Origin: Elsinoe ampelina
Taxonomy: Eukaryota
Assembly (NCBI GenBank): GCA_010093995.1
Contig: ML992505.1
Location: 609,392-673,391, forward strand
Direction: 5' to 3'
DNA: 64,000 nucleotides
Every line of letters starts with the position of its first letter. Position 1 is the first letter of the stretch. This document shows, one piece after another, positions 1-64,000 of the stretch. Both the position numbers and the translations under genes were made by a program. The notes below the pieces were generated by a model. It saw only the letters and a program-made list of their open reading frames with translations. It was not told the origin of the DNA and made no database searches.

Positions 1-1009
1 TTAGTAAATACTAGTTTAGCCTTTAAGATAGAGAGTAAGAAGTCTCTCTATAGCCTTAAGCCTTAAGCTTCTAGTAGATTATAGTTCCTAGCCTTATCTA
101 TAACCTCTTTCTATTACTAAAGCTAATAGTCTATATTCTATAAGAAAGAGCTAGATAGCTACTTCCTCTAGAGTACTTTAACCTCGAGCTAAATAGCTAT
201 ATTAGATAGAGTAAATCTATTCTTTAATGCCCTAAGGATAGCCTATAGATAAGAATCCCCTTCTAGTTAGATAATAGTAAGAACTTATAGTATAATTAAT
301 AACTAAATAAGGCTTGTAAGATCTGCTAAGGCCTTAAGCTATTTATTATACTATACTTGTTCCTTCTTGTATATCTAGAAGAGTGCTAAAAAGTTAATAT
401 TTACTACCTCTAGCCTTTAAGGCTTAGGGAGCCCTTCTAGTTTAATAGTTTTCTAGGGATTAATAAGGTTCTATATCTTAGTATTTAATACTTTTGTCTT
501 AATAATATATAGCTAGCTAGCCTATTTAGCTAATATAGTAAGAATAATAGGTATTCTAGCTATTAAGGTATTAGTATCTATAGTTATTTATCTCCTTATT
601 AACACCTAAATCCTATAGTTATAGTTAAGGCAGTTCTTAACAGATTCTAATGCTTAAAAAGCAAGATAGTAGAGAATTAACTAATAAATAGAGTAGGAAA
701 GTAACTAAGTAATATACTTATATAGGGGTAGTTATACTAGACTTATAACTATTAACTTATATAGGGGAGAAAAAAGGATTAATTACTACCTAAACTACTA
801 AAATAAGGTAGATTATAACTACATAAATACTTAACCTAGTATACTAAAAGATAGCTAAATTAAAAGAACTTCTTAATAGTAGTAGATTAAGATAATAACT
901 TTCTAATTTAATTATAAATTAGTAGAGTAGTAGATAAGTGTTTAGTTCCACCAGGGGATAAACTGAATCAGGGTCCTTCTTAGCGCTCCAGCTTATACCT
1001 CGGTTGACA
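1..1009 (-). mobile_element. RIP-inactivated Ty1/Copia LTR retrotransposon fragment (LTR ~614-1009 plus degenerate gag N-terminus, running off the left edge)
   Basis: Extremely AT/TpA-rich (RIP signature). The minus strand starts TGTCA at 1009, like an LTR terminus. Mentally reversing RIP on the minus strand gives gag-like peptides (roughly W.SWLYIIKTKA...IWDL.NP and LRALKNRF.PS) resembling fungal Copia gag. The inner LTR boundary is approximate. Confidence 0.7.
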
Positions 1010-1125
1010 TCATTGCCACATCACGTGATACTACTTACGCTCTCATCAATTTTGTTGATGATTATATACACCAAAATTTGCCACTCTAGTCCAAATTACC
1101 ATCGGATCGCATGGTTTTTCAAGCA

Positions 1126-1285
1126 GGCAGCGTGGCCGAGTGGTCTAAGGTATTGCTACTCCGTCCCTGCTCATCACTCTATCGCTAACTCTTAAATGGG
1201 CGAAGGACTTGAATTTGCTATAAAAGTGGCATTATGAAGGTATCCTTTCTCTCCGGAGGCGCAGGTTCAAACCCTGCCGCTGTCG
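1126..1285 (+). tRNA. tRNA-Ser(UGA) with two intervening sequences (1150-1199 in the D-arm; 1214-1241 canonical 37/38 intron)
   Basis: Acceptor stem GGCAGCG/CGCTGTC with G discriminator; A-box TGGCCGAGTGG; anticodon stem AAGGA/TCCTT with CT-TGA-A loop; long variable arm CTC-TCCG-GAG; T-arm GCAGG-TTCAAAC-CCTGC. The cloverleaf forms only after both inserts are removed. Confidence 0.88.
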
Positions 1286-1290
1286 CCCTC

Positions 1291-1295
1291 TTTTT
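1291..1295 (+). terminator. RNA Pol III terminator (T5) of tRNA-Ser
   Basis: TTTTT run 5 nt after the discriminator base. Confidence 0.7.
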
Positions 1296-2203
1296 GCACT
1301 CGTTTCGCATGTCTCAAAGTTACAAAAGGTTGTGGAGAGCTCCCTACAGGAATGGCGAGAGGGCGGTGAACGGCACAGGCAGAATGAGCCGAAAGAGCAT
1401 GGAAACTTTACCCTAGAATGCGGGGGTTTTGTGAGGGATTAAAACCATTCACTTTTAAGCAAGAAAGAGACAAAGGGGAACTCAACACGCGCCGTCGACG
1501 AGGTATGGACTCATTTCGTGTCATGGGCTGAATGATATGTTAATATGCTAGAATTTGATCTCCCTTGATCTATGTAGTACGCCTCCGGCATACTCCTATG
1601 ACACCGAAGGGTTTCCTCGAGCGGGACGACTCCTCCCCGCCCCACTCGCCATTCCCCCCCCCTTTCTTCACCCCCTACTGCATCGCCTGGTAAAGCCAGA
1701 ACACCCTTCCTGTCGGCGGTTTTACCAGATCGTTCACATCACATATATCCAAGATCTGCCAATGTCACTGCGCACCTTTCGTGGCCCTACAGCGTTTCAG
1801 GTCACATTGACACTCAGTGGGTGTGGTTGACACCGGAATTTTGAGATTGCACTCAGCGGTACGCTCCGACTAATCACCAGAACTTGACACAGTCATCTCT
1901 CTTGCCGTATTGCTAGAAAGACTTTCAAAGCTGGTAGTATGGTAGATGTAGCTACCAGCTATGTAGTGATCAAGCCAGATGCACAGATCCTGGGGAAACT
2001 GTTCCTGGTAGTATGTTGCACTTCTACTGTCGGCTTTTTAAGGTGTACCTTTGTCGTAAGCGCTGTGCTCAGTCACACCTCACATGGCAGCCTTCAAAGG
2101 TGCTGGTCCTGGTAGGGTCTCTAGTATGCATGTCACCAAGACTAGCAACCTCAAAGTCTCAGCACGGTGGTCTCGGATCTGTCACTCATGCTCACTTGCT
2201 AGA

Positions 2204-2441
2204 TGCTGGTAGTATTCCAACCAGAGGTCCTGCCAGGGAGTCATTCATTATCACTTGTCGGCTGCTAGTGCTGAGTATACTAGTAGTATTCAAATCTTAT
2301 GTCCTACCAGGAAGTCATTCATTATCAGTTGTCAACTACTAGTGCTAAGTATGCTGGTAGTCTTCGATTGGAAGTCCTACTAGGGAGTCATGAACTATCA
2401 CTTGTCGACTGCTCGCGATAAGTATGCTGGTAGTGTTCTGG
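2204..2441. repeat. Imperfect tandem repeat, 73-74 bp unit, 3 copies plus a partial upstream copy
   Basis: Units start GTCCT(G/A)C at 2227, 2301 and 2374 and share GAGTCATTCATTATCACTTGTCG..CTAGTGCT.AGTATGCTGGTAGT-like sequence. Confidence 0.85.
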
Positions 2442-2499
2442 TGTATCTAATGCCACTACTCCCAGGTTATCCCGCTCAGTATCACCCCTGCATGCCACC

Positions 2500-4191
2500 T
2501 TACATATCCTTAGAACGTTCGAACTCAATAGTGCACGTGTAAACCTTTGAGGCCTTCATAGCCTTCTGGAACTGGCTAGCGTCTTGCTTGTCTTCGATAC
2601 ACTTCATGCCTCGCCAACAATCGCGCTTGATCGGCTTCCGCTTCTGACGCAGATCAATGAGCTCCTCGGGTGAACGGCGCATAGGGTTGTTCGTGTTGAT
2701 GCTACTGAGGTCGAGGACGGTATTGGTAGCGAGATCGAAAAGCTCCGTGCTGGGCGGAGCGATCGAGGGCGGTGGAAACGTGGTGCGAGGCACATGGATA
2801 TATTCCTTGGCCATGTTGTCGTCGTCCCTCTGGTCATCGCTTTCACTACGGATGTACACTGTTGCAGCAACCGTATTCGCAGGGACACAGGTGAACTTGT
2901 TGTCGATGCGACCTTTAAGAAAGTGATGATCGTACTTGAGTAGATCAACCGGCCTGACGATAACTGGATCGCCGGCGTTGGGAGTGGTCTTGGCCGAAGT
3001 CCGGTTGTCGACTTTGAAGACAGCGACGAAGCCATGCGTCCAGAGATCAGGGTGCTTGAATATGTAGGTAGGAACAGCTGTCAAGGGTCCTGCCTGTGAC
3101 GTCTCCTCATCTTCGACAACAGCTTGATCCATGTTGGCGAAAAGGGGAGATGCGGGTGCAGAATCGACGGGGTATTGTTCAAAATTACCCACGCCATCAC
3201 CGACGAGCTGACGCTCAATGCCATACTCGCGGAAGTATTCGACCAGCAACTTGTTGAGCCCTTGACCCTGCACATGCTGACGCGCGAGATTTGCATTCGC
3301 GTCTTCCACAAGGTCCACATGTAAAGCGCCGAAGACCAGGGCGCGGACTTTGCAAGGGTTGGTCATGAAGCATCTGAGCTTGTGTAGCGTACCGGTGCAG
3401 TAAGTGCCATCGAGAATCTTGCCGAGGATGTTGCATCCAAGGAATGGGCCGCCGTTGTACTCAAACTCAATCTCGTAGCCTGGGATCTCCTCAGAAGCCT
3501 GATCCATAAAACCCGCAGGCGCATCGGGGTAGCTCTGGGCAGTCTGCTCATCCTGCGAGCGATCAAGTTTGCGGATACCGATGGCGCCGTTGATGTTGGT
3601 ATGATCGAACTGGGAGATAGTGATAAGCTGGCGAGGGCTGTCGCTGCCGGTGTCGATGTTTGACCCCACTGGAAAGTCACAGTGATAGCCATAGACGATT
3701 AAAGCTGCCATGTGGTTCTCGCGGACGAAATACTGGATCTTGGCGGTGCTTTCGGTCGGATCAATCTTGAAAGGCGGCTTCCGCGGCACATCCGGATTGT
3801 ATGCCGCTGGGGGGTTAATTCTGGCACCCAGCGACATCGCTTTGAGATCCTTGGGGGACACATAGACCTTGTCCTCAACTTGGGGGGCGCTGAGTCCGTG
3901 AGAACGATCGTGGGACTCGAGCCGGGTGGCTTCAGTGCGTTGAGGACGACCTCCAGCTTCGGCCGGCCCTTGAAACTTGGTTGACGACTTGCCTGGCTTC
4001 TCCGGAAACATTGGATCTGCAACTCGAATGCTGTCGTCGTGGGTAGGAACAATGTCGGAAGTGAATTCAAACCCAATCACGGCAGGGTAGGTGTGGATTC
4101 TGGCTTTGTTTCGACCGAATCCTTTCATCGTAGCCATGTATGGCTCTACAACTTCGCGGCGGATGCCATTGGAGTCGTATGGGCTGGCCAT
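2500..4191 (-). CDS. Hypothetical protein (563-aa ORF, possibly continuing after a GTAAGG donor at its 3' end)
   Basis: Long ATG-initiated ORF with coding-like composition; no recognisable domain. Confidence 0.7.
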   Translation of the reverse strand: MASPYDSNGIRREVVEPYMATMKGFGRNKARIHTYPAVIGFEFTSDIVPTHDDSIRVADPMFPEKPGKSSTKFQGPAEAGGRPQRTEATRLESHDRSHGLSAPQVEDKVYVSPKDLKAMSLGARINPPAAYNPDVPRKPPFKIDPTESTAKIQYFVRENHMAALIVYGYHCDFPVGSNIDTGSDSPRQLITISQFDHTNINGAIGIRKLDRSQDEQTAQSYPDAPAGFMDQASEEIPGYEIEFEYNGGPFLGCNILGKILDGTYCTGTLHKLRCFMTNPCKVRALVFGALHVDLVEDANANLARQHVQGQGLNKLLVEYFREYGIERQLVGDGVGNFEQYPVDSAPASPLFANMDQAVVEDEETSQAGPLTAVPTYIFKHPDLWTHGFVAVFKVDNRTSAKTTPNAGDPVIVRPVDLLKYDHHFLKGRIDNKFTCVPANTVAATVYIRSESDDQRDDDNMAKEYIHVPRTTFPPPSIAPPSTELFDLATNTVLDLSSINTNNPMRRSPEELIDLRQKRKPIKRDCWRGMKCIEDKQDASQFQKAMKASKVYTCTIEFERSKDM

Positions 4192-5710
4192 GATTGCGAG
4201 ACCTATCGAGGAATACTGTCAGTGATGTGAAATGGGGTCCTTGCGTTAGATGGAATTACCAGCTTGTTGATGCGTTATGATGCGAATAAGCTTGATGGCG
4301 AAGAGTCCTGGTTCAGAAGAGAGAATTTGTGAAGTATATGAAGCGTGTGACTGTAATAGGCTTGGCGTGGGAGGAACACGAGCTTATGAGCCAATGAGAA
4401 GGAAGATCAATGGAGTGGCGGGTCGTTGACAGGGCGGCGACGATCTTCGATTGCTTGCACCTGATAGAAGTCAGTCACCGTGAAGCGCTAGAAGCTTCCA
4501 TCACTCACTTTGAAGTCGTGATATTGGGAGGGTGGCAAAATTCTGCGCAACACAGTATAGGCGATCGCGAAATTGCTGTGTGAGAGCCCTTGTGGTTCGA
4601 TATATCGGTATGGTAGACACGGATGAAACCGAGCTTGATAAAAGATATGAACAAAAAAAGAGGTGCTGAGACAAGACCACGGGCCTTGTTGAAGAAAAAA
4701 GAGAAGAGGGGGGTGAAGGCAGGACTTGTTTTGTAGCAGCGAGAGCCGCCAGCACAATCACATGCAAACCTGTTTTGTCTCCACTTCACAATTGCCTGCC
4801 CGCCCTCTAGCTAGCCAATAACGTCGATGACCGTCACCCATGCCGCAGCCAATGGCCAATCGATCAAGTGTAAGATCTACCGAGGCTATGACAACGAACT
4901 GTAGATCAAAGCCAGTAAATGACAACAACAAACCTCACTACTCGTTTGAAATGGTCCATGGTCTTCAAGGCTGATCACGATCAATCCGTGGCCACTAATG
5001 TGCGTCCTTCGCATATGACGCTTGCTTGTCTTAGTTGCGAGACTGTACAAGGGCATGTATGCTCATCATCTGAGGCGAAATGGTCGACTCGAATTGCACT
5101 CGCATCGCTGCTGAAGTGCCTTTGTCGCCCGACCACAGCGGACGCGAGGCCGCCCTAATGAGGTTCACTTCCAAGCATTCGGCCGCGCCAAACTTGCTGC
5201 ATATCACGCCATCCCACGCATCATCTGCTGCCACCGGGGTGAGATCCCGTCGACCAGTGGATATGTTTTTGCTTGCGGACTAAACCGGTCGACGAATAGT
5301 GGCCTGCAAAAGTTTAAGAGCAAATTTGACCAAATATGCTTGTTATCGAATTGCCGTTGTACATGTAGAAGGTGACTCCATTTCACAAATTCGCAGATTG
5401 CATTGTTTGTCTCATCATCCGAATTGTCAAGGTTGGACACTGTTGGAATCTTTGACATGTGATGTTCGTTGCTGCGGGACCACCCGTGTTCTTGGCAGGG
5501 TAGACTGTGGCAGGGGCATGTTTCGGCCTTCGACGCCAACATCGAAGCGCAGGAGGAGGTAGGTACACGCAGTACTGATCTTCAGAGTGTCCGGCCCATC
5601 GAATCATACATTACCCGTTGCCAACTGCTGATGCTAGATATGCTGGTATATCTGATACTACACACCACCCTCCCTGTCCGCCACCGCTCCAGACCATTCA
5701 TGCATGCCAC

Positions 5711-8700
5711 CTACTCCTCCTTCTTCCCAGCCAGAAACATCTCCCTGAAATCACTATTACTCTTCCCCTTCTCTCCCTCCTGCTCCTTCCCCTCCACCCC
5801 AGCACCACCTCTCTTGAATCCCAACCCACCCCTTCTCCCTCCCCTTCCCCCGTTCTGCCCAGGACGACTCACGCTCGCCGGCCTCATCCCCAGCCCATTC
5901 TTCTTCTCAGTTGCGCCAGCGTTCTTCTTCCCTCCAGCCAGGAGTGTCGCGACTTCCCCGACCTTGCATTCTGGTCCGAGACTGCTCGCATCCACGTTCA
6001 TGCTCACTTTGCCAGCGTCGGCGACGTTGACGAACTCGACAAGTGCGCCGCCCTTGTCCCGCCGGACAGTGAGTTTCCTGATCGGGCCGAAGGCGGCGAA
6101 GAAGTCGTGCACGCGCACATCATTCACAGTGTCGGGTAGGTTGAGCAAGGCGACCGTCCTTTCACGCTTGGTCTTGGCCGTGTCATTGCTTTCGCCTTCT
6201 GCTGGAGGTGAGCTGGCGTCGGCAGCGCCTTCAGGAGCAGGAGAGGCTGTTTTGGCGGCCTCGAAGACTTTGGTGGTTCCGTGTTTCTTGTTGGCGGCGT
6301 CACGGGAGGACTTGTCTGTCGCGAGAGAGACGCGGAGAATGCGAGACTGCAGAGGCCTGTTGTTAAAGTTGAGAGCGGCTTGCGCTTCGTCCTGGGAGAG
6401 TCAGTACCAGGACCGTCAGCTATGGATGAACATGTACTTACGGATTTGCTAAAGATGATGAAGGCTGTGCCGGTGAACTTGCCATTGGCGGCGTGCAGCA
6501 TTCTCACGGTCTCAATCGTGCCCGCCTCGGCGAAGAACTCTCGAAGATCGTCTTCCGTAGCGGCGTGCTCAATGTTGCCGATGTGGATCTCGCGCCCTTC
6601 CGAGATCGCACCCTGTCTATGTTTCTTTGCGTCTGGATCGCTGATGAGCACGACGAGGCGACTAGACCCATCGATAGCCTTGTCATGGAGCTGAGTGGCC
6701 GCTTGCGCTTCTTGCGAGGTCGAAAATTGAACATAACAGAAGCGGCGACGTTGGTTGAATTTGAGGGACGGGAAACGGATTGACACGATGGTGCCGTAGG
6801 ACGAGAAGAGGTCTCGGACCTCGTTTTCCGCGAAAGACGCAGGGTAGTTGGTAACGTAGAGGGTCGACTGTGTGCCAGATTTGACTTGAATCTCCGCACC
6901 GTCGAGAGTCTTGCCGTCGCGAGTGCGAGCAGTCACAACGTCCTCGGGTGCCTCAAACTCGATGGTAGCTGTCGCTGAAGCTGTCTGATCGTCCTGTGCG
7001 ATGTTGACCGAGAAGATCGTGCCGCAGTCGCCGAAGAACTGTCTCAGTCGTTTCTCGGTAATGTCTGTGGGCAAGCGTAGAACAGTGATTGAATTGTTCT
7101 CTCGGTCACGCTTGATCTGGGCGGACGCAGAGGCTGATGGCTCTGTTCGAACATCATCCGGGGCTATGTCCTCAGTCTTATTGCGCTTCGCAGAGTCGCC
7201 ATTAGTGTCTGGCTCGTCGTCTCGTTTGCGCTTGGCTGTGAAGACGGACTCTTCAGATAGCGGCTGTGCGGTAGGCGCGGCAGCTTGAGCCTCTGCAGCA
7301 GCAGCTTCAGCCTCGCGATCTCTCCTCGCTTTCAGCGCCTTCTGCGACCTGCGCAGCGCGACCTGAGCTTTTTGAATCTCCTCCGGCGATTCATGAGTCT
7401 GGAAATGATGGGCATAGAGTTGATGAATCTTCTCTGGCCAATCCAGATTCTTCTGCTTCATGGCCTCCCGCAACACTTCAGACGCTAGCCGAGGCTGAGT
7501 GCCCGGGCCTTCCACTCTCAGGTTGAAGACAGTCCTTTCAGCACCCCAAACAAAGATCTCCCACTCGTAGTATTGAGCCCAGAAGTCATAGCTATGACCT
7601 TGCAGAGGAACAAGTCTAGCCCACTGACCTCTTGCCTCCTGCATACGTCGAGCCTGGGTCAAAAACTTGATGAAGATCTTCTCGATTCGCCATAGTGGAT
7701 CGCCCTTGAAATCATCACCATATGCTTTCTTCCCATCATTCTCGACATCATTCAGGCACTCTGCAATCGCCATCTCGGCCATATCAACATCATCGTCAGT
7801 CGCCAACGAAGTGAAAGCACGGCGACGTAGATAGCTGCACCAGGTAGAGTAAACGAGCAGGATCTCCTCCATGCCGCCAGTCGGTAGCAGTCCACTGTTG
7901 GTCGCCTTGTGCTTGACGCCCTCCACTTCGTCGTACATTTGAGTGTCTAGCTCCACACGAAGTAGACGTCGGGCCCAGAGCTCGCCTGACCAGGGACAGT
8001 GCCTTGTAGCTCTTTCCAAAAGAGGTAAGATGCCGGTGCTGGCTGTGTCTAGTGTCGTCAGGTAGTCGACATAATCCAACCACCATTCCACCAAAGTCGG
8101 AAAGCGCAGCAGTGCACGTTCATACAAGGCGCATCTTAGCTCGTGGTCAAAAGGTCCGCGTTTCTTCTTGAATTTGCTTTCCCAGTGCAGGTAAGCAGAG
8201 AAAGCATTGTACAGAGCAGCACTGTCGTTACTTCGGAAAGCCTTGGTCAGCTCCAGCTCGTGCATCTCTCGCTTGTTGTGTTCATCTTTGGCAGCTGCTG
8301 CAATCTCGTTGGTCGCAGACATAGTTTCCTCCCAGCTGTCTGCCTTGTGCTTGGAGATGAAAGGCCAGAATGATTGCGAAGTGCCTTCCCAATGTGCGTG
8401 AGGGATCTGTAGCCTGTTCATGTACAATAATTGTACTTCCTCAATGGTTTGCGAAGTGGGCTGTTCTGGAAGATCCTGCATGACGAGCTCAGCGTAGCGA
8501 TTCCAGACGACCTGGCTTTCGTCCATTCGCCACTTGGTTGCTTCCACGGCTTGACTCCAAACCGAGAGGACCATCTTGCGAGAGAAGACTTCCTTGCAGA
8601 TCAGCTTGTCCTCTTCGCTCCAGGTGTCCTCGTCGCCCTCCATGTAGCCATTTGCGACGGCGTATGTCGACCAAACCCATTCGCCATAAAGAGACCAGAG

Positions 8701-9663
8701 CACAACGCTTGCTGGTTCTTCCTGTACAGCCCTCATGCACAACTCCATTACAGCACTTCGCTCTTCGCTAGAGTGTGCGAGTGCACTCTCGTCGTTGATC
8801 CAGTCCCTCCAAATGTCCTCGCCCACTGCATATCGCGAGTCCATTGCTCCGCGGGCCATGCGCAATTCTGTCAGCCACGGGTAGTCTGCAGGATTTGAAG
8901 GCTGTCCACTCTCGTTCAGTGGAGTGTCAGTGTGTGCTTGAAAACCTCGATGAAGCAGGTTGATTAGTTGAGCATGCGAATTGTAGTCATAAGAATTATC
9001 GGCCAGATATGTCGTCAGCTCCTGGATCGTTTTCGCATCGGCCTCTGAAAGTGAAGTAGCAGAGAAGCTCCGTGGTGGCGGTGTTTGCGCTGGCGCCTCA
9101 GCCATGACCAGGTCTGATGCCGAGTGAGTCCTCATATTTGGCGGCGCCTGTCTCACATACGACAGAGACGGTGATCTAGCCAAATCTGGTCTCGATGATA
9201 GACTGTGAGGTGTACCTGGCTGAGCTTTGGTCGATATGTCCGACATGGTGTCGATGTTACTCATCGATGAGTTGCGATGGGCGCTAAGCAGCGAGGGTCT
9301 TTGTTGGGGCTGCGGCGTTGGGGTGCTGAAAGGACTTCCTATTTCCGTCCCAGGAGTGACAGCTGCAGAGACCGACATACGATTGTCCATAATGTAGTGC
9401 TGAGGGGCAGATGCCATTCCTGGTAGGCTCTGAGCAGGTGGCTGTTGATACTGTGGAACTCCATGTTGGCCATTCTGGGCACCGGCCCTGGGTGGTTCTG
9501 GCGATGGGGTGATAAGGACTTCTTGACTTAAGAGGGATGTGGTCCTTGCACCTGCAGCAGGTCTTGGTCTCTTCCTGGTGCTGTTCTGGTTGGCAGTTTG
9601 GTTTGGGGCTTGATTCTGCTGTTGTGGTGCCTCATTGTCGGAAAGTAGTGAAGCAATGTCCAT
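5711..9663 (-). CDS. PRP24: Pre-mRNA splicing factor Prp24/SART3 (HAT repeats, RRMs, C-terminal Lsm-interaction motif); intron 6392-6441
   Basis: HAT-like ERALLRFP/ERATRHCPW, several RRMs (TLYVTNYP..RFCYVQF, IHIGNI..GTAFIIF), and C-terminal KSNSDFREMFL; a GTAAGT..CTGAC..CAG intron joins the two ORFs. Confidence 0.92.
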
Positions 9664-10198
9664 CTTGACAGGGTCCAAGCCGTTTTTATGTGTTGCACTG
9701 TGGCGAACTAGATGCTCACGTGGTGATGTCAATCTTCATCACAAGTGACTGGGAAGCATGAACGAGCTAGTCGCTGGAGCTTGAAAGCGAAGCGCAATGG
9801 CGTCCGTCGTACTGAGAAGTGCGGCTCGTATTGGGGAGCTGCCACCTCTGCCTTGGTGGCAAGCTGTTCAAGAAACCTTTGCGGCTCTGCGGGCAGATAT
9901 TACAGGCAGAAATTATGGAAATGGTCCAGAAATCTCGCCGGACAATGTTTTCAGATCGATCGAAGCGAGCGTTCGGTCTGTTCCCTGACCACTATGCCGC
10001 CAATTGTGGAGTCGAAGGCCAAATGTCAATGATTTGTTCTCCCTAAAAATTAGCTGAGGATGTGCTGTCAAACGGCGAGCCATTCGGAATGGTCAAAGCT
10101 TCCGCTTCCCATACTCGCCTGCCAAGGCCTGCACTTTTTCAACTTCACCTCGCTGTCGACATCACAAGCACCTTGTCATTCCGAGGTGCGCAAATAGC

Positions 10199-11283
10199 AT
10201 GAATGGACCGTTACGGCAGCGGAAGCTGCTAACAGACTGTAAGATTGACAATAGCGTCGACACCCACGTCCCATACTAATACCACCTCTAGCCCTCCAAT
10301 GCCTCAACCACCAACCCACCCTCCTCGCCTCTCCATCCCCCATCCAGCGCCGCACCTTCCTCGGCGGACTCTTCGGCCGCAAGAAAGGCAAGAAAAAATC
10401 CACCGAATCCCGCGCCTCCTCCCCCTTCCTCAACGAACTCCTCGAACGCAAAAAGCCCACCAAACAAAAAGCCCCGGAAAAGGGCGACCTCTCCGCCAGC
10501 TCCCTCTTCAACACCGATGCCGACACCCCTGCCGCCCCTGAAAGTACCGGTGACCGCCCCATCACGGAGGGCAACGAGACCTACATCGCCGGCCAACGAC
10601 GAAACATCGCCGAGATGCAAATGGTGCTTGACCCCAACCCACGCGCACGAGAGCTGTGGCAGCGACGGAAAGTCATCCAGTTAGCGCGCAAGAAGGAACG
10701 CCTCACCCACGACCAGTTCATCAAGCAGACGGAGCGTGAAGTCACGGTCAGAAGCGAGAACTTCAAGACCAGCACGAAGAAGCTCGGTATGCTGGCGCGG
10801 CAAATCCAGGGCAAGACGGTGGATGAGGCGATCGTGCAGATGCGTTTCAGCAAGAAAAAGGTGGCGCAGGAGGTGAAGAAGCATTTGGAGTATGCACGAG
10901 ATATGGCGACTGTGAGTCGCGGAATGGGACTGCAGGGACGGATTGAAGGGGAGGTGGAGACGCCGAAGCAGGATGGGCCAGTGGACATTGAGCGTAAAGA
11001 TGGGAAGAGGTACACGGTCGATGACCGGAGTAAGATCTATGTTGACCAGGCGTGGGTGGGACGGGGCCCGTATGGACAGGAGCCGGATTATAGGGCGAGA
11101 GGAAGGGTTAATATCATGAGGCCGCCATGGACGCATTTGAGCTTGAAGTTGAAGGAGGAGGGAACGTTGGTGAGGGAGTGGCAGGAGAGGGAGGATAAGA
11201 GGCGGAAGCAACGTGAGAGCAAGGTCTGGGTGCCGTTGCCGGATAGACCGATTCAGGGTCAAAATCAGTACTATACATGGTGA
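10199..11283 (+). CDS. MRPL22: Mitochondrial ribosomal protein uL22m; intron 10239-10291
   Basis: L22 motifs KTSTKKLGMLARQIQGK..A..QMRFSKKK and YRARGRVN; the intron restores the frame from ATG 10199. Confidence 0.9.
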
Positions 11284-11374
11284 AGCTGTAAGATATGCGA
11301 ATTTTCTCCGACCCAAATTTGTGCCTCTCCCCACCGGTGATGATCGGTCTATGTTCCGTTCTTTTAAGACTGCA

Positions 11375-12484
11375 TCACAGATCCTGAAACTTTGCCTCAT
11401 TGTACAAATGCTTGTCCGTCATCGAGTTGACCTCAAACTTGCTGCCAACCTTGATCGGTCCCTCCTTTGTCGGCAAGCATAGCATACCAAAACACGGCTT
11501 GTACTTGGCGGCACCACCCTGATCGACCCTCCTGAACTTCATCAACGTATCCCATGGTTCATGCTTGTGCTTCTCCGCTGTATCCGGATTGACGTTAGGC
11601 ACCTGGCATCGCGCACACCTGCACATGACGTCCAGATTGACTCGCCACAACAGCTGATTCTCGTGGTCGGCGGTGGAGATCTGGACGGTCTTCCAGCTAT
11701 CCTCCTCCCATGGCTCGTTGCCGCGGATGACAATGTTGGGGCGGAATCGTTCGATCGTGAGCTTTTGTCCGTCGTAGTCGTTCTCTTTCAGGCGGCGGTT
11801 GAGGTCGCGCAGACTCGAGTCACTGGCAATCTGGACCGACATGAGGTCAGCGAACATGTGTGGCACTTCACGGCCAGAGAGGTCCTTTTTGGCGTTACCG
11901 CGTGCAGGTCGTGGGGTTGGGCCTTTGTAGATGAGCTTGACTGGCTTTTTGAAATAGCGGCTGAACATGTCGTTAATCTTGTTCGAGTATGTCCACCCAT
12001 CAGTCTTCTCGCCCCAGATCTCGACCTTCTCGAGAGTGTTATTTGATGAGAGCCAGTCTTGTTTGGGATGAGCAGGTATTGTGACGCTATCTTCTGTGCC
12101 ATGGATCGAGATGGTGAGTGTATCGTCCTTGTCATTCACAGCAGTATCGATCAGTGTCATGGTCGGGTCCGATCGAATCGTCAAGAAAGTCATGGTCTCC
12201 GCATCGACGAACATCCAGTTACGGTCCAGGTCGAGTCCAGACATTTTGAGTCGAGTCTCCTTGACCTCGATTCCGCGACATGACTTGATGGGATAGATTC
12301 GGAGTGAGATGACTTCTGAGGCAGGCGGCAAGTTCGCGTCTCTGGGTGGGCGAACGTAGTCTGGATCAACATGGAAGATGTTGATATACATGATACCGGC
12401 GAAAAGCACCGCCAGAACAGTGATGAGCATGGTCCCGGAGATGCCATAGGCGGCAAGACCGCGTTGGAGGTCGCCGAAGCCCAT
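11375..12484 (-). CDS. MOSC-domain (mARC-like) protein with N-terminal membrane anchor
   Basis: LRIYPIKSCRG, DRNWM, ERFRPNIV and CARCQVPNVNPDT motifs. Confidence 0.9.
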   Translation of the reverse strand: MGFGDLQRGLAAYGISGTMLITVLAVLFAGIMYINIFHVDPDYVRPPRDANLPPASEVISLRIYPIKSCRGIEVKETRLKMSGLDLDRNWMFVDAETMTFLTIRSDPTMTLIDTAVNDKDDTLTISIHGTEDSVTIPAHPKQDWLSSNNTLEKVEIWGEKTDGWTYSNKINDMFSRYFKKPVKLIYKGPTPRPARGNAKKDLSGREVPHMFADLMSVQIASDSSLRDLNRRLKENDYDGQKLTIERFRPNIVIRGNEPWEEDSWKTVQISTADHENQLLWRVNLDVMCRCARCQVPNVNPDTAEKHKHEPWDTLMKFRRVDQGGAAKYKPCFGMLCLPTKEGPIKVGSKFEVNSMTDKHLYNEAKFQDL

Positions 12485-13116
12485 GATGGGCTGCTGTCGA
12501 CCGGATGAGCTTGAGTATTCCTTTTGGCAGCCAAGATCAACGTATGAGGAACAGTTGTTGTTGTTTCGTCGCGTTGGTTTGGAATTGAAAGTTGATCTTG
12601 GAGAAGTGGTTCGCAGTTGGCAGGAGGGGCAAAACTTTGCGGAGTTCACGAGCTCCGATTGCCGATCACCTCAGCATCAATGCATGTGAAAGGCGAAGAC
12701 AAGCATATATCTGACATATGAGCGAATTTTTACATGTGGACAATCAGCGTTGCTGATTATTAGATTACGCGCTAAATGCACACCTAGACTAGCCCTGTCT
12801 CGCCGGCCACTTTTCGCCACAGTATTGTTTGTACATGCTTCATCACTGGATGCATCGACGTCGTCGTCGTTGCACCATGAATGTTTGATCTCATGCGTCG
12901 CAGCCTGACCTCCTATGCGCAGGTAAGCGCCGTGCTACTGTATACAGAGCAGCTGTACGGCTCTCCATCGTTGTAGCTAGTGGTTTGCGGCTCGAAGCTG
13001 CCTTGCCATCTGTACCTCATGGGTCGCGTATCGGAAGTGTCATTGCATTCCCCTCGTCGAGTCGGAGGCAAGATATCGTGCCCTTAGCTTTGGCTTATAG
13101 CACACACTCCCCCCAT

Positions 13117-13690
13117 TCAGCTGGTCTTAGAATGGACGCAAAGACCAATACCTCCCAAGACCAGACCCATGCCCAAGAACGTATCTGTCCGAGCATTAAT
13201 TCCTGTAGAAAACTAGAGCGGGCAGTCGTACCTCGTGATATAGCTTTGCCTTCTGCCAGGTACTCTCCCAACACCGTGAACATGAAAGCCAGAGAATTTG
13301 TGATTGGGACCATCAAGCTTATTTCTGACATCCGATCAGCTTTTTTTCATGACCACACAATTATCAGATCTTACCAGCATGTCCGATGAGAAGGAAGAAC
13401 CATATGCTGCCCGTCAGATTGATCACCAATGGGATAGCATAGGCAGGGCGGCGCAGTAAGTCAATGACCGCGTATACGAGCGTCCAGAACTTCTTCTTGA
13501 TTATGCCGGTCCTCGGATTGTCCAGAAATTCGCGTCCAGGATGTACTCGCTGCTCCTCATCTTTCTTGACAGCTGCCTTTCTCATGAATGGTGTTGTCAT
13601 GCCCCAAGCAGCGCCAACAAGCAAGAAGCCAATGACCCATCTGATGATCGACGGCTGACCTTCCGAGGTCACTGGTGAGTCCTTCTCCAT
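13117..13690 (-). CDS. TMEM234-like small membrane protein, 2 introns
   Basis: LLVGAAWGMTTPF, YAIPLVINLTGSIWFF and ISLMVPITNSLAFMFT motifs; exons joined by GT-AG introns; ends GGIGLCVHSKTS*. Confidence 0.85.
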
Positions 13691-13971
13691 GTCGAGCTCA
13701 ATTGACCATGAGAATGGAGTAAGCCACACCAGATGAAGCTGCAGGTGACATCCCGATCTGCAGAGCCGCATATTACCAAACCCGGCGCGAGCCGAAGCCT
13801 CACAATCTATAAACTCAAGCTCGCAGGCGGGGCCAACCAGTCGGCCTACCCCGATATCGACAAAGACTGTTTAATCGCTCACTCCATCCTTTCCCTTTCT
13901 TCAACCTCACAGATGCACCTTCACTTCCACCTCCCCTTCATCTAACCCACCACCACCCCCAGGTCCCTACC

Positions 13972-14961
13972 ATGGCACCAACCCGCATCTCCCCCCCACC
14001 CTCCACCGACCCCACCACCGGCCTCACCCCCTCCCAACTCTCCTTCTTCCACACCAACGGCTACCTCGCGATCCCCAATGCCCTCCCCGCCGACACCGTC
14101 ACCTCCCTCCTCTCCGAAGCCTCCCACCTCCTCACCACCTTCGACCTCACCACCCACCCCATGACCAAATTCAGCACGGGCGAAACCTCCTCCCACGTCG
14201 GCGACAGCTACTTCCTCAACAGCGGCAACAAACTGCGTTTCTTCTTCGAAGAAGACGCCTTCTCCACGACAGGCCAACTCACCAAACCCAAAGAAAAAGC
14301 CATCAACAAGATAGGCCACTACCTCCACTGGCTCAACCCCGCCTACCGCGCCATCTCCCTCTCGAACTCCAACGCCGCCATCGCCAAGAGCCTGGGCTTC
14401 AAGGACCCGAGGGTGCTGCAGAGTATGATCATTTGCAAGCAGCCCGAGATTGGGGGCCGGGTGCCCCCGCATCAGGATAGTACGTTTCTCTACACGGACC
14501 CGCCGAGCGCAGTGGGCTTTTGGTATGCCTTGGAGGATTGCACGGTCGAGAACGGGTGTTTGAGTTTCGCGGCGGGGTCGCATCGACGGGCGCCGGTGCG
14601 GAGTCGGTTCGTGAGGATCACGCCGAAGGGGGCGACGAACGGGAATGGGCACGCCGAGGGGGAGGGGGAAGGCGAGGCGACGGGCACGACGTTTATTGAG
14701 AATGAAGGCGCGCAGTGGCCCCGTGGGTTGGAGGAGGATAAGGAGGTGAGGAAGGAGGTGTATGACCTTGTCGAGGTGGAGGCGGGGACGTTGGTGGTGA
14801 TTCATGGGAATGTGTTGCACAAGAGCGAGAAGAATACGAGTTTGAAGGGGAGGATGATTTATACGTTTCATGTGATTGAGGGTGGGGAGAGGTATGATGA
14901 GAGGAATTGGTTGCAGCCGCCTGAGGAGGGATTCACAAAGTTGTATCAGGAGGCGAAGTAA
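13972..14961 (+). CDS. Phytanoyl-CoA dioxygenase family protein (PHYHD1-like)
   Basis: QSMIICKQPEIGG.VPPHQDSTF, ENGCL and IHGNVLHKS 2-oxoglutarate/Fe motifs. Confidence 0.92.
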   Translation: MAPTRISPPPSTDPTTGLTPSQLSFFHTNGYLAIPNALPADTVTSLLSEASHLLTTFDLTTHPMTKFSTGETSSHVGDSYFLNSGNKLRFFFEEDAFSTTGQLTKPKEKAINKIGHYLHWLNPAYRAISLSNSNAAIAKSLGFKDPRVLQSMIICKQPEIGGRVPPHQDSTFLYTDPPSAVGFWYALEDCTVENGCLSFAAGSHRRAPVRSRFVRITPKGATNGNGHAEGEGEGEATGTTFIENEGAQWPRGLEEDKEVRKEVYDLVEVEAGTLVVIHGNVLHKSEKNTSLKGRMIYTFHVIEGGERYDERNWLQPPEEGFTKLYQEAK

Positions 14962-15069
14962 GAGAGGGATGTGGGAGGTAAGGTGCTTGGGAAAAGAAGT
15001 GATTAGATCTACAAGTCGCGCTTGGATGCAGGGAATGGGTATCTGAAATACATGACGCATCTGGGAGCT

Positions 15070-17397
15070 CTATTTCTCCTTTCCGGGTTGCTTCTTCCCC
15101 GTCAGTGCTTCATGCACCGACGTGTAGAATTGGGTCGATTTGTTCTTGGCCTTGATGAGATCCGCAGAACCAGCCGACCGCTTCTCCAATAACGGAAGCT
15201 GCGGACACATGTCAACGACGCCGGCTAGAGTGCTAGGAAACCCTTTTCTCTTCATCTCCAAATCTCGGTTGTAGGCTTCCTCCAGCATGACTTCCAACGG
15301 TACATCAGTACGATAATTGCCACCCGTCTCCATGTCTTGCTTCATGACCGCGAGTCGTTGTTGCTTGTTCATGTAAACTGGACTTTTACCGCGTGACTCC
15401 ATCGAGTTCTTGCCTTCTACTACCCCCATCTGTAGACCAATTGAGACGACAGCTGCGATTTTGTTGAATACACCTTGTCGAGAGATATTGGATGGTACAA
15501 GAGTGGTGGGATCTTGGGGTACGTATGTCCCGGGGTGTGGTGTTGGAGCAGCAATAGCGTCATCAGTCTTGTTCACAAGATCCAACAGATTGATAGAAGC
15601 ATGTGGTGAGCTAAGAATCGATCCCCTCATGATGCTCGACGTAGTATACGAGATGTGTCCCGCGAGACATCCGTAACGCCACAAGATGTTGACCAAGCAG
15701 AGATACTTTCTTTCCCAGGCGAGCCAGAAAAGGTAATTGTAGGTGGTTGCATTCAGATGTCCAGAGGTGCGTGGTATAATAAGCTTGCAAAGTTTGACGG
15801 CGGCCTCGACGTTTCCATGACGTTTTGCATTTTTGATGCACAGGTCCAGTACTTTTACAGACACTGGCTTGCCGCTCAAGTCAGAAATGAATTTGTTGAG
15901 AAGGACTTCAACCTCAGCAAATTGTGCGCGATGCAGATGATACATGAGCAATTCCCAAATGATGTCAAGTCCAAGAATTTTGTTGGAAATATCCCAACTG
16001 GTAGCAAAGTGTTCAAGGAATGCTTCAGGTGTACCGCCACTCTCGAACCACTTCTGATACTCGACTGATGCGATGACATGCATGGCACGCACCCTGGTAA
16101 CCGTTGCACCGAACATGTGTCGTGATCGCATCTCCTTGATTACATGTTGACATATTGACATGTCGTATTTCTTCAACATGCGGAGGAAGAGAATCCAGGT
16201 CTGTGGTGAAGGCCTGCCGCCTTTTCGAATCATTACTTCCAATCCATACTGGAAATTTTTCAGATCTTGAGCGGTCGATGGACCTTCTAGAAAGAAATCG
16301 TAGATCTCCAGGCGGTCTGCTCCTGCGAATTGGTCGAGTTCGTGCAGGATCATTTTCGCCTGGGGAAACAATCTATGCTTGCCGAGATATTGAAGAGCCA
16401 TTTCGGACGCCTTCAGTGACCAGCAAGACCGCAACTTCTCCGTCTTAAACAGTGCAACGAGGATCTGGCTCACACGTTGTTGGTGTTGATGATGAATGTG
16501 ACTGGTATCGGTCCCACCGAGGCTCTTCGACTCTGTTCTCAATTTCAGTCTTGGTGGTTTTGTGAGAAGGATGTCCTGAACATAGTTTGCAAACTCGTTA
16601 ACGGTCATGACCTCTGGTGCAGGAATCTCACTCAGCGTTCTGTTTCGCAATGTATCCTCAGATCGAATAGACCAATTCACCGTGGACCTAGCGCGAGTGG
16701 GGTGGGTATCAAGTAGACTGCGGCATTGATCTTCAGGGATCGATTCTATGGAGCTGTACGTTTCTGCCAACTGGGCAATGGTGACCTCAATCTGGTGAAG
16801 AAAGCCATTCAAGGCAAGATACTGAGTGCCGATAGGAGCATCTGGTAATGCCCACACCTGTGCACCGGTCTGGAGCTGAAGTGTGAGCAGAGACTGACTC
16901 ATGTCGCCGAACAGAGGAGCACTGCCTTTTGGAGTGTTTATTTTGATGATCCTGAGATGCTTCTTGAATGCTTCCGGATTTGTGGGGGTGTGGTCCAGTA
17001 AAAGCTGATAGGCGACGTTCCAATCCTTCATGTCGACATGTTTCGATGTTAAGGATCTCTGAGTCTCATTCGCCTTGAACTTGATGACTTCATATCGTCT
17101 CAGCTTGGATTCTGCGCGGCGAACAGCAGGTGCTCTGGTCTCCAGCTTGACAAGTCGGAAGCCAGGGTTATCATTTTGGCTTTGTTGGTCTCCGGAGAGT
17201 CGGTCGTTGTTTGGATTGATGAAAGCTGGAGAGGAGAAGTCTTCCGAGGCTTTTGTACTAGTCACCGACCGCGGGGAGGCGGTATGTGGATGACGTGGCA
17301 ATCCTGCATTGCGGCGAGTGAGGCCGAATGCCGCACGTCTGCCAGGTATGGCTGCAACTGTTACGGCACCGCTTGTTCGTGCAGCGACATGGAGCAT
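15070..17397 (-). CDS. Putative mitochondrial PPR-like (helical repeat) protein
   Basis: 775-aa ORF; Arg-rich presequence-like N-terminus; PPR-like segments (EVMIRKGGRPSPQTWILFL, NATTYNYLFWLAW). Confidence 0.6.
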   Translation of the reverse strand: MLHVAARTSGAVTVAAIPGRRAAFGLTRRNAGLPRHPHTASPRSVTSTKASEDFSSPAFINPNNDRLSGDQQSQNDNPGFRLVKLETRAPAVRRAESKLRRYEVIKFKANETQRSLTSKHVDMKDWNVAYQLLLDHTPTNPEAFKKHLRIIKINTPKGSAPLFGDMSQSLLTLQLQTGAQVWALPDAPIGTQYLALNGFLHQIEVTIAQLAETYSSIESIPEDQCRSLLDTHPTRARSTVNWSIRSEDTLRNRTLSEIPAPEVMTVNEFANYVQDILLTKPPRLKLRTESKSLGGTDTSHIHHQHQQRVSQILVALFKTEKLRSCWSLKASEMALQYLGKHRLFPQAKMILHELDQFAGADRLEIYDFFLEGPSTAQDLKNFQYGLEVMIRKGGRPSPQTWILFLRMLKKYDMSICQHVIKEMRSRHMFGATVTRVRAMHVIASVEYQKWFESGGTPEAFLEHFATSWDISNKILGLDIIWELLMYHLHRAQFAEVEVLLNKFISDLSGKPVSVKVLDLCIKNAKRHGNVEAAVKLCKLIIPRTSGHLNATTYNYLFWLAWERKYLCLVNILWRYGCLAGHISYTTSSIMRGSILSSPHASINLLDLVNKTDDAIAAPTPHPGTYVPQDPTTLVPSNISRQGVFNKIAAVVSIGLQMGVVEGKNSMESRGKSPVYMNKQQRLAVMKQDMETGGNYRTDVPLEVMLEEAYNRDLEMKRKGFPSTLAGVVDMCPQLPLLEKRSAGSADLIKAKNKSTQFYTSVHEALTGKKQPGKEK

Positions 17398-17664
17398 GAG
17401 GCCTCAAGTGATACTTCCGGATGCTGTAGGATGTATCCGGAACATGAACTCGAAGCTTTGTTGCAGTCAGACACACTTGAATATCGTAAAAATGATGGTA
17501 ATTTTGATACTGAATGACTTGCGCGGATAGAGTTTTGGGTCTCCGTAGTTTCATGAACGACCTCGAGGTCAACCGTAGATCTCTCCACAGCAGACACAGG
17601 CCTTAACCTCTTCCTCCGCTGGGTCTACATATTGTCATCATAGGATGATTTGGCTTGCATCATC

Positions 17665-17946
17665 ATGGAAGGAAACGCCATCGAGAAGCACCTCCAGCGA
17701 ATCCTCCGATCCCGACAGCCACCAAAGACATTCTGCCCCTCCGAAGTGGCACGAGCACTATCATCATCGGAGCTACAGGAACTCGGCCTCACAGACTGGC
17801 GAGAAGCCATGGCCCCAATCCGCGAACTAGCCTGGACCCTCCGCGACAACAGTCAACTCGAAGTCCTCCAAAAAGGCACGGTCCTCGACCCCGACACACA
17901 GTTATCAGACATCAAAGGACCAATCAGATTGAGAAGAAAGTCATAG
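17665..17946 (+). CDS. DUF3253-family small protein
   Basis: RQPPKTFCPSEVARAL...WREAM...IKGPIRLR pattern. Confidence 0.8.
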   Translation: MEGNAIEKHLQRILRSRQPPKTFCPSEVARALSSSELQELGLTDWREAMAPIRELAWTLRDNSQLEVLQKGTVLDPDTQLSDIKGPIRLRRKS

Positions 17947-18056
17947 ACTTTTTTACATTCCAAGGCTATATCGGGTAATCATGTTCAGGAATTATACGCT
18001 TCCACCTCTATCTCCATTTTCGGACACCAGGTCAAGTCAACTCTTCCTCCTCGCAT

Positions 18057-19192
18057 CTAGAAGGAAGCTCCGGATGGAATGTTCAAGCACCTTGTGCTCT
18101 TCTTGCCACCGGTAACAGCCACACCCTTCCAGCTCCAGTCACTGCAGCTGCCCTTTCCACACAGGATGTGGACGGTTGTAGCGCTGCTTGCAACAGAACC
18201 AGTGACGCCGTTGAGAGTCAGACCGGTGATGGGGACACCAGTGGTAGGGGTACCGGTGGGGTTACCGTTCTCGTAATCCTGCTCGAGGACGATACCGTAT
18301 TTTGTGATGTTGGACAGCGTGATGCCGGAGTAGGTGACGTTGCTGACGGATCCCGTGGCGTCGTAGACGGTCTTGATGCGGACACCGTTCTGCGAGTTGG
18401 AGATCTTGCTGTTGGAGATGACAATGTTCTTGACTGTGTTGTCCCCGCGACCGCCGACGGAGCCGATGGAGAGACCGTGGCCGCCGGAGCAGGTGCCGCC
18501 GGTGAAGGAGATGTCGGTGCCGCTGTTGATGGCGAGGCAGTCGTCTTGGTTCTTGATGTTGGCGCCGGAGATGTGGACGCCGGTGGATGAGCCGACGTCG
18601 AAGGCGTCAGTGTTGTGGCCTCCTGCGGTGTCACCGGCGGAGTTGTCCATGACGACGTTCTTGACGTTGAGGTTCTGGGCTCCGTTGATGCTCATGAATT
18701 GGATGGGAGTGTTCTTGACGTTCAAGTTCTGGATGGTGGAGCTGATCAACTTGTGGGCGTAAAAGGACTTGGGCTTGGTCTTGCCGCCGTTGGAGCCCTT
18801 ACCGTCCCAGTACTTGGAGCCACCAAAGTCGATGACATGGCCCGAGGCACCCTGGATGGTCACACCAGTTCCGGAGAAGGAGACAAGGGGTCCAGCCCAC
18901 TCCTTGTAGCCGAAGGTGGTAGTCCCCTGGAAGGTCACCTGGAAAAGTCAGCTGCTGGTATTTTGATAAGGTGGGTGTATCATACGGTGGTGCCCGACTT
19001 GAGTCCAGTCATGTCAAGAGTCGTACCAGCTGGGACAACAATACCATTGAGGACAATGGCAGTGCAAGAACCCTTCCGAGCAATGGCGGTCTTCGCATCG
19101 GTGAAGGTGCAAGAAGCACGAGCGACATTGGTTGCCGGTGCGGCAACGGCGACACCTGCCGCCAGGGCAGTAAGAAGGATAGGGCTGTGCAT
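18057..19192 (-). CDS. Secreted endopolygalacturonase (GH28); intron 18939-18985
   Basis: Signal peptide; GH28 catalytic motifs HNTD, QDD, GHG and RIK; C-terminal CSDWSW. Confidence 0.95.
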
Positions 19193-19883
19193 GTCTGCGG
19201 TTTGTTGTTTTCAAAGTTGTCTCTGGTAATCGAAGGAGTGACTTGGTGAGGCAAAACCAGAAAGGGCCGACTAGGGCAAGAATATATAGAGAATGCTCGA
19301 AGAAGACGGAGAAATCGATAATGGACACGGAGGATACATCGCACGGAGCATGTCGTCTTCTTGTAGGTGATCAGTATAGCAGACTGGCCGAGATGCCGCT
19401 AAAATATCGCGCCATCACGCCAGGCACGGTGTTTACTAGTGTAGTGGGACTGTGGAGATGGAAGAGATTAACCTGCAGGTCCGAGCTGGGGAGTCTGACT
19501 CCGGTACCTGTATTCAGGTCGCCACAGGAAACATTGCGGGGAAGCGCATAATTGGGGATGATTCGACGGAGCATTTCACAGCGTTTGAGGTCAGTTTACA
19601 CCACATGACTGTGATTCCGACGGAGGCTGGACTTCTGCAGCGCGTGTGCTGGACATGGGACTATACACAGACTATCGACTTTCTGGAAATGCTCGAGACA
19701 CTCCGTTCCACCAGTGGGGCGTCGATCTAGGGCTCGCAGAGTCCGGTCAGGAGATGAAATGAAGGGGGGCGGGGATGGTCGTTTCGACCAAGCCTTCGCT
19801 AAGCAGAGTTCAAGCTTTGCTTGAAAGCTTGATTTTAATTTCTCCGCGACACGGGGCTTGAGAGTTGACGGGAATGATTGCTA

Positions 19884-20383
19884 ACGTATGAGATGGGGGT
19901 TTGCACACGGGAAAATCTATTCACCCCCCCGATTTTTGCTAGATACCCCCCCTCAGGCCGCTACAGCGCGGGAGTATCCCGTAAGTCTGAACCTTAATTC
20001 CGCCTACATACGATACACGTAGTATCTACTGTTCTATAAGGCTTAAGTCTAGATAAATGATTGTATGCTCTTACTCACTACGCTCGTACGAGCCAGACAC
20101 ATCTTTAGCTAGGTTGCTCGCCGCTAGGCAGGTGTTATGTATATACCGTAAGCAGGGGCACGCAAAACAAGCTTAGCCTCCCGCGTGCTAGTGCCTTAGG
20201 GGGGGGTATCTAGCAAAAATCGGGGGGGTGAATAGATTTTCCCTTTGCACACCGCCCCCCTTTACACACTTCAGGGTCCTTCACCAATCACATTTTCGCG
20301 ATCGACGCCGATAATTCACCGGAACGTCTAGAAGTCACGTGGCGTGCAAAGGGGGGCCGTGTGTAAACCCCCATCTCACACGT
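19884..20383. mobile_element. Tc1/mariner-superfamily (pogo/Fot1-like) MITE, ~156 bp before insertion, TA target, interrupted in its left TIR
   Basis: TA|ACGTATGAGATGGGGGTTTGCACAC.. and ..GTGTGTAAACCCCCATCTCACACGT|TA; ~40-bp imperfect TIR. Confidence 0.85.
19909..20243. mobile_element. Mutator-like MITE, 335 bp, ~66-bp TIRs, 9-bp TSD TTTGCACAC
   Basis: TIR GGGAAAATCTATTCACCCCCCCGATTTTTGCTAGATACCCCCCC at both ends; TSD at 19900-19908 and 20244-20252. Confidence 0.92.
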
Positions 20384-20385
20384 TA

Positions 20386-20748
20386 TTCGGTGGCCTTGAA
20401 AAAATTATCTGGTGGCCTTGCTAGGCAGAGTTTAGCGCTAAGGGCGGCAGCGTCCGCATACCAAAACTCTAAATGCTCAACTTCTACAACTTTACTAATT
20501 CTTCTTCGTTCTTAATGCTTTGAAAAGGTATTAGGTATATATATTATTCAGTACATGCTTTTTTCCACTAGAGTCAGACGTGGGCTTATAGTCTGATGGC
20601 TGTAGCTAACAAGTTACAGATCTTTCGCCATGTCTATGTATCCCGTACCTCGACAAATGGAACAATCGCTTCGATAAGCTTTCTACCCGCTTTCAGCTAA
20701 ACCTTACGCAGAGCAAGGCCACCGGATAAGAAAAATCGGGCCACCGAA
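20386..20748. mobile_element. TA-flanked Tc1/mariner-type MITE with bipartite GGTGGCC TIRs
   Basis: TA|TTCGGTGGCC..TTATCTGGTGGCCTTGCT and AGCAAGGCCACCGGATAA..GGCCACCGAA|TA; AT-rich interior. Confidence 0.85.
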
Positions 20749-21136
20749 TAGCAATTCCCAGAGTTGACGTGTATTTGTGCGAAACCCGAGTCAGAACGAG
20801 TTTGGCATGCTCGGGTAAGACCTGGAAATGATTTTTGTCGCCATGTTGTGCGCAGAACGGGATTTTCGCGATGTTTCAGGTCACGGAGACTCTCCGGAGA
20901 GTCGTCAGCTTGGTCAATGCATTTATGGAGTGCATGTGTCGGCCGAAGTTTCTTTGCGCTGAGTTATATCAGAACCATCAAACATAGCAAGGGCAGGAAG
21001 TATCACATCTTGCGGAACGTGGCCCGCAACGGAAGCAAATTTGCTGAGGGGTATCAAAACCTCAACATCACGGGTCTTATCGATGTATCACAACACCAAG
21101 CACAGCAGACATGAATCACGGTAAGTAATGCTTCAT

Positions 21137-22528
21137 TCACGATGATTTACTCCTTGCCGCATCCAATCTTGTTTTGAGATCGAGAGGTCGTCCCATCTTT
21201 GTCACCACGACTCCGTACAATCCCCCTGTCTTGACCGTCTGCACGAACCGTGGGCAGATCTCTTGTGCCATGACTTCGATCACTCTCTCGGCCTCTTCTC
21301 TCCCGATAGGGCTCCGCATTGAGTTCTGCAAGTGTTGAACTACTGCTTGCATGGAGAAACTTGCCCTTGGTCTTCCCCCAGCTAGGAAATCGAGTATCCT
21401 TGTCACGTCCTCGACTTTGTCCAGAGCGGCAAGGCGATCGAGTTGCTCCTTGGCTGGGCCACCTGGTCCTGCAGCTATAGCAGCCTGTTTAGCAAGAATG
21501 CGGTCGAGTAGACTGGCGCCACGAGATGAAACACCTGCAGATGTCTTTGCCTCGTCCTTTACCGTCTCAACCTTCTTTGCGGAGGCTGCGGTCACCTCTG
21601 CAGGTCTGGCTTTGAGTTGTGCAAGATGATAGGCGCCCTTGCTCTGCTTGTTCGGATCTTTGGCCACCTCACTCTTCACGATCAGCGCCAGAGGAAGAGA
21701 CGTGAGAAAAGCGTCGATCGAATTGTCTGCAGTCGCACTCCACCGTAGCCAGCGTCTTTGCAGTCTTCGACTGAACTCATCTATGAGTTGCTTGTTCTGC
21801 AACGACGTTCCTTCGCGCCCTTCCTTGATTTCGAGACAGATCATACCCTCACCATTGTCGATAAGCAGGAATGGAGATGCTTCGGCTAGAATGGCCACCA
21901 GTCGTCGGATATCGTCGATTGATACGGCTCGTTTCTTCCAAGTTTGTGTAACGCGAGAAGCCAGCTCTGGTAAGGCACATGGAGAACCAGCACCGTAATG
22001 GGCGACAAAGAGCGCATGCGAACTAAGAAGTGCTGTGAACTGCTGCTTGAGATCCTCGACTTTGGTAGGTAGTGTGTCTGTGACTCCCTTCAGCGCGTGC
22101 GAGTGTGGAGTCTCCGGCGGACTCTGATAGGCTTGTAGATTCTCGGATGATGAAGTGATTGCCGCCGTGTTCAACAGATTGAGCCGATCGAACAGTCTTG
22201 ATGCTCCCCTTGTAGGTGTTTCTTCGGGTGTAGGTGGAACAGTATCTTTGACGCGCTTGTGTCGTGGTGTCTCGGCTGGTTCTGGTGATCGTTGGCGCTT
22301 GTTGACCGTCTTCGATGGTGCTAGAGAAGGCTCGGTCTGCTGCTCTTTTCCTTGGTCCTGGGCCAGCTTTGCAATACGTCTTGATGCGTTTTGGAGTATC
22401 TTCTTTGGCTTTGTCTGCTCCGCCTCTGCTGTCCTCCTCGACTTGGCTGTACGGCCTTTCACGCCATCCTGTAGCTCCGACACGTCTTCCACGGCCTTTC
22501 TCTTGCGCGACATGGTTGCTGCTGCCAT
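21137..22528 (-). CDS. CDT1: DNA replication licensing factor Cdt1-like
   Basis: Basic/TP-rich N-terminus; VTQTWKKRAVSIDDIRRL and C-terminal SLLDRILAKQ..VQHLQNSMRSPI segments typical of Pezizomycotina Cdt1. Confidence 0.72.
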   Translation of the reverse strand: MAAATMSRKRKAVEDVSELQDGVKGRTAKSRRTAEAEQTKPKKILQNASRRIAKLAQDQGKEQQTEPSLAPSKTVNKRQRSPEPAETPRHKRVKDTVPPTPEETPTRGASRLFDRLNLLNTAAITSSSENLQAYQSPPETPHSHALKGVTDTLPTKVEDLKQQFTALLSSHALFVAHYGAGSPCALPELASRVTQTWKKRAVSIDDIRRLVAILAEASPFLLIDNGEGMICLEIKEGREGTSLQNKQLIDEFSRRLQRRWLRWSATADNSIDAFLTSLPLALIVKSEVAKDPNKQSKGAYHLAQLKARPAEVTAASAKKVETVKDEAKTSAGVSSRGASLLDRILAKQAAIAAGPGGPAKEQLDRLAALDKVEDVTRILDFLAGGRPRASFSMQAVVQHLQNSMRSPIGREEAERVIEVMAQEICPRFVQTVKTGGLYGVVVTKMGRPLDLKTRLDAARSKSS

Positions 22529-22641
22529 AGTGAATATTATTGATACGAAGAGATATGCTAACCGATAGTCATTGGCGTATTGAATATTATGTGAGAAATG
22601 TGCATGAGAGATAAATGGGTGGGTGGTGGAATTTGAGAAGA

Positions 22642-22668
22642 AGACCGCGTCGCGCGTCAAGTCGCGTA
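22642..22668. promoter_or_regulatory. Cluster of MCB-like (ACGCG-core) elements upstream of CDT1
   Basis: GACCGCGTCGCGCGTCAAGTCGCGTAC: three CGCGT cores ~115-140 bp upstream of the ATG. Confidence 0.55.
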
Positions 22669-22914
22669 CACGGATCTCCCGATTGGTTAAATTGATTTCG
22701 TTGCTACGGCGGAACCAAGCCGCGATCATTGATCGCCCCATGGCCGAGGTCTTCACATGCGACTCGTACGCAACACATGTTATCGGTAAAAAATAGCAGA
22801 CTCGTCGCGATGATAATCCGATTCGTTCTACACCTTCGCTGTATCGCTAGGAGAAGACTCCGATCCCTGACCCATCCCTGACCGATTTCGTGCCATTCCA
22901 TGGTTGCCATATCT

Positions 22915-23454
22915 TTACTTGCCGCCGAACCAGCTTAAGAGACCAGACTTTGCCTTTGAGCCCTCTTGCTGGATCTTGGACGCAGCGTCTCCTACAGTCT
23001 TGTCAAATTTGTCGACAGCCTGGTTGAGTTCCTTGCCGGCCTCTTTGCGTGCCGCTTCAAATCTTTTCTCGGCGTCCGATGCGTAGCTATTGAGGTTCTT
23101 CTCAAGCTCAGCAGACTTTGATCTTGCTTCATTGATCTGGATGGGTCAACACGCTGTATATGAGAGCCAGAGGGTGTTCTTACAGTGGAATCGATTTGCG
23201 ATCCGACCTTCTGTCCGATGACTTTTGCTTCTGTCTTGACCTCCTTTCCCTTGCCAGGCAGCTCGTTTCTCACCGCGGATGACAGACGGGCAGCATCGTC
23301 TGTATAAATCAGCATCGATCGGGTATATGATCGTGTCTTGCTTACGCTCAGCTTGCTTCTCGGCGATCTTCGGGTCTCCGCCAGCTTTGAAAAGGTAGTA
23401 TCCCACACCACCTACTGCGGTCAACCCAATGACAGTGACGCCGCGACGAGACAT
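22915..23454 (-). CDS. Small conserved fungal protein with N-terminal anchor and LEA-like helical body (multi-exon)
   Basis: GLTAVGGVGYYL anchor, GT-AG introns, ends KSGLLSWFGGK*. Confidence 0.7.
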
Positions 23455-23782
23455 AGTGGAGCTGCTTGATGAAGCTAGAATTTGTGGTTCGGGTCAGATT
23501 GGTGAACACTGAGAATGATGATGGAGCAGATTCCGAGTCTTTATTAATGGGTAGCTGTCTCTTCTCAATTGAAACAAGCTCCTCCCCGTTGCTGGCCGCA
23601 TTCCTGCCGCCGACGTCACAGTGCGCTCAGCGAGGACAATTTGGGGAAGCGCGTCCAGACCACCGCGCTAGTCATTTGAGCCGCCTACTTTCGAGTCCAA
23701 CCTAAAGTTGCCTGACAAGTCATTCATATCTTTGACGACAGGAGGGCTGGAGAATTACGACGACTATGCATACACGGTGACA

Positions 23783-25405
23783 ATGTCGACTGCAGGTACT
23801 TCTTCAAGGCCTGGATCAACAACCAACAGTCCACCTCCTGAGACGACGGGGATCACCTTGGTAGACCACACCAAAACAGAACCGGCACCACAACAGGCAG
23901 GGAGTCGGGAACAGCCTTCGCGGACAGAAAGTAGACATGACTTGTCGAATCAGCCGTCCATAGAGCGGACTATTAGTAGGAAATGGACCCGCACATCTTT
24001 GCACCATGCCAGGACACAGCGCAAATACAGACGATACCAAGAGGATCGAATAGTACACAAGACCGATGAATCAGAAAATGCGCAAGCTACAGTCAAAGGA
24101 CGCCGGGAGAGGGGTAAGACTATAGTCAAGGATTTCTGGCGCGGCAAGAAGATCAAGCAGACACAAGAAGAGGACGCAATCATCGAGGTATTATACGAGA
24201 ATCAGCGAGGCTTCTTCACAATCGGCGTGCCGCATTTCTCATCAAAGTCACTGCTCAATTTCGACCCGAAAGCATGGACGAATGCCCGAATGCGAGGCAG
24301 CCCGGTCAACATCACCAATGCACAAGTGCCGGACCCGAATTGGGAATGGGCATGGAAGAGCTGGTATGTAGACATGTCTCGAGATGTGGATGAGGATGGT
24401 TGGGAATATTCTTTCGCCTTCTACGGCACACCCTGGCATGGTAGTCATCCTTGGTTTCACTCATTCGTACGCCGACGACGCTGGCTGCGCAAACGAGTCC
24501 GTAACCACACCCACCACGCTCATGGTCGAACGCCGGGTCAGAAGCACTTGTCGGAAGCCCATATGCTCACTCCAGAGTACTTTACAATCCACCCGAGCAA
24601 GACACGTAGTATCGATGAGACTCGGGCAGGAAGCATAGCAACATCCAATTCCGGCCTGAGGAGAAGCTTCACCTCCGACGACGATCAAAAGGATGCCTCG
24701 GAAGTCCGTGACATCGCCACGCTTCTCACGCTTCTCAAACGCGCTACCATCGATCGCGAGAAGATCGTTCTTATCCGCAGCTTCCTCCACAACGCCGAGG
24801 ACGAGCTGTTTTACCTGGAAGAAGAAATGCCACATATCATGTCACTATTGATGTTTCAGAACTCTCGCCGAGACCTCCTCAAAATGCTCATGGACGACCT
24901 ATCCGCCGCCTCTGAACACCGAGAAGAACACAAATCCGATGACAAGGAAGAAGGCGAGCGGGAAGGCAAACGCATCACATACCTACTCAAGGCCACCGAA
25001 GCAGCAGACAAACAGGTCAAGAAATTAGAGTATTGGAGCGACATCCGAACCATGGTGCGAGAAGGCAAGACAGCAACAGCAGTGGACGGCTCAAGCTGGG
25101 ATCGAGAGAAGTGGTCAGGCGCAGACGCCAGCGGGCCGCTGAACAACGACTACTCCGACGCAAAGGAGCCGGGGAAGACGAGTGATGAGGTCAAGAGGGA
25201 GATGGAGATTCTGGAGAGGAGTAGCACCAGAGGTACGGAAGACGAAGATACGAGAAAGGCGAAGGTGGCGAACGAGAAGGCCGAGGAGAGAGATGAAGAG
25301 ACACGGGAAGAGGAGAGCGTCCCGGCTATTGCTAGCAGTGAGGGCGAGTACAAGACGGCAGAAGAGGTTCCGATCAGCTTGGACAAGGGAAAGGGAAAGG
25401 CATAG
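23783..25405 (+). CDS. Dysferlin-domain protein, mug65/Spo73-like
   Basis: LYENQRG, WEWAWKSWYVDM..DVDEDGWEY and FVRRRRWLRKR dysferlin motifs. Confidence 0.8.
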   Translation: MSTAGTSSRPGSTTNSPPPETTGITLVDHTKTEPAPQQAGSREQPSRTESRHDLSNQPSIERTISRKWTRTSLHHARTQRKYRRYQEDRIVHKTDESENAQATVKGRRERGKTIVKDFWRGKKIKQTQEEDAIIEVLYENQRGFFTIGVPHFSSKSLLNFDPKAWTNARMRGSPVNITNAQVPDPNWEWAWKSWYVDMSRDVDEDGWEYSFAFYGTPWHGSHPWFHSFVRRRRWLRKRVRNHTHHAHGRTPGQKHLSEAHMLTPEYFTIHPSKTRSIDETRAGSIATSNSGLRRSFTSDDDQKDASEVRDIATLLTLLKRATIDREKIVLIRSFLHNAEDELFYLEEEMPHIMSLLMFQNSRRDLLKMLMDDLSAASEHREEHKSDDKEEGEREGKRITYLLKATEAADKQVKKLEYWSDIRTMVREGKTATAVDGSSWDREKWSGADASGPLNNDYSDAKEPGKTSDEVKREMEILERSSTRGTEDEDTRKAKVANEKAEERDEETREEESVPAIASSEGEYKTAEEVPISLDKGKGKA

Positions 25406-25604
25406 CGTAATGATCCGTTGCATTATTCATGATTGTACATTAGCATGGCGAAGGCACTGTCGACGGTGGTAAATACATCTTTACATCATTCCCTTTCCAT
25501 CCTCGATGTGGGCCGTAAAGGCAACTGCATCAGCACACGGACTTTTGCATACCCTTCTGTACGCCACCTCTCGCGAAATTCGCCTTCCGTCCGCCTCGCT
25601 CAAG

Positions 25605-26241
25605 CTACAAGGCCGTGCCCGAGTCGCGGCCTCTGGGTGCGTGGAACTTCCCCGCAGCTTGCATTAAGAGCTTCCCGAACGTAGAGGTTTGAAGATCAGT
25701 CCTCCATGAAGACTCCAAGATCACAGACTCTGCAAGCGAAGGATCGGCGCCGTACGTGAGTAAGACTCTCGCAGCATCGGCCTGGAGATCTCCTGGATCA
25801 ATCCGGCACCCGTCCGGGGTACCGGCGACCTGTTTTCGCGAGTTGATGCAACGGGGTATCTGCCTTGGTGCCTTGCGTGTCGACTTTGACGCCATATTCG
25901 AGCAAGATTTGCGAGAAGTAAGCCTTGTCGAGGTGATTGGCGTCAACGACGCAGTGGGACAACATCTCCAAGTTGAATGTCATGCCTGTCGGAAGGTATA
26001 CCTCCACCTATGCCAACCATGAGGCCGACTTTCAAGCCGGGAAACGAATTCATCATATCCTTGGCCACGTCGCAGGCCGATACAGTTCCATAGGCACCAA
26101 GTATGGCCACGGCCAAGAGCATGCCTGGTATTCCAGGCCATCGAATTGCTGCTCATCGAATAATAGCATGACAGCCTCCAGCTCGATCGGCAAAGCACAG
26201 ATGACCGCAATGGTGGTCTGATCCTTGGTGATAGACGCCAT
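25605..26241 (-). pseudogene. Relic of a PNP_UDP/ankyrin NLR-like gene
   Basis: Starts TIAVICALPIELEAV..FDE (PNP_UDP N-terminus), then a stop and out-of-frame ankyrin fragments (LLEYGVKVD..DTPLH, VLLTYGADP). Confidence 0.6.
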
Positions 26242-26604
26242 GATGATAGATTACAGTATGCATTTTCAAGCTGCAGTTGGCAATGTTATTCACTTCTGAT
26301 TTCAAAAAGCAAAGGTTCCTACACTGCGAGGCACAATGCTCATTGCATTCCATGGTTGAGAAGTATAGGCGCTCAGCTGCGGCCGACGTGCAGACTTGCC
26401 TTGGGTTATTGTCCCAACCGTGTGCTGGCAGGATCAAAGATTGCCGGCACGCCGGTCACGTGAGAGTCTCCGGCCGAAGCTGCAGAAAGAGGTCGGGTAA
26501 AATTGCCCTACAGAAAACTCCATGATCAAAAAAGTTCACCCACCCATGTCCTTGCTCTACGAGTAGCACTTCACTCTTCTCGCTCTTTCTCTCCCAACGA
26601 CAAG

Positions 26605-28230
26605 ATGGCAGCCGAGGTCGCTCCTCTCCCTCTGCTCGCTTCAGCTCCAGGCCCCTCAACAACCACACCGGACCAATCCTACTGGCGCAGCTTCAAATCC
26701 CAACTCCTGCTCCCCTCCCCTCAGTCCGCACCCATAACGCACATCTCAACGCCGCTGTCCTTCTCCTCCAATGCGACCTCCGCCACCACTCCGGATACAT
26801 TCGCCCTCACCTCCGGCTCCCGCATCACTCTCCTCTCGACCCGCACCCGCCGCGTGACAAAGACAATCACCCGCATCTCCTTCTCCGACACGGCACACTC
26901 TGGCGAGATCCGGCGGGATGGTCGTATCGTCCTCGCGGCAGGTGAGACTGGCGCGATCCAGGCATTCGACGCGAATAGCCGCGCTGTACTCCGGACATGG
27001 AAAGAGCACAAGCAGGCGGCGTGGAGTGTACGGTGGAACCCGGCGACATTGACGGAGAGCATGAGTTGTAGTGACGACACAACAGTCAGAATATGGGATT
27101 TGCCGACGGAGGACAGTGTAGGGAAGTTCTACGGGCATGGGGATTACGTGAGGTCGGGGACGTACTTGGAGGGCGCAGGTGGAAAGGTACTGGTCAGTGG
27201 GAGTTATGATCGGACAGTGAGAGTATGGGATTCGAGGTCGGGGAAGAGTGTCATGTGTTTTGCGTTTTCGGATCCAGTGGAGACGGTGTTAGGGTTGGGA
27301 GACGGCGGCACGGTGGTTGCAGGAGCTGGCGAGAAGATTGGCGTCCTGGATTTGACAGCTGGGCGGCCAAGGGAGGTGCTGCAGAACCATCAAAAGACGG
27401 TGACGAGTCTGGCCGTGGCGAGCAAGGGTACGAGAGTGGTCAGTGGTGGGCTGGATGGGCATGTCAAGGTCTTTGACACGAGCAATTGGAAGGTGGTGGC
27501 AGGCTTCAAGTATCCAAGCCCGGTTATGAGTGTAGGGGTCATTGCATCTGGAGCAGAAAAGGAGGATCGACATTTGTGCGTGGGTATGCAGAGCGGGCTT
27601 CTATCAATACGAACGAGACTGAGCGGACAGCAAAAGGTTGCAGCCAAGGAGAGAGAAAAGGAGATGAAGGCACTGGTCGAGGGCAAGATTGATGAATTCG
27701 ACAAGAAGCGGAAGAAGCTCCGGCAAGGCGACAAGAAGCGCCTACGAGGCAAGGACTTTACCGGCGAGGGTGCAGATATCGTGATTGAAGGCAACGTGAG
27801 GGGCAAGATCAAGAATCAGTCGAAGTGGGAGACTGCTCTACGGAAAGGACAATGGCAGCACTCGATTGACATTTTACTATCGCAACAGAACATACCCAAG
27901 GATGCCATGATGACTCTGCTTACGGCTCTTCATCATCGATCAGCTCTTCGAGCAGCTCTGACGGGCAAGGACGAAGCGACTCTGGCTCCACTGCTCAAGT
28001 GGATCACCAAAAACATCAACGATCCGAGGTATGTTCGACTGCTGTCGGACGTTGCACTACATCTGCTGGACATCTATGCGCCGCAAATGGGTGGTGATGA
28101 TCGAGGTGAACAGAGTCTGGACTCGATGGTAGCACAGCTTCATCGAAGGGTCAGGCACGCTGTGGAGATGGCAAAGACAGCTGGGTCGACGGGCGGTATG
28201 CTGGACTTTGTTGGTGTTGAGGCAGGGTGA
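26605..28230 (+). CDS. UTP15: U3 snoRNP WD40 protein Utp15
   Basis: WD40 repeats (GHGDYVRSG, SGSYDRTVRVWD, NHQKTVTSL) plus UTP15_C-like HRSALRAAL. Confidence 0.92.
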   Translation: MAAEVAPLPLLASAPGPSTTTPDQSYWRSFKSQLLLPSPQSAPITHISTPLSFSSNATSATTPDTFALTSGSRITLLSTRTRRVTKTITRISFSDTAHSGEIRRDGRIVLAAGETGAIQAFDANSRAVLRTWKEHKQAAWSVRWNPATLTESMSCSDDTTVRIWDLPTEDSVGKFYGHGDYVRSGTYLEGAGGKVLVSGSYDRTVRVWDSRSGKSVMCFAFSDPVETVLGLGDGGTVVAGAGEKIGVLDLTAGRPREVLQNHQKTVTSLAVASKGTRVVSGGLDGHVKVFDTSNWKVVAGFKYPSPVMSVGVIASGAEKEDRHLCVGMQSGLLSIRTRLSGQQKVAAKEREKEMKALVEGKIDEFDKKRKKLRQGDKKRLRGKDFTGEGADIVIEGNVRGKIKNQSKWETALRKGQWQHSIDILLSQQNIPKDAMMTLLTALHHRSALRAALTGKDEATLAPLLKWITKNINDPRYVRLLSDVALHLLDIYAPQMGGDDRGEQSLDSMVAQLHRRVRHAVEMAKTAGSTGGMLDFVGVEAG

Positions 28231-28808
28231 AGCCGTGCTTGATTCTGGTATATCACATCTGGATCTAGCAATTTCACGGTCACAGCGGCCGAAGCGGGCA
28301 GGTGTTGCACCGAAGCGGTTCATCTCAAGAATCTTGCTGTCATATCAGACCTGCAGTCAACACAATGGTACGACAGACACCTTGTTGCCATCCAGCACAC
28401 GTCGATCAACCGAAGGCTCATGTCCGGCAAGCATGCCGACTACCCCACCCCTGCATAGGCCATGGCAAGCTACAGAGGCTTGAGTCTCGACATGCTAGAA
28501 CGACGCTTAAGCAGGAGAATGTATGGGTGTAAAAGCTGATGCTATACTCGTCCATACGAGATGGAAACGCCTAAGGAGAGGCAAAAGATACTCGCACAGA
28601 TACAGATATCCAACGATCCGCCTTTTTCCAGAATCGCAACTCCCAGTTTGTGGTATCCCAACGAATGACCTCCCAATGCACCATCGCTGTGTCCCAATAT
28701 GCCTACAAGTCTCAAACAGTGTCCAAAAACAAATCATAAATCATGACCCCTGTCCCTCCTCTTCCCCCTCATCCCTCCTCTCCATTCCCCAACCAGCTCC
28801 AATCCACC

Positions 28809-30191
28809 CTACAAATTCCCCACCGCCCAATCCCTCCACTCTCCCCCACCCACCCTCTCCCCCTTCCCCTTCCTCACCGCCCCCCTGACCCCCTCAACCA
28901 ACCTCCCCTCCCCGGCCTCCTCAACCTCTCTCAACCTCCCCCTCAACCCCGCATCCCTCTTCACCCACCCCAACGCATCCCCCATCTTGATCGCCTCTCT
29001 GTACAAGAACACATTCCCCGCCTCCACCTCCCTGTACGGACTCTGGCCCCCGAGGAGAAGCGTGAGCAGCGTCATGCCCAGACCGTACACGTCCGACGCG
29101 TACGAAGGCTCGTTGAGCGCGGGGTTGGACTGGAGTTGTTCGGGCGCCATGAAGGCCCATGTCCCGCCCCCCGCAGCGAGGGAGGATGACCCGCCTGCTT
29201 TACGCTGGGAGTTGTTCCGCGACGGCGGGACGGAGGGGGCGGGGGAGAGGGGGAGATGTGGATCCTGGGTTTGGGAGTGGGGCTGGGTGGGGGCGTCGTA
29301 GGGTAGAGTGGAGAGGAAGGAGGCGGAGAAGTCTGCGAAGCGGGCGAGGGGCGGGAGGCCCGGGCGGGGGTCGAGGAGGATGTTGGCTGGTTTGATGTCG
29401 GCGTGGATGAGGGAGAGGGTGTGCAGGTGGTGGAGGCCGGTGATGAGGTTGAGGAAGATGGAGGGCCCGGTGGTGAGGAGGGCGGGGAGGGGGGTGTTGA
29501 GGGCGTAGGTCTGCAGGTCGAGGGAGGCGCAGTCGAAGATTAGTGCGGACGAGGCGTTGGCGAGGCCGTGGAAGGGGATGAGGAATTGGGGACTTGCGGG
29601 GTGGGTGGAGAGGTATGTGAGGAGGCGTGCTTCTTCGGCGAAGACTTCGTTGGCGTCGGGGCGGGAGGCGGTTTTGACGGCGTAGACGCTGGTGGTGGGG
29701 GTGGGTTTTTGAGGGGTCGTGGGTGGTGTGAGGAGGTCGGTGGGGAACAGAGGTGGGTGGATGGAGGGAGCGGTGACTTTGTACACGTTCGACCAGAGGC
29801 CGGTGCCTAGCAATTCACCGCCGGATATGTCGATGCTGATGTCGTCTGGTATAGCTTTGAGTACTGGTGTCCTCGGTTCATGCTGGGAGATGGAATTGCT
29901 TGGACTGCGGTTGGGTGGAGTCGACGGCGGGCTTATCACGCCGTTGTGCCCGAGATGTGGAGTCGACCTGACAGGTATCGTCACCGCTCGTTGTATGTGT
30001 CCTGGTACAGCTAAGGTGGAGTGTTGTGGTACTTCCGGCTGCTGTGACGACCGGGATGTGGCAATGTGCTTGTCGTTGCCATTCTGGGGCACGTCCTGCA
30101 GTAATACCGACCCGCATGCAACTTGCAGGTCAATGGCCACAGAATCGCTAATGACCCTGATCGGGTACGGTCTTTGTTGTCGTCCAGCCAT
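28809..30191 (-). CDS. Fungal Ser/Thr protein kinase-like protein
   Basis: LGTGLWSNVY, YAVK, HADIKPANILL, ADFS, MAPE and SDVYGLG subdomains. Confidence 0.85.
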   Translation of the reverse strand: MAGRQQRPYPIRVISDSVAIDLQVACGSVLLQDVPQNGNDKHIATSRSSQQPEVPQHSTLAVPGHIQRAVTIPVRSTPHLGHNGVISPPSTPPNRSPSNSISQHEPRTPVLKAIPDDISIDISGGELLGTGLWSNVYKVTAPSIHPPLFPTDLLTPPTTPQKPTPTTSVYAVKTASRPDANEVFAEEARLLTYLSTHPASPQFLIPFHGLANASSALIFDCASLDLQTYALNTPLPALLTTGPSIFLNLITGLHHLHTLSLIHADIKPANILLDPRPGLPPLARFADFSASFLSTLPYDAPTQPHSQTQDPHLPLSPAPSVPPSRNNSQRKAGGSSSLAAGGGTWAFMAPEQLQSNPALNEPSYASDVYGLGMTLLTLLLGGQSPYREVEAGNVFLYREAIKMGDALGWVKRDAGLRGRLREVEEAGEGRLVEGVRGAVRKGKGERVGGGEWRDWAVGNL

Positions 30192-31238
30192 GGTGTCAAT
30201 ACGCGTTTCTCCTTAGTTGCAGCTACACGTACACGCGCTGTGTTGATATATGTCCAGTCGCGGTCTTGAGTACATTTTTAAAGAACAAAATAGAGTGAGC
30301 CGCAGATGACCTCCAGTTTCAGACGGGTCTATTGCGTCTAGGGCCGTTTGTACTGGTCGCGCAACGTCGTCTGGACTGCTACTCTCAGGGTAGCGAGAAG
30401 CGGCCAAGGGCAAAAAAGACCACGAGGAGAAACAAAGCCGTTTGACTGATGCACAACGGGCTATCGCAAAAGGGAATATTGAGGTCTGAAATAGTTGGAA
30501 AGTAACCAAAAGCGTCTTGAGCCCAGAAAAATCAATTGAGGACGAGGAGGGAAAAGAAAGTCATACTGTAATAGGGCACATGAAAGGATCATGATCAAAG
30601 GTTGAGGCTACAACGGATGAGCAAAGCAAAATGCATACTCCTCCATCCTTCAGTCAGAAACCCACCGATAAGATCCGCGCCGGGTGATGCCCGATCAGCG
30701 CTTGGGACTATACCTATTCCTGGGGCCTTATTGATATCGTTTATGCGTATCAGAGACACGTCCACATTTGGCCGCAGTCTCCGGTGACACAAGAATGCAG
30801 GACATTTTCAGCGGGTTGACGACAACGATGCGCAATACACTGCACATCCATTCCAGAACCTGGCCATGATGGAGAAGGGGGGATAGGGTAGGGCTGCACC
30901 GCCGGTACAGGATCCTGAGAAAGCTGTCGAAGCAGACACGTGGGTGGAGCTGAGGGACAGAGGGAAACCGCTTGATCTCCACAGAGAAGGATGCAGTCAT
31001 CACATTGATTCGTGACCCATTTTCAAGGTCTTCACCCCGCCCTCCATCGACGAGACAGGGCTCGGAGCGGCCCAGTGACCCTTATCGCTGCTTGAACCAC
31101 TCATCGGGTCCTTATTCCCAGAGGCTTTCTTCGAACTGTGGTTGATGATAAGAGGACTTAACTTCGATAGTCCACAATGATGGATTACAGTCATGGTAAG
31201 TTTGATATGACATTGTGGGCAAGATGGGTATCTCTGTA

Positions 31239-33401
31239 TCAAATACTGTCGCGATAAACCTTTATCGTCCCTTTGATGCGACTCCAGATATGTACAAGAT
31301 GACTCCCGACGAGACTTCCGCCACAAGCGATGAGAAGATTTGACTTGTCACGCGCAAGCCACACGTCACTTCCCGCCAGCGCCGTGACGGTGGCTTCGCA
31401 AGATGTGACGGCGGCAAGAGTGGAAAGGTAGGCTGCCACTATCAACGCGACACGTAAGATGTAGTCTGCCAGGGTTATTAGTGGTGTTATGCCCAGAGCA
31501 TAACGTTGCGCAAGGAACGTCTTGGTGACCAGAGTCCGGTACTCTGCAGCCTCGTCTGCTGTGATTCTTTGCATGACAAAGTGGTCCAGCTGTGATAGTC
31601 GGGGTGGCCGGATGTCTTCTACAGACATGCCTGGCGTTGGTTTTCTTGGTGGTTCCTCCTCGTAATTGACAGGTGGTGGTGAACACCTTGAGTTCTTCAG
31701 GACATCCCACTGCCATTTCTCTACTCTGTTGTATCTTTTGATACCAGGCCGCTTGGAGTCTTCCGCCAGTAGCATATCGAGGATATCTGGCTTGGACAGA
31801 GACACTGTGCGATTCTTCTCGTCTGTGCAGAAACCTTCGCGGTTGAACGCCTCCGTGAGATGAGGATAATGAATCAATCGACTGTAGAATGCTGGCCCCG
31901 TCACATCGATCTCTAGACTCTGAATTCCTTCTTCCGTCTTCTCTGCTGCTGGTGATCTCCATCTCTGCGACTCACCAATGTCCCCCGGCGGATGGTAGAC
32001 AATCTCGATTGGGAGCTGACTTCTTTCCACCAAGAACTTCAAGTACTTGCTGAAGCAACCCTCGATGAGGCGCTCTTCCGCTGTCGTCCTCCTTCCCAGA
32101 CTCGTTGCAAGTACCTCCGGCCGATACCAAACGTGCAGCTTCCTCGCGAAGTAAAGCTTAAAGGCCTCATAGATGATGCGAGGGAAGGTCATGAAGCCAA
32201 CCCAAAACCAGCCTGTGATGAGCCGGCATAGCTGCCAATTGGTGATTGTCGACGGATCGATAGCGGGTCCTTCCGAGAAGACTCGAGCCACGAGCTTGGT
32301 ATGATTCTTCGACGACTTGAGGGTGATGAGATTGTCGAAGCTCGTTTCCAGGCTTTTGCCAGCATGGTAAGGATCCTTCGCTTGCAATGAGTAGGAACCT
32401 TTTCTCGAGTTGAAGGGAGAAACGTGAAAGTCTTTCGTCCATGATTTTTTGAATTTGCCGTTAACCTCGTCGTCTGCCTTGAGCAGATACATCCTTCGTT
32501 CGTCAAAGGTGTTGTTGACTTCTAGTAGCATCATTTTAAGCTCTGACTGCGCACCGTAAATGTACCAGAATGACACCGGGTTGAATGAGTAGCCAAGGAA
32601 GCGAGGTGCTGTGCATAGGTAGGCAAAGGACCAGTCATCGTCCTTGACTCCTTCACTCCGGAGGTACGTCCTGAGCTTGGTCTCTAGAGTGACCGGCTTG
32701 GTGCTCCTATTCAAGTAGTCGGCACTGTTGACATCAAACCAGCCATACTTCCTCTGCTGCTTCGCAAGTCTGTCTACATCGGCAGACAAGGTCGTCCCCG
32801 ATCGTCCTCTCCACCCAACAGGAATGCCGACGTAGAAGTAGGAGTAGGCAAACGAGTGCCTCTTTGGGAAGAATCGAGTATGTGTCGTCTTTGCTGGGAA
32901 TAATAATGGTGGCATCAAGAACTTTTCCATCCGTGGCGATTGCTCCTCTACAGAATCTTCTGCCTCTGCATTCGCCAGCTCCTCAGCCTTATCCGGCTTC
33001 GCTGCACCTCCCAGATTGCCAATTACGCTGCATATTCCAAATCCGACGTATAGGAAACAAATCGTGGACAACATCTTCTGCCAGTGTTGCCAGTCTATCG
33101 CCAGATCTTCAGGCCGGAAAGCTACCGCCTTGAAGATGTAGTAGCCCGAGAAGTCCGGATCGAGGACGACTTGTTTGATGAAATAGATCGGGTACAGGAA
33201 TATCCCATGTTTGAACAGCAGTATCATTGTCGGCATCCACCACATTGGATTCAGATATGGCAGGAGTGGCGTGAACCATTGTGGCCCTGAGCACAACTGG
33301 ATCGCAAGAGAGACCTCGGGGATTTTCAAGGCGAATCGAATGAAGAGGTACACAAGCCATCCAATGCATATATCGCGGACATGAGCCGCTCGAGTTTTCA
33401 T
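31239..33401 (-). CDS. DUF1365-domain membrane protein
   Basis: HTRFFPKRHSFAY, PRFLGYSFNPVSFWY, EVNNTFDERRMY and KDFHVSPFN motifs; start codon uncertain. Confidence 0.85.
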   Translation of the reverse strand: MKTRAAHVRDICIGWLVYLFIRFALKIPEVSLAIQLCSGPQWFTPLLPYLNPMWWMPTMILLFKHGIFLYPIYFIKQVVLDPDFSGYYIFKAVAFRPEDLAIDWQHWQKMLSTICFLYVGFGICSVIGNLGGAAKPDKAEELANAEAEDSVEEQSPRMEKFLMPPLLFPAKTTHTRFFPKRHSFAYSYFYVGIPVGWRGRSGTTLSADVDRLAKQQRKYGWFDVNSADYLNRSTKPVTLETKLRTYLRSEGVKDDDWSFAYLCTAPRFLGYSFNPVSFWYIYGAQSELKMMLLEVNNTFDERRMYLLKADDEVNGKFKKSWTKDFHVSPFNSRKGSYSLQAKDPYHAGKSLETSFDNLITLKSSKNHTKLVARVFSEGPAIDPSTITNWQLCRLITGWFWVGFMTFPRIIYEAFKLYFARKLHVWYRPEVLATSLGRRTTAEERLIEGCFSKYLKFLVERSQLPIEIVYHPPGDIGESQRWRSPAAEKTEEGIQSLEIDVTGPAFYSRLIHYPHLTEAFNREGFCTDEKNRTVSLSKPDILDMLLAEDSKRPGIKRYNRVEKWQWDVLKNSRCSPPPVNYEEEPPRKPTPGMSVEDIRPPRLSQLDHFVMQRITADEAAEYRTLVTKTFLAQRYALGITPLITLADYILRVALIVAAYLSTLAAVTSCEATVTALAGSDVWLARDKSNLLIACGGSLVGSHLVHIWSRIKGTIKVYRDSI

Positions 33402-33609
33402 GTTCGTATCATGGCAGTCGTGTACTGCCGTCGTAGAACTATGTGGCGTGTGTATACAAAATGGATATCTTGACGTCAAACTTGGGCTCCGCAATGTCCC
33501 GCTTTCACCTCGATCACCGAGCATGGTGGCGTTTGTTTATGGATTAATTATAGGATTCATGGTAAGATAATTTGACTACGATCTATTTCTACAGCTGGCT
33601 CATACATCA

Positions 33610-35604
33610 TCACTTTGCCAGGAAATTCTGGAATGCTTTTTGGTCAATCACCACGTTGCCAACAGCTCTCAGCTTCTTCCTACCCTCCTTCTGCTTCTCC
33701 AAGAGCTTCCTTCGTCTGCTGATATCACTAGCGTGCAGCTTGGCTAGTACATCTTTCCTGAATGGCTTGATCGTCTCCCTCGCCACCACCTTACGAGCAG
33801 CCACTGCTTGAATAACAATCTCAAACATCTGCCGGTCAACATGCTCCTTGAATTTTTTAACCCAGTCTTTTCCGATTCTGTCCACCTGACTGACGTGTAC
33901 GATGCGAGATACAGCGTCTACCGGCTCCTTGTTGACGTGTAGCTGCAGCTTTTGGACGTTGCCTTTCCGCCAGCCAGCATCTTCGTAGTCGAGGGAGGCA
34001 TATCCTTTGGTCGCGCCTTTGAGCTTTCCGAAGAAGTCGTCTACCAGTTGAGCAAGCGGCACGTAGTACTTGAGGATGACCTGTGTGGCAGTGAAGAAGG
34101 TGATCTCTTTTTGTTCTCCGCGGTTGCCTTCACAGAGCTCGATGACTTTGCCGAGGTACTCTTCAGGCATTGTCACAGTAGCGAGAACATACGGTTCTTG
34201 GACTTCGGTCACCTGTTGATGGATGGCGGCATTGTCAGGAAAGTCGTTTGGATTCGAGATGACACGCTCAGCTCCAGACGACTCGACGATCTTGTAAGGT
34301 ACAGAAGGAGGAGTGATGATGATTGTGGCACCGTGTTCTTGTCGCAGGCGGTCCTCAAAGACGGAGCAGTGAAGGGTGCCCAGGAACCCAAGTCGCCATC
34401 CAGCTCCTAAAGCTTCTGACGATTCTTTCTGGACTGTCACACTTCGATCGTTCAGCATGACCTGGTTGATGCTGTCCTCAAGATGCTCATAGTCTCCCTG
34501 ATCAGTTGGAAACGCGGCGACGAAGACCATTGATTTGGGCTCCTCAAAACCAGGTAGAGGTTCGACCATCTTTTCTTGCCCGACTCTGGTATATGTATCA
34601 CCAACTTTGGCTTCTTGTGAGCGTTTCATACCAGGGTTGAAGTAGATGTAGCCGACTTGTCCAGCTCGGAGGATAGTCTGAGGTGTCTCCAGTGGGTACA
34701 TGATGCCAACCTCGCCGACATAGTACTTGAGACCCGTGGCGAATGACACAATCTGATCTCCAGCTTTCACTTGTCCCTCAAAGATTCGTACCAACAAGAT
34801 CACTCCTCGGTAGTTATCGTACCACGAGTCGACTAGAAGCAGCTTCAATGGTTGTGTCGAGTCGCCCACCGGTGCTGGAATCTGCTCGATAATAGATGGC
34901 AGCAGGGATTCGACATTCAATCCCGACTTTGCTGATACCAGGACTGCCTTCTCTGGGTCCAGCTCAAAAGTATCCCTCATTTGTTCCAATGCTCTTTCCG
35001 AGTCGGCTGAAGGGAGGTCGATCTTGTTGATGACCGGAACCAGGGTCAACCCTTGCGCGAATGCCAGGTAGAAGTTTGCGACCGTCTGAGCCTGTACACC
35101 TTGACTCGCATCCACAAGCAACAAAGCTCCACCACAGCTAGCATAACTTCTCGAGACCTCTGCACGGAAGTCTACATGACCGGGAGTGTCGACCAAATGC
35201 AGCAGGTAGTCCTCGCCTTTGTGATTCCAAACCATGCTGCATGTTTGCGCCTTGACAGTAATGCCTCGTTCGCGCTCAACATCCAGCTTGTCGAGGATCT
35301 GTTTGTTTTGGCCTTTCTTGATCGTACCTGTCAACTCCAGTAGGCGATCGCTGAGTGTGCTTTTGCCATGATCGACATGCGCGACGATGCAGAAATTACG
35401 AAAGCGCTCGATTGGTATCTTGTCTATGCGCTGTTCGAGTTCGGACTGAATTCGAGGAGCCGCAAGCCGAACCGCGGAAGACTGGAAAGGTCGTCCATGT
35501 TGGGAACGGGATGGCGACCAGAATGGTGTTGCGTGTATCCAAAGTCGCTTTGCTGCAGACAGCTGACCAGAAAGTCTACCGAGATGTCCGTAACATGATT
35601 GCAT
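33610..35604 (-). CDS. GUF1: Mitochondrial translation factor GUF1/LepA (EF-4)
   Basis: [28 protein letters not shown] and Lep[15 protein letters not shown]. Confidence 0.97.
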
Positions 35605-35850
35605 GGATCGACGAGTGCCGTGTTATCATCGCTCGAGAAGAGAAAGACCGAGGATCAAAATCTTGAAGCTATCCGAAATTGCCAAGACATGGAAGTGCGG
35701 CGAACCCTCGGAGGTAAACAGATCGTCCTACTTGTACTACACCTCACATTTCATTTTCTTCTATTCTACCTTCATTGGTCTATTCGACGAGTCGCTGGGT
35801 CAATATTGCCTTCTGTGTTTGTCATTGAGAGCTGTTCCTCACTCGCAAGC

Positions 35851-36920
35851 ATGCCTTCGGAGAAGGACAAGGAGAAGGCAAGCACCCACAAACTTGCATT
35901 GAAAGGTGAGCATGGTATGATACATGCTGCTATTTTTGTACTGATGAGTCCTAGGGTCGTCGAAGCTGGTGACTGAATTTGTATGCATCTCTTCTACAGC
36001 AGAACATCATGATATGCTAACCGAGCTAGTTCGAGTACTGCATAAACACTATATTGTATGGACTTTTCTGGTTCAGAGGAATATATGATGCTCATTATAA
36101 CAGGTTCCAGAGAGGCGTGTATCCACCGGAAGACTTTACAGCGTACGCCAAAGTAAATGGCATTTTGCAGAGAACGTACGCTTACAAGCATTAGAGTCAA
36201 GAAATATGGATTGAACATGCTCGGTGGGTAGCCATTGAGGCTCAATGGTACCAGAGCTGACCATGTGTCGTAGTCTCGCAAGATGACCAAGTCAAGGCAT
36301 ACATCAAGAAGATCATGTCACAGCTGAACAAGTGGATGTCAAGATCAAAGATATCAAAGCTTGTGATTGTCATTACCAGCAAAGAGACTGGGGAGCCCGT
36401 CGAACGATGGCAATTCGATGTCAGTCTTGTCCATTGCTCGTTCGACCATGACTGATTGTTCACAGGTCCAAATATTCGGCAAGGACTCGAAGAGCAAAAA
36501 GGCTTCTGGTCCCTCGGGCGACGAGAACAAAGCTGAGGCGTAAGTTGCACAGAGTTTGTCCTGCAGGAATCTTGTTGACTTTGAGACAGAGCATCAGAAG
36601 CACCGACAGAAAAAGCAGATCCAGAAATCCAGGCCGAGATTCAATCAGTCTTTCGACAGATTACAGCTTCGGTCACGTTCCTACCCATGTTGGACGGCAA
36701 CTGCACCTTCAACGTTTTGGTGTATGCAGACGCGGACTCTGATGTTCCCCTAGAGTGGGGTGACAGTGATGCAAAAGAAATCCAGAACGGTGAAAAGGTA
36801 CAGCTCCGAAGCTTCTCGACCAACAATCACCGGGTGGATACCTTGGTCAGCTACAGGTATTTGAGTAGCAATCACGGACTTGATGGCGACATGACTGAAT
36901 TTGACAGATTGGGCGAATGA
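35851..36920 (+). CDS. MAD2: Spindle checkpoint HORMA protein Mad2, 9 exons / 8 introns
   Basis: Spliced product [71 protein letters not shown]. Confidence 0.93.
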
Positions 36921-39774
36921 GCGAGTCAAGCTTCGTTGTGCGACAACAGCACTGCATACATAGCAGAGACATGGCTGCAGTGATCGAGTGCACGTCTGTG
37001 TGTACTGTAAAGACACCAGGGCTGAGACTGGACCTATCCAAATGATATCAACGGAAGGGCCGACAAGCAGTGATACCCAACAGATCAGGAATGGCGTCAG
37101 AAGGGAGTCAGGAGAATATCAGTCAAGGAGAAAGAGCGCCACAATCATGAGACATCGACCACGTTGATCACCGAAAAGGGAACATGCAGACATGCACGCT
37201 TTGTGGCTGATTCATTGTCAAGGTTGCAAGCTGGCATCGATAGGGGTGCGACTACAGGAAGAAGTTCATGCAGCAATATCAAACAAATCGATAGCTTGAA
37301 TTCTGCCGGCATCTAGTGGTGCAAGTGCTGCTGTAGCTGCAGCCCAAAGCCAGAAGAGCCTCTTCGAATCGGGCGCCAGCAGGAATCCTGGGAATCTTGG
37401 GACGGCAAACGAGCCGCAGCCGAGTCGACAAACTCTCACACACGCCAGCACCACCTCGCGCATCATCATTTCCGTTGGCAGAATAATAGGTTTGGTGTCA
37501 AGCTCCTTGATCAAGCACGAGCTGACATGGAAGCCCCGTCGCGGTGGAGCTGGAACCGTTGTAGCCAAGGCTCGTTGCATGCAGGACACAGGGACTGACT
37601 TCAATGCCAGCCACCGGAGAAGACACCGGGGGCGATGGGATACGGACGTGTCATTGCTGTGCATGGGACACGAGGCCAGAATGTGCTGGCCAAGCACATT
37701 TTGGTACTTTGTGTAACATGTTCGCAGGTGACACGAGATAAACCTAGGGCCGGCAATAATTCTACCACATGGAGGATCGAGATATGAAGCCGTGCGAGCC
37801 GCGGGGCTTCAATACGACCATGGTTTGGATAGTCGTTTGGTAGTTCACCCAATCCCTTCTCAACGCTGGCCGTCATCCCGTGCAAGCCCACCCCTTGGTT
37901 GCGTTCAGGTCCAGGATCCTCCCAACGCACCTCTACGGGCGCGTCAGTCCCACTCCTGCACGTTTCATGCACGTCTATCTGAAGCCAAACCGGAAAGCGA
38001 AAAGCGTGGCTGCAGTCGGATGCACTCGCCTGCACTTGACAGGGCGCCACTTACACTTTGACACTTGAGCAAAAAGCCAATCCCGAAGAGCCGCGACCGG
38101 AATAGGCAAGCGCGGAGAACGACAAGCCGTGTTTTGTACCTTTTGGAAAGACGCTATCGATCAAGTTCATCTCGCAGATGTGGTCGAAAAATTAATTGCC
38201 CGACGTGGTGGTTGTCTACTATCTTGCTCGAGCGTGGGACTGCGAGGTGGTGGTGGTGGCTGCTCAAACGGTATTCTTGTCTCCTATACCGAGACACGAC
38301 CGACGCGCTGAACTGGTCTTCCTCACCCGTTGGCAAGCGAGGCGAATGCACGAGCAGTACGGTCGTTCTTGCAGGTCGGGCAGGACCGAGGTCAGCCGCA
38401 TACTGTTGTTCGTAGCATCCTCTATCTCAACCTTTCCCGAGTGTCCGGTACTAGACTAGCAGGAGTGACAATCTTGCTCTCGACTAGTACGCTAGCGTTT
38501 GAGAGGACATGGTCTATCACTGACACCAGATACCATGCTGATGATCAAGCTTTCCCAATCATTCCCGTAGACCTTTGCATAGCATGAGCAGTGACCACGG
38601 GGTGAATGCTCAAGCTTTGGACCCACGTGGTCAGTCATGGTGCCATTCCGCAACGACGGGACATACGAGAAGCTGTACCATCAGGTTGGCCAAAGCAAGC
38701 GAGAACGGAAGCAGGAGACGACAATCTTCTCCCTCATGGCGTCGTCAATGCTCGGGAATAGGAGACGGTGAACCTGTTCGGCGGTCAAGAATAGTCAGCC
38801 ACGAGCAGATCAGTCCATAGTCCAAAAAGGTGAAGCTGAAGAACGCGTCGCGTTGTGCCTGTCCATTATTCATCCCGCGTGTCGTCAATTGATGCATTCG
38901 ATTTCAGCCGACGGATGTTGTCGAAACCTCTGCCCGCACTGGTGATCGGGCAGGCGGTCGACCTGTCAGCCTGTCACTGAAAAATCATGGCAACGGTCTT
39001 TCCTGCAGGTCCCGTCCATCAAATCAGCACCGACCGAGACAACAGACGGGCGAAGAAGCGTTGAGCCGGGCTACAGTCCAGCTTGCCTTGGAAAACCTGA
39101 CCCAGCGCAGCGCATCATCCCGCGGCTATTGTCTTCCTGGACCTTTTGATTTCTCTCTTGCAGCTATCTCATGCAGCTACTCCTGCTAGCGCCACCTCTC
39201 ATCTCGAATCCGGTCGAGCAGGGATCACGCATTCGGGCAATAGGGTATCTTTCCTTGGACCGTTTTTGGAACACGCAAATCGCTCGCTGCGATCCAGCCG
39301 GTATGCTTGAACTGACACTCGCTCGACCGTGGCGCTCGCTGTCGTTTTTGGGGGGCCAGTCGAGAAAAACGGGCGGGATCTAGCTCACACAATTCCACTC
39401 GATAGACTGGTGTGTCTGTCCCATATAGACGGCGGCCGTTGCGTCTTGTCACGGTCAAGTTTTACACTCTCTATTCATTTCTGATCACTTTCCACTCGCT
39501 CTCACCTGTCTGTCTCTGTTCAGATACCTTTTGCAGACAAGGTCAAGAGGTCACAGTCCTCGATCCTTTCGTTATATCATAACAGCATTTGTTGGACAAA
39601 GACTGTCACCGAGCATAATTTACCCAGTATATCGATCAATTCCGTCCAGACCAGACCGCCAACGGTTCTGTTACCCACCACGACAGCGGGCTGCCAGAGG
39701 GCCGGCAACTCGATTTCAAGTCCTATACCTCTGCCCTCTCCAGAAACTCTGTCAAGCTCGACAATCACATCGCC

Positions 39775-42548
39775 ATGAGTTTCATCAAGAACTACTTTGC
39801 TCCGGCAGAGAGCAAGAAGATTGTCCAGGACCGCAGATCGAGATTCATTCCTGCTGGAGACATACCGCCTATCCCCTCGACACCACCTTCAGACAGCGAG
39901 AATGAGAAGCAGCTCGATTCACCTCAGACCAGAGTACCTTCCGGCTTTAATACGCCTGGAGGTCCTTCGCCATGGGCTTCAAGACCGGCTTCCATGTACC
40001 CGGCTGGTGATTTCCGCAACAACGACAAGGATGAGTTGAGGGATATCAAGTGCGATGTCATGGTCAATTGGCTGTATCAGCAGCAGATGGAGATGTTGTG
40101 GACTGCTGGTGCGGCCGACGAGGGTGTGGTTCTCAAGAAGACGAGAGGCATGTACACTTGTTGTCCGGCAGATATCATGGAAGAGCCTTTTGGGTTCTTC
40201 AAGGCCATTGAGATGCTCAACGTCAGGGTGAGTAGAGTCATGATTTCTTGACTGATAGCTGCTAACAAAGCTCCCAGTCCGCCATGACTGTCAACACCCG
40301 TGTCATTAAGCTCTTCCTCCACAACAACGACAAGCCGTTCGTCCCGCTCAAAGGTGGTCTCCGCCTTCAAGTTCTTCCAGACATGACCTACCTCCCCAGA
40401 TGTCAAAAGCATCAGTTCGCCGCTTTCATCGCCGACAGAGGTATCCTGGTAGTCTGGGACGATGAGCCTCGCCACTTGCTCAACCGCGCCGAGAACATCG
40501 AGAAGGCTCTCATGGAGATGATCTGGGGTGAGGGTGGTGAGTCTGACGACGACGACGAGAAGGGAGCTGGTGTCGATGTCGAAGAGGTCGACAGCGATGA
40601 CGGTGATGGAGTTGAGCGTGCTGATCCTCGCCGCCCCCGCCGTCCCGTACTCATTATGCCTTTCATGACCGCCTGCACTCTTTGTCTCACCGTCACTGCT
40701 ATCGGAGCTGGTTACCGCAACGTCGCTCTCGAAATCGCCGTCGACGGCAACTATCTCCGCCTGCTCTTCCTGCTCGTCATTCCCGCCCAGGTCTGGCTCG
40801 GTCTCTTCTTCTTCCAGGCTCTTGTCGGTAACATTGCACAACTCATCGGTCCCATCTCGCAAATGAACGCCAATACAAGGTACTACTCTGGTATTGCGCC
40901 CAAGCGACTCACTCACGACTACGGTGATCTCCCTCACGTCACGATTCAAATGCCCGTCTACAAGGAAGGTCTTACTGCTGTCATTGAGCCCACGATTCAC
41001 TCCATCAAGGCTGCCATCTCTACCTACGAAATGCAGGGTGGTTCCGCCAACATTTTCATCAACGACGATGGTATGCAGCTGATCACCGAGGAAGAAGCCC
41101 GCGCCCGCCAGGATTTCTACGACGAGCACAACATCGGATGGGTCGCTCGTCCAGGTCACGATCCTCAAGGTAAGAAGGGTGAGCCGTTCGTCCGTGCCGG
41201 AAAGTTCAAGAAGGCTTCCAACATGAACTACGCCATGTGGGTGTCTACCCGTATCGAGGACAAGCTTGTCCAGCTCAACCGCCACCAGAACTGGACCCAA
41301 GAAGATGAAGCCGAATCCTACAAGAATGCTCTCATGGAATGTGTCGAGGAAGATCAAGGCCGCACCTGGGCAGATGGCAACATCCGTATGGGCGACTACA
41401 TCCTCATTATCGACTCGGACACCCGTGTGCCCACCGACTGTCTCCTCGACGCTGTCTCCGAAATGGAAACCTCTCCCGAGGTCGCCATCCTCCAATACGC
41501 CTCCGGTGTTATGAACGTCACAGAATCCTTCTTCGAACGCGGCATCACCTTCTTCACCAACCTCGTCTACACCCAGATCAAATTCGCCGTCGCATCCGGT
41601 GACGTTGCCCCCTTCGTCGGCCACAACGCCGTCCTCCGTTGGCAAGCCGTTCAATCCATCGCCTACAATAGCAAAGAGGACGGCCGCGAGATGTGGTGGT
41701 CCGAAGCCACCGTCTCCGAAGACTTCGACATGGCCCTCCGTCTCCAATCCGCCGGCTACCTCGTGCGTCTCGGCGGCTACACCGGCGGCGGCTTCCAAGA
41801 AGGTGTATCCCTTACTGTCTACGACGAACTCGCGCGTTGGGAGAAGTACGCTTTCGGGTGCAACGAACTCATCTTCTTCCCCATCGGACAGTGGTTCAAA
41901 CACGGCGTCTTCACCCAGCTCTTCATCGACTTTCTTAAATCCGGCATGCCCTTTCCCAGTAAATGCACCATCATGGCATACATCGGGACGTACTACGCCT
42001 TGGGCTCCGCCTGGCTGCTCACTTTCCTCAACTACTTCGTCACCGGCCTCCTCAACGGGTATCTGGACAAATACTACCTCGACTCGTTCAAGGTCTACTT
42101 CGCCATCATCATCGTCTTCACCGCGCTGGGCAACGTAGCCCTCGGCATCCTCCGCTACCGCATCGAGGAAATGTCCCTGCTCGAGTCCCTCTGGACAAAC
42201 TTCAAATGGATCCCCCTCCTCACCGTCTTCCTGGGCGGTATCTCGCTGCACGTCTCCCAGGCTTTGTTGTCGCACATGTTCGGCATCGACATGAACTGGG
42301 GCGCGACGGCCAAGGAGGTGGTGAACACGACGTTCTTCGAGGAGGTGCCCAAGATTATGAGCAAGTTCAAGGGTACGTTCATCTTCTGCGTCGTGGCGAG
42401 CGCGGTGATGATCTGTGGACGGTTCGCGGTGCCGGACTTGTGGAAGATTGATCTGTTCATCGCGATTTACCCGTTGGTGACGATCGTGCTGGGCCATTTC
42501 CTGTTGCCGATTGTGTTGAATCCGAACTTGATGTTGTTTACTTTCTAA
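39775..42548 (+). CDS. Fungal membrane glycosyltransferase family 2; one intron (~40228-40277)
   Basis: TIQMPVYKEG, RAGKFKKASNMN, IIDSD, SEDFD and DELARWEKYAFG motifs, with multiple TM helices. Confidence 0.9.
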
Positions 42549-43570
42549 GGAGAGGAAGCAACATCGAATGGTGGTTGGGCAGTGGGTTGGCACGGGGAGA
42601 GGGGAGTTGGGAGGTAATGACTTTACGAAGGAGGGATGGTATGGACACGGGATATGGATGGAGATTCACGCTCTCTTTGGCAGCATTTACTTTCCTTGGG
42701 TTTTAACTCTCTTGTCTGTCCGATACCTTGAAGGGTTTTAGCGGCATATACCATTTGGGCAATGGAATAGACCTGTCTTCGTCCATCTCTTCCCTCTCAA
42801 CTCGTACTCGCCCTCCATCTCCTCCCCATCTCCGCATCCTGCCTATCCTCCCAACCACACTCTCCAGTACCAGGCCTTGACCCTGCCCCCTCAATCCCCT
42901 GTGCCGACCCACTCGCCACTCCCACCCGGACCCCCCTCAATCTCCCCCCACCACACCCCTCCACACCCCTCCACCCCTCACCTCCCCGATCCATCAACCA
43001 CCACCCCTCCCACCCATCTCCCTCCGTGGCAAAACCCCACCGGTCTAGACATCCGCTCACCACCCTGATCTCCATCGAGACGTGGTCGACCGTTACGGCC
43101 CTGCAAAGGCCGTTGGTGTCTGCGTGGGACACCGGTTGTGGACGCTCCAACGGTGTCAATAGAGTTGCGACAGGCTCCCGATTGGGAGGTCGCTGCGAGG
43201 TCTGGAGCTGGGTCCGCGGAGATTGGGTCTGCTTTGGGTCGGGGGGTGTGGGTGGTGTTTGGTTCGGTCGGATTGGAGGAGGGTGGATGGGTTGGTGGTT
43301 CACTTTGTGCTGAGAAGGGGGTGTTGTGCAGGGGTGGTGGACTGGAGGGTGTATGCAGATTGACGACTGGTAGAGATAATCGTCTGCAACCTGCCAGTGA
43401 CGGAGGGAGAGCACAGTCAGATCGCGGGCTGGTGAGCTGAGCCTGGAGGTACATGCCAGGAAAGATATATATACAATGTGCTGTGCCTTTGCAGGCGGTG
43501 TATGCTAGTACGATAGTTGACCGGAACTCCTGACGATGCATTCCTTGAAATGCTGGTATGTCCGCGGCAT

Positions 43571-46500
43571 CTATAAACCCACCAAAGCGCTTGTCAAGCA
43601 GAGCAATGCAAGACTCCACGAGATCACAATCTCTCCTCCTCTTCCCTCTTGTGCCCCCGCTTGACTCTCCCCTTGTCCCTCACCAGCAGGACCCGCCATC
43701 TCCCTCCCCTCTCCCCCGGGCGTGGCCTGCGCCTCCTTCTCCCTCTCCCTCTCCCTCTCCACCTCCTCCCACGCCCTCGCAGTCGCGGGAAACAGCGCCT
43801 CCGTCCTCCTCTCCCCCTTCTCTTCTACGGTCAAGGCGGAAAGATTCCTCGCCATTGCCACCGTCAGCACCGTAACACTCACCTCCGCCAGCTCTCCATC
43901 GACGATCTTACTCGGTGACAAGGAGGAGAATGTCGCTGTCGCGTTGAGACCTGCTGTGAGAGTGATGTTGGCGCCGAGGACGTAGCGGGGGATGTCGCCT
44001 GGTAGAGGCGTGAAGGTCTGACTCGCGAGAGTGAGGAGAGGAGGGAGGGGGGAGGCGGGGTGGATGCCTTGGTGGAGGGGCAGGGCAGAGGTGTAGGTCT
44101 GTCTTTGGTGGGTGAGGAGGAGGGTGTGATCCGGGAGGAGGGCGATGATTGATGGGCCGTGTGGTCCGGTGACGGTGACGGGAGATTTGGGAGCGAGATG
44201 TGTGGAGGAGATGTTGTATCCTCCTCCTATGCTGGGAGGAAGCGGAGTGTAAAAAGTGTTGTCAAGAGTGAGGTGGGGTGGCGCGAAGATGGATGTGCCA
44301 GGGAGGTAAGGGTAGGCCATCGAAGGGCGGGTAAGGGGGACGGAGACGTTATTGATGATAACACTAATGCAGTCGGGTTGAAGGGAGAGGTTGTAGGATG
44401 GTATTGAGGCTTTTCCACCTGGCGTAAGGAAATTGGTTCCTATCAAGTAGGAAGAGCCTGCGTTTGGAATATATACGGTACCGGCGAGAGAGATTTGAGG
44501 TGCGGGCGTGATGAACGAGGAAAGACTGAGTTGCACGCCATTGATCATTGCTGCAGTAGCCTTTGTAGCAAGACCCATCCTCGTCTTGCTTGCCAGGGTC
44601 CAAGTACCCGGAGTGAGCGTGATATCGTCCTGGATACGAATCCGGTATGCAGCATTGGCTGTATACACATCGGAGCCGAGAGGAAGTAGCATCGGTCCCG
44701 AAGACATGTGCTGGCCGGCGATCATCGTCGTCTTGTTGTTGCTAATCATGGCCATCCCTGAAGCACCGAGCGAGACGGTAGTTCCTTGTCCAACGTCTAA
44801 TGGCCCAGCACCAGCTTGGAGCATGCTACCATTGACCGTGTACGCCGACGAAGGCTCAATCATGACCTCCAGACCTTCAATGGTGAGTCTTTCTGATAGC
44901 TTAGGTGTAGGCACTTCTACAAATCGACCGTCGATAAGAAGACCGCCACCTGAAGGGGATGCGCTGATAGTCCTGCCATGCAAAGTGATTGAAGGACCGC
45001 CAGAGACCAGTCTTTGACCTTCCACATAGTATATGGCGTCTCGTGTAGGTAGTAGTAGCGACTCGCCAAGAACCAGTGGCATGGAGCCCAGCATACCCAC
45101 GCTGGTTTCGAATGAAATTGGTTCCAGCCCAGCTGATGGTGGTTCACCAACAGCGTCAGAAGACGATGGCGGGCCGGACTTATCTTGCGATCCTGGTATC
45201 ACTGACGCCGGTATGGCTACCCAGGTGCCACCGATAGGGTCGAAGGCCTGGGCCAAAGCTGGTACTTGCGCAGAGTCTGACTGTACACCCGGAACTGCAG
45301 TCTGAGTAAGCCTGGGTGGATTCGGTCTATCGTTGCTTGGGTTGTTGGAGCCTGGAGTACCAGAATGTTCTTGGGGCAGAAAATCGGGTGCATCATCTCC
45401 TGGTTGACCAGACCCTTGATTTGACTGCCATGAACCACTTCCAATACCTGCGGCGATGAGGCCTCCTACGCCTACGTCGTTTGCATCGTCCGAGGGCCCC
45501 ACTTCAGACATGTTTGGGTCTACTGGACCTGTGTCGGCCAGACTGGAGAAGACTGGTACGGCGAACGAAGAAGCTGTCACACCTTTCATCACTGCTGTGG
45601 CTGGCGGAGGCGGCCTGCGCGGCTGAGATGAAATCGGTCTGGGAACGAATACCTGGCCATCAATAACATTGACAAATGGTGGTGGGGTCATGACAGCGAC
45701 AGGCTTGCTGAATGTGGTAGAAGATCCACCAATGACTGCCGTCATTTGAGGTCCTCCGTTGCCTGCATCTTCCGTTGGCATAGCGGGAACGTCGACTGGT
45801 AGGCGGGGGTTCTTGTCCGGTTCCCATGGTAGTTCAATCTCTTCCGAGCCCACTTCAATCCAAGGAGACGACTCATTGAACGCGACCAGAAGCTCATTGT
45901 ATTTGGGCACAACGAGAGTCGGAACAGCCGTGAAGACAAATTGCTCAGCGTTCACGTATCGCAGACTTGTCACGATTGATAGTGGTAGCTCACTGACGAC
46001 TTCACTGATGCTGTCAAGTTGCCCATGGTTCTCCCAGAGGAAAGTTGCTGGTGTCGCCAAGCTTATAGCTTCTGTGGTAGTGGTACACGTAGGCCGAGCA
46101 TCTCTGTCCGTCGTGGTCGAGGCTCGAACGATTTCGTAATGTGTAAACCAAACTACATGAGAGCCTGTATAAATGAATCCCAAGCCGTCGAAGGGATCAT
46201 CAAGGTATGGAGTCACTTCCGGTTGCTCCAGTAGAGGTGGGAATCCCGTGCCATGTTTGTCAGAAAATGGCTCTGCATCACGATATACTTTGGGGTTGAA
46301 TTCGAGCATCGTAGTCAGTGGGAGGACGGGTACATTCGTTTTGGGTCGTCGGTATACCTCGGTTACCTGGCCGTTTTCGTCCAGCTCGGTGAGTGCACGA
46401 TAATATGACATCTCCGTCTGCAGATTGAAAGACTCTGTATTTGGTATGACAGTCCATGTGCTGGCTTGCGAGTCGACTTGTACCATTGACGTTATCCATG

Positions 46501-46936
46501 GGAGGATTGTACTGTACCAAGTGACCAGGGTGGCATTTGGAACTTGGAGAGTGGCGCCTTTGCATTTTTCCGAGTAGCTTCCAGTGTCGTTTGGGTGAAC
46601 TGTAGGTAGAGGGGAAAAGACGGTGACTGTGGTGATCTCACAGTACGAGTGGTTCTGTGGGAGCGTGGACATGGAGAGGTTGGCCACACCATGTTGATCT
46701 GCTGTACTGCTTGAGCTCGGATCATATGAGAATGCAGGTACATCTGCGGAAGCTGAAGTCGAGACCACTGGAGCTTCTGGTGTGAATGATACTGTATTAA
46801 AGGTAGAGTCTACCTCGGTTAGTTTCATGTTGAGGTCGTGACATTCTTGCTCACTAGAAGTGTAAGAAACACGGCGTTCCACGGCACGAACAAGGCTGGC
46901 GAGGCCAAGTCCGATCAATGCTTTTTTCAAGCCCAT
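43571..46936 (-). CDS. Large secreted Ser/Thr/Pro-rich, probably GPI-anchored surface protein
   Basis: Signal-like MGLKKALIGLGLASLVRA, repeated TLTPG/ISL.GT-type segments, hydrophobic C-terminus ISWSLALLCLTSALVGL. Confidence 0.7.
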   Translation of the reverse strand: MGLKKALIGLGLASLVRAVERRVSYTSSEQECHDLNMKLTEVDSTFNTVSFTPEAPVVSTSASADVPAFSYDPSSSSTADQHGVANLSMSTLPQNHSYCEITTVTVFSPLPTVHPNDTGSYSEKCKGATLQVPNATLVTWYSTILPWITSMVQVDSQASTWTVIPNTESFNLQTEMSYYRALTELDENGQVTEVYRRPKTNVPVLPLTTMLEFNPKVYRDAEPFSDKHGTGFPPLLEQPEVTPYLDDPFDGLGFIYTGSHVVWFTHYEIVRASTTTDRDARPTCTTTTEAISLATPATFLWENHGQLDSISEVVSELPLSIVTSLRYVNAEQFVFTAVPTLVVPKYNELLVAFNESSPWIEVGSEEIELPWEPDKNPRLPVDVPAMPTEDAGNGGPQMTAVIGGSSTTFSKPVAVMTPPPFVNVIDGQVFVPRPISSQPRRPPPPATAVMKGVTASSFAVPVFSSLADTGPVDPNMSEVGPSDDANDVGVGGLIAAGIGSGSWQSNQGSGQPGDDAPDFLPQEHSGTPGSNNPSNDRPNPPRLTQTAVPGVQSDSAQVPALAQAFDPIGGTWVAIPASVIPGSQDKSGPPSSSDAVGEPPSAGLEPISFETSVGMLGSMPLVLGESLLLPTRDAIYYVEGQRLVSGGPSITLHGRTISASPSGGGLLIDGRFVEVPTPKLSERLTIEGLEVMIEPSSAYTVNGSMLQAGAGPLDVGQGTTVSLGASGMAMISNNKTTMIAGQHMSSGPMLLPLGSDVYTANAAYRIRIQDDITLTPGTWTLASKTRMGLATKATAAMINGVQLSLSSFITPAPQISLAGTVYIPNAGSSYLIGTNFLTPGGKASIPSYNLSLQPDCISVIINNVSVPLTRPSMAYPYLPGTSIFAPPHLTLDNTFYTPLPPSIGGGYNISSTHLAPKSPVTVTGPHGPSIIALLPDHTLLLTHQRQTYTSALPLHQGIHPASPLPPLLTLASQTFTPLPGDIPRYVLGANITLTAGLNATATFSSLSPSKIVDGELAEVSVTVLTVAMARNLSALTVEEKGERRTEALFPATARAWEEVEREREREKEAQATPGGEGREMAGPAGEGQGESQAGAQEGRGGEIVISWSLALLCLTSALVGL

Positions 46937-47999
46937 TTGGCAAAGGCTGTATCTCACCGGCGTGTGAGACTGTGTTGTCAAATGGTAGCGGAAAGCGACA
47001 AAGCGCTGGCCATTGACATGAAAGAAGGCGACAAGGAGACAAAAGAGCAGACCTACATACCAGCCTGGCAGCTTATAGCCTCGACCGAACATTCTCAGAC
47101 ATCATGGGACCAACATTATTCGAGTGGTGACGGGCAGTCCATATTGCGGCACAGTTCGAAGTGGATCTTGCTCAGCCGCAGAATTTTGCAACGGGGTATG
47201 GTCCGGTGTACAACAGATGTCTGCCAAGGACGAGCTGAGTGGTAGTCGGCCAATGGCATTAAATGGATAGACGCTGGCGCAGGGATGAATGGTCGATGCG
47301 AGATGAAGAAAGGCGCACGTGAGTCGAGGGCGATGCTCTATTTTGTGGTTGACCAAGGCGGACCGGGGAATGAACACCTGCTTGATATGGTTTGGGCAGA
47401 CCAGCCACATGTCTGCATCCGCATCTTTACGGTGTCTGGGCATGTAGTCCAGATGGTAATCTACATGTTATTGATGCCGAAGGTTTGTACGAGGGGCATT
47501 TGCCTTTTTCCTGGTAGAGGTGACACGGAGAGAAAGTGTATCGTGGAAGAGGGATGATCTCATAGCTTCCTTCCCATCGCATGTCCGGATAGATACCAGG
47601 CATGAGTGAGGACGGGGGTTGATCGAGATTTGGTCTTTGGTATCGCGTGGACTATCAAATCGTACCTTGCAGATGATGTGCAAACTACTGAACATGGGAC
47701 AGGGATTTTTTTAATTTTTAGAAGAGCGAGATGCGGACGGTGGGACCGTTTCGAGGCTAACGGCGATCCCCTAACTGTTCTAGAACTAGTGCCCTGTTGG
47801 GGGCGCCCTGTCAAATGCGAACGCCTTGTCTTTCCTCCTCTTCCCGTATCCATCTATCTTCAGCTGAACAAATCGAGGCCGCTGTCTGACACCCATACCA
47901 GGCTTCCTTGTCGACAAATGTCTGTCTCTTCTGGTTGTCTCTCGACGCGGTAGCAGTGGTACTCCTGAGCAAACAACCACTGCATGAGGTTGTCTCAAC

Positions 48000-50028
48000 A
48001 TGTCCGCGTCTCTCAGGACGATTCTGTTGATCTTCTGCCTCGGGCTGTATACGACCGCTCATAGCCTGAGTGCTCGTGCGACCGAGAACAAGACCATCTC
48101 ACCGGTCACAGTCACTCCATCAGATGACTGGTAAGCATGTACAAGCAGCCGATCACAATCTCAATCACTCACATCTTTCAAGGGACGGTGTAGACGGCTC
48201 TTGGTCTTCTTTTAACATTCACGTCGGCACACCTCCACAATACTTTCGCGTCTTTGCGTCATGGCAGGGATATCAGACATGGGTCATCCATCCCGAAGGA
48301 TGCGCGCCCAATGATGAGACCTGTATTGACAGGCGGGGAGGAGTCTTCAACATGAACAATAGCAAAACATGGGATGAAGTTGGTCTCTATTCTTTGGCAA
48401 TGCAGCAGAATCTTGGTCTCGGAGGCAACGCTTACTTTGGATATGATGTCGTTGGACTTGGAGGTGCAGGGGAAGAAGGACCTCAATTGGAGAACTCTAC
48501 GGTCGGGGACCTGGCCGTCTACGACTTTTACATGGGCATCCTTGGACTCAACCCAAAGCCAACGAACTGGACCAGCTTTTCGAATGGTGCGCCGTCCATG
48601 ATGACTCAATTCAAGCAAAAGGGTATCATTCCAAGCGTGTCTTTTGGGTACACAGCTGGAGCGCCATACCGCTTCACCAGAGTACCCGCTTCCCTGACAC
48701 TTGGTGGATATGACACTTCGCGATTCGAGCCAAATGATATTGAATTCACTCTCGGCACGGACAACTCGCGAGACACTCTTGTCGGAGTGCAAGCCATCAC
48801 GACAACACAACAAGGAGGATCCAATACCGTACAACTCCTCCCCGATCCCATCTATGCACAGATTGATGCTACCGTCGCCGAACTATACCTTCCTATCGCT
48901 GCGTGTCGCGCATTTGAGGAAGAATTCGGGCTGGTCTACAATAATGACACTGAGCTATACTTGGTTAACTCGACTCTGCATCGCGATCTTATGGCAAGGA
49001 ACCCTACTGTGAGCATCACGATAGGCGAAGGTACGAGTGGGAACCCATCTACCACCATTGACTTTCCCTACGCCGCTTTCGATCTCACAGCACGAGCACC
49101 ATATTCGAATCTCAGCACGCAGAGTAATTATTTCCCTTTACGCCGTGCCGCAAACGATACGCAGTACACCTTAGGACGTACCTTCATGCAAGAGGCATAC
49201 ATTTCTGTTGACTACGAACGAGCAAAGTTCAACGTCTCCAAGGTTGTCTGGGAGCAGGACGCATCGGTCAATCTTGTCACCATTCCTCCAACATCAACAA
49301 CAGGGTCACGATCTACCTCGAGTGGCACTAGCTCTGAAACGACCAAGAAGTCTGGAATCGGAACGGGAGTCATCATTGGTATTGTCGTTGCCGCTGTTGC
49401 ACTTGTTCTGGCTGGTGTGGCCTTCTTCTTCTGGCGAAGACGTAAGCAACAAAAGGCAGCAGCGACACTCAAGCGCCATGATAGCTCCAAGTCTGAAGGG
49501 CTCTCATCTTCTGGAGAGACAGTCGTCACCGACGCTCGACCATACTTTGAGAAAGCAGAGCTGGAAGGCAACGACCCAAGCTTTGCGAAGCTCAAGCACA
49601 AGACGTCAACGATAGGCGGATCTACCATGTATAGTCCGAACAGTCCAACGTCAGCGAATAGCACTCTCATCAGTCCGATGACACCAGGTCACCATATTGG
49701 CACTTTTGCTGGAGAAAAGGACGGTGATGCCATATACGAAATGCCTGGTTGTATGCCCGACACCAATCTGGCAGACAGCAAGCAGATCACAGAGAAGGAT
49801 ATGATGCGGCATCGGGAGAAACAGTACAACGGGTACGACCCGGTGGAAGAACAGAAGCGAAAAGAGGAAGAAGCGGCCAAGGACGCCGAACGACAACGAA
49901 AGGCCAAAGTCGACGCCACTCAAATCAGACAAGCTACTGAAGAAGAAGGCGGGAACAGACGGTTTAGTTTCATAGAGGGACAGGACAGCCTGTCGCCTCT
50001 TACGCCAAAGTCGCCAAAGCCGTTTTGA
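48000..50028 (+). CDS. Type I membrane aspartic-peptidase (A1) homologue; intron 48131-48182
   Basis: Signal peptide MSASLRTILLIFCLGL; VGTPPQ, SFGYTAGA, LTLGGYD and TLGRTFMQEAY..VDYER motifs; TM helix followed by RRRK. Confidence 0.88.
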
Positions 50029-51123
50029 GGAGACATGTTGTACTAATGATTTTGTGATACCAGGCTCAACGCCACCATATTGTACAGAATTATGAATGAA
50101 TATCAATGCCACTACCGTAAAGATATCAGTCTGAAACAGGTTGGTGCTGTGAATAACTTACTTTACCTAGTCAGATGATCTATCTTTTTGGTGGAGTCTA
50201 AATATAGCACATTCATGACAGAGCCCAGGCGGATCAAGCCCGATCTCTTCCCAAGCAGGGAGCAGCCTTTTCCTGTTCCTGTCAGAATCCACAGGGTAGT
50301 TTCCACATGTTCGCATCGAGGATTCGAGGGACAGGACCCGGCCTTGAGTCCGGCCCAAGGTAGATCTATTTGAGGGGCCTTGCAGAGGCTGTTGTCTGTC
50401 AAGGTCGGACATGGTAGAGCTCTGGACGAGAAGCAGCGCTCCCTAGGCCACTGACGATAGTACAGCAGTCGCGTCTGACTGACCACTGCACTATGAACTA
50501 ATTGTAGACACAAAGCGTCATTCACCATTCACCATTCACTAATGGTCAAGCCATTTCCTTGCAATTCCTCAAGCGCTGCACAGCCCTGTTGTACCCAAAA
50601 CACGGACTGCGGAGAAACAGCTCAAGCTCAAGGGACACGATTCGGGCGGCTCTGTGGCTCTTTTTGTGGTGCCTGTCCATGTCCATGCACATGTTGTAAG
50701 GCTGGTGCACATACAGTACAGAACAGACTCTGGCGCTAAAGAACCTCGTCACTCTGCCGCAATTGTTCTCTGACCAGCTGCGGAAACCATATTATACTCG
50801 ACCTCTGCCTTTTCATTCAGCTCATCTTGTCTCCTTGCTCTCATTCCCCACCAAGAAGAAATTGCTTGGATAATATAGCTTCGTACCTTTTACAAGCCGG
50901 CCACAATTCCGGCCGCTTCTGCTCTGCTCTGCCCCACCATTTCCTTGCTTGCTGCTGCTAAGCGACGGCCTTGTTCTCTCAGCTCGACTAAGAATCTGAC
51001 ACCTCGAGGCACACATCTGGACTCACCCAGTTGACAATCTCTCACTCGCTTACTCGACTAGTCATCCTTCACCCTCGTGGCCCAAAACTTGACCTCTTTC
51101 GAATCTGATACCCCACCACCACA

Positions 51124-52672
<1,549 letters not shown>

Positions 52673-53114
52673 GCAACAGTCAAAGGCTTGGACAATCATA
52701 AAGATCCGAGCTGGCGGAGTGACTGTGAAAATGAGCATTGCGTCGAGGCATGTGTGTCAGAGGGAGCGGAGGAGCATCTGGTGTCACAGAACGACTTTTC
52801 ATGAGACTGAGGGTGATGCAGCTGGTAATGTCATGCTTGATAGATGGAGCTGGAGCTCCGATATGATATCTTATCTTTCCTCTACACTTTCTCGTGACAC
52901 TTTGTTGGTGTCGTGTCTTGCGTGTACTGTTGCTGACGATCTGCCAACGTTGGGGCGCTGGTCATGCGTGCACTATAGCCTGTGTATCCAGCCGCAGTGG
53001 CAAACTTGGCTCTTCCCCGGTCGAACATAGCATGGTAGTCGACACGCCATTATACCTGAAAGCTTTCAGGCTTCGTCGGATGGATCATAACTCATGATCA
53101 CCATGTCTCCCCTT

Positions 53115-54146
53115 TCAACCCGCCCCAGCAACAGCCATCTCCACCACCACCTTTCCCCTCTCACCTCCCAACCACCCACCCTCCCCTTCCTGCATCTCCA
53201 CCTCCACAGAAGCCTCATACCCCCTCCTAATCACCTCCTCCTCAACCCTCACATCCCCCTCGACCAACGCCCTCACCACCCCCACGACCCTCGCAATCTC
53301 CCTCCTCAGTCCCGCAGAAATCTCATCATTCTGACAACTATACATGCCCCTCGCCGCCCCTCCCTCACCAATTTCCCCTCTATCCCCTACACCCCCGGTC
53401 CCGTCCCTCCCCTCCCGGCCCCCTCCCTTAACCCCCACATGCACAACCCCATTCACCCCGACCACAACCTGCACCTCGCCCTGCCCGGTCTGCAGATCAA
53501 AAACCTGCCTCCTCCCCCTCTTCACCCCCGTGCCCCTCGCCCCTCCCACCTCGACCACCACCCCATTGCGCAACTTCCCGTACCTCAGACTCCGCGTGTG
53601 CAACCCCGCCGACCCATCGCCGAACAAAGTCTGGACTTCAGCGACAAGGACGTCGCCTTCCTCGAAGAAATTGCGCATGTTGAGCTCGTCGACGGCGGTG
53701 CGTTTGCGGAGGATCCCGCCCGGCAGGTTGATGCTGGAGAGGGGAAGGTTGCCGAGCAGGGGCCCGCGGATGTCGACTTTGAAACGCCGGGATTGGACCT
53801 CGACGATGCGGCCGATGATCAGGTCGCCGATTTCGGGGACGTAGGGGGAGTGGAGGGGGAGGATGGAGAGGAGGCGGTTGGTGCGCAGCGGGGTGCCGAG
53901 GAGGGTGGAGAGGATGGAGAAGTCGGCTGTGGAATGGGGCTGGGCTTCGGTGGTGGTGGTGGTGGTGGTGGGGAGGTAGGTCCCGTGGCCGCGCATGAAG
54001 GTCGGGGAGGTGGTGAGGGTTTGGCCTGGGGTGAGGAGGGTGGTGGGGAGGGGGAGGTCGGTGTCGAGGTCCATTTCTGAGGTGGGGGAGGAGGGGCGGG
54101 CGGGGAGAGAGGAGGGAGCGGTGGGTGGGAGGATGGAGATTGGCAT
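53115..54146 (-). CDS. RRP4: Exosome cap subunit Rrp4
   Basis: [41 protein letters not shown] and [13 protein letters not shown]. Confidence 0.95.
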
Positions 54147-54379
54147 GATGTCGAGAGAGGAGTGCGCTTGGGGAGAGGGAGGGTTGGTGCGTGTAGATGG
54201 AGAGCAGAGTGTGGTATAAGGTAATGATGAGCTTGAGGAAGTTGTGGGCAGAATTTCGACAGAGTTCACCGCCTTGATCGCCTGCATGCAGACGTTGAAA
54301 CCTGGTTGCTTGTCACAATAACAGTACAGCAATGGCTATTGAGATATGATGTACACTCAATGTACAGATGAGCTGCTTA

Positions 54380-54524
54380 ACGTACGCCATGTAGCTTTAT
54401 GCATCCCCTCCCCTTTGTGCAACACGTGACTTCCACAACTTCCGGTAAATTTTCGGTGTCGATCGCGAAAATATGATCGGTGAGGGACCCTGAAATGCAC
54501 AAAGGGGGGGATGCACAAAGCCCC
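54380..54524 (-). mobile_element. Diverged, right-truncated relative of the pogo-like MITE at 19884-20383 (opposite orientation)
   Basis: Reverse complement TTCAGGGTCCCTCACCGATCATATTTTCGCGATCGACACCG..GAAGTCACGTG matches ~20270-20341; starts TA|ACGT. Confidence 0.8.
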
Positions 54525-54896
54525 GTTAGGTTTGTGTGCCTTCAAGTCACTATCATCACAAAATTTGCCCTCGATGAGGGTTTTAACCCGCTCAACCACA
54601 TCTTTCCTTCCTTTCCTTCCGCAATCACAATTTCCCGATAACGATTTCGACAATTTCCCTTCAACGACCTCCTCGCATGAGTTGGCCTCACTGCCGACTT
54701 GATCGTCCAAGCGTGCCCTACGCAGCGGCACGTCAGTGGCGAACACACGCGGACCCGCTCGCCTCAACGCTCCTATTACAGACATTTGATATGGCGGAGA
54801 GGCTTTCTCAAACAGGGTTTCCCTTTACCCTGCATTGTCGGAGGCAGTGCTGACGATGGTGAAGACCATCTGCCGGATGCAGCTTGACTACCGGTA

Positions 54897-55068
54897 ACGT
54901 TCTCCACGGGGTTACGAGCCTATAAGTTACCTAGAGTCAAGCCTGTGGTCTGATTCCGCCAATCACGAGCTTGAGCTCTAGGGTTTGACGGTCTTTGACC
55001 CTCGTGATTGGCGAAATCAGATCACAGGCTCGTTTCTAGGTATAGGCTCGTAACCCCGTGGAGAATGT
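54897..55068. mobile_element. Fold-back MITE, 172 bp, TA TSD, ACGT-type termini
   Basis: ACGTTCTCCACGGGGTTACGAGCCTATA / TATAGGCTCGTAACCCCGTGGAGAATGT, plus inner arms AGCCTGTGGTCTGATTCCGCCAATCACGAG / CTCGTGATTGGCGAAATCAGATCACAGGCT. Confidence 0.85.
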
Positions 55069-55918
55069 TACTTCCCATCGAGTCTCTATCCCTCGCTCGG
55101 ACGGACCCGGCGGGCCGGCAAGATAGCCCTGTCTCTGTGTATAGAAATCATCTTCCCTGTAAGATATGATAGGCACATCACCCCCCACGTGAGGGCGTGA
55201 CGTTACGAATCGGATACTCGTTGCTCGGCGATGGTTCAGAGTCCGCCCTCCGGCGCCCTGTGAATCCACATTTGCGAAGGTTTCTCGGATGGTAGGGCAA
55301 GGTATAAGTTTGGGTGCAGACCCCAATTTCTCTGTTCTCTCTCACCCTTGCGATCTCTTGCACTCGTCTTGCTCCGAGGTTGCCTTCTAGCTATGCACAC
55401 GGCAGAACGCGTGGCGCTCTGCATTGACCACTTTCAGCTAGCACTCGCTTGACGATAAGCAGCACGAACTATGCCCTGCCGACAATTCACCCTTTTCAGC
55501 TTGATGAAACGGTATCTTTGCTCCCATCAAACAATGTTGCTGCCCTGAGTGGAGCAACTCACGACATGCCTCCATTGTTTGCCGAGAGAGGTATCCAAGG
55601 GAAGGGAGGGTGCTAACTCCCACGCCATTGATTCAAGAGGTACTCGTTGGTAAAGATCAGCATCAGCGGCGTATTGTGGCGAATCATCACCAATGAAGCT
55701 GTCATTCAGCCCAAAATGATGTTCGCCTGATCATGATATTGTCGACATCATGACTCGTGGAAAGGACGATGCCTTCGGCTGCAAGCAAAATGCACATATA
55801 AAAGCAGGGCCACCGTCGACCTCTCCATGGTACCATCGCAGTAAACAAATTCCTCCACAACAGCCCTACCAGTCAAAGCTACAGCAAGTCAAACCCTGAA
55901 CCCCCCTTAGCCGACAAC

Positions 55919-56200
55919 ATGCAACTCACCAAAATCTTCCTCTTTACCACCCTCGGCGCCGGCGCCTTCGCCCAACAGGAGCAGCACGGGAAGTTCATCT
56001 GTTACGGAGCTCTTCAGAGCGACTCGGTGCCTTCCGCCCGTCGCGGTGCGTCCTACTACAACTGTCGCCCAAGGGCACAGGCGAACAAATGGAGTCGGGG
56101 TTGCAGTGCAATCACTCGCTGCCGCGGCCTTATGGCTTGCCCTGCTGGATCAAAGCTGGCGTTTGTTCTGGATAGTGGGAAAACGGAGATGCTCGAGTAG
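55919..56200 (+). CDS. Small secreted cysteine-containing protein (3' structure uncertain)
   Basis: Signal-like MQLTKIFLFTTLGAGAFA, 5 Cys, TATAAAAG ~120 bp upstream, C/A-rich leader with ACAACATG start context. Confidence 0.6.
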   Translation: MQLTKIFLFTTLGAGAFAQQEQHGKFICYGALQSDSVPSARRGASYYNCRPRAQANKWSRGCSAITRCRGLMACPAGSKLAFVLDSGKTEMLE

Positions 56201-56749
56201 ATACCTTTGGAAATCATGGGATTTTGGTGGAATTGCTCTCATGAATCAAGTGTTTGTCTCGGGAAGGGGGGCTGCAGGATCGGCCGCGACTTTCTGGTAG
56301 TAGAATCGATGGGATGGGGGAGGGAGAATATCAGACTTCATTTCTAGGGCAATTGTATAATCTTTATGGACATGAACCTTCCTCATTCGCATTTGCCATT
56401 TTGTATCAGGGCAGTCCTCGCTGTGATCAAGGGATGCTGTGTCGCCCTTGGTCTGAAGGGTGGCAGAATTTGACCAGGATTCACCGCCTTGAACTGCTCG
56501 TCTTGAAGCTGAAGAAGTTCAGGCAAAACGTGGCTTGTGACAACACATCAGGGCGGCTGGAATGGGCCCATCATTGGTCGCAATGGGGCTACATCTCTGC
56601 AATGCTGCATGCTGCCGTGAAGGCCAAGAGTGGTGTCGTTGCTCAGGTATGTATCGCACTATCATCTTTGGCAGCTACTTCCGTGTCCTCGTTCCCTAGC
56701 TACATAATCCGCTTTCCTTTCGTGTTTCTATCTACACTGATCGCCATTC

Positions 56750-59700
56750 ATGTCGTCGATGTTGGCCGACCCAGCAGATCGGCTGTCATACACTATCGGC
56801 TGGATCTGTACCCAGGTATGCGAGCAGACAGCGGCGGTGGCGTTCCTGGATGAGCGCTTCGAACCGCTTGACTCCCAAAATGGCAGCGACAACAACAGCT
56901 ACACCCTCGGCCGTGTAGGTAAGCACTATGTGGTTATTGCGATCTGCTCTGCCATGGGGCAGACGTCCGCAGCAACAGTAGCGCGAGACATGGCCCATTC
57001 ATTCCCCAATGTTCGATACGGGCTTCTGGTTGGCTTAGGTGGAGGTATACCCTCAGCCAAGCACGACATTCGACTCGGCGATGTCGTTGTGAGCATTGGG
57101 GAGGGAGCAAATCCTGCTGTGCTTCAATTCGACATGGGAAAGCAGTTGTCGGACGGTACTTTCCAGCTGATTGGTCACCTCAATCAGCCTCCCACAAGGC
57201 TGCTCACCATGATCAACAGTATACGGAGCGACCATGAGCAAGAGTCTAATGGTATTCACAAGATGGTAGAAGAAGTGGTCAAATCGATGCGTAAGGCTAC
57301 TACCCGACGGAAGTACCAGAGACCTCTCGAGCAAAGTGACATCCTGTTCAAAGCAGGCTTCGCACATACCCTAAATGACAGCCGGGGATGTCTTGAAACA
57401 TGCGCAAAAGAACAATCTCAGATTGTTTCACGCAATATCAGACTACCTGAAGACGACGATCTCTCCGTTGTCCACTACGGTCCAGTCGCATCTGCCAACA
57501 CGGTCATGTCAAATGCACTGGAAAGAGACAAGCTCCTAGCGGAGAGAGGCGTGCTATGCTGTGAGACGGCAGCGGCGGGTCTGATGAATCATTGGCCATG
57601 TCTCGTCATACGAGGCATTAGCAGCTACGCGGACTCACATCGGTCTGATGCATGGGAAGGATATGCAGCCCTATCAGCGGCAGCGTACGCGAGTTCCCTG
57701 CTCCGACGCCTCGCCTTCAATCATGTCGCAGCGGAACCGACCCTGCATGCCGCACTCGAAACACGTGAGTACGCCCCAAAACTGCTGGCACATACTCCTC
57801 AAATGCCAACGTCAGCCAAGTTCAAGCGCAAGGCGACCATATCAAGCAAAGCTTGAAGGTTGCGAGAAGCGACAAGGAAGACAGGAGACTCCGCAAGTGG
57901 CTGAATCCGGCAGACCCATCAGTGAATTACAATGCGGCAGCTTCGAAACGAGATGGTACATCTGGCGACTGGTTGCTCCGTAGCCGGCAATTTGTCGAGT
58001 GGATGTCGTCACCGAGATCGTTTCTACGGCTACACGGTATTCCCGGTTGTGGCAAGACAGTTTTGAGCTCTACTATAATATCACATCTGCGTCAGCACGA
58101 TACTGCCAGACATCATGTCTTGTACTTCTATTTCGATTTCGCGGATCGAAGCAAACAGACTCTGGAGGCCGCCGTGCGAAGCCTGCTAATACAAATGGTC
58201 GCCATGGATCCGAAGCGGGAAGAGGCGCTTCGATCCTTATGGAGATCCCACAAGAAAGGATTGAGACAACCTTCCCTTACTCTTCTTTGCGAGATCTTCC
58301 GGGGGTTCGTCATTGATGCATGTGATTGCTGGTTGGTCATGGATGCCCTGGATGAATGCACGACTAGATCTGGAAATCATGTTCACGGACTACTCGAATG
58401 GCTGAGAGACTTGTACTCTGGGACGCACTCGATGCATGTCGTTGTGACAAGTCGACCAGAAAGCGACATCAAGCTCTCTTTGGGCCGATGGACTTCTGCA
58501 AGCGATACGATATCAGTAGCTGGCGCGAACGTCCAACGCGATATCGATGCCTTCATCGGCACAAATCTGGCAGAACACTCTGCTCTCTGGAGATGGCGAG
58601 AACGTCCGGAAGTGCAGAAGGAGATCATGGATGTCTTATCCCAGAAGGCGCAAGGAATGTAAGTTCACAACGTGTAGCCTGGCTCGTCATTGGCTAATCC
58701 CGAAGGTTTCGTTGGGTGGCTTGTCAGATTGAAGCCCTCGAGCCATGTATCAATCTGTCAAGCTTGATGAGAGCACTCAATACACTGCCAACCACACTCA
58801 ACGCCACTTATGATCGTATGCTAGTTAGAGCAAGATCGGGTCCTCAGTGGAGCATGACAACGAGGTTGTTGAGAATGTTGGTCTATTCGCCTTGTACACT
58901 GAGTCTAAATGAGGCCATTCATGCTCTGGCTGTCGACATCGATAGAGATGGGGACAACGAGCTGCAAGATGTCATGCCTGTGGCAGAAGAGATCACACTT
59001 TTATGTCCTGGCCTGATAATGGTAGACGGGTCTTACTGCCGACCACAACGCGTTCAGCTGGCTCATTCCTCCGTTATGGAGTACTTCCGCTCCGGTGCTA
59101 TGGAGGAGTCTTTGCGTGCTGCGTTCGAGGAACAATCGTCCTACAACGAGCTCTTATGCGTCTGCGTAAGCTACCTCTTCCTCACGAATCGGCAATTTTC
59201 GACTTCGGGGCAATCTCAAGTGCTGTCGTGGTACAGCGAGGCTAATTGGTCTTTCTATGCCGCTCGAATCCGCACACCTCACAATCGAACTCAAAAGCTG
59301 GCCAAGGAGTTCATACTATCTACACAGCCGCGATGGCCCTCGTGGTGCCATGATGACTTCGATGTGATAATTATGGCCCAAGAGACCGATGCTCTCATTG
59401 CCGCTCTCCGCTACGCAACCTATTTCCAAATGCCATGGTTGGCAATCATCCTCGCCAGCGAGGGTGCAGATATCCTTGCTGGGGATCGCAGCCGCCTCTG
59501 TGCGCTTGAGATTGCTTACAGACTTGACGATCAACGACTAGCTTTCGAGCTCGTCCTACATGAGGCTTTGAGACCCTCCGCAGACCGGAACAGCAGAATT
59601 CTATACTTAGCTGCATGCTACGACCACTTCGACTTGGCGCGGCTATGTCTAAGACGCGGCGCTAACGCTAACGCGGTGACTGAGCATGGCGATAACGCAC

Positions 59701-62411
59701 TACGTGCTTCTATCGTACGCGGCCATACTTCGGTTGTACGCTTGGTGATCGAGCATGGTGCTAATCATACGCTTATCGCGCGGTCAAGGTCGTTGAGTCA
59801 GCATGACCTTCGTTTGGCTGTTGCAATGGGTCATGTGGACACAATAAGTCTGCTTCTGGCACATGACGTTGAGGGGAATTTGTTCCATTGGTCCCGTCTT
59901 GACAGGATCTGCGCTGCCGCTAGGTTGGGATCGTGCGATATTCTAGATCGACTGCTTCGCAGCAACGTGGGCTCTGAATTGGCATCACAAGAGCTACAAC
60001 TCGGATTGAGGATTGCCGCTTATAGCCACCAATTCGCAACTGTGACTTACCTGGCTGGCAAGGGTGCACTCGTCAATGAAGTCGGGAAAGAGTACGGATC
60101 ACTTCTTTCTCATGTTGTAGCTCGAGAAGGCTTGTCGAAGATGGCAACGCTGTTGATCGAGCTCGGTGCCGATGTGAACGTATCAGCCCGACAGCAAAGA
60201 CCTCTCCATCAGACTCAAGTGCTGGCCTATACGAACGATGGACATTTGCCTCGGCAACGGGACGTCGTCAGTGCTGTTGGAAGGCTCGGTGCTCAGCCAT
60301 CGCTGCTGGAGTGCGCCGTCGACGTCCAGGTCCGCACCACAGCCATCTTGAATCCCTCATTCATAAATGGACTACTCTTGGAGGACAGCGCTTACGTCAC
60401 GATACGCAATAGAGAACGCCGAGAGGCTTCACTCTATCTGAGTACCGCCGCTGCCTTTGGTCACACTATGCATCGACTGCTCCTTGCTGTTGACGATGGC
60501 ATTCACACATCATCTCAAATGTCTCATGCTCCATCTCAGCAGCTCGTCATGCTGTTATCTTCGGATACTGCGGAGTTAATCATAGATGATGGCACAGGTA
60601 GCACTGTACAAAGCCTGAAATTCCCGAGATTCCTGCTCGAATGCAGCATCGGCGTGGACGTTCCTGACTCGAGTCATGATGTTGCCCTTCTTTATGCTGC
60701 GGCGACCGACTGCTCCTATACTGAAGTATCCCGACTTCTCGATCATGGCGCCGATGTGAACGCAAGAGGTGGTTGCTATCACACCGCTTTACAGGCTGCA
60801 GCTTCCATAGAACCATGCTTCTATTGTTGGTATCCAGGATCACATGATGATTGCAATGATAAGGCTCGAACGGTCCAATTGCTCCTTGAGCACGATGCTG
60901 ATGTCAACGCAGAGGGTGGGCGCTATCACACTGCGTTACAGGCTGCTGCTGCGCGTGGTTATCTAACCATAGTGCAACTGCTGCTTGACCGAGGCGCCGA
61001 TACCAATGTTCGGGGCGGTGAATATGGAAACGCCCTCCTAGCAGCCCTGGCGAGTGCGAGAGTAGAGATGGAACGTGTTCACTGTTTGGAATCACTGATA
61101 CGTGGTCTTCGCGACAATTCGCTGACGCTGGCGAACATGCGGCAGCTCGTGTCGACCATTGGTACGAAGCTCAAGGTTCAGAGCGCCGAATACGCAGAAG
61201 CTCTTCGGTTCGTCATCACATCCGTCAGAGCGGAGCCGAGGTGGGTGTCGGTCGAACGTAGAGGACAGCTGAAGGGAGGTCACAAGCCTTGGTCAAGATC
61301 ATCCGATTTCAGGCAGGAAGACCTGACATCCTCGGAACGTTATCGCGAAGCTTTGCAGTACGTTCTTGACCGTAGCATTGATCTGGAGGCTCAAGGGGAT
61401 GGACACATCAATGCTTTCGAGAATGCCGTAGCGAATGCCAGGACAAACCATCACATGGTCGACCTTGTACGTCTCTTACTAGACCGAGGAGCGTCGATCA
61501 ATCTGGAACTTGGTCGTCACAACACGGCCCTGCAGGCTGCATCGGCCATTGGCCATCCTGATATCGTGAAGCTGTTTCTCGATCGGGGTGCGCTTGATTT
61601 GCCCGGGGGTTACCACAACTGTGCTCTCCAAGCAGCTGCACGCAGCGGAAGCGCCACTACAGTGCGGCTACTACTAGAGTGGGGAGCGAGGGACGTTCTT
61701 GGGGGCCACCATGGCTGCGCGCTACAAGCTGCTGCAGCAATACCTAACAACGGGGAGGCATTGCGACTCCTGCTTGAGCATGGATTGGCAGACTCACCAG
61801 GTGGCTATTACGACGGCGCGCTGACAGCATCTGCATGTCATGACGATACATCGATGGTCCAAATGCTGCTCCAGTATGGTATAGGCGATGTCCCGGGTGG
61901 GTCTTATGGCTGTGCATTACAGGCAGCGGCCGAAAATGGGCGGTTCAAAACGGTGCAAGTCCTGCTCGACTCCGGCGCCGTCGACCTTCCAAGTAGACGT
62001 CATAAGTCTGCACTGGACGCTGCCGAATCGGGTGGACACTGGAGCGTTGCAAAACTGCTTCAAAAGCACAGACACGAAAAGGAGCGAGAACAGCAGAGTG
62101 ATATCAGCGAAGACATGACCTCTGACATGCGGGACGCGGTGTGGCAATTCATGAGCGAAAGATGGAGTGGATTTGGCCAGTATCGCCACGGCTCTTGCGA
62201 GCCTCTGGACGCCTGCGAAGCAGAACACAATCACGCGAGCAGTGATGGCCATGAAAGTGAGTTCGGCAGCGAAGATGGTTCCGAACCCAGTCTGGGCAGA
62301 TGCAGCGAGTCCCAAGATGACCGTATCCATAGTGATGACGAGGACAATTGCGACGTACAGCTTGCCGAAATCTACACTAGCAGCGACGATAACAGTGCCA
62401 ACGCTGGATAG
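56750..62411 (+). CDS. Fungal NLR: PNP_UDP_1 - NACHT - ankyrin repeats; introns 57765-57820 and 58659-58705
   Basis: YTIGWIC..DIRLGDVVV..SYADSH (PNP); LHGIPGCGKT, DALDEC, VTSR, GMFRWVACQ (NACHT); many ALQAAA/LLLDRGA ankyrin units. Confidence 0.92.
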
Positions 62412-62743
62412 TAGGCACGACTTCGAAGAATATTGGAATTGACATCTCGGGTAGTGTCGCTGGGTATATCCATTCCGAAGATACACGCACCTCCTCCCAA
62501 GGACACTCGGCTGTTCGCCCGTCCAGCGGTGCCGCTAGGAAGCATGGCCAATCCTACAAATGTGGAGGTGGGCAAGCGCTCATGGTAATCGACTAGTCTC
62601 GTGGAGGGTTCGGCAACAACGATGGAGCGTACAAAGCACAACGTAAATGGCATAAGTAAAGCATCACAGGCACCATGGAATGGCAAGCGCGTGGAATCTG
62701 GATGACGTGATCCCTACCTGGCGACTCCACTGGAAGTCGACTG

Positions 62744-63962
62744 CTATGAGAAGAACTTGCTATATGCAGCCTTTTCCTTCTTCTGTCTCTCCACCTGCCT
62801 CTTCTTCGTCGCAGCAACCTCATTCGCGATCGCGGTATCGTTCGGAGCGAGCTTAGCAGCCTCCTCTAGATCCTTCAGCGCCTCCTCCTCATTCTTCAAT
62901 GCATTCCTCGCAATAGCCCTCCTGAACAATGCCTTTGCCTTGTCTGCATCCTTGATCGTCTTGACAGCCAGCGCATTCGATCCGGACTTGTCCGCGCCGT
63001 CATAGTCCTTGAGCTTGTTCTGAAGCAGTGCGCTGTTGCAGTGGAGGTTGATCTTGAGGGCATCCAGCTGAGCACCAGTGTCCGGGCCGTCGCTGTCGAG
63101 AGGTTCTGGGTATTCGTGGAGGTAACGGAGACCCTTCTGGTACTTGGCCAGCCCAAGATCCAGGTCTCCAGCCTTGAACGCTTTTGTACCCATCTCTTTC
63201 AGATCCGTGGCGATTCTAATGATCTCCTCACCCTTCCACTCTCCATCCGGCTGCTGATCTTCTGGGAAATCCTCGTAAGGGTCGCCAGACTTGTCGGCCG
63301 CACGCTTGGTAGCATTCTCATAATCCTCGCCAGACAGCTCGCCACAATCGTCGATCGTGCAGTCGCGGACTGGCTTGTCGCTGGAACCAGTAGCAGTCTG
63401 CTCAAGGGTGCGGACGACGTTCTTGCCCTGCAGGACCTCGCCGAAGACGACGTGCTTGCCGTCCAGATGAGGCGTAGGGACTGTGGTTATGAAGAATTGA
63501 GATCCGTTGGTGCCAGGTCCTGCATTGGCCATGCTGAGGAGGAAGGGCTTCTCGTGCTTGAGCTGAAAGTTCTCATCGTCAAACTTCTCGCCATAGATGC
63601 TCTCGCCTCCGGTGCCATTGCCAGCTGTGAAGTCACCACCCTGAATCATGAACTGCTTGATGATGCGGTGGAATGAGGATCCCTTGTAGTGAAGGGGCTT
63701 GCCACTCTTTCCCTCTCCCTTTTGACCTGTGCATAGTGCTCGGAAGTTTTCGGCTGTCTTGGGGACGACTGTAGCTCGTTAGATCGAATGCTCATCACTG
63801 AAAGTCAGGTGACATACTGTCATTGTACTGTGCAAGTCAGCCTCCAGTTCTGGTTTGAATTGAGATCACAATGGGCTCACTTACCAGCTCGAATGTGACA
63901 CGACCCTGCTTCGCCTTGCCAATGCTGACGTCAAAGAAGACGCGACTGCGTTTAGCTGCCAT
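62744..63962 (-). CDS. CPR6: 40-kDa cyclophilin with TPRs (Cyp40); introns 63769-63817 and 63828-63884 around a 10-nt micro-exon
   Basis: [56 protein letters not shown] tail KALFRRA and AAYSKFFS. Confidence 0.95.
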
Positions 63963-64000
63963 GGCTGCTGTGTGTGCTTGGTCTTCGTCAAGAATATGTG

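What the first reader, a model, noticed from the sequence alone, without database searches (positions are those of the whole stretch)
1150..1199. Spliceosomal-type intron inside the D-arm of a tRNA-Ser(UGA) gene
Seen: a 50-nt insert splits the 3' strand of the D-stem (CTAAG|GTATTG...GCTAAC TCTTAAATGG|GCG). It has a GT donor at an AG|G proto-splice site, a pyrimidine-rich body, and a GCTAAC branch consensus whose A (1188) is 11 nt from the end. Its length falls in the 47-56 nt range of mRNA introns in this window, and exact removal restores the cloverleaf. It ends in TGG, one transition away from TAG; the next AG (1205) would delete the D-stem strand. Known: spliceosomal introns occur in fungal U6 and other snRNAs and in ascomycete rRNA; tRNA introns are normally cut by the SEN endonuclease at 37/38. 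I know of no spliceosomal intron in a tRNA. Inference: a Pol III transcript that acquired an mRNA-type intron (e.g. by reverse splicing) and needs the spliceosome, or a non-canonical GG acceptor, to mature; otherwise an insertion-killed copy.
Basis: partly seen in the sequence, partly recalled or inferred. Interest (0 to 1): 0.92.

Follow-up and report, generated by a model that had tools for sequence, protein, structure and literature searches.

The report
mRNA-type intron inside a tRNA gene
A fungal-type serine tRNA gene carries, besides its normal tRNA intron, a second 50-base insert that looks like the introns of protein-coding genes and is missing, cut out exactly, from RNA assemblies of this locus, which I did not find described for any tRNA gene.

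Summary
A tRNA-Ser(UGA) gene lies at 1126-1285 (+). It has a canonical 28-nt intron at 37/38 (1214-1241) and an extra 50-nt insert at 1150-1199, in the 3' strand of the D-stem. ARAGORN recognises the tRNA only after that insert is removed.

New evidence comes from contigs of two public runs from two studies, both RNA by inference. They join 1148 to 1199, skipping exactly these 50 nt. They still keep the canonical tRNA intron and the flanks. One contig also lacks an ordinary 49-nt GT..AG intron at 1503-1551. The DNA run keeps the insert.

The insert starts with GT and has GCTAAC with its branch A 11 nt from the end. It is as long as local mRNA introns and has no bulge-helix-bulge. It ends in GG, not AG.

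Best reading: a genuine mRNA-type GU-GG intron in a tRNA gene. Three things are not shown: spliceosome dependence, the polymerase, and whether a mature tRNA results. The main rival is an insertion polymorphism between strains.

No orthologues could be obtained, and seven literature searches found no description. The scan noted one comparable, unchecked case in an alga (e1-4091646).

The parts
1126..1285 (+). tRNA-Ser(UGA) gene, from G1 to discriminator G73, interrupted twice
   Evidence: ARAGORN calls tRNA-Ser(tga), 84 bases by its own count, once 1150-1199 is removed. My mature sequence is 82 nt.
1126..1149 (+). Exon 1: acceptor 5' strand, D-stem 5' strand and D-loop, up to about position 23
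   Evidence: Cloverleaf; sequence.
1150..1199 (+). 50-nt mRNA-type intron (GT..GG) in the 3' strand of the D-stem; the register can slide by +/-1
   Evidence: Contigs of X3 and X4 join 1148 to 1199 ('skips 50', both = 2). DNA run X1 has no joined form. Signals tested; no BHB.
1150..1155 (+). Donor GTATTG after exon AAG; lacks the usual G at +5
   Evidence: Sequence. Local candidate introns mostly start GTRAGT, GTAAGA or GTATGA.
1184..1189 (+). Branch-site consensus GCTAAC; branch A at 1188, 11 nt from the intron end
   Evidence: Sequence. CTAAC at this spacing occurs in 0.29% of window 50-mers.
1197..1199 (+). Non-canonical acceptor TGG where YAG is expected
   Evidence: Sequence. The X1 DNA contig has 0 differences.
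1200..1213 (+). Exon 2: rest of the D-stem, position 26, anticodon stem 5' strand, and loop through A37 (anticodon TGA at 1210-1212)
1214..1241 (+). Canonical 28-nt tRNA intron at 37/38; C32 can pair with intron position -3
   Evidence: ARAGORN intron call; coordinates checked. Retained in the RNA contigs that lack 1150-1199.
1242..1285 (+). Exon 3: position 38, anticodon stem 3' strand, long variable arm, T-arm, acceptor 3' strand, G73
1133..1143 (+). A-box-like motif, intact and upstream of the insert
   Evidence: Motif scan: 4 matches in the window, 3.41 expected by chance, this one inside the tRNA. The consensus pattern is recalled.
1264..1274 (+). B-box-like motif, the only one in the window
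   Evidence: Motif scan: 1 match, 0.99 expected by chance. The consensus pattern is recalled.
1291..1295 (+). T5 run, a Pol III terminator-like site; no run of four or more T inside the gene or either intron
1002..1604 (+). Stretch covered by the RNA contigs that run through the tRNA gene (X3: 1002-1148 + 1199-1435; X4: 1117-1148 + 1199-1500 + 1550-1604)
   Evidence: table 8. Contig continuity does not prove a single molecule. The spliced model has no ATG-started ORF above 109 aa.
1503..1551 (+). Ordinary 49-nt GT..AG intron removed in the same X4 contig; it sets the strand and shows that the run is RNA
   Evidence: table 5 (skips 49, GT..AG with cut +2); sequence.

Best explanation
The 50-nt insert is a genuine intron of the mRNA (spliceosomal) type, with GU at its start, a GCUAAC branch site 11 nt from its end and an unusual GG acceptor. 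It sits in the D-stem of an otherwise perfect tRNA-Ser(UGA) gene that also has a normal tRNA intron.

Shown: RNA-derived contigs of this locus lack exactly these 50 nt while the DNA keeps them. The same contigs still hold the canonical tRNA intron and the gene's flanks. One of them also lacks a neighbouring GT-AG intron.

Inferred:
- The spliceosome removes the insert, probably from a long + strand (Pol II-type) transcript that starts near 1002 and reads through the tRNA gene.
- That removal comes before, and is independent of, the tRNA-splicing endonuclease.
- GG is used because no AG lies between the branch A and 1204, and the AG at 1204-1205 lies in the anticodon stem.
- The tRNA body could then be released by RNase P and RNase Z and finished by SEN and Trl1. 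Alternatively, the Pol III transcript could be spliced as S. pombe U6 is.

The confidence given (0.65) is for 'real intron, excised at RNA level, by the spliceosome'. I put about 0.4 on a mature tRNA being made from this locus. Otherwise the intron serves only the long non-coding RNA, and the tRNA gene is a bystander.
For:: exact removal restores a full Ser(UGA) cloverleaf with a canonical intron.

- The X3 contig (408 nt, 0 differences) covers 1002-1148 and 1199-1435.
- The X4 contig (389 nt, 3 differences) covers 1117-1148, 1199-1500 and 1550-1604.
- Both skip the same 50 nt. The two runs come from two studies.
- X4 also skips 1503-1551 (GT..AG), which marks it as spliced + strand RNA.
- No contig of X3 or X4 covers the insert.
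- DNA run X1 is colinear with the window and shows no joined form (0 contigs).
- The first junction-specific 31-mer still includes 5 nt of this locus's own leader. A paralogue is therefore unlikely to be the source (my reasoning from the coordinates).

the GT start plus well-placed CTAAC occurs in 0.019% of window 50-mers. The insert is 66% pyrimidine. No T-run of 4 or more lies in the gene before the terminator. The first AG after the branch A is at 1204.

local candidate mRNA introns cluster near 45-57 nt, with CTRAY 8-12 nt from the end in the clean cases.

no BHB in any of 3 registers (central helix 1 of 4 pairs each).

(passages): GT-GG introns exist at low frequency in fungi. They are listed for F. 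graminearum, and G. lingzhi has 38 (0.04%).

(section 14 of PMC5855946): the Pol III-transcribed U6 of S. pombe carries an intron that the spliceosome removes.
Against: - The acceptor is GG, not AG, and the donor lacks G at +5, so both splice sites are weak.
- The runs are labelled 'RNA? (a guess)'. They are Logan contigs, which cannot show strand, ends or unspliced fractions.
- A contig across neighbouring features does not prove one molecule (tool warning).
- The strains behind X3 and X4 may differ from the sequenced one; X4 has 3 differences. A DNA-level absence of the 50 bp in those strains is therefore not excluded.
- No lariat, no spliceosome-dependence data and no tRNA-seq are available.
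- No orthologue was available to show conserved signals: 0 of 7 metagenome loci carried an intron-like insert.
- A Pol II transcript running through the gene may mean the gene is not occupied by Pol III factors.
Confidence: 0.65

Rival explanations
1. Bystander reading. The intron is real and spliceosomal but belongs functionally to the long non-coding + strand RNA. The tRNA gene was hit by an intron gain and is dead as a Pol III gene, so no mature tRNA comes from this locus. This shares its first step with the best explanation and differs only on the outcome for the tRNA.
For: The RNA contigs extend from 1002 to 1435 or 1604, beyond the T5 terminator, and keep the canonical tRNA intron. What is seen is therefore not a maturing tRNA. 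A review states that D- or T-arm insertions in eukaryotic tRNA genes are generally taken as pseudogenes among redundant copies (passage of PMC4090602). Exact restoration of the tRNA is automatic for any spliced intron and so does not argue for function.
Against: The cloverleaf is perfect, and the A- and B-box-like motifs, the canonical intron and the terminator are intact. No Pol III terminator lies within the insert. The 3 differences in the related X4 and X5 contigs all fall outside the mature tRNA: two in the canonical intron and one in the trailer. This last point is weak, since about half of random placements would do the same.
Confidence: 0.35
2. Insertion polymorphism. The strains used for the RNA runs lack the 50 bp in their DNA. 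The 'junction' would then simply be the uninterrupted gene, and the window's copy would be an insertion-killed tRNA gene.
For: Run kinds and strains are not on record. The X4 contig differs from the window at 3 places, so it comes from another lineage. No DNA run of those strains was laid.
Against: The X3 contig has 0 differences over 384 nt. The insert's GT start, well-placed CTAAC, pyrimidine richness and intron-like length would be an unexplained coincidence at 0.019% of 50-mers. Two independent lineages would both have to lack the insert while the sequenced one has it.
Confidence: 0.1
3. Non-spliceosomal excision. An endonuclease (SEN or another) and the tRNA ligase remove the insert, as happens with the non-canonical tRNA introns of red algae, nucleomorphs and archaea.
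For: D-arm or D-loop introns alongside a canonical intron are known and verified in Cyanidioschyzon, Chondrus and nucleomorphs (passages). The acceptor is not AG.
Against: No BHB in any of 3 registers. Folds of the pre-tRNA and of the D-arm region are no more stable than shuffles (z = -1.07 and -0.26). The canonical intron, the natural SEN substrate, is still present in the molecules that lack the insert. The eukaryotic enzyme is described as measuring from the tRNA body (passage).
Confidence: 0.07
4. Artefact. Reverse-transcriptase template switching or an assembly error created the 50-nt skip.
For: A 2-nt repeat (GG) flanks both ends ('both = 2'), and the RNA is structured.
Against: The same junction is seen in two runs of two studies, and it is the only form assembled in both. 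Two bases of homology is little. The skip coincides with intron signals and with exact restoration of the tRNA.
Confidence: 0.03

Closest known systems
mRNA-type (spliceosomal) introns in the Pol III-transcribed U6 snRNA gene of S. pombe and other fungi (Tani and Ohshima 1989, 1991; Canzler 2016, as cited in PMC5855946, section 14)
   Same: A short intron of about 50 nt with mRNA-type signals sits inside a small, structured, non-coding RNA gene that has internal Pol III promoter elements. Reverse splicing is proposed as its origin.
   Different: The host is a tRNA, not a spliceosomal RNA that sits in the active site. The acceptor is GG, whereas the U6 introns are described as canonical. The gene also holds a second intron of another class. 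Pol III origin of the spliced RNA is not shown here.
Non-canonical tRNA introns in the D-arm or D-loop of red algae (Cyanidioschyzon merolae, Chondrus crispus) and of cryptophyte and chlorarachniophyte nucleomorphs (PMC4090602; PlantRNA 2.0 preprint; PMC3728597, abstract)
   Same: A nuclear-type eukaryotic tRNA gene carries an extra intron in the D region in addition to the canonical 37/38 intron, and excision restores the cloverleaf.
   Different: Those introns are linked to BHB-type recognition by the tRNA endonuclease and are mostly short (3-24 nt in the Guillardia nucleomorph). This one has no BHB, has GT/CTAAC signals, and is removed while the canonical intron stays.
Spliceosomal introns in other non-coding RNA genes: U1, U2 and U5 of Rhodotorula, and rRNA genes of ascomycetes (Takahashi 1993, 1996; Bhattacharya 2000, as cited in PMC5855946)
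   Same: mRNA-type introns in genes for structural RNAs of fungi.
   Different: None of the RNAs listed there is a tRNA.
Rare GT-GG introns of fungal mRNAs (Fusarium graminearum, PMC3577648; Ganoderma lingzhi, PMC11590231)
   Same: A GT donor with a GG acceptor, supported by transcript data.
   Different: Those lie in protein-coding genes. I did not see their branch-site spacing or the supplementary lists.
tRNA pseudogenes with D- or T-arm insertions (PMC4090602)
   Same: An insertion in the D-arm of a eukaryotic tRNA gene, which standard finders fail to call.
   Different: Here the insertion is missing, exactly, from RNA contigs, and the rest of the gene shows no decay.

Membership tests
U2-type spliceosomal intron | GU at the 5' end with a donor consensus (GURNGU in fungi, recalled) | tested here: met
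   GTATTG after exon AAG. GT is present, but +5 and +6 depart from the consensus seen in local candidates.
U2-type spliceosomal intron | Branch-site consensus CURAY a short distance upstream of the 3' end | tested here: met
   GCTAAC at 1184-1189, with the A 11 nt from the end. This occurs in 0.29% of window 50-mers.
U2-type spliceosomal intron | AG (YAG) at the 3' end | tested here: not met
   The insert ends TGG. The X1 DNA contig confirms it, and the RNA junction uses it. GT-GG is a documented rare class in fungi.
U2-type spliceosomal intron | Length within the organism's intron size range | tested here: met
   50 nt. The RNA-verified neighbour is 49 nt. Seven clean ORF-joining candidates, picked by eye from a set of 29, measure 47-63 nt.
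U2-type spliceosomal intron | Precise excision from RNA | tested here: met
   Contigs of 2 of the 4 laid runs join 1148 to 1199. DNA run X1 does not. X5 does not cover the site. The RNA nature of X3 and X4 is inferred.
U2-type spliceosomal intron | Lariat intermediate and dependence on the spliceosome | not testable with these tools
   Only contigs were available. No raw reads and no mutants.
BHB-type (endonuclease) non-canonical tRNA intron | Bulge-helix-bulge, or a relaxed form, at the two splice sites | tested here: not met
   Central helix has 1 of 4 pairs in each of 3 registers, with outer and inner helices at 0-2 of 4. The register definition is reasoned from memory of the motif.
Canonical eukaryotic tRNA intron (SEN, ruler mechanism) | Position 37/38, one nucleotide 3' of the anticodon | tested here: not met
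   The insert lies at about 23/24 in the D-stem. The second intron, 1214-1241, does meet this feature.
mRNA-type intron in a Pol III non-coding RNA gene (U6 type) | The host gene has Pol III promoter and terminator elements compatible with transcription through the intron | tested here: met
   A- and B-box-like motifs, T5 at 1291-1295, and no T-run of 4 or more inside. Consensus patterns are recalled. The A-to-B spacing of about 120 nt is tolerable by recollection only.
mRNA-type intron in a Pol III non-coding RNA gene (U6 type) | The Pol III transcript itself is the spliced substrate | tested here: inconclusive
   The RNA contigs reach 124 nt upstream and more than 140 nt past the terminator. 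That suggests a Pol II-type RNA, but contigs cannot assign molecules.
Insertion-killed tRNA pseudogene | The insert persists in RNA, or the gene shows further decay | tested here: not met
   The insert is absent from the RNA contigs, and the cloverleaf and promoter motifs are intact. An indel polymorphism remains possible.

The most novel reading that the evidence does not exclude
A tRNA whose maturation needs two unrelated splicing machines. The spliceosome first removes a GU-GG intron from the D-stem, with the non-AG acceptor imposed by the tRNA's own structure. The tRNA endonuclease and ligase then remove the 37/38 intron. Production of this Ser(UGA) tRNA would thus be coupled to mRNA-splicing capacity. 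The substrate may even be a Pol II transcript from which the tRNA is then cut out. Standard tRNA finders are blind to such genes, so the class could be wider in filamentous fungi.
Probability: 0.3. Interest if true: 0.92.

Novelty: new variant of a known kind. Interest (0 to 1): 0.78.

Why it matters
Textbook and tool assumptions are that eukaryotic nuclear tRNA genes have at most one intron, at 37/38, removed by the tRNA endonuclease. The tRNAscan-SE 2.0 paper says eukaryotic tRNA genes 'are limited to one intron' (passage). A review treats D-arm insertions as pseudogenes (passage).

An mRNA-type intron in a tRNA gene that is actually excised would matter in four ways:
- It would add tRNA to the short list of non-coding RNAs invaded by spliceosomal introns (U6, U1, U2, U5, rRNA).
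- It would give a natural test case for intron gain at an AG|G site in a non-coding RNA.
- It would offer a natural GU-GG acceptor for studying 3' splice-site choice.
- It would expose a blind spot of tRNA annotation: default ARAGORN and Rfam both miss this gene.

If the tRNA is made from the spliced RNA, it would link tRNA supply to the spliceosome.

Tried and rejected
- **Whole genome:** none is held. Counting Ser(UGA) genes and scanning other tRNA genes genome-wide were therefore impossible. Within the window there is only one B-box-like site and one tRNA.
- **Earlier scan notes:** nothing for this genome or this sequence.
- **ARAGORN on the intact window with introns allowed:** it gives 'tRNA-Thr(agt)' with a 67-nt intron. 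I rejected this as a mis-parse.
- **BHB reading:** rejected.
- **Folding:** minimum-energy folds are not better than shuffles, so no structural argument could be made.
- **Multi-copy introner-like element:** no second copy of the insert in the window, only chance matches of 13 nt or less. Not testable genome-wide.
- **Orthologues:** I made one metagenome scan for Ser(UGA) exons with a 35-65 nt insert at this site. It gave 7 loci, and 0 of 7 were intron-like. They are tandem or partial tRNA copies, neighbouring tRNAs or chance matches. No second scan was allowed.
- **Sequencing runs:** no RNA holder is listed on record. The first read laying try failed on the server and was repeated once. Stretches without cover in X3 (beyond 1435), X4 (1010-1116) and X5 are not used as evidence. 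The Illumina adapter joined at 1002 in X3 hints at a preferred fragment end but gives no strand.
- **Coding potential of the long RNA:** no ATG-started ORF above 109 aa in the spliced model. I treat it as non-coding.
- **Neighbour ORF 2500-4218(-):** no Pfam hit, and only weak Atlas leads (best 0.86, Duc1-like).
- **Literature:** seven full-text searches found no paper describing a spliceosomal intron in a tRNA gene. One search failed on a too-short term. Subscription journals are largely outside that library. I did not open the supplementary lists of the GT-GG introns (PMC3577648 Additional file 12; PMC11590231 Table S7).

Full report
**What is there.** At 1126-1285 (+) lies a class II tRNA gene.
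- It has a 7-bp acceptor stem (one G-U pair), a 3-bp D-stem, anticodon TGA, a long variable arm, a T-arm and discriminator G.
- ARAGORN in default mode finds nothing in the 64-kb window. Rfam at gathering thresholds finds nothing either.
- When 1150-1199 is removed, ARAGORN calls tRNA-Ser(tga) with a 28-nt intron at the canonical site.
- Correct coordinates for the canonical intron are 1214-1241. C32 can pair with intron position -3, as expected for a eukaryotic tRNA intron (my reading of the sequence).
- A-box-like (1133-1143) and B-box-like (1264-1274) motifs are intact. A T5 run follows at 1291-1295, and no run of four or more T lies inside the gene.
- The insert sits at about position 23/24, in the 3' strand of the D-stem. 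Its register can slide by one base either way because G's flank both ends.

**The insert's signals.**
- It begins GTATTG after exon AAG and carries GCTAAC with the branch A at 1188, 11 nt from the end.
- It is 66% pyrimidine and 50 nt long, and it ends TGG.
- A GT start plus a CTAAC placed 6-20 nt from the end is found in 0.019% of all 127,900 50-mers of the window.
- A rough set of ORF-joining intron candidates gave 29 candidates. It is noisy and includes antisense artefacts. The clean ones are 45-57 nt, with CTRAY 8-12 nt from the end.
- The donor lacks the usual G at +5, and the acceptor is not AG.
- The first AG after the branch A is at 1204-1205, inside the anticodon stem.

**It is not an endonuclease-type intron.**
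- In none of the three possible registers do the splice sites fall into a bulge-helix-bulge. The central helix has 1 of 4 pairs each time.
- Minimum-energy folds of the pre-tRNA and of the D-arm region are no more stable than shuffles (z = -1.07 and -0.26).
- The eukaryotic endonuclease is described as measuring from the tRNA body to 37/38 (PMC4090602, passage).

**RNA evidence.** A search of public runs found 9 rows holding part of 700-1700, from 4 studies. None is on record as RNA. I laid four of them: X1, X3, X4 and X5 (after a server failure).
- **DNA run X1:** a 3718-nt contig is colinear with 959-1700 with 0 differences. The insert and its TGG are therefore real in DNA, although this may be the assembly's own data. 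X1 shows no joined form.
- **X3:** a 408-nt contig with 0 differences covers 1002-1148 and 1199-1435.
- **X4:** a 389-nt contig with 3 differences covers 1117-1148, 1199-1500 and 1550-1604.
- Both contigs skip exactly 50 nt (from 1148 to 1199, with 2 nt ambiguous). That allows GG..TG, GT..GG or TA..GG ends. Only GT..GG is near-canonical.
- X4 also skips a 49-nt GT..AG intron (1503-1551). This shows that the run is RNA and that the transcript is on the + strand.
- X3 and X4 cover the stretch only in parts, and X3 carries an adapter-joined end at 1002. Both points fit RNA.
- Both contigs retain the canonical tRNA intron and run past the T5 terminator.
- No contig of X3 or X4 covers the insert.
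- The first junction-specific 31-mer still includes 5 nt of this locus's leader, so a paralogue is an unlikely source (my reasoning).
- The tool warns that contig continuity does not prove a single molecule and that contigs drop rare forms.

**Reading.**
- *Most likely explanation:* the insert is a real mRNA-type intron with a GG acceptor. It is removed from RNA of this locus while the tRNA-type intron is still in place, which points to two different machines.
- *Precedent for the odd acceptor:* GT-GG introns are a documented rare class in fungi. They are listed among Sanger-checked non-canonical sites in F. graminearum (PMC3577648, passage). In G. lingzhi there are 38, or 0.04% (PMC11590231, passages).
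- *Which RNA is spliced:* the RNA seen looks like a long non-coding + strand transcript through the tRNA gene. Its longest ATG-started ORF is 109 aa.
- *Open question:* whether the Pol III transcript is also spliced, as S. pombe U6 is (PMC5855946, section 14), or whether the tRNA is cut out of the spliced long RNA. I put about 0.4 on this locus yielding mature tRNA.
- *Weak hint of constraint:* the 3 differences in the related contigs of X4 and X5 lie in the canonical intron (1230, 1233) and the trailer (1286), not in the mature tRNA.

**Rivals.**
- The main rival to the excision itself is a strain polymorphism for the 50 bp. It would leave the intron signals as an unexplained coincidence.
- Non-spliceosomal excision is disfavoured by the missing BHB and by the retained canonical intron.

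**Comparative evidence could not be obtained.**
- No genome is held.
- The insert has no second copy in the window.

**Known and new.**
- Spliceosomal introns are described in U6, U1, U2, U5 and rRNA genes of fungi.
- D-region introns in eukaryotic tRNA genes are described in red algae and nucleomorphs, where they are of the endonuclease type.
- Seven full-text searches found no report of a spliceosomal intron in a tRNA gene. The library lacks most subscription journals.
- The tRNAscan-SE 2.0 paper states that eukaryotic tRNA genes are limited to one intron (passage).
I did not test it.

**Context.**
- The organism is a filamentous-ascomycete-type fungus by inference. Introns are about 50 nt with CTAAC-type branch sites.
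- Positions 1-960 are a 28% GC repeat with strong RIP-like dinucleotide indices. DNA run X1 holds the 700-1009 part of it at very high depth.
- Neighbouring genes are ordinary.

Noticed in passing
window 1-960 (depth measured only for 700-1009): AT-rich repeat (GC 28%) with strong RIP-like indices: TpA/ApT 1.92 and (CpA+TpG)/(ApC+GpT) 0.20, against 0.52-0.58 and 1.26-1.33 over 2500-64000. Hundreds of divergent contigs of DNA run X1 pile up on 700-1009 at very high depth. It looks like a mutated high-copy transposon that ends about 120 nt upstream of the tRNA gene.
   Followed up: partly
window 1002-1604 (+), intron 1503-1551: Apparently non-coding spliced + strand RNA running through the tRNA gene. 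It has a 49-nt GT..AG intron, verified in an X4 contig, and an adapter-joined fragment end at 1002 in X3. The spliced model has no ATG-started ORF above 109 aa.
   Followed up: partly
window 2203-2438: Tandem repeat of a 74-nt unit, 3.2 copies, 78% matches, between the tRNA locus and the gene at 2500-4218(-).
   Followed up: no
window 6124-9735 (-): A 1203-aa ORF with HAT repeats and three RRM stretches. By recollection this matches a Prp24/SART3-like U4/U6 recycling factor. Its closeness to an odd intron is a coincidence as far as I can tell.
   Followed up: no
window 1115-1119: A second T5 run lies 7 nt upstream of the tRNA's first base. It would stop any Pol III transcript coming from upstream.
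   Followed up: no
L001 (metagenome), L006 (metagenome): Ordinary tRNA-Ser(UGA) genes preceded by a partial tandem copy of their own 5' half: acceptor, D-arm and anticodon stem are duplicated.
   Followed up: no
window 1230, 1233, 1286: The contigs of X4 (labelled organism A) and X5 (labelled organism B) share the same three differences from the window. X3 (organism A) has none. The species labels therefore do not follow the sequence variants here.
   Followed up: no
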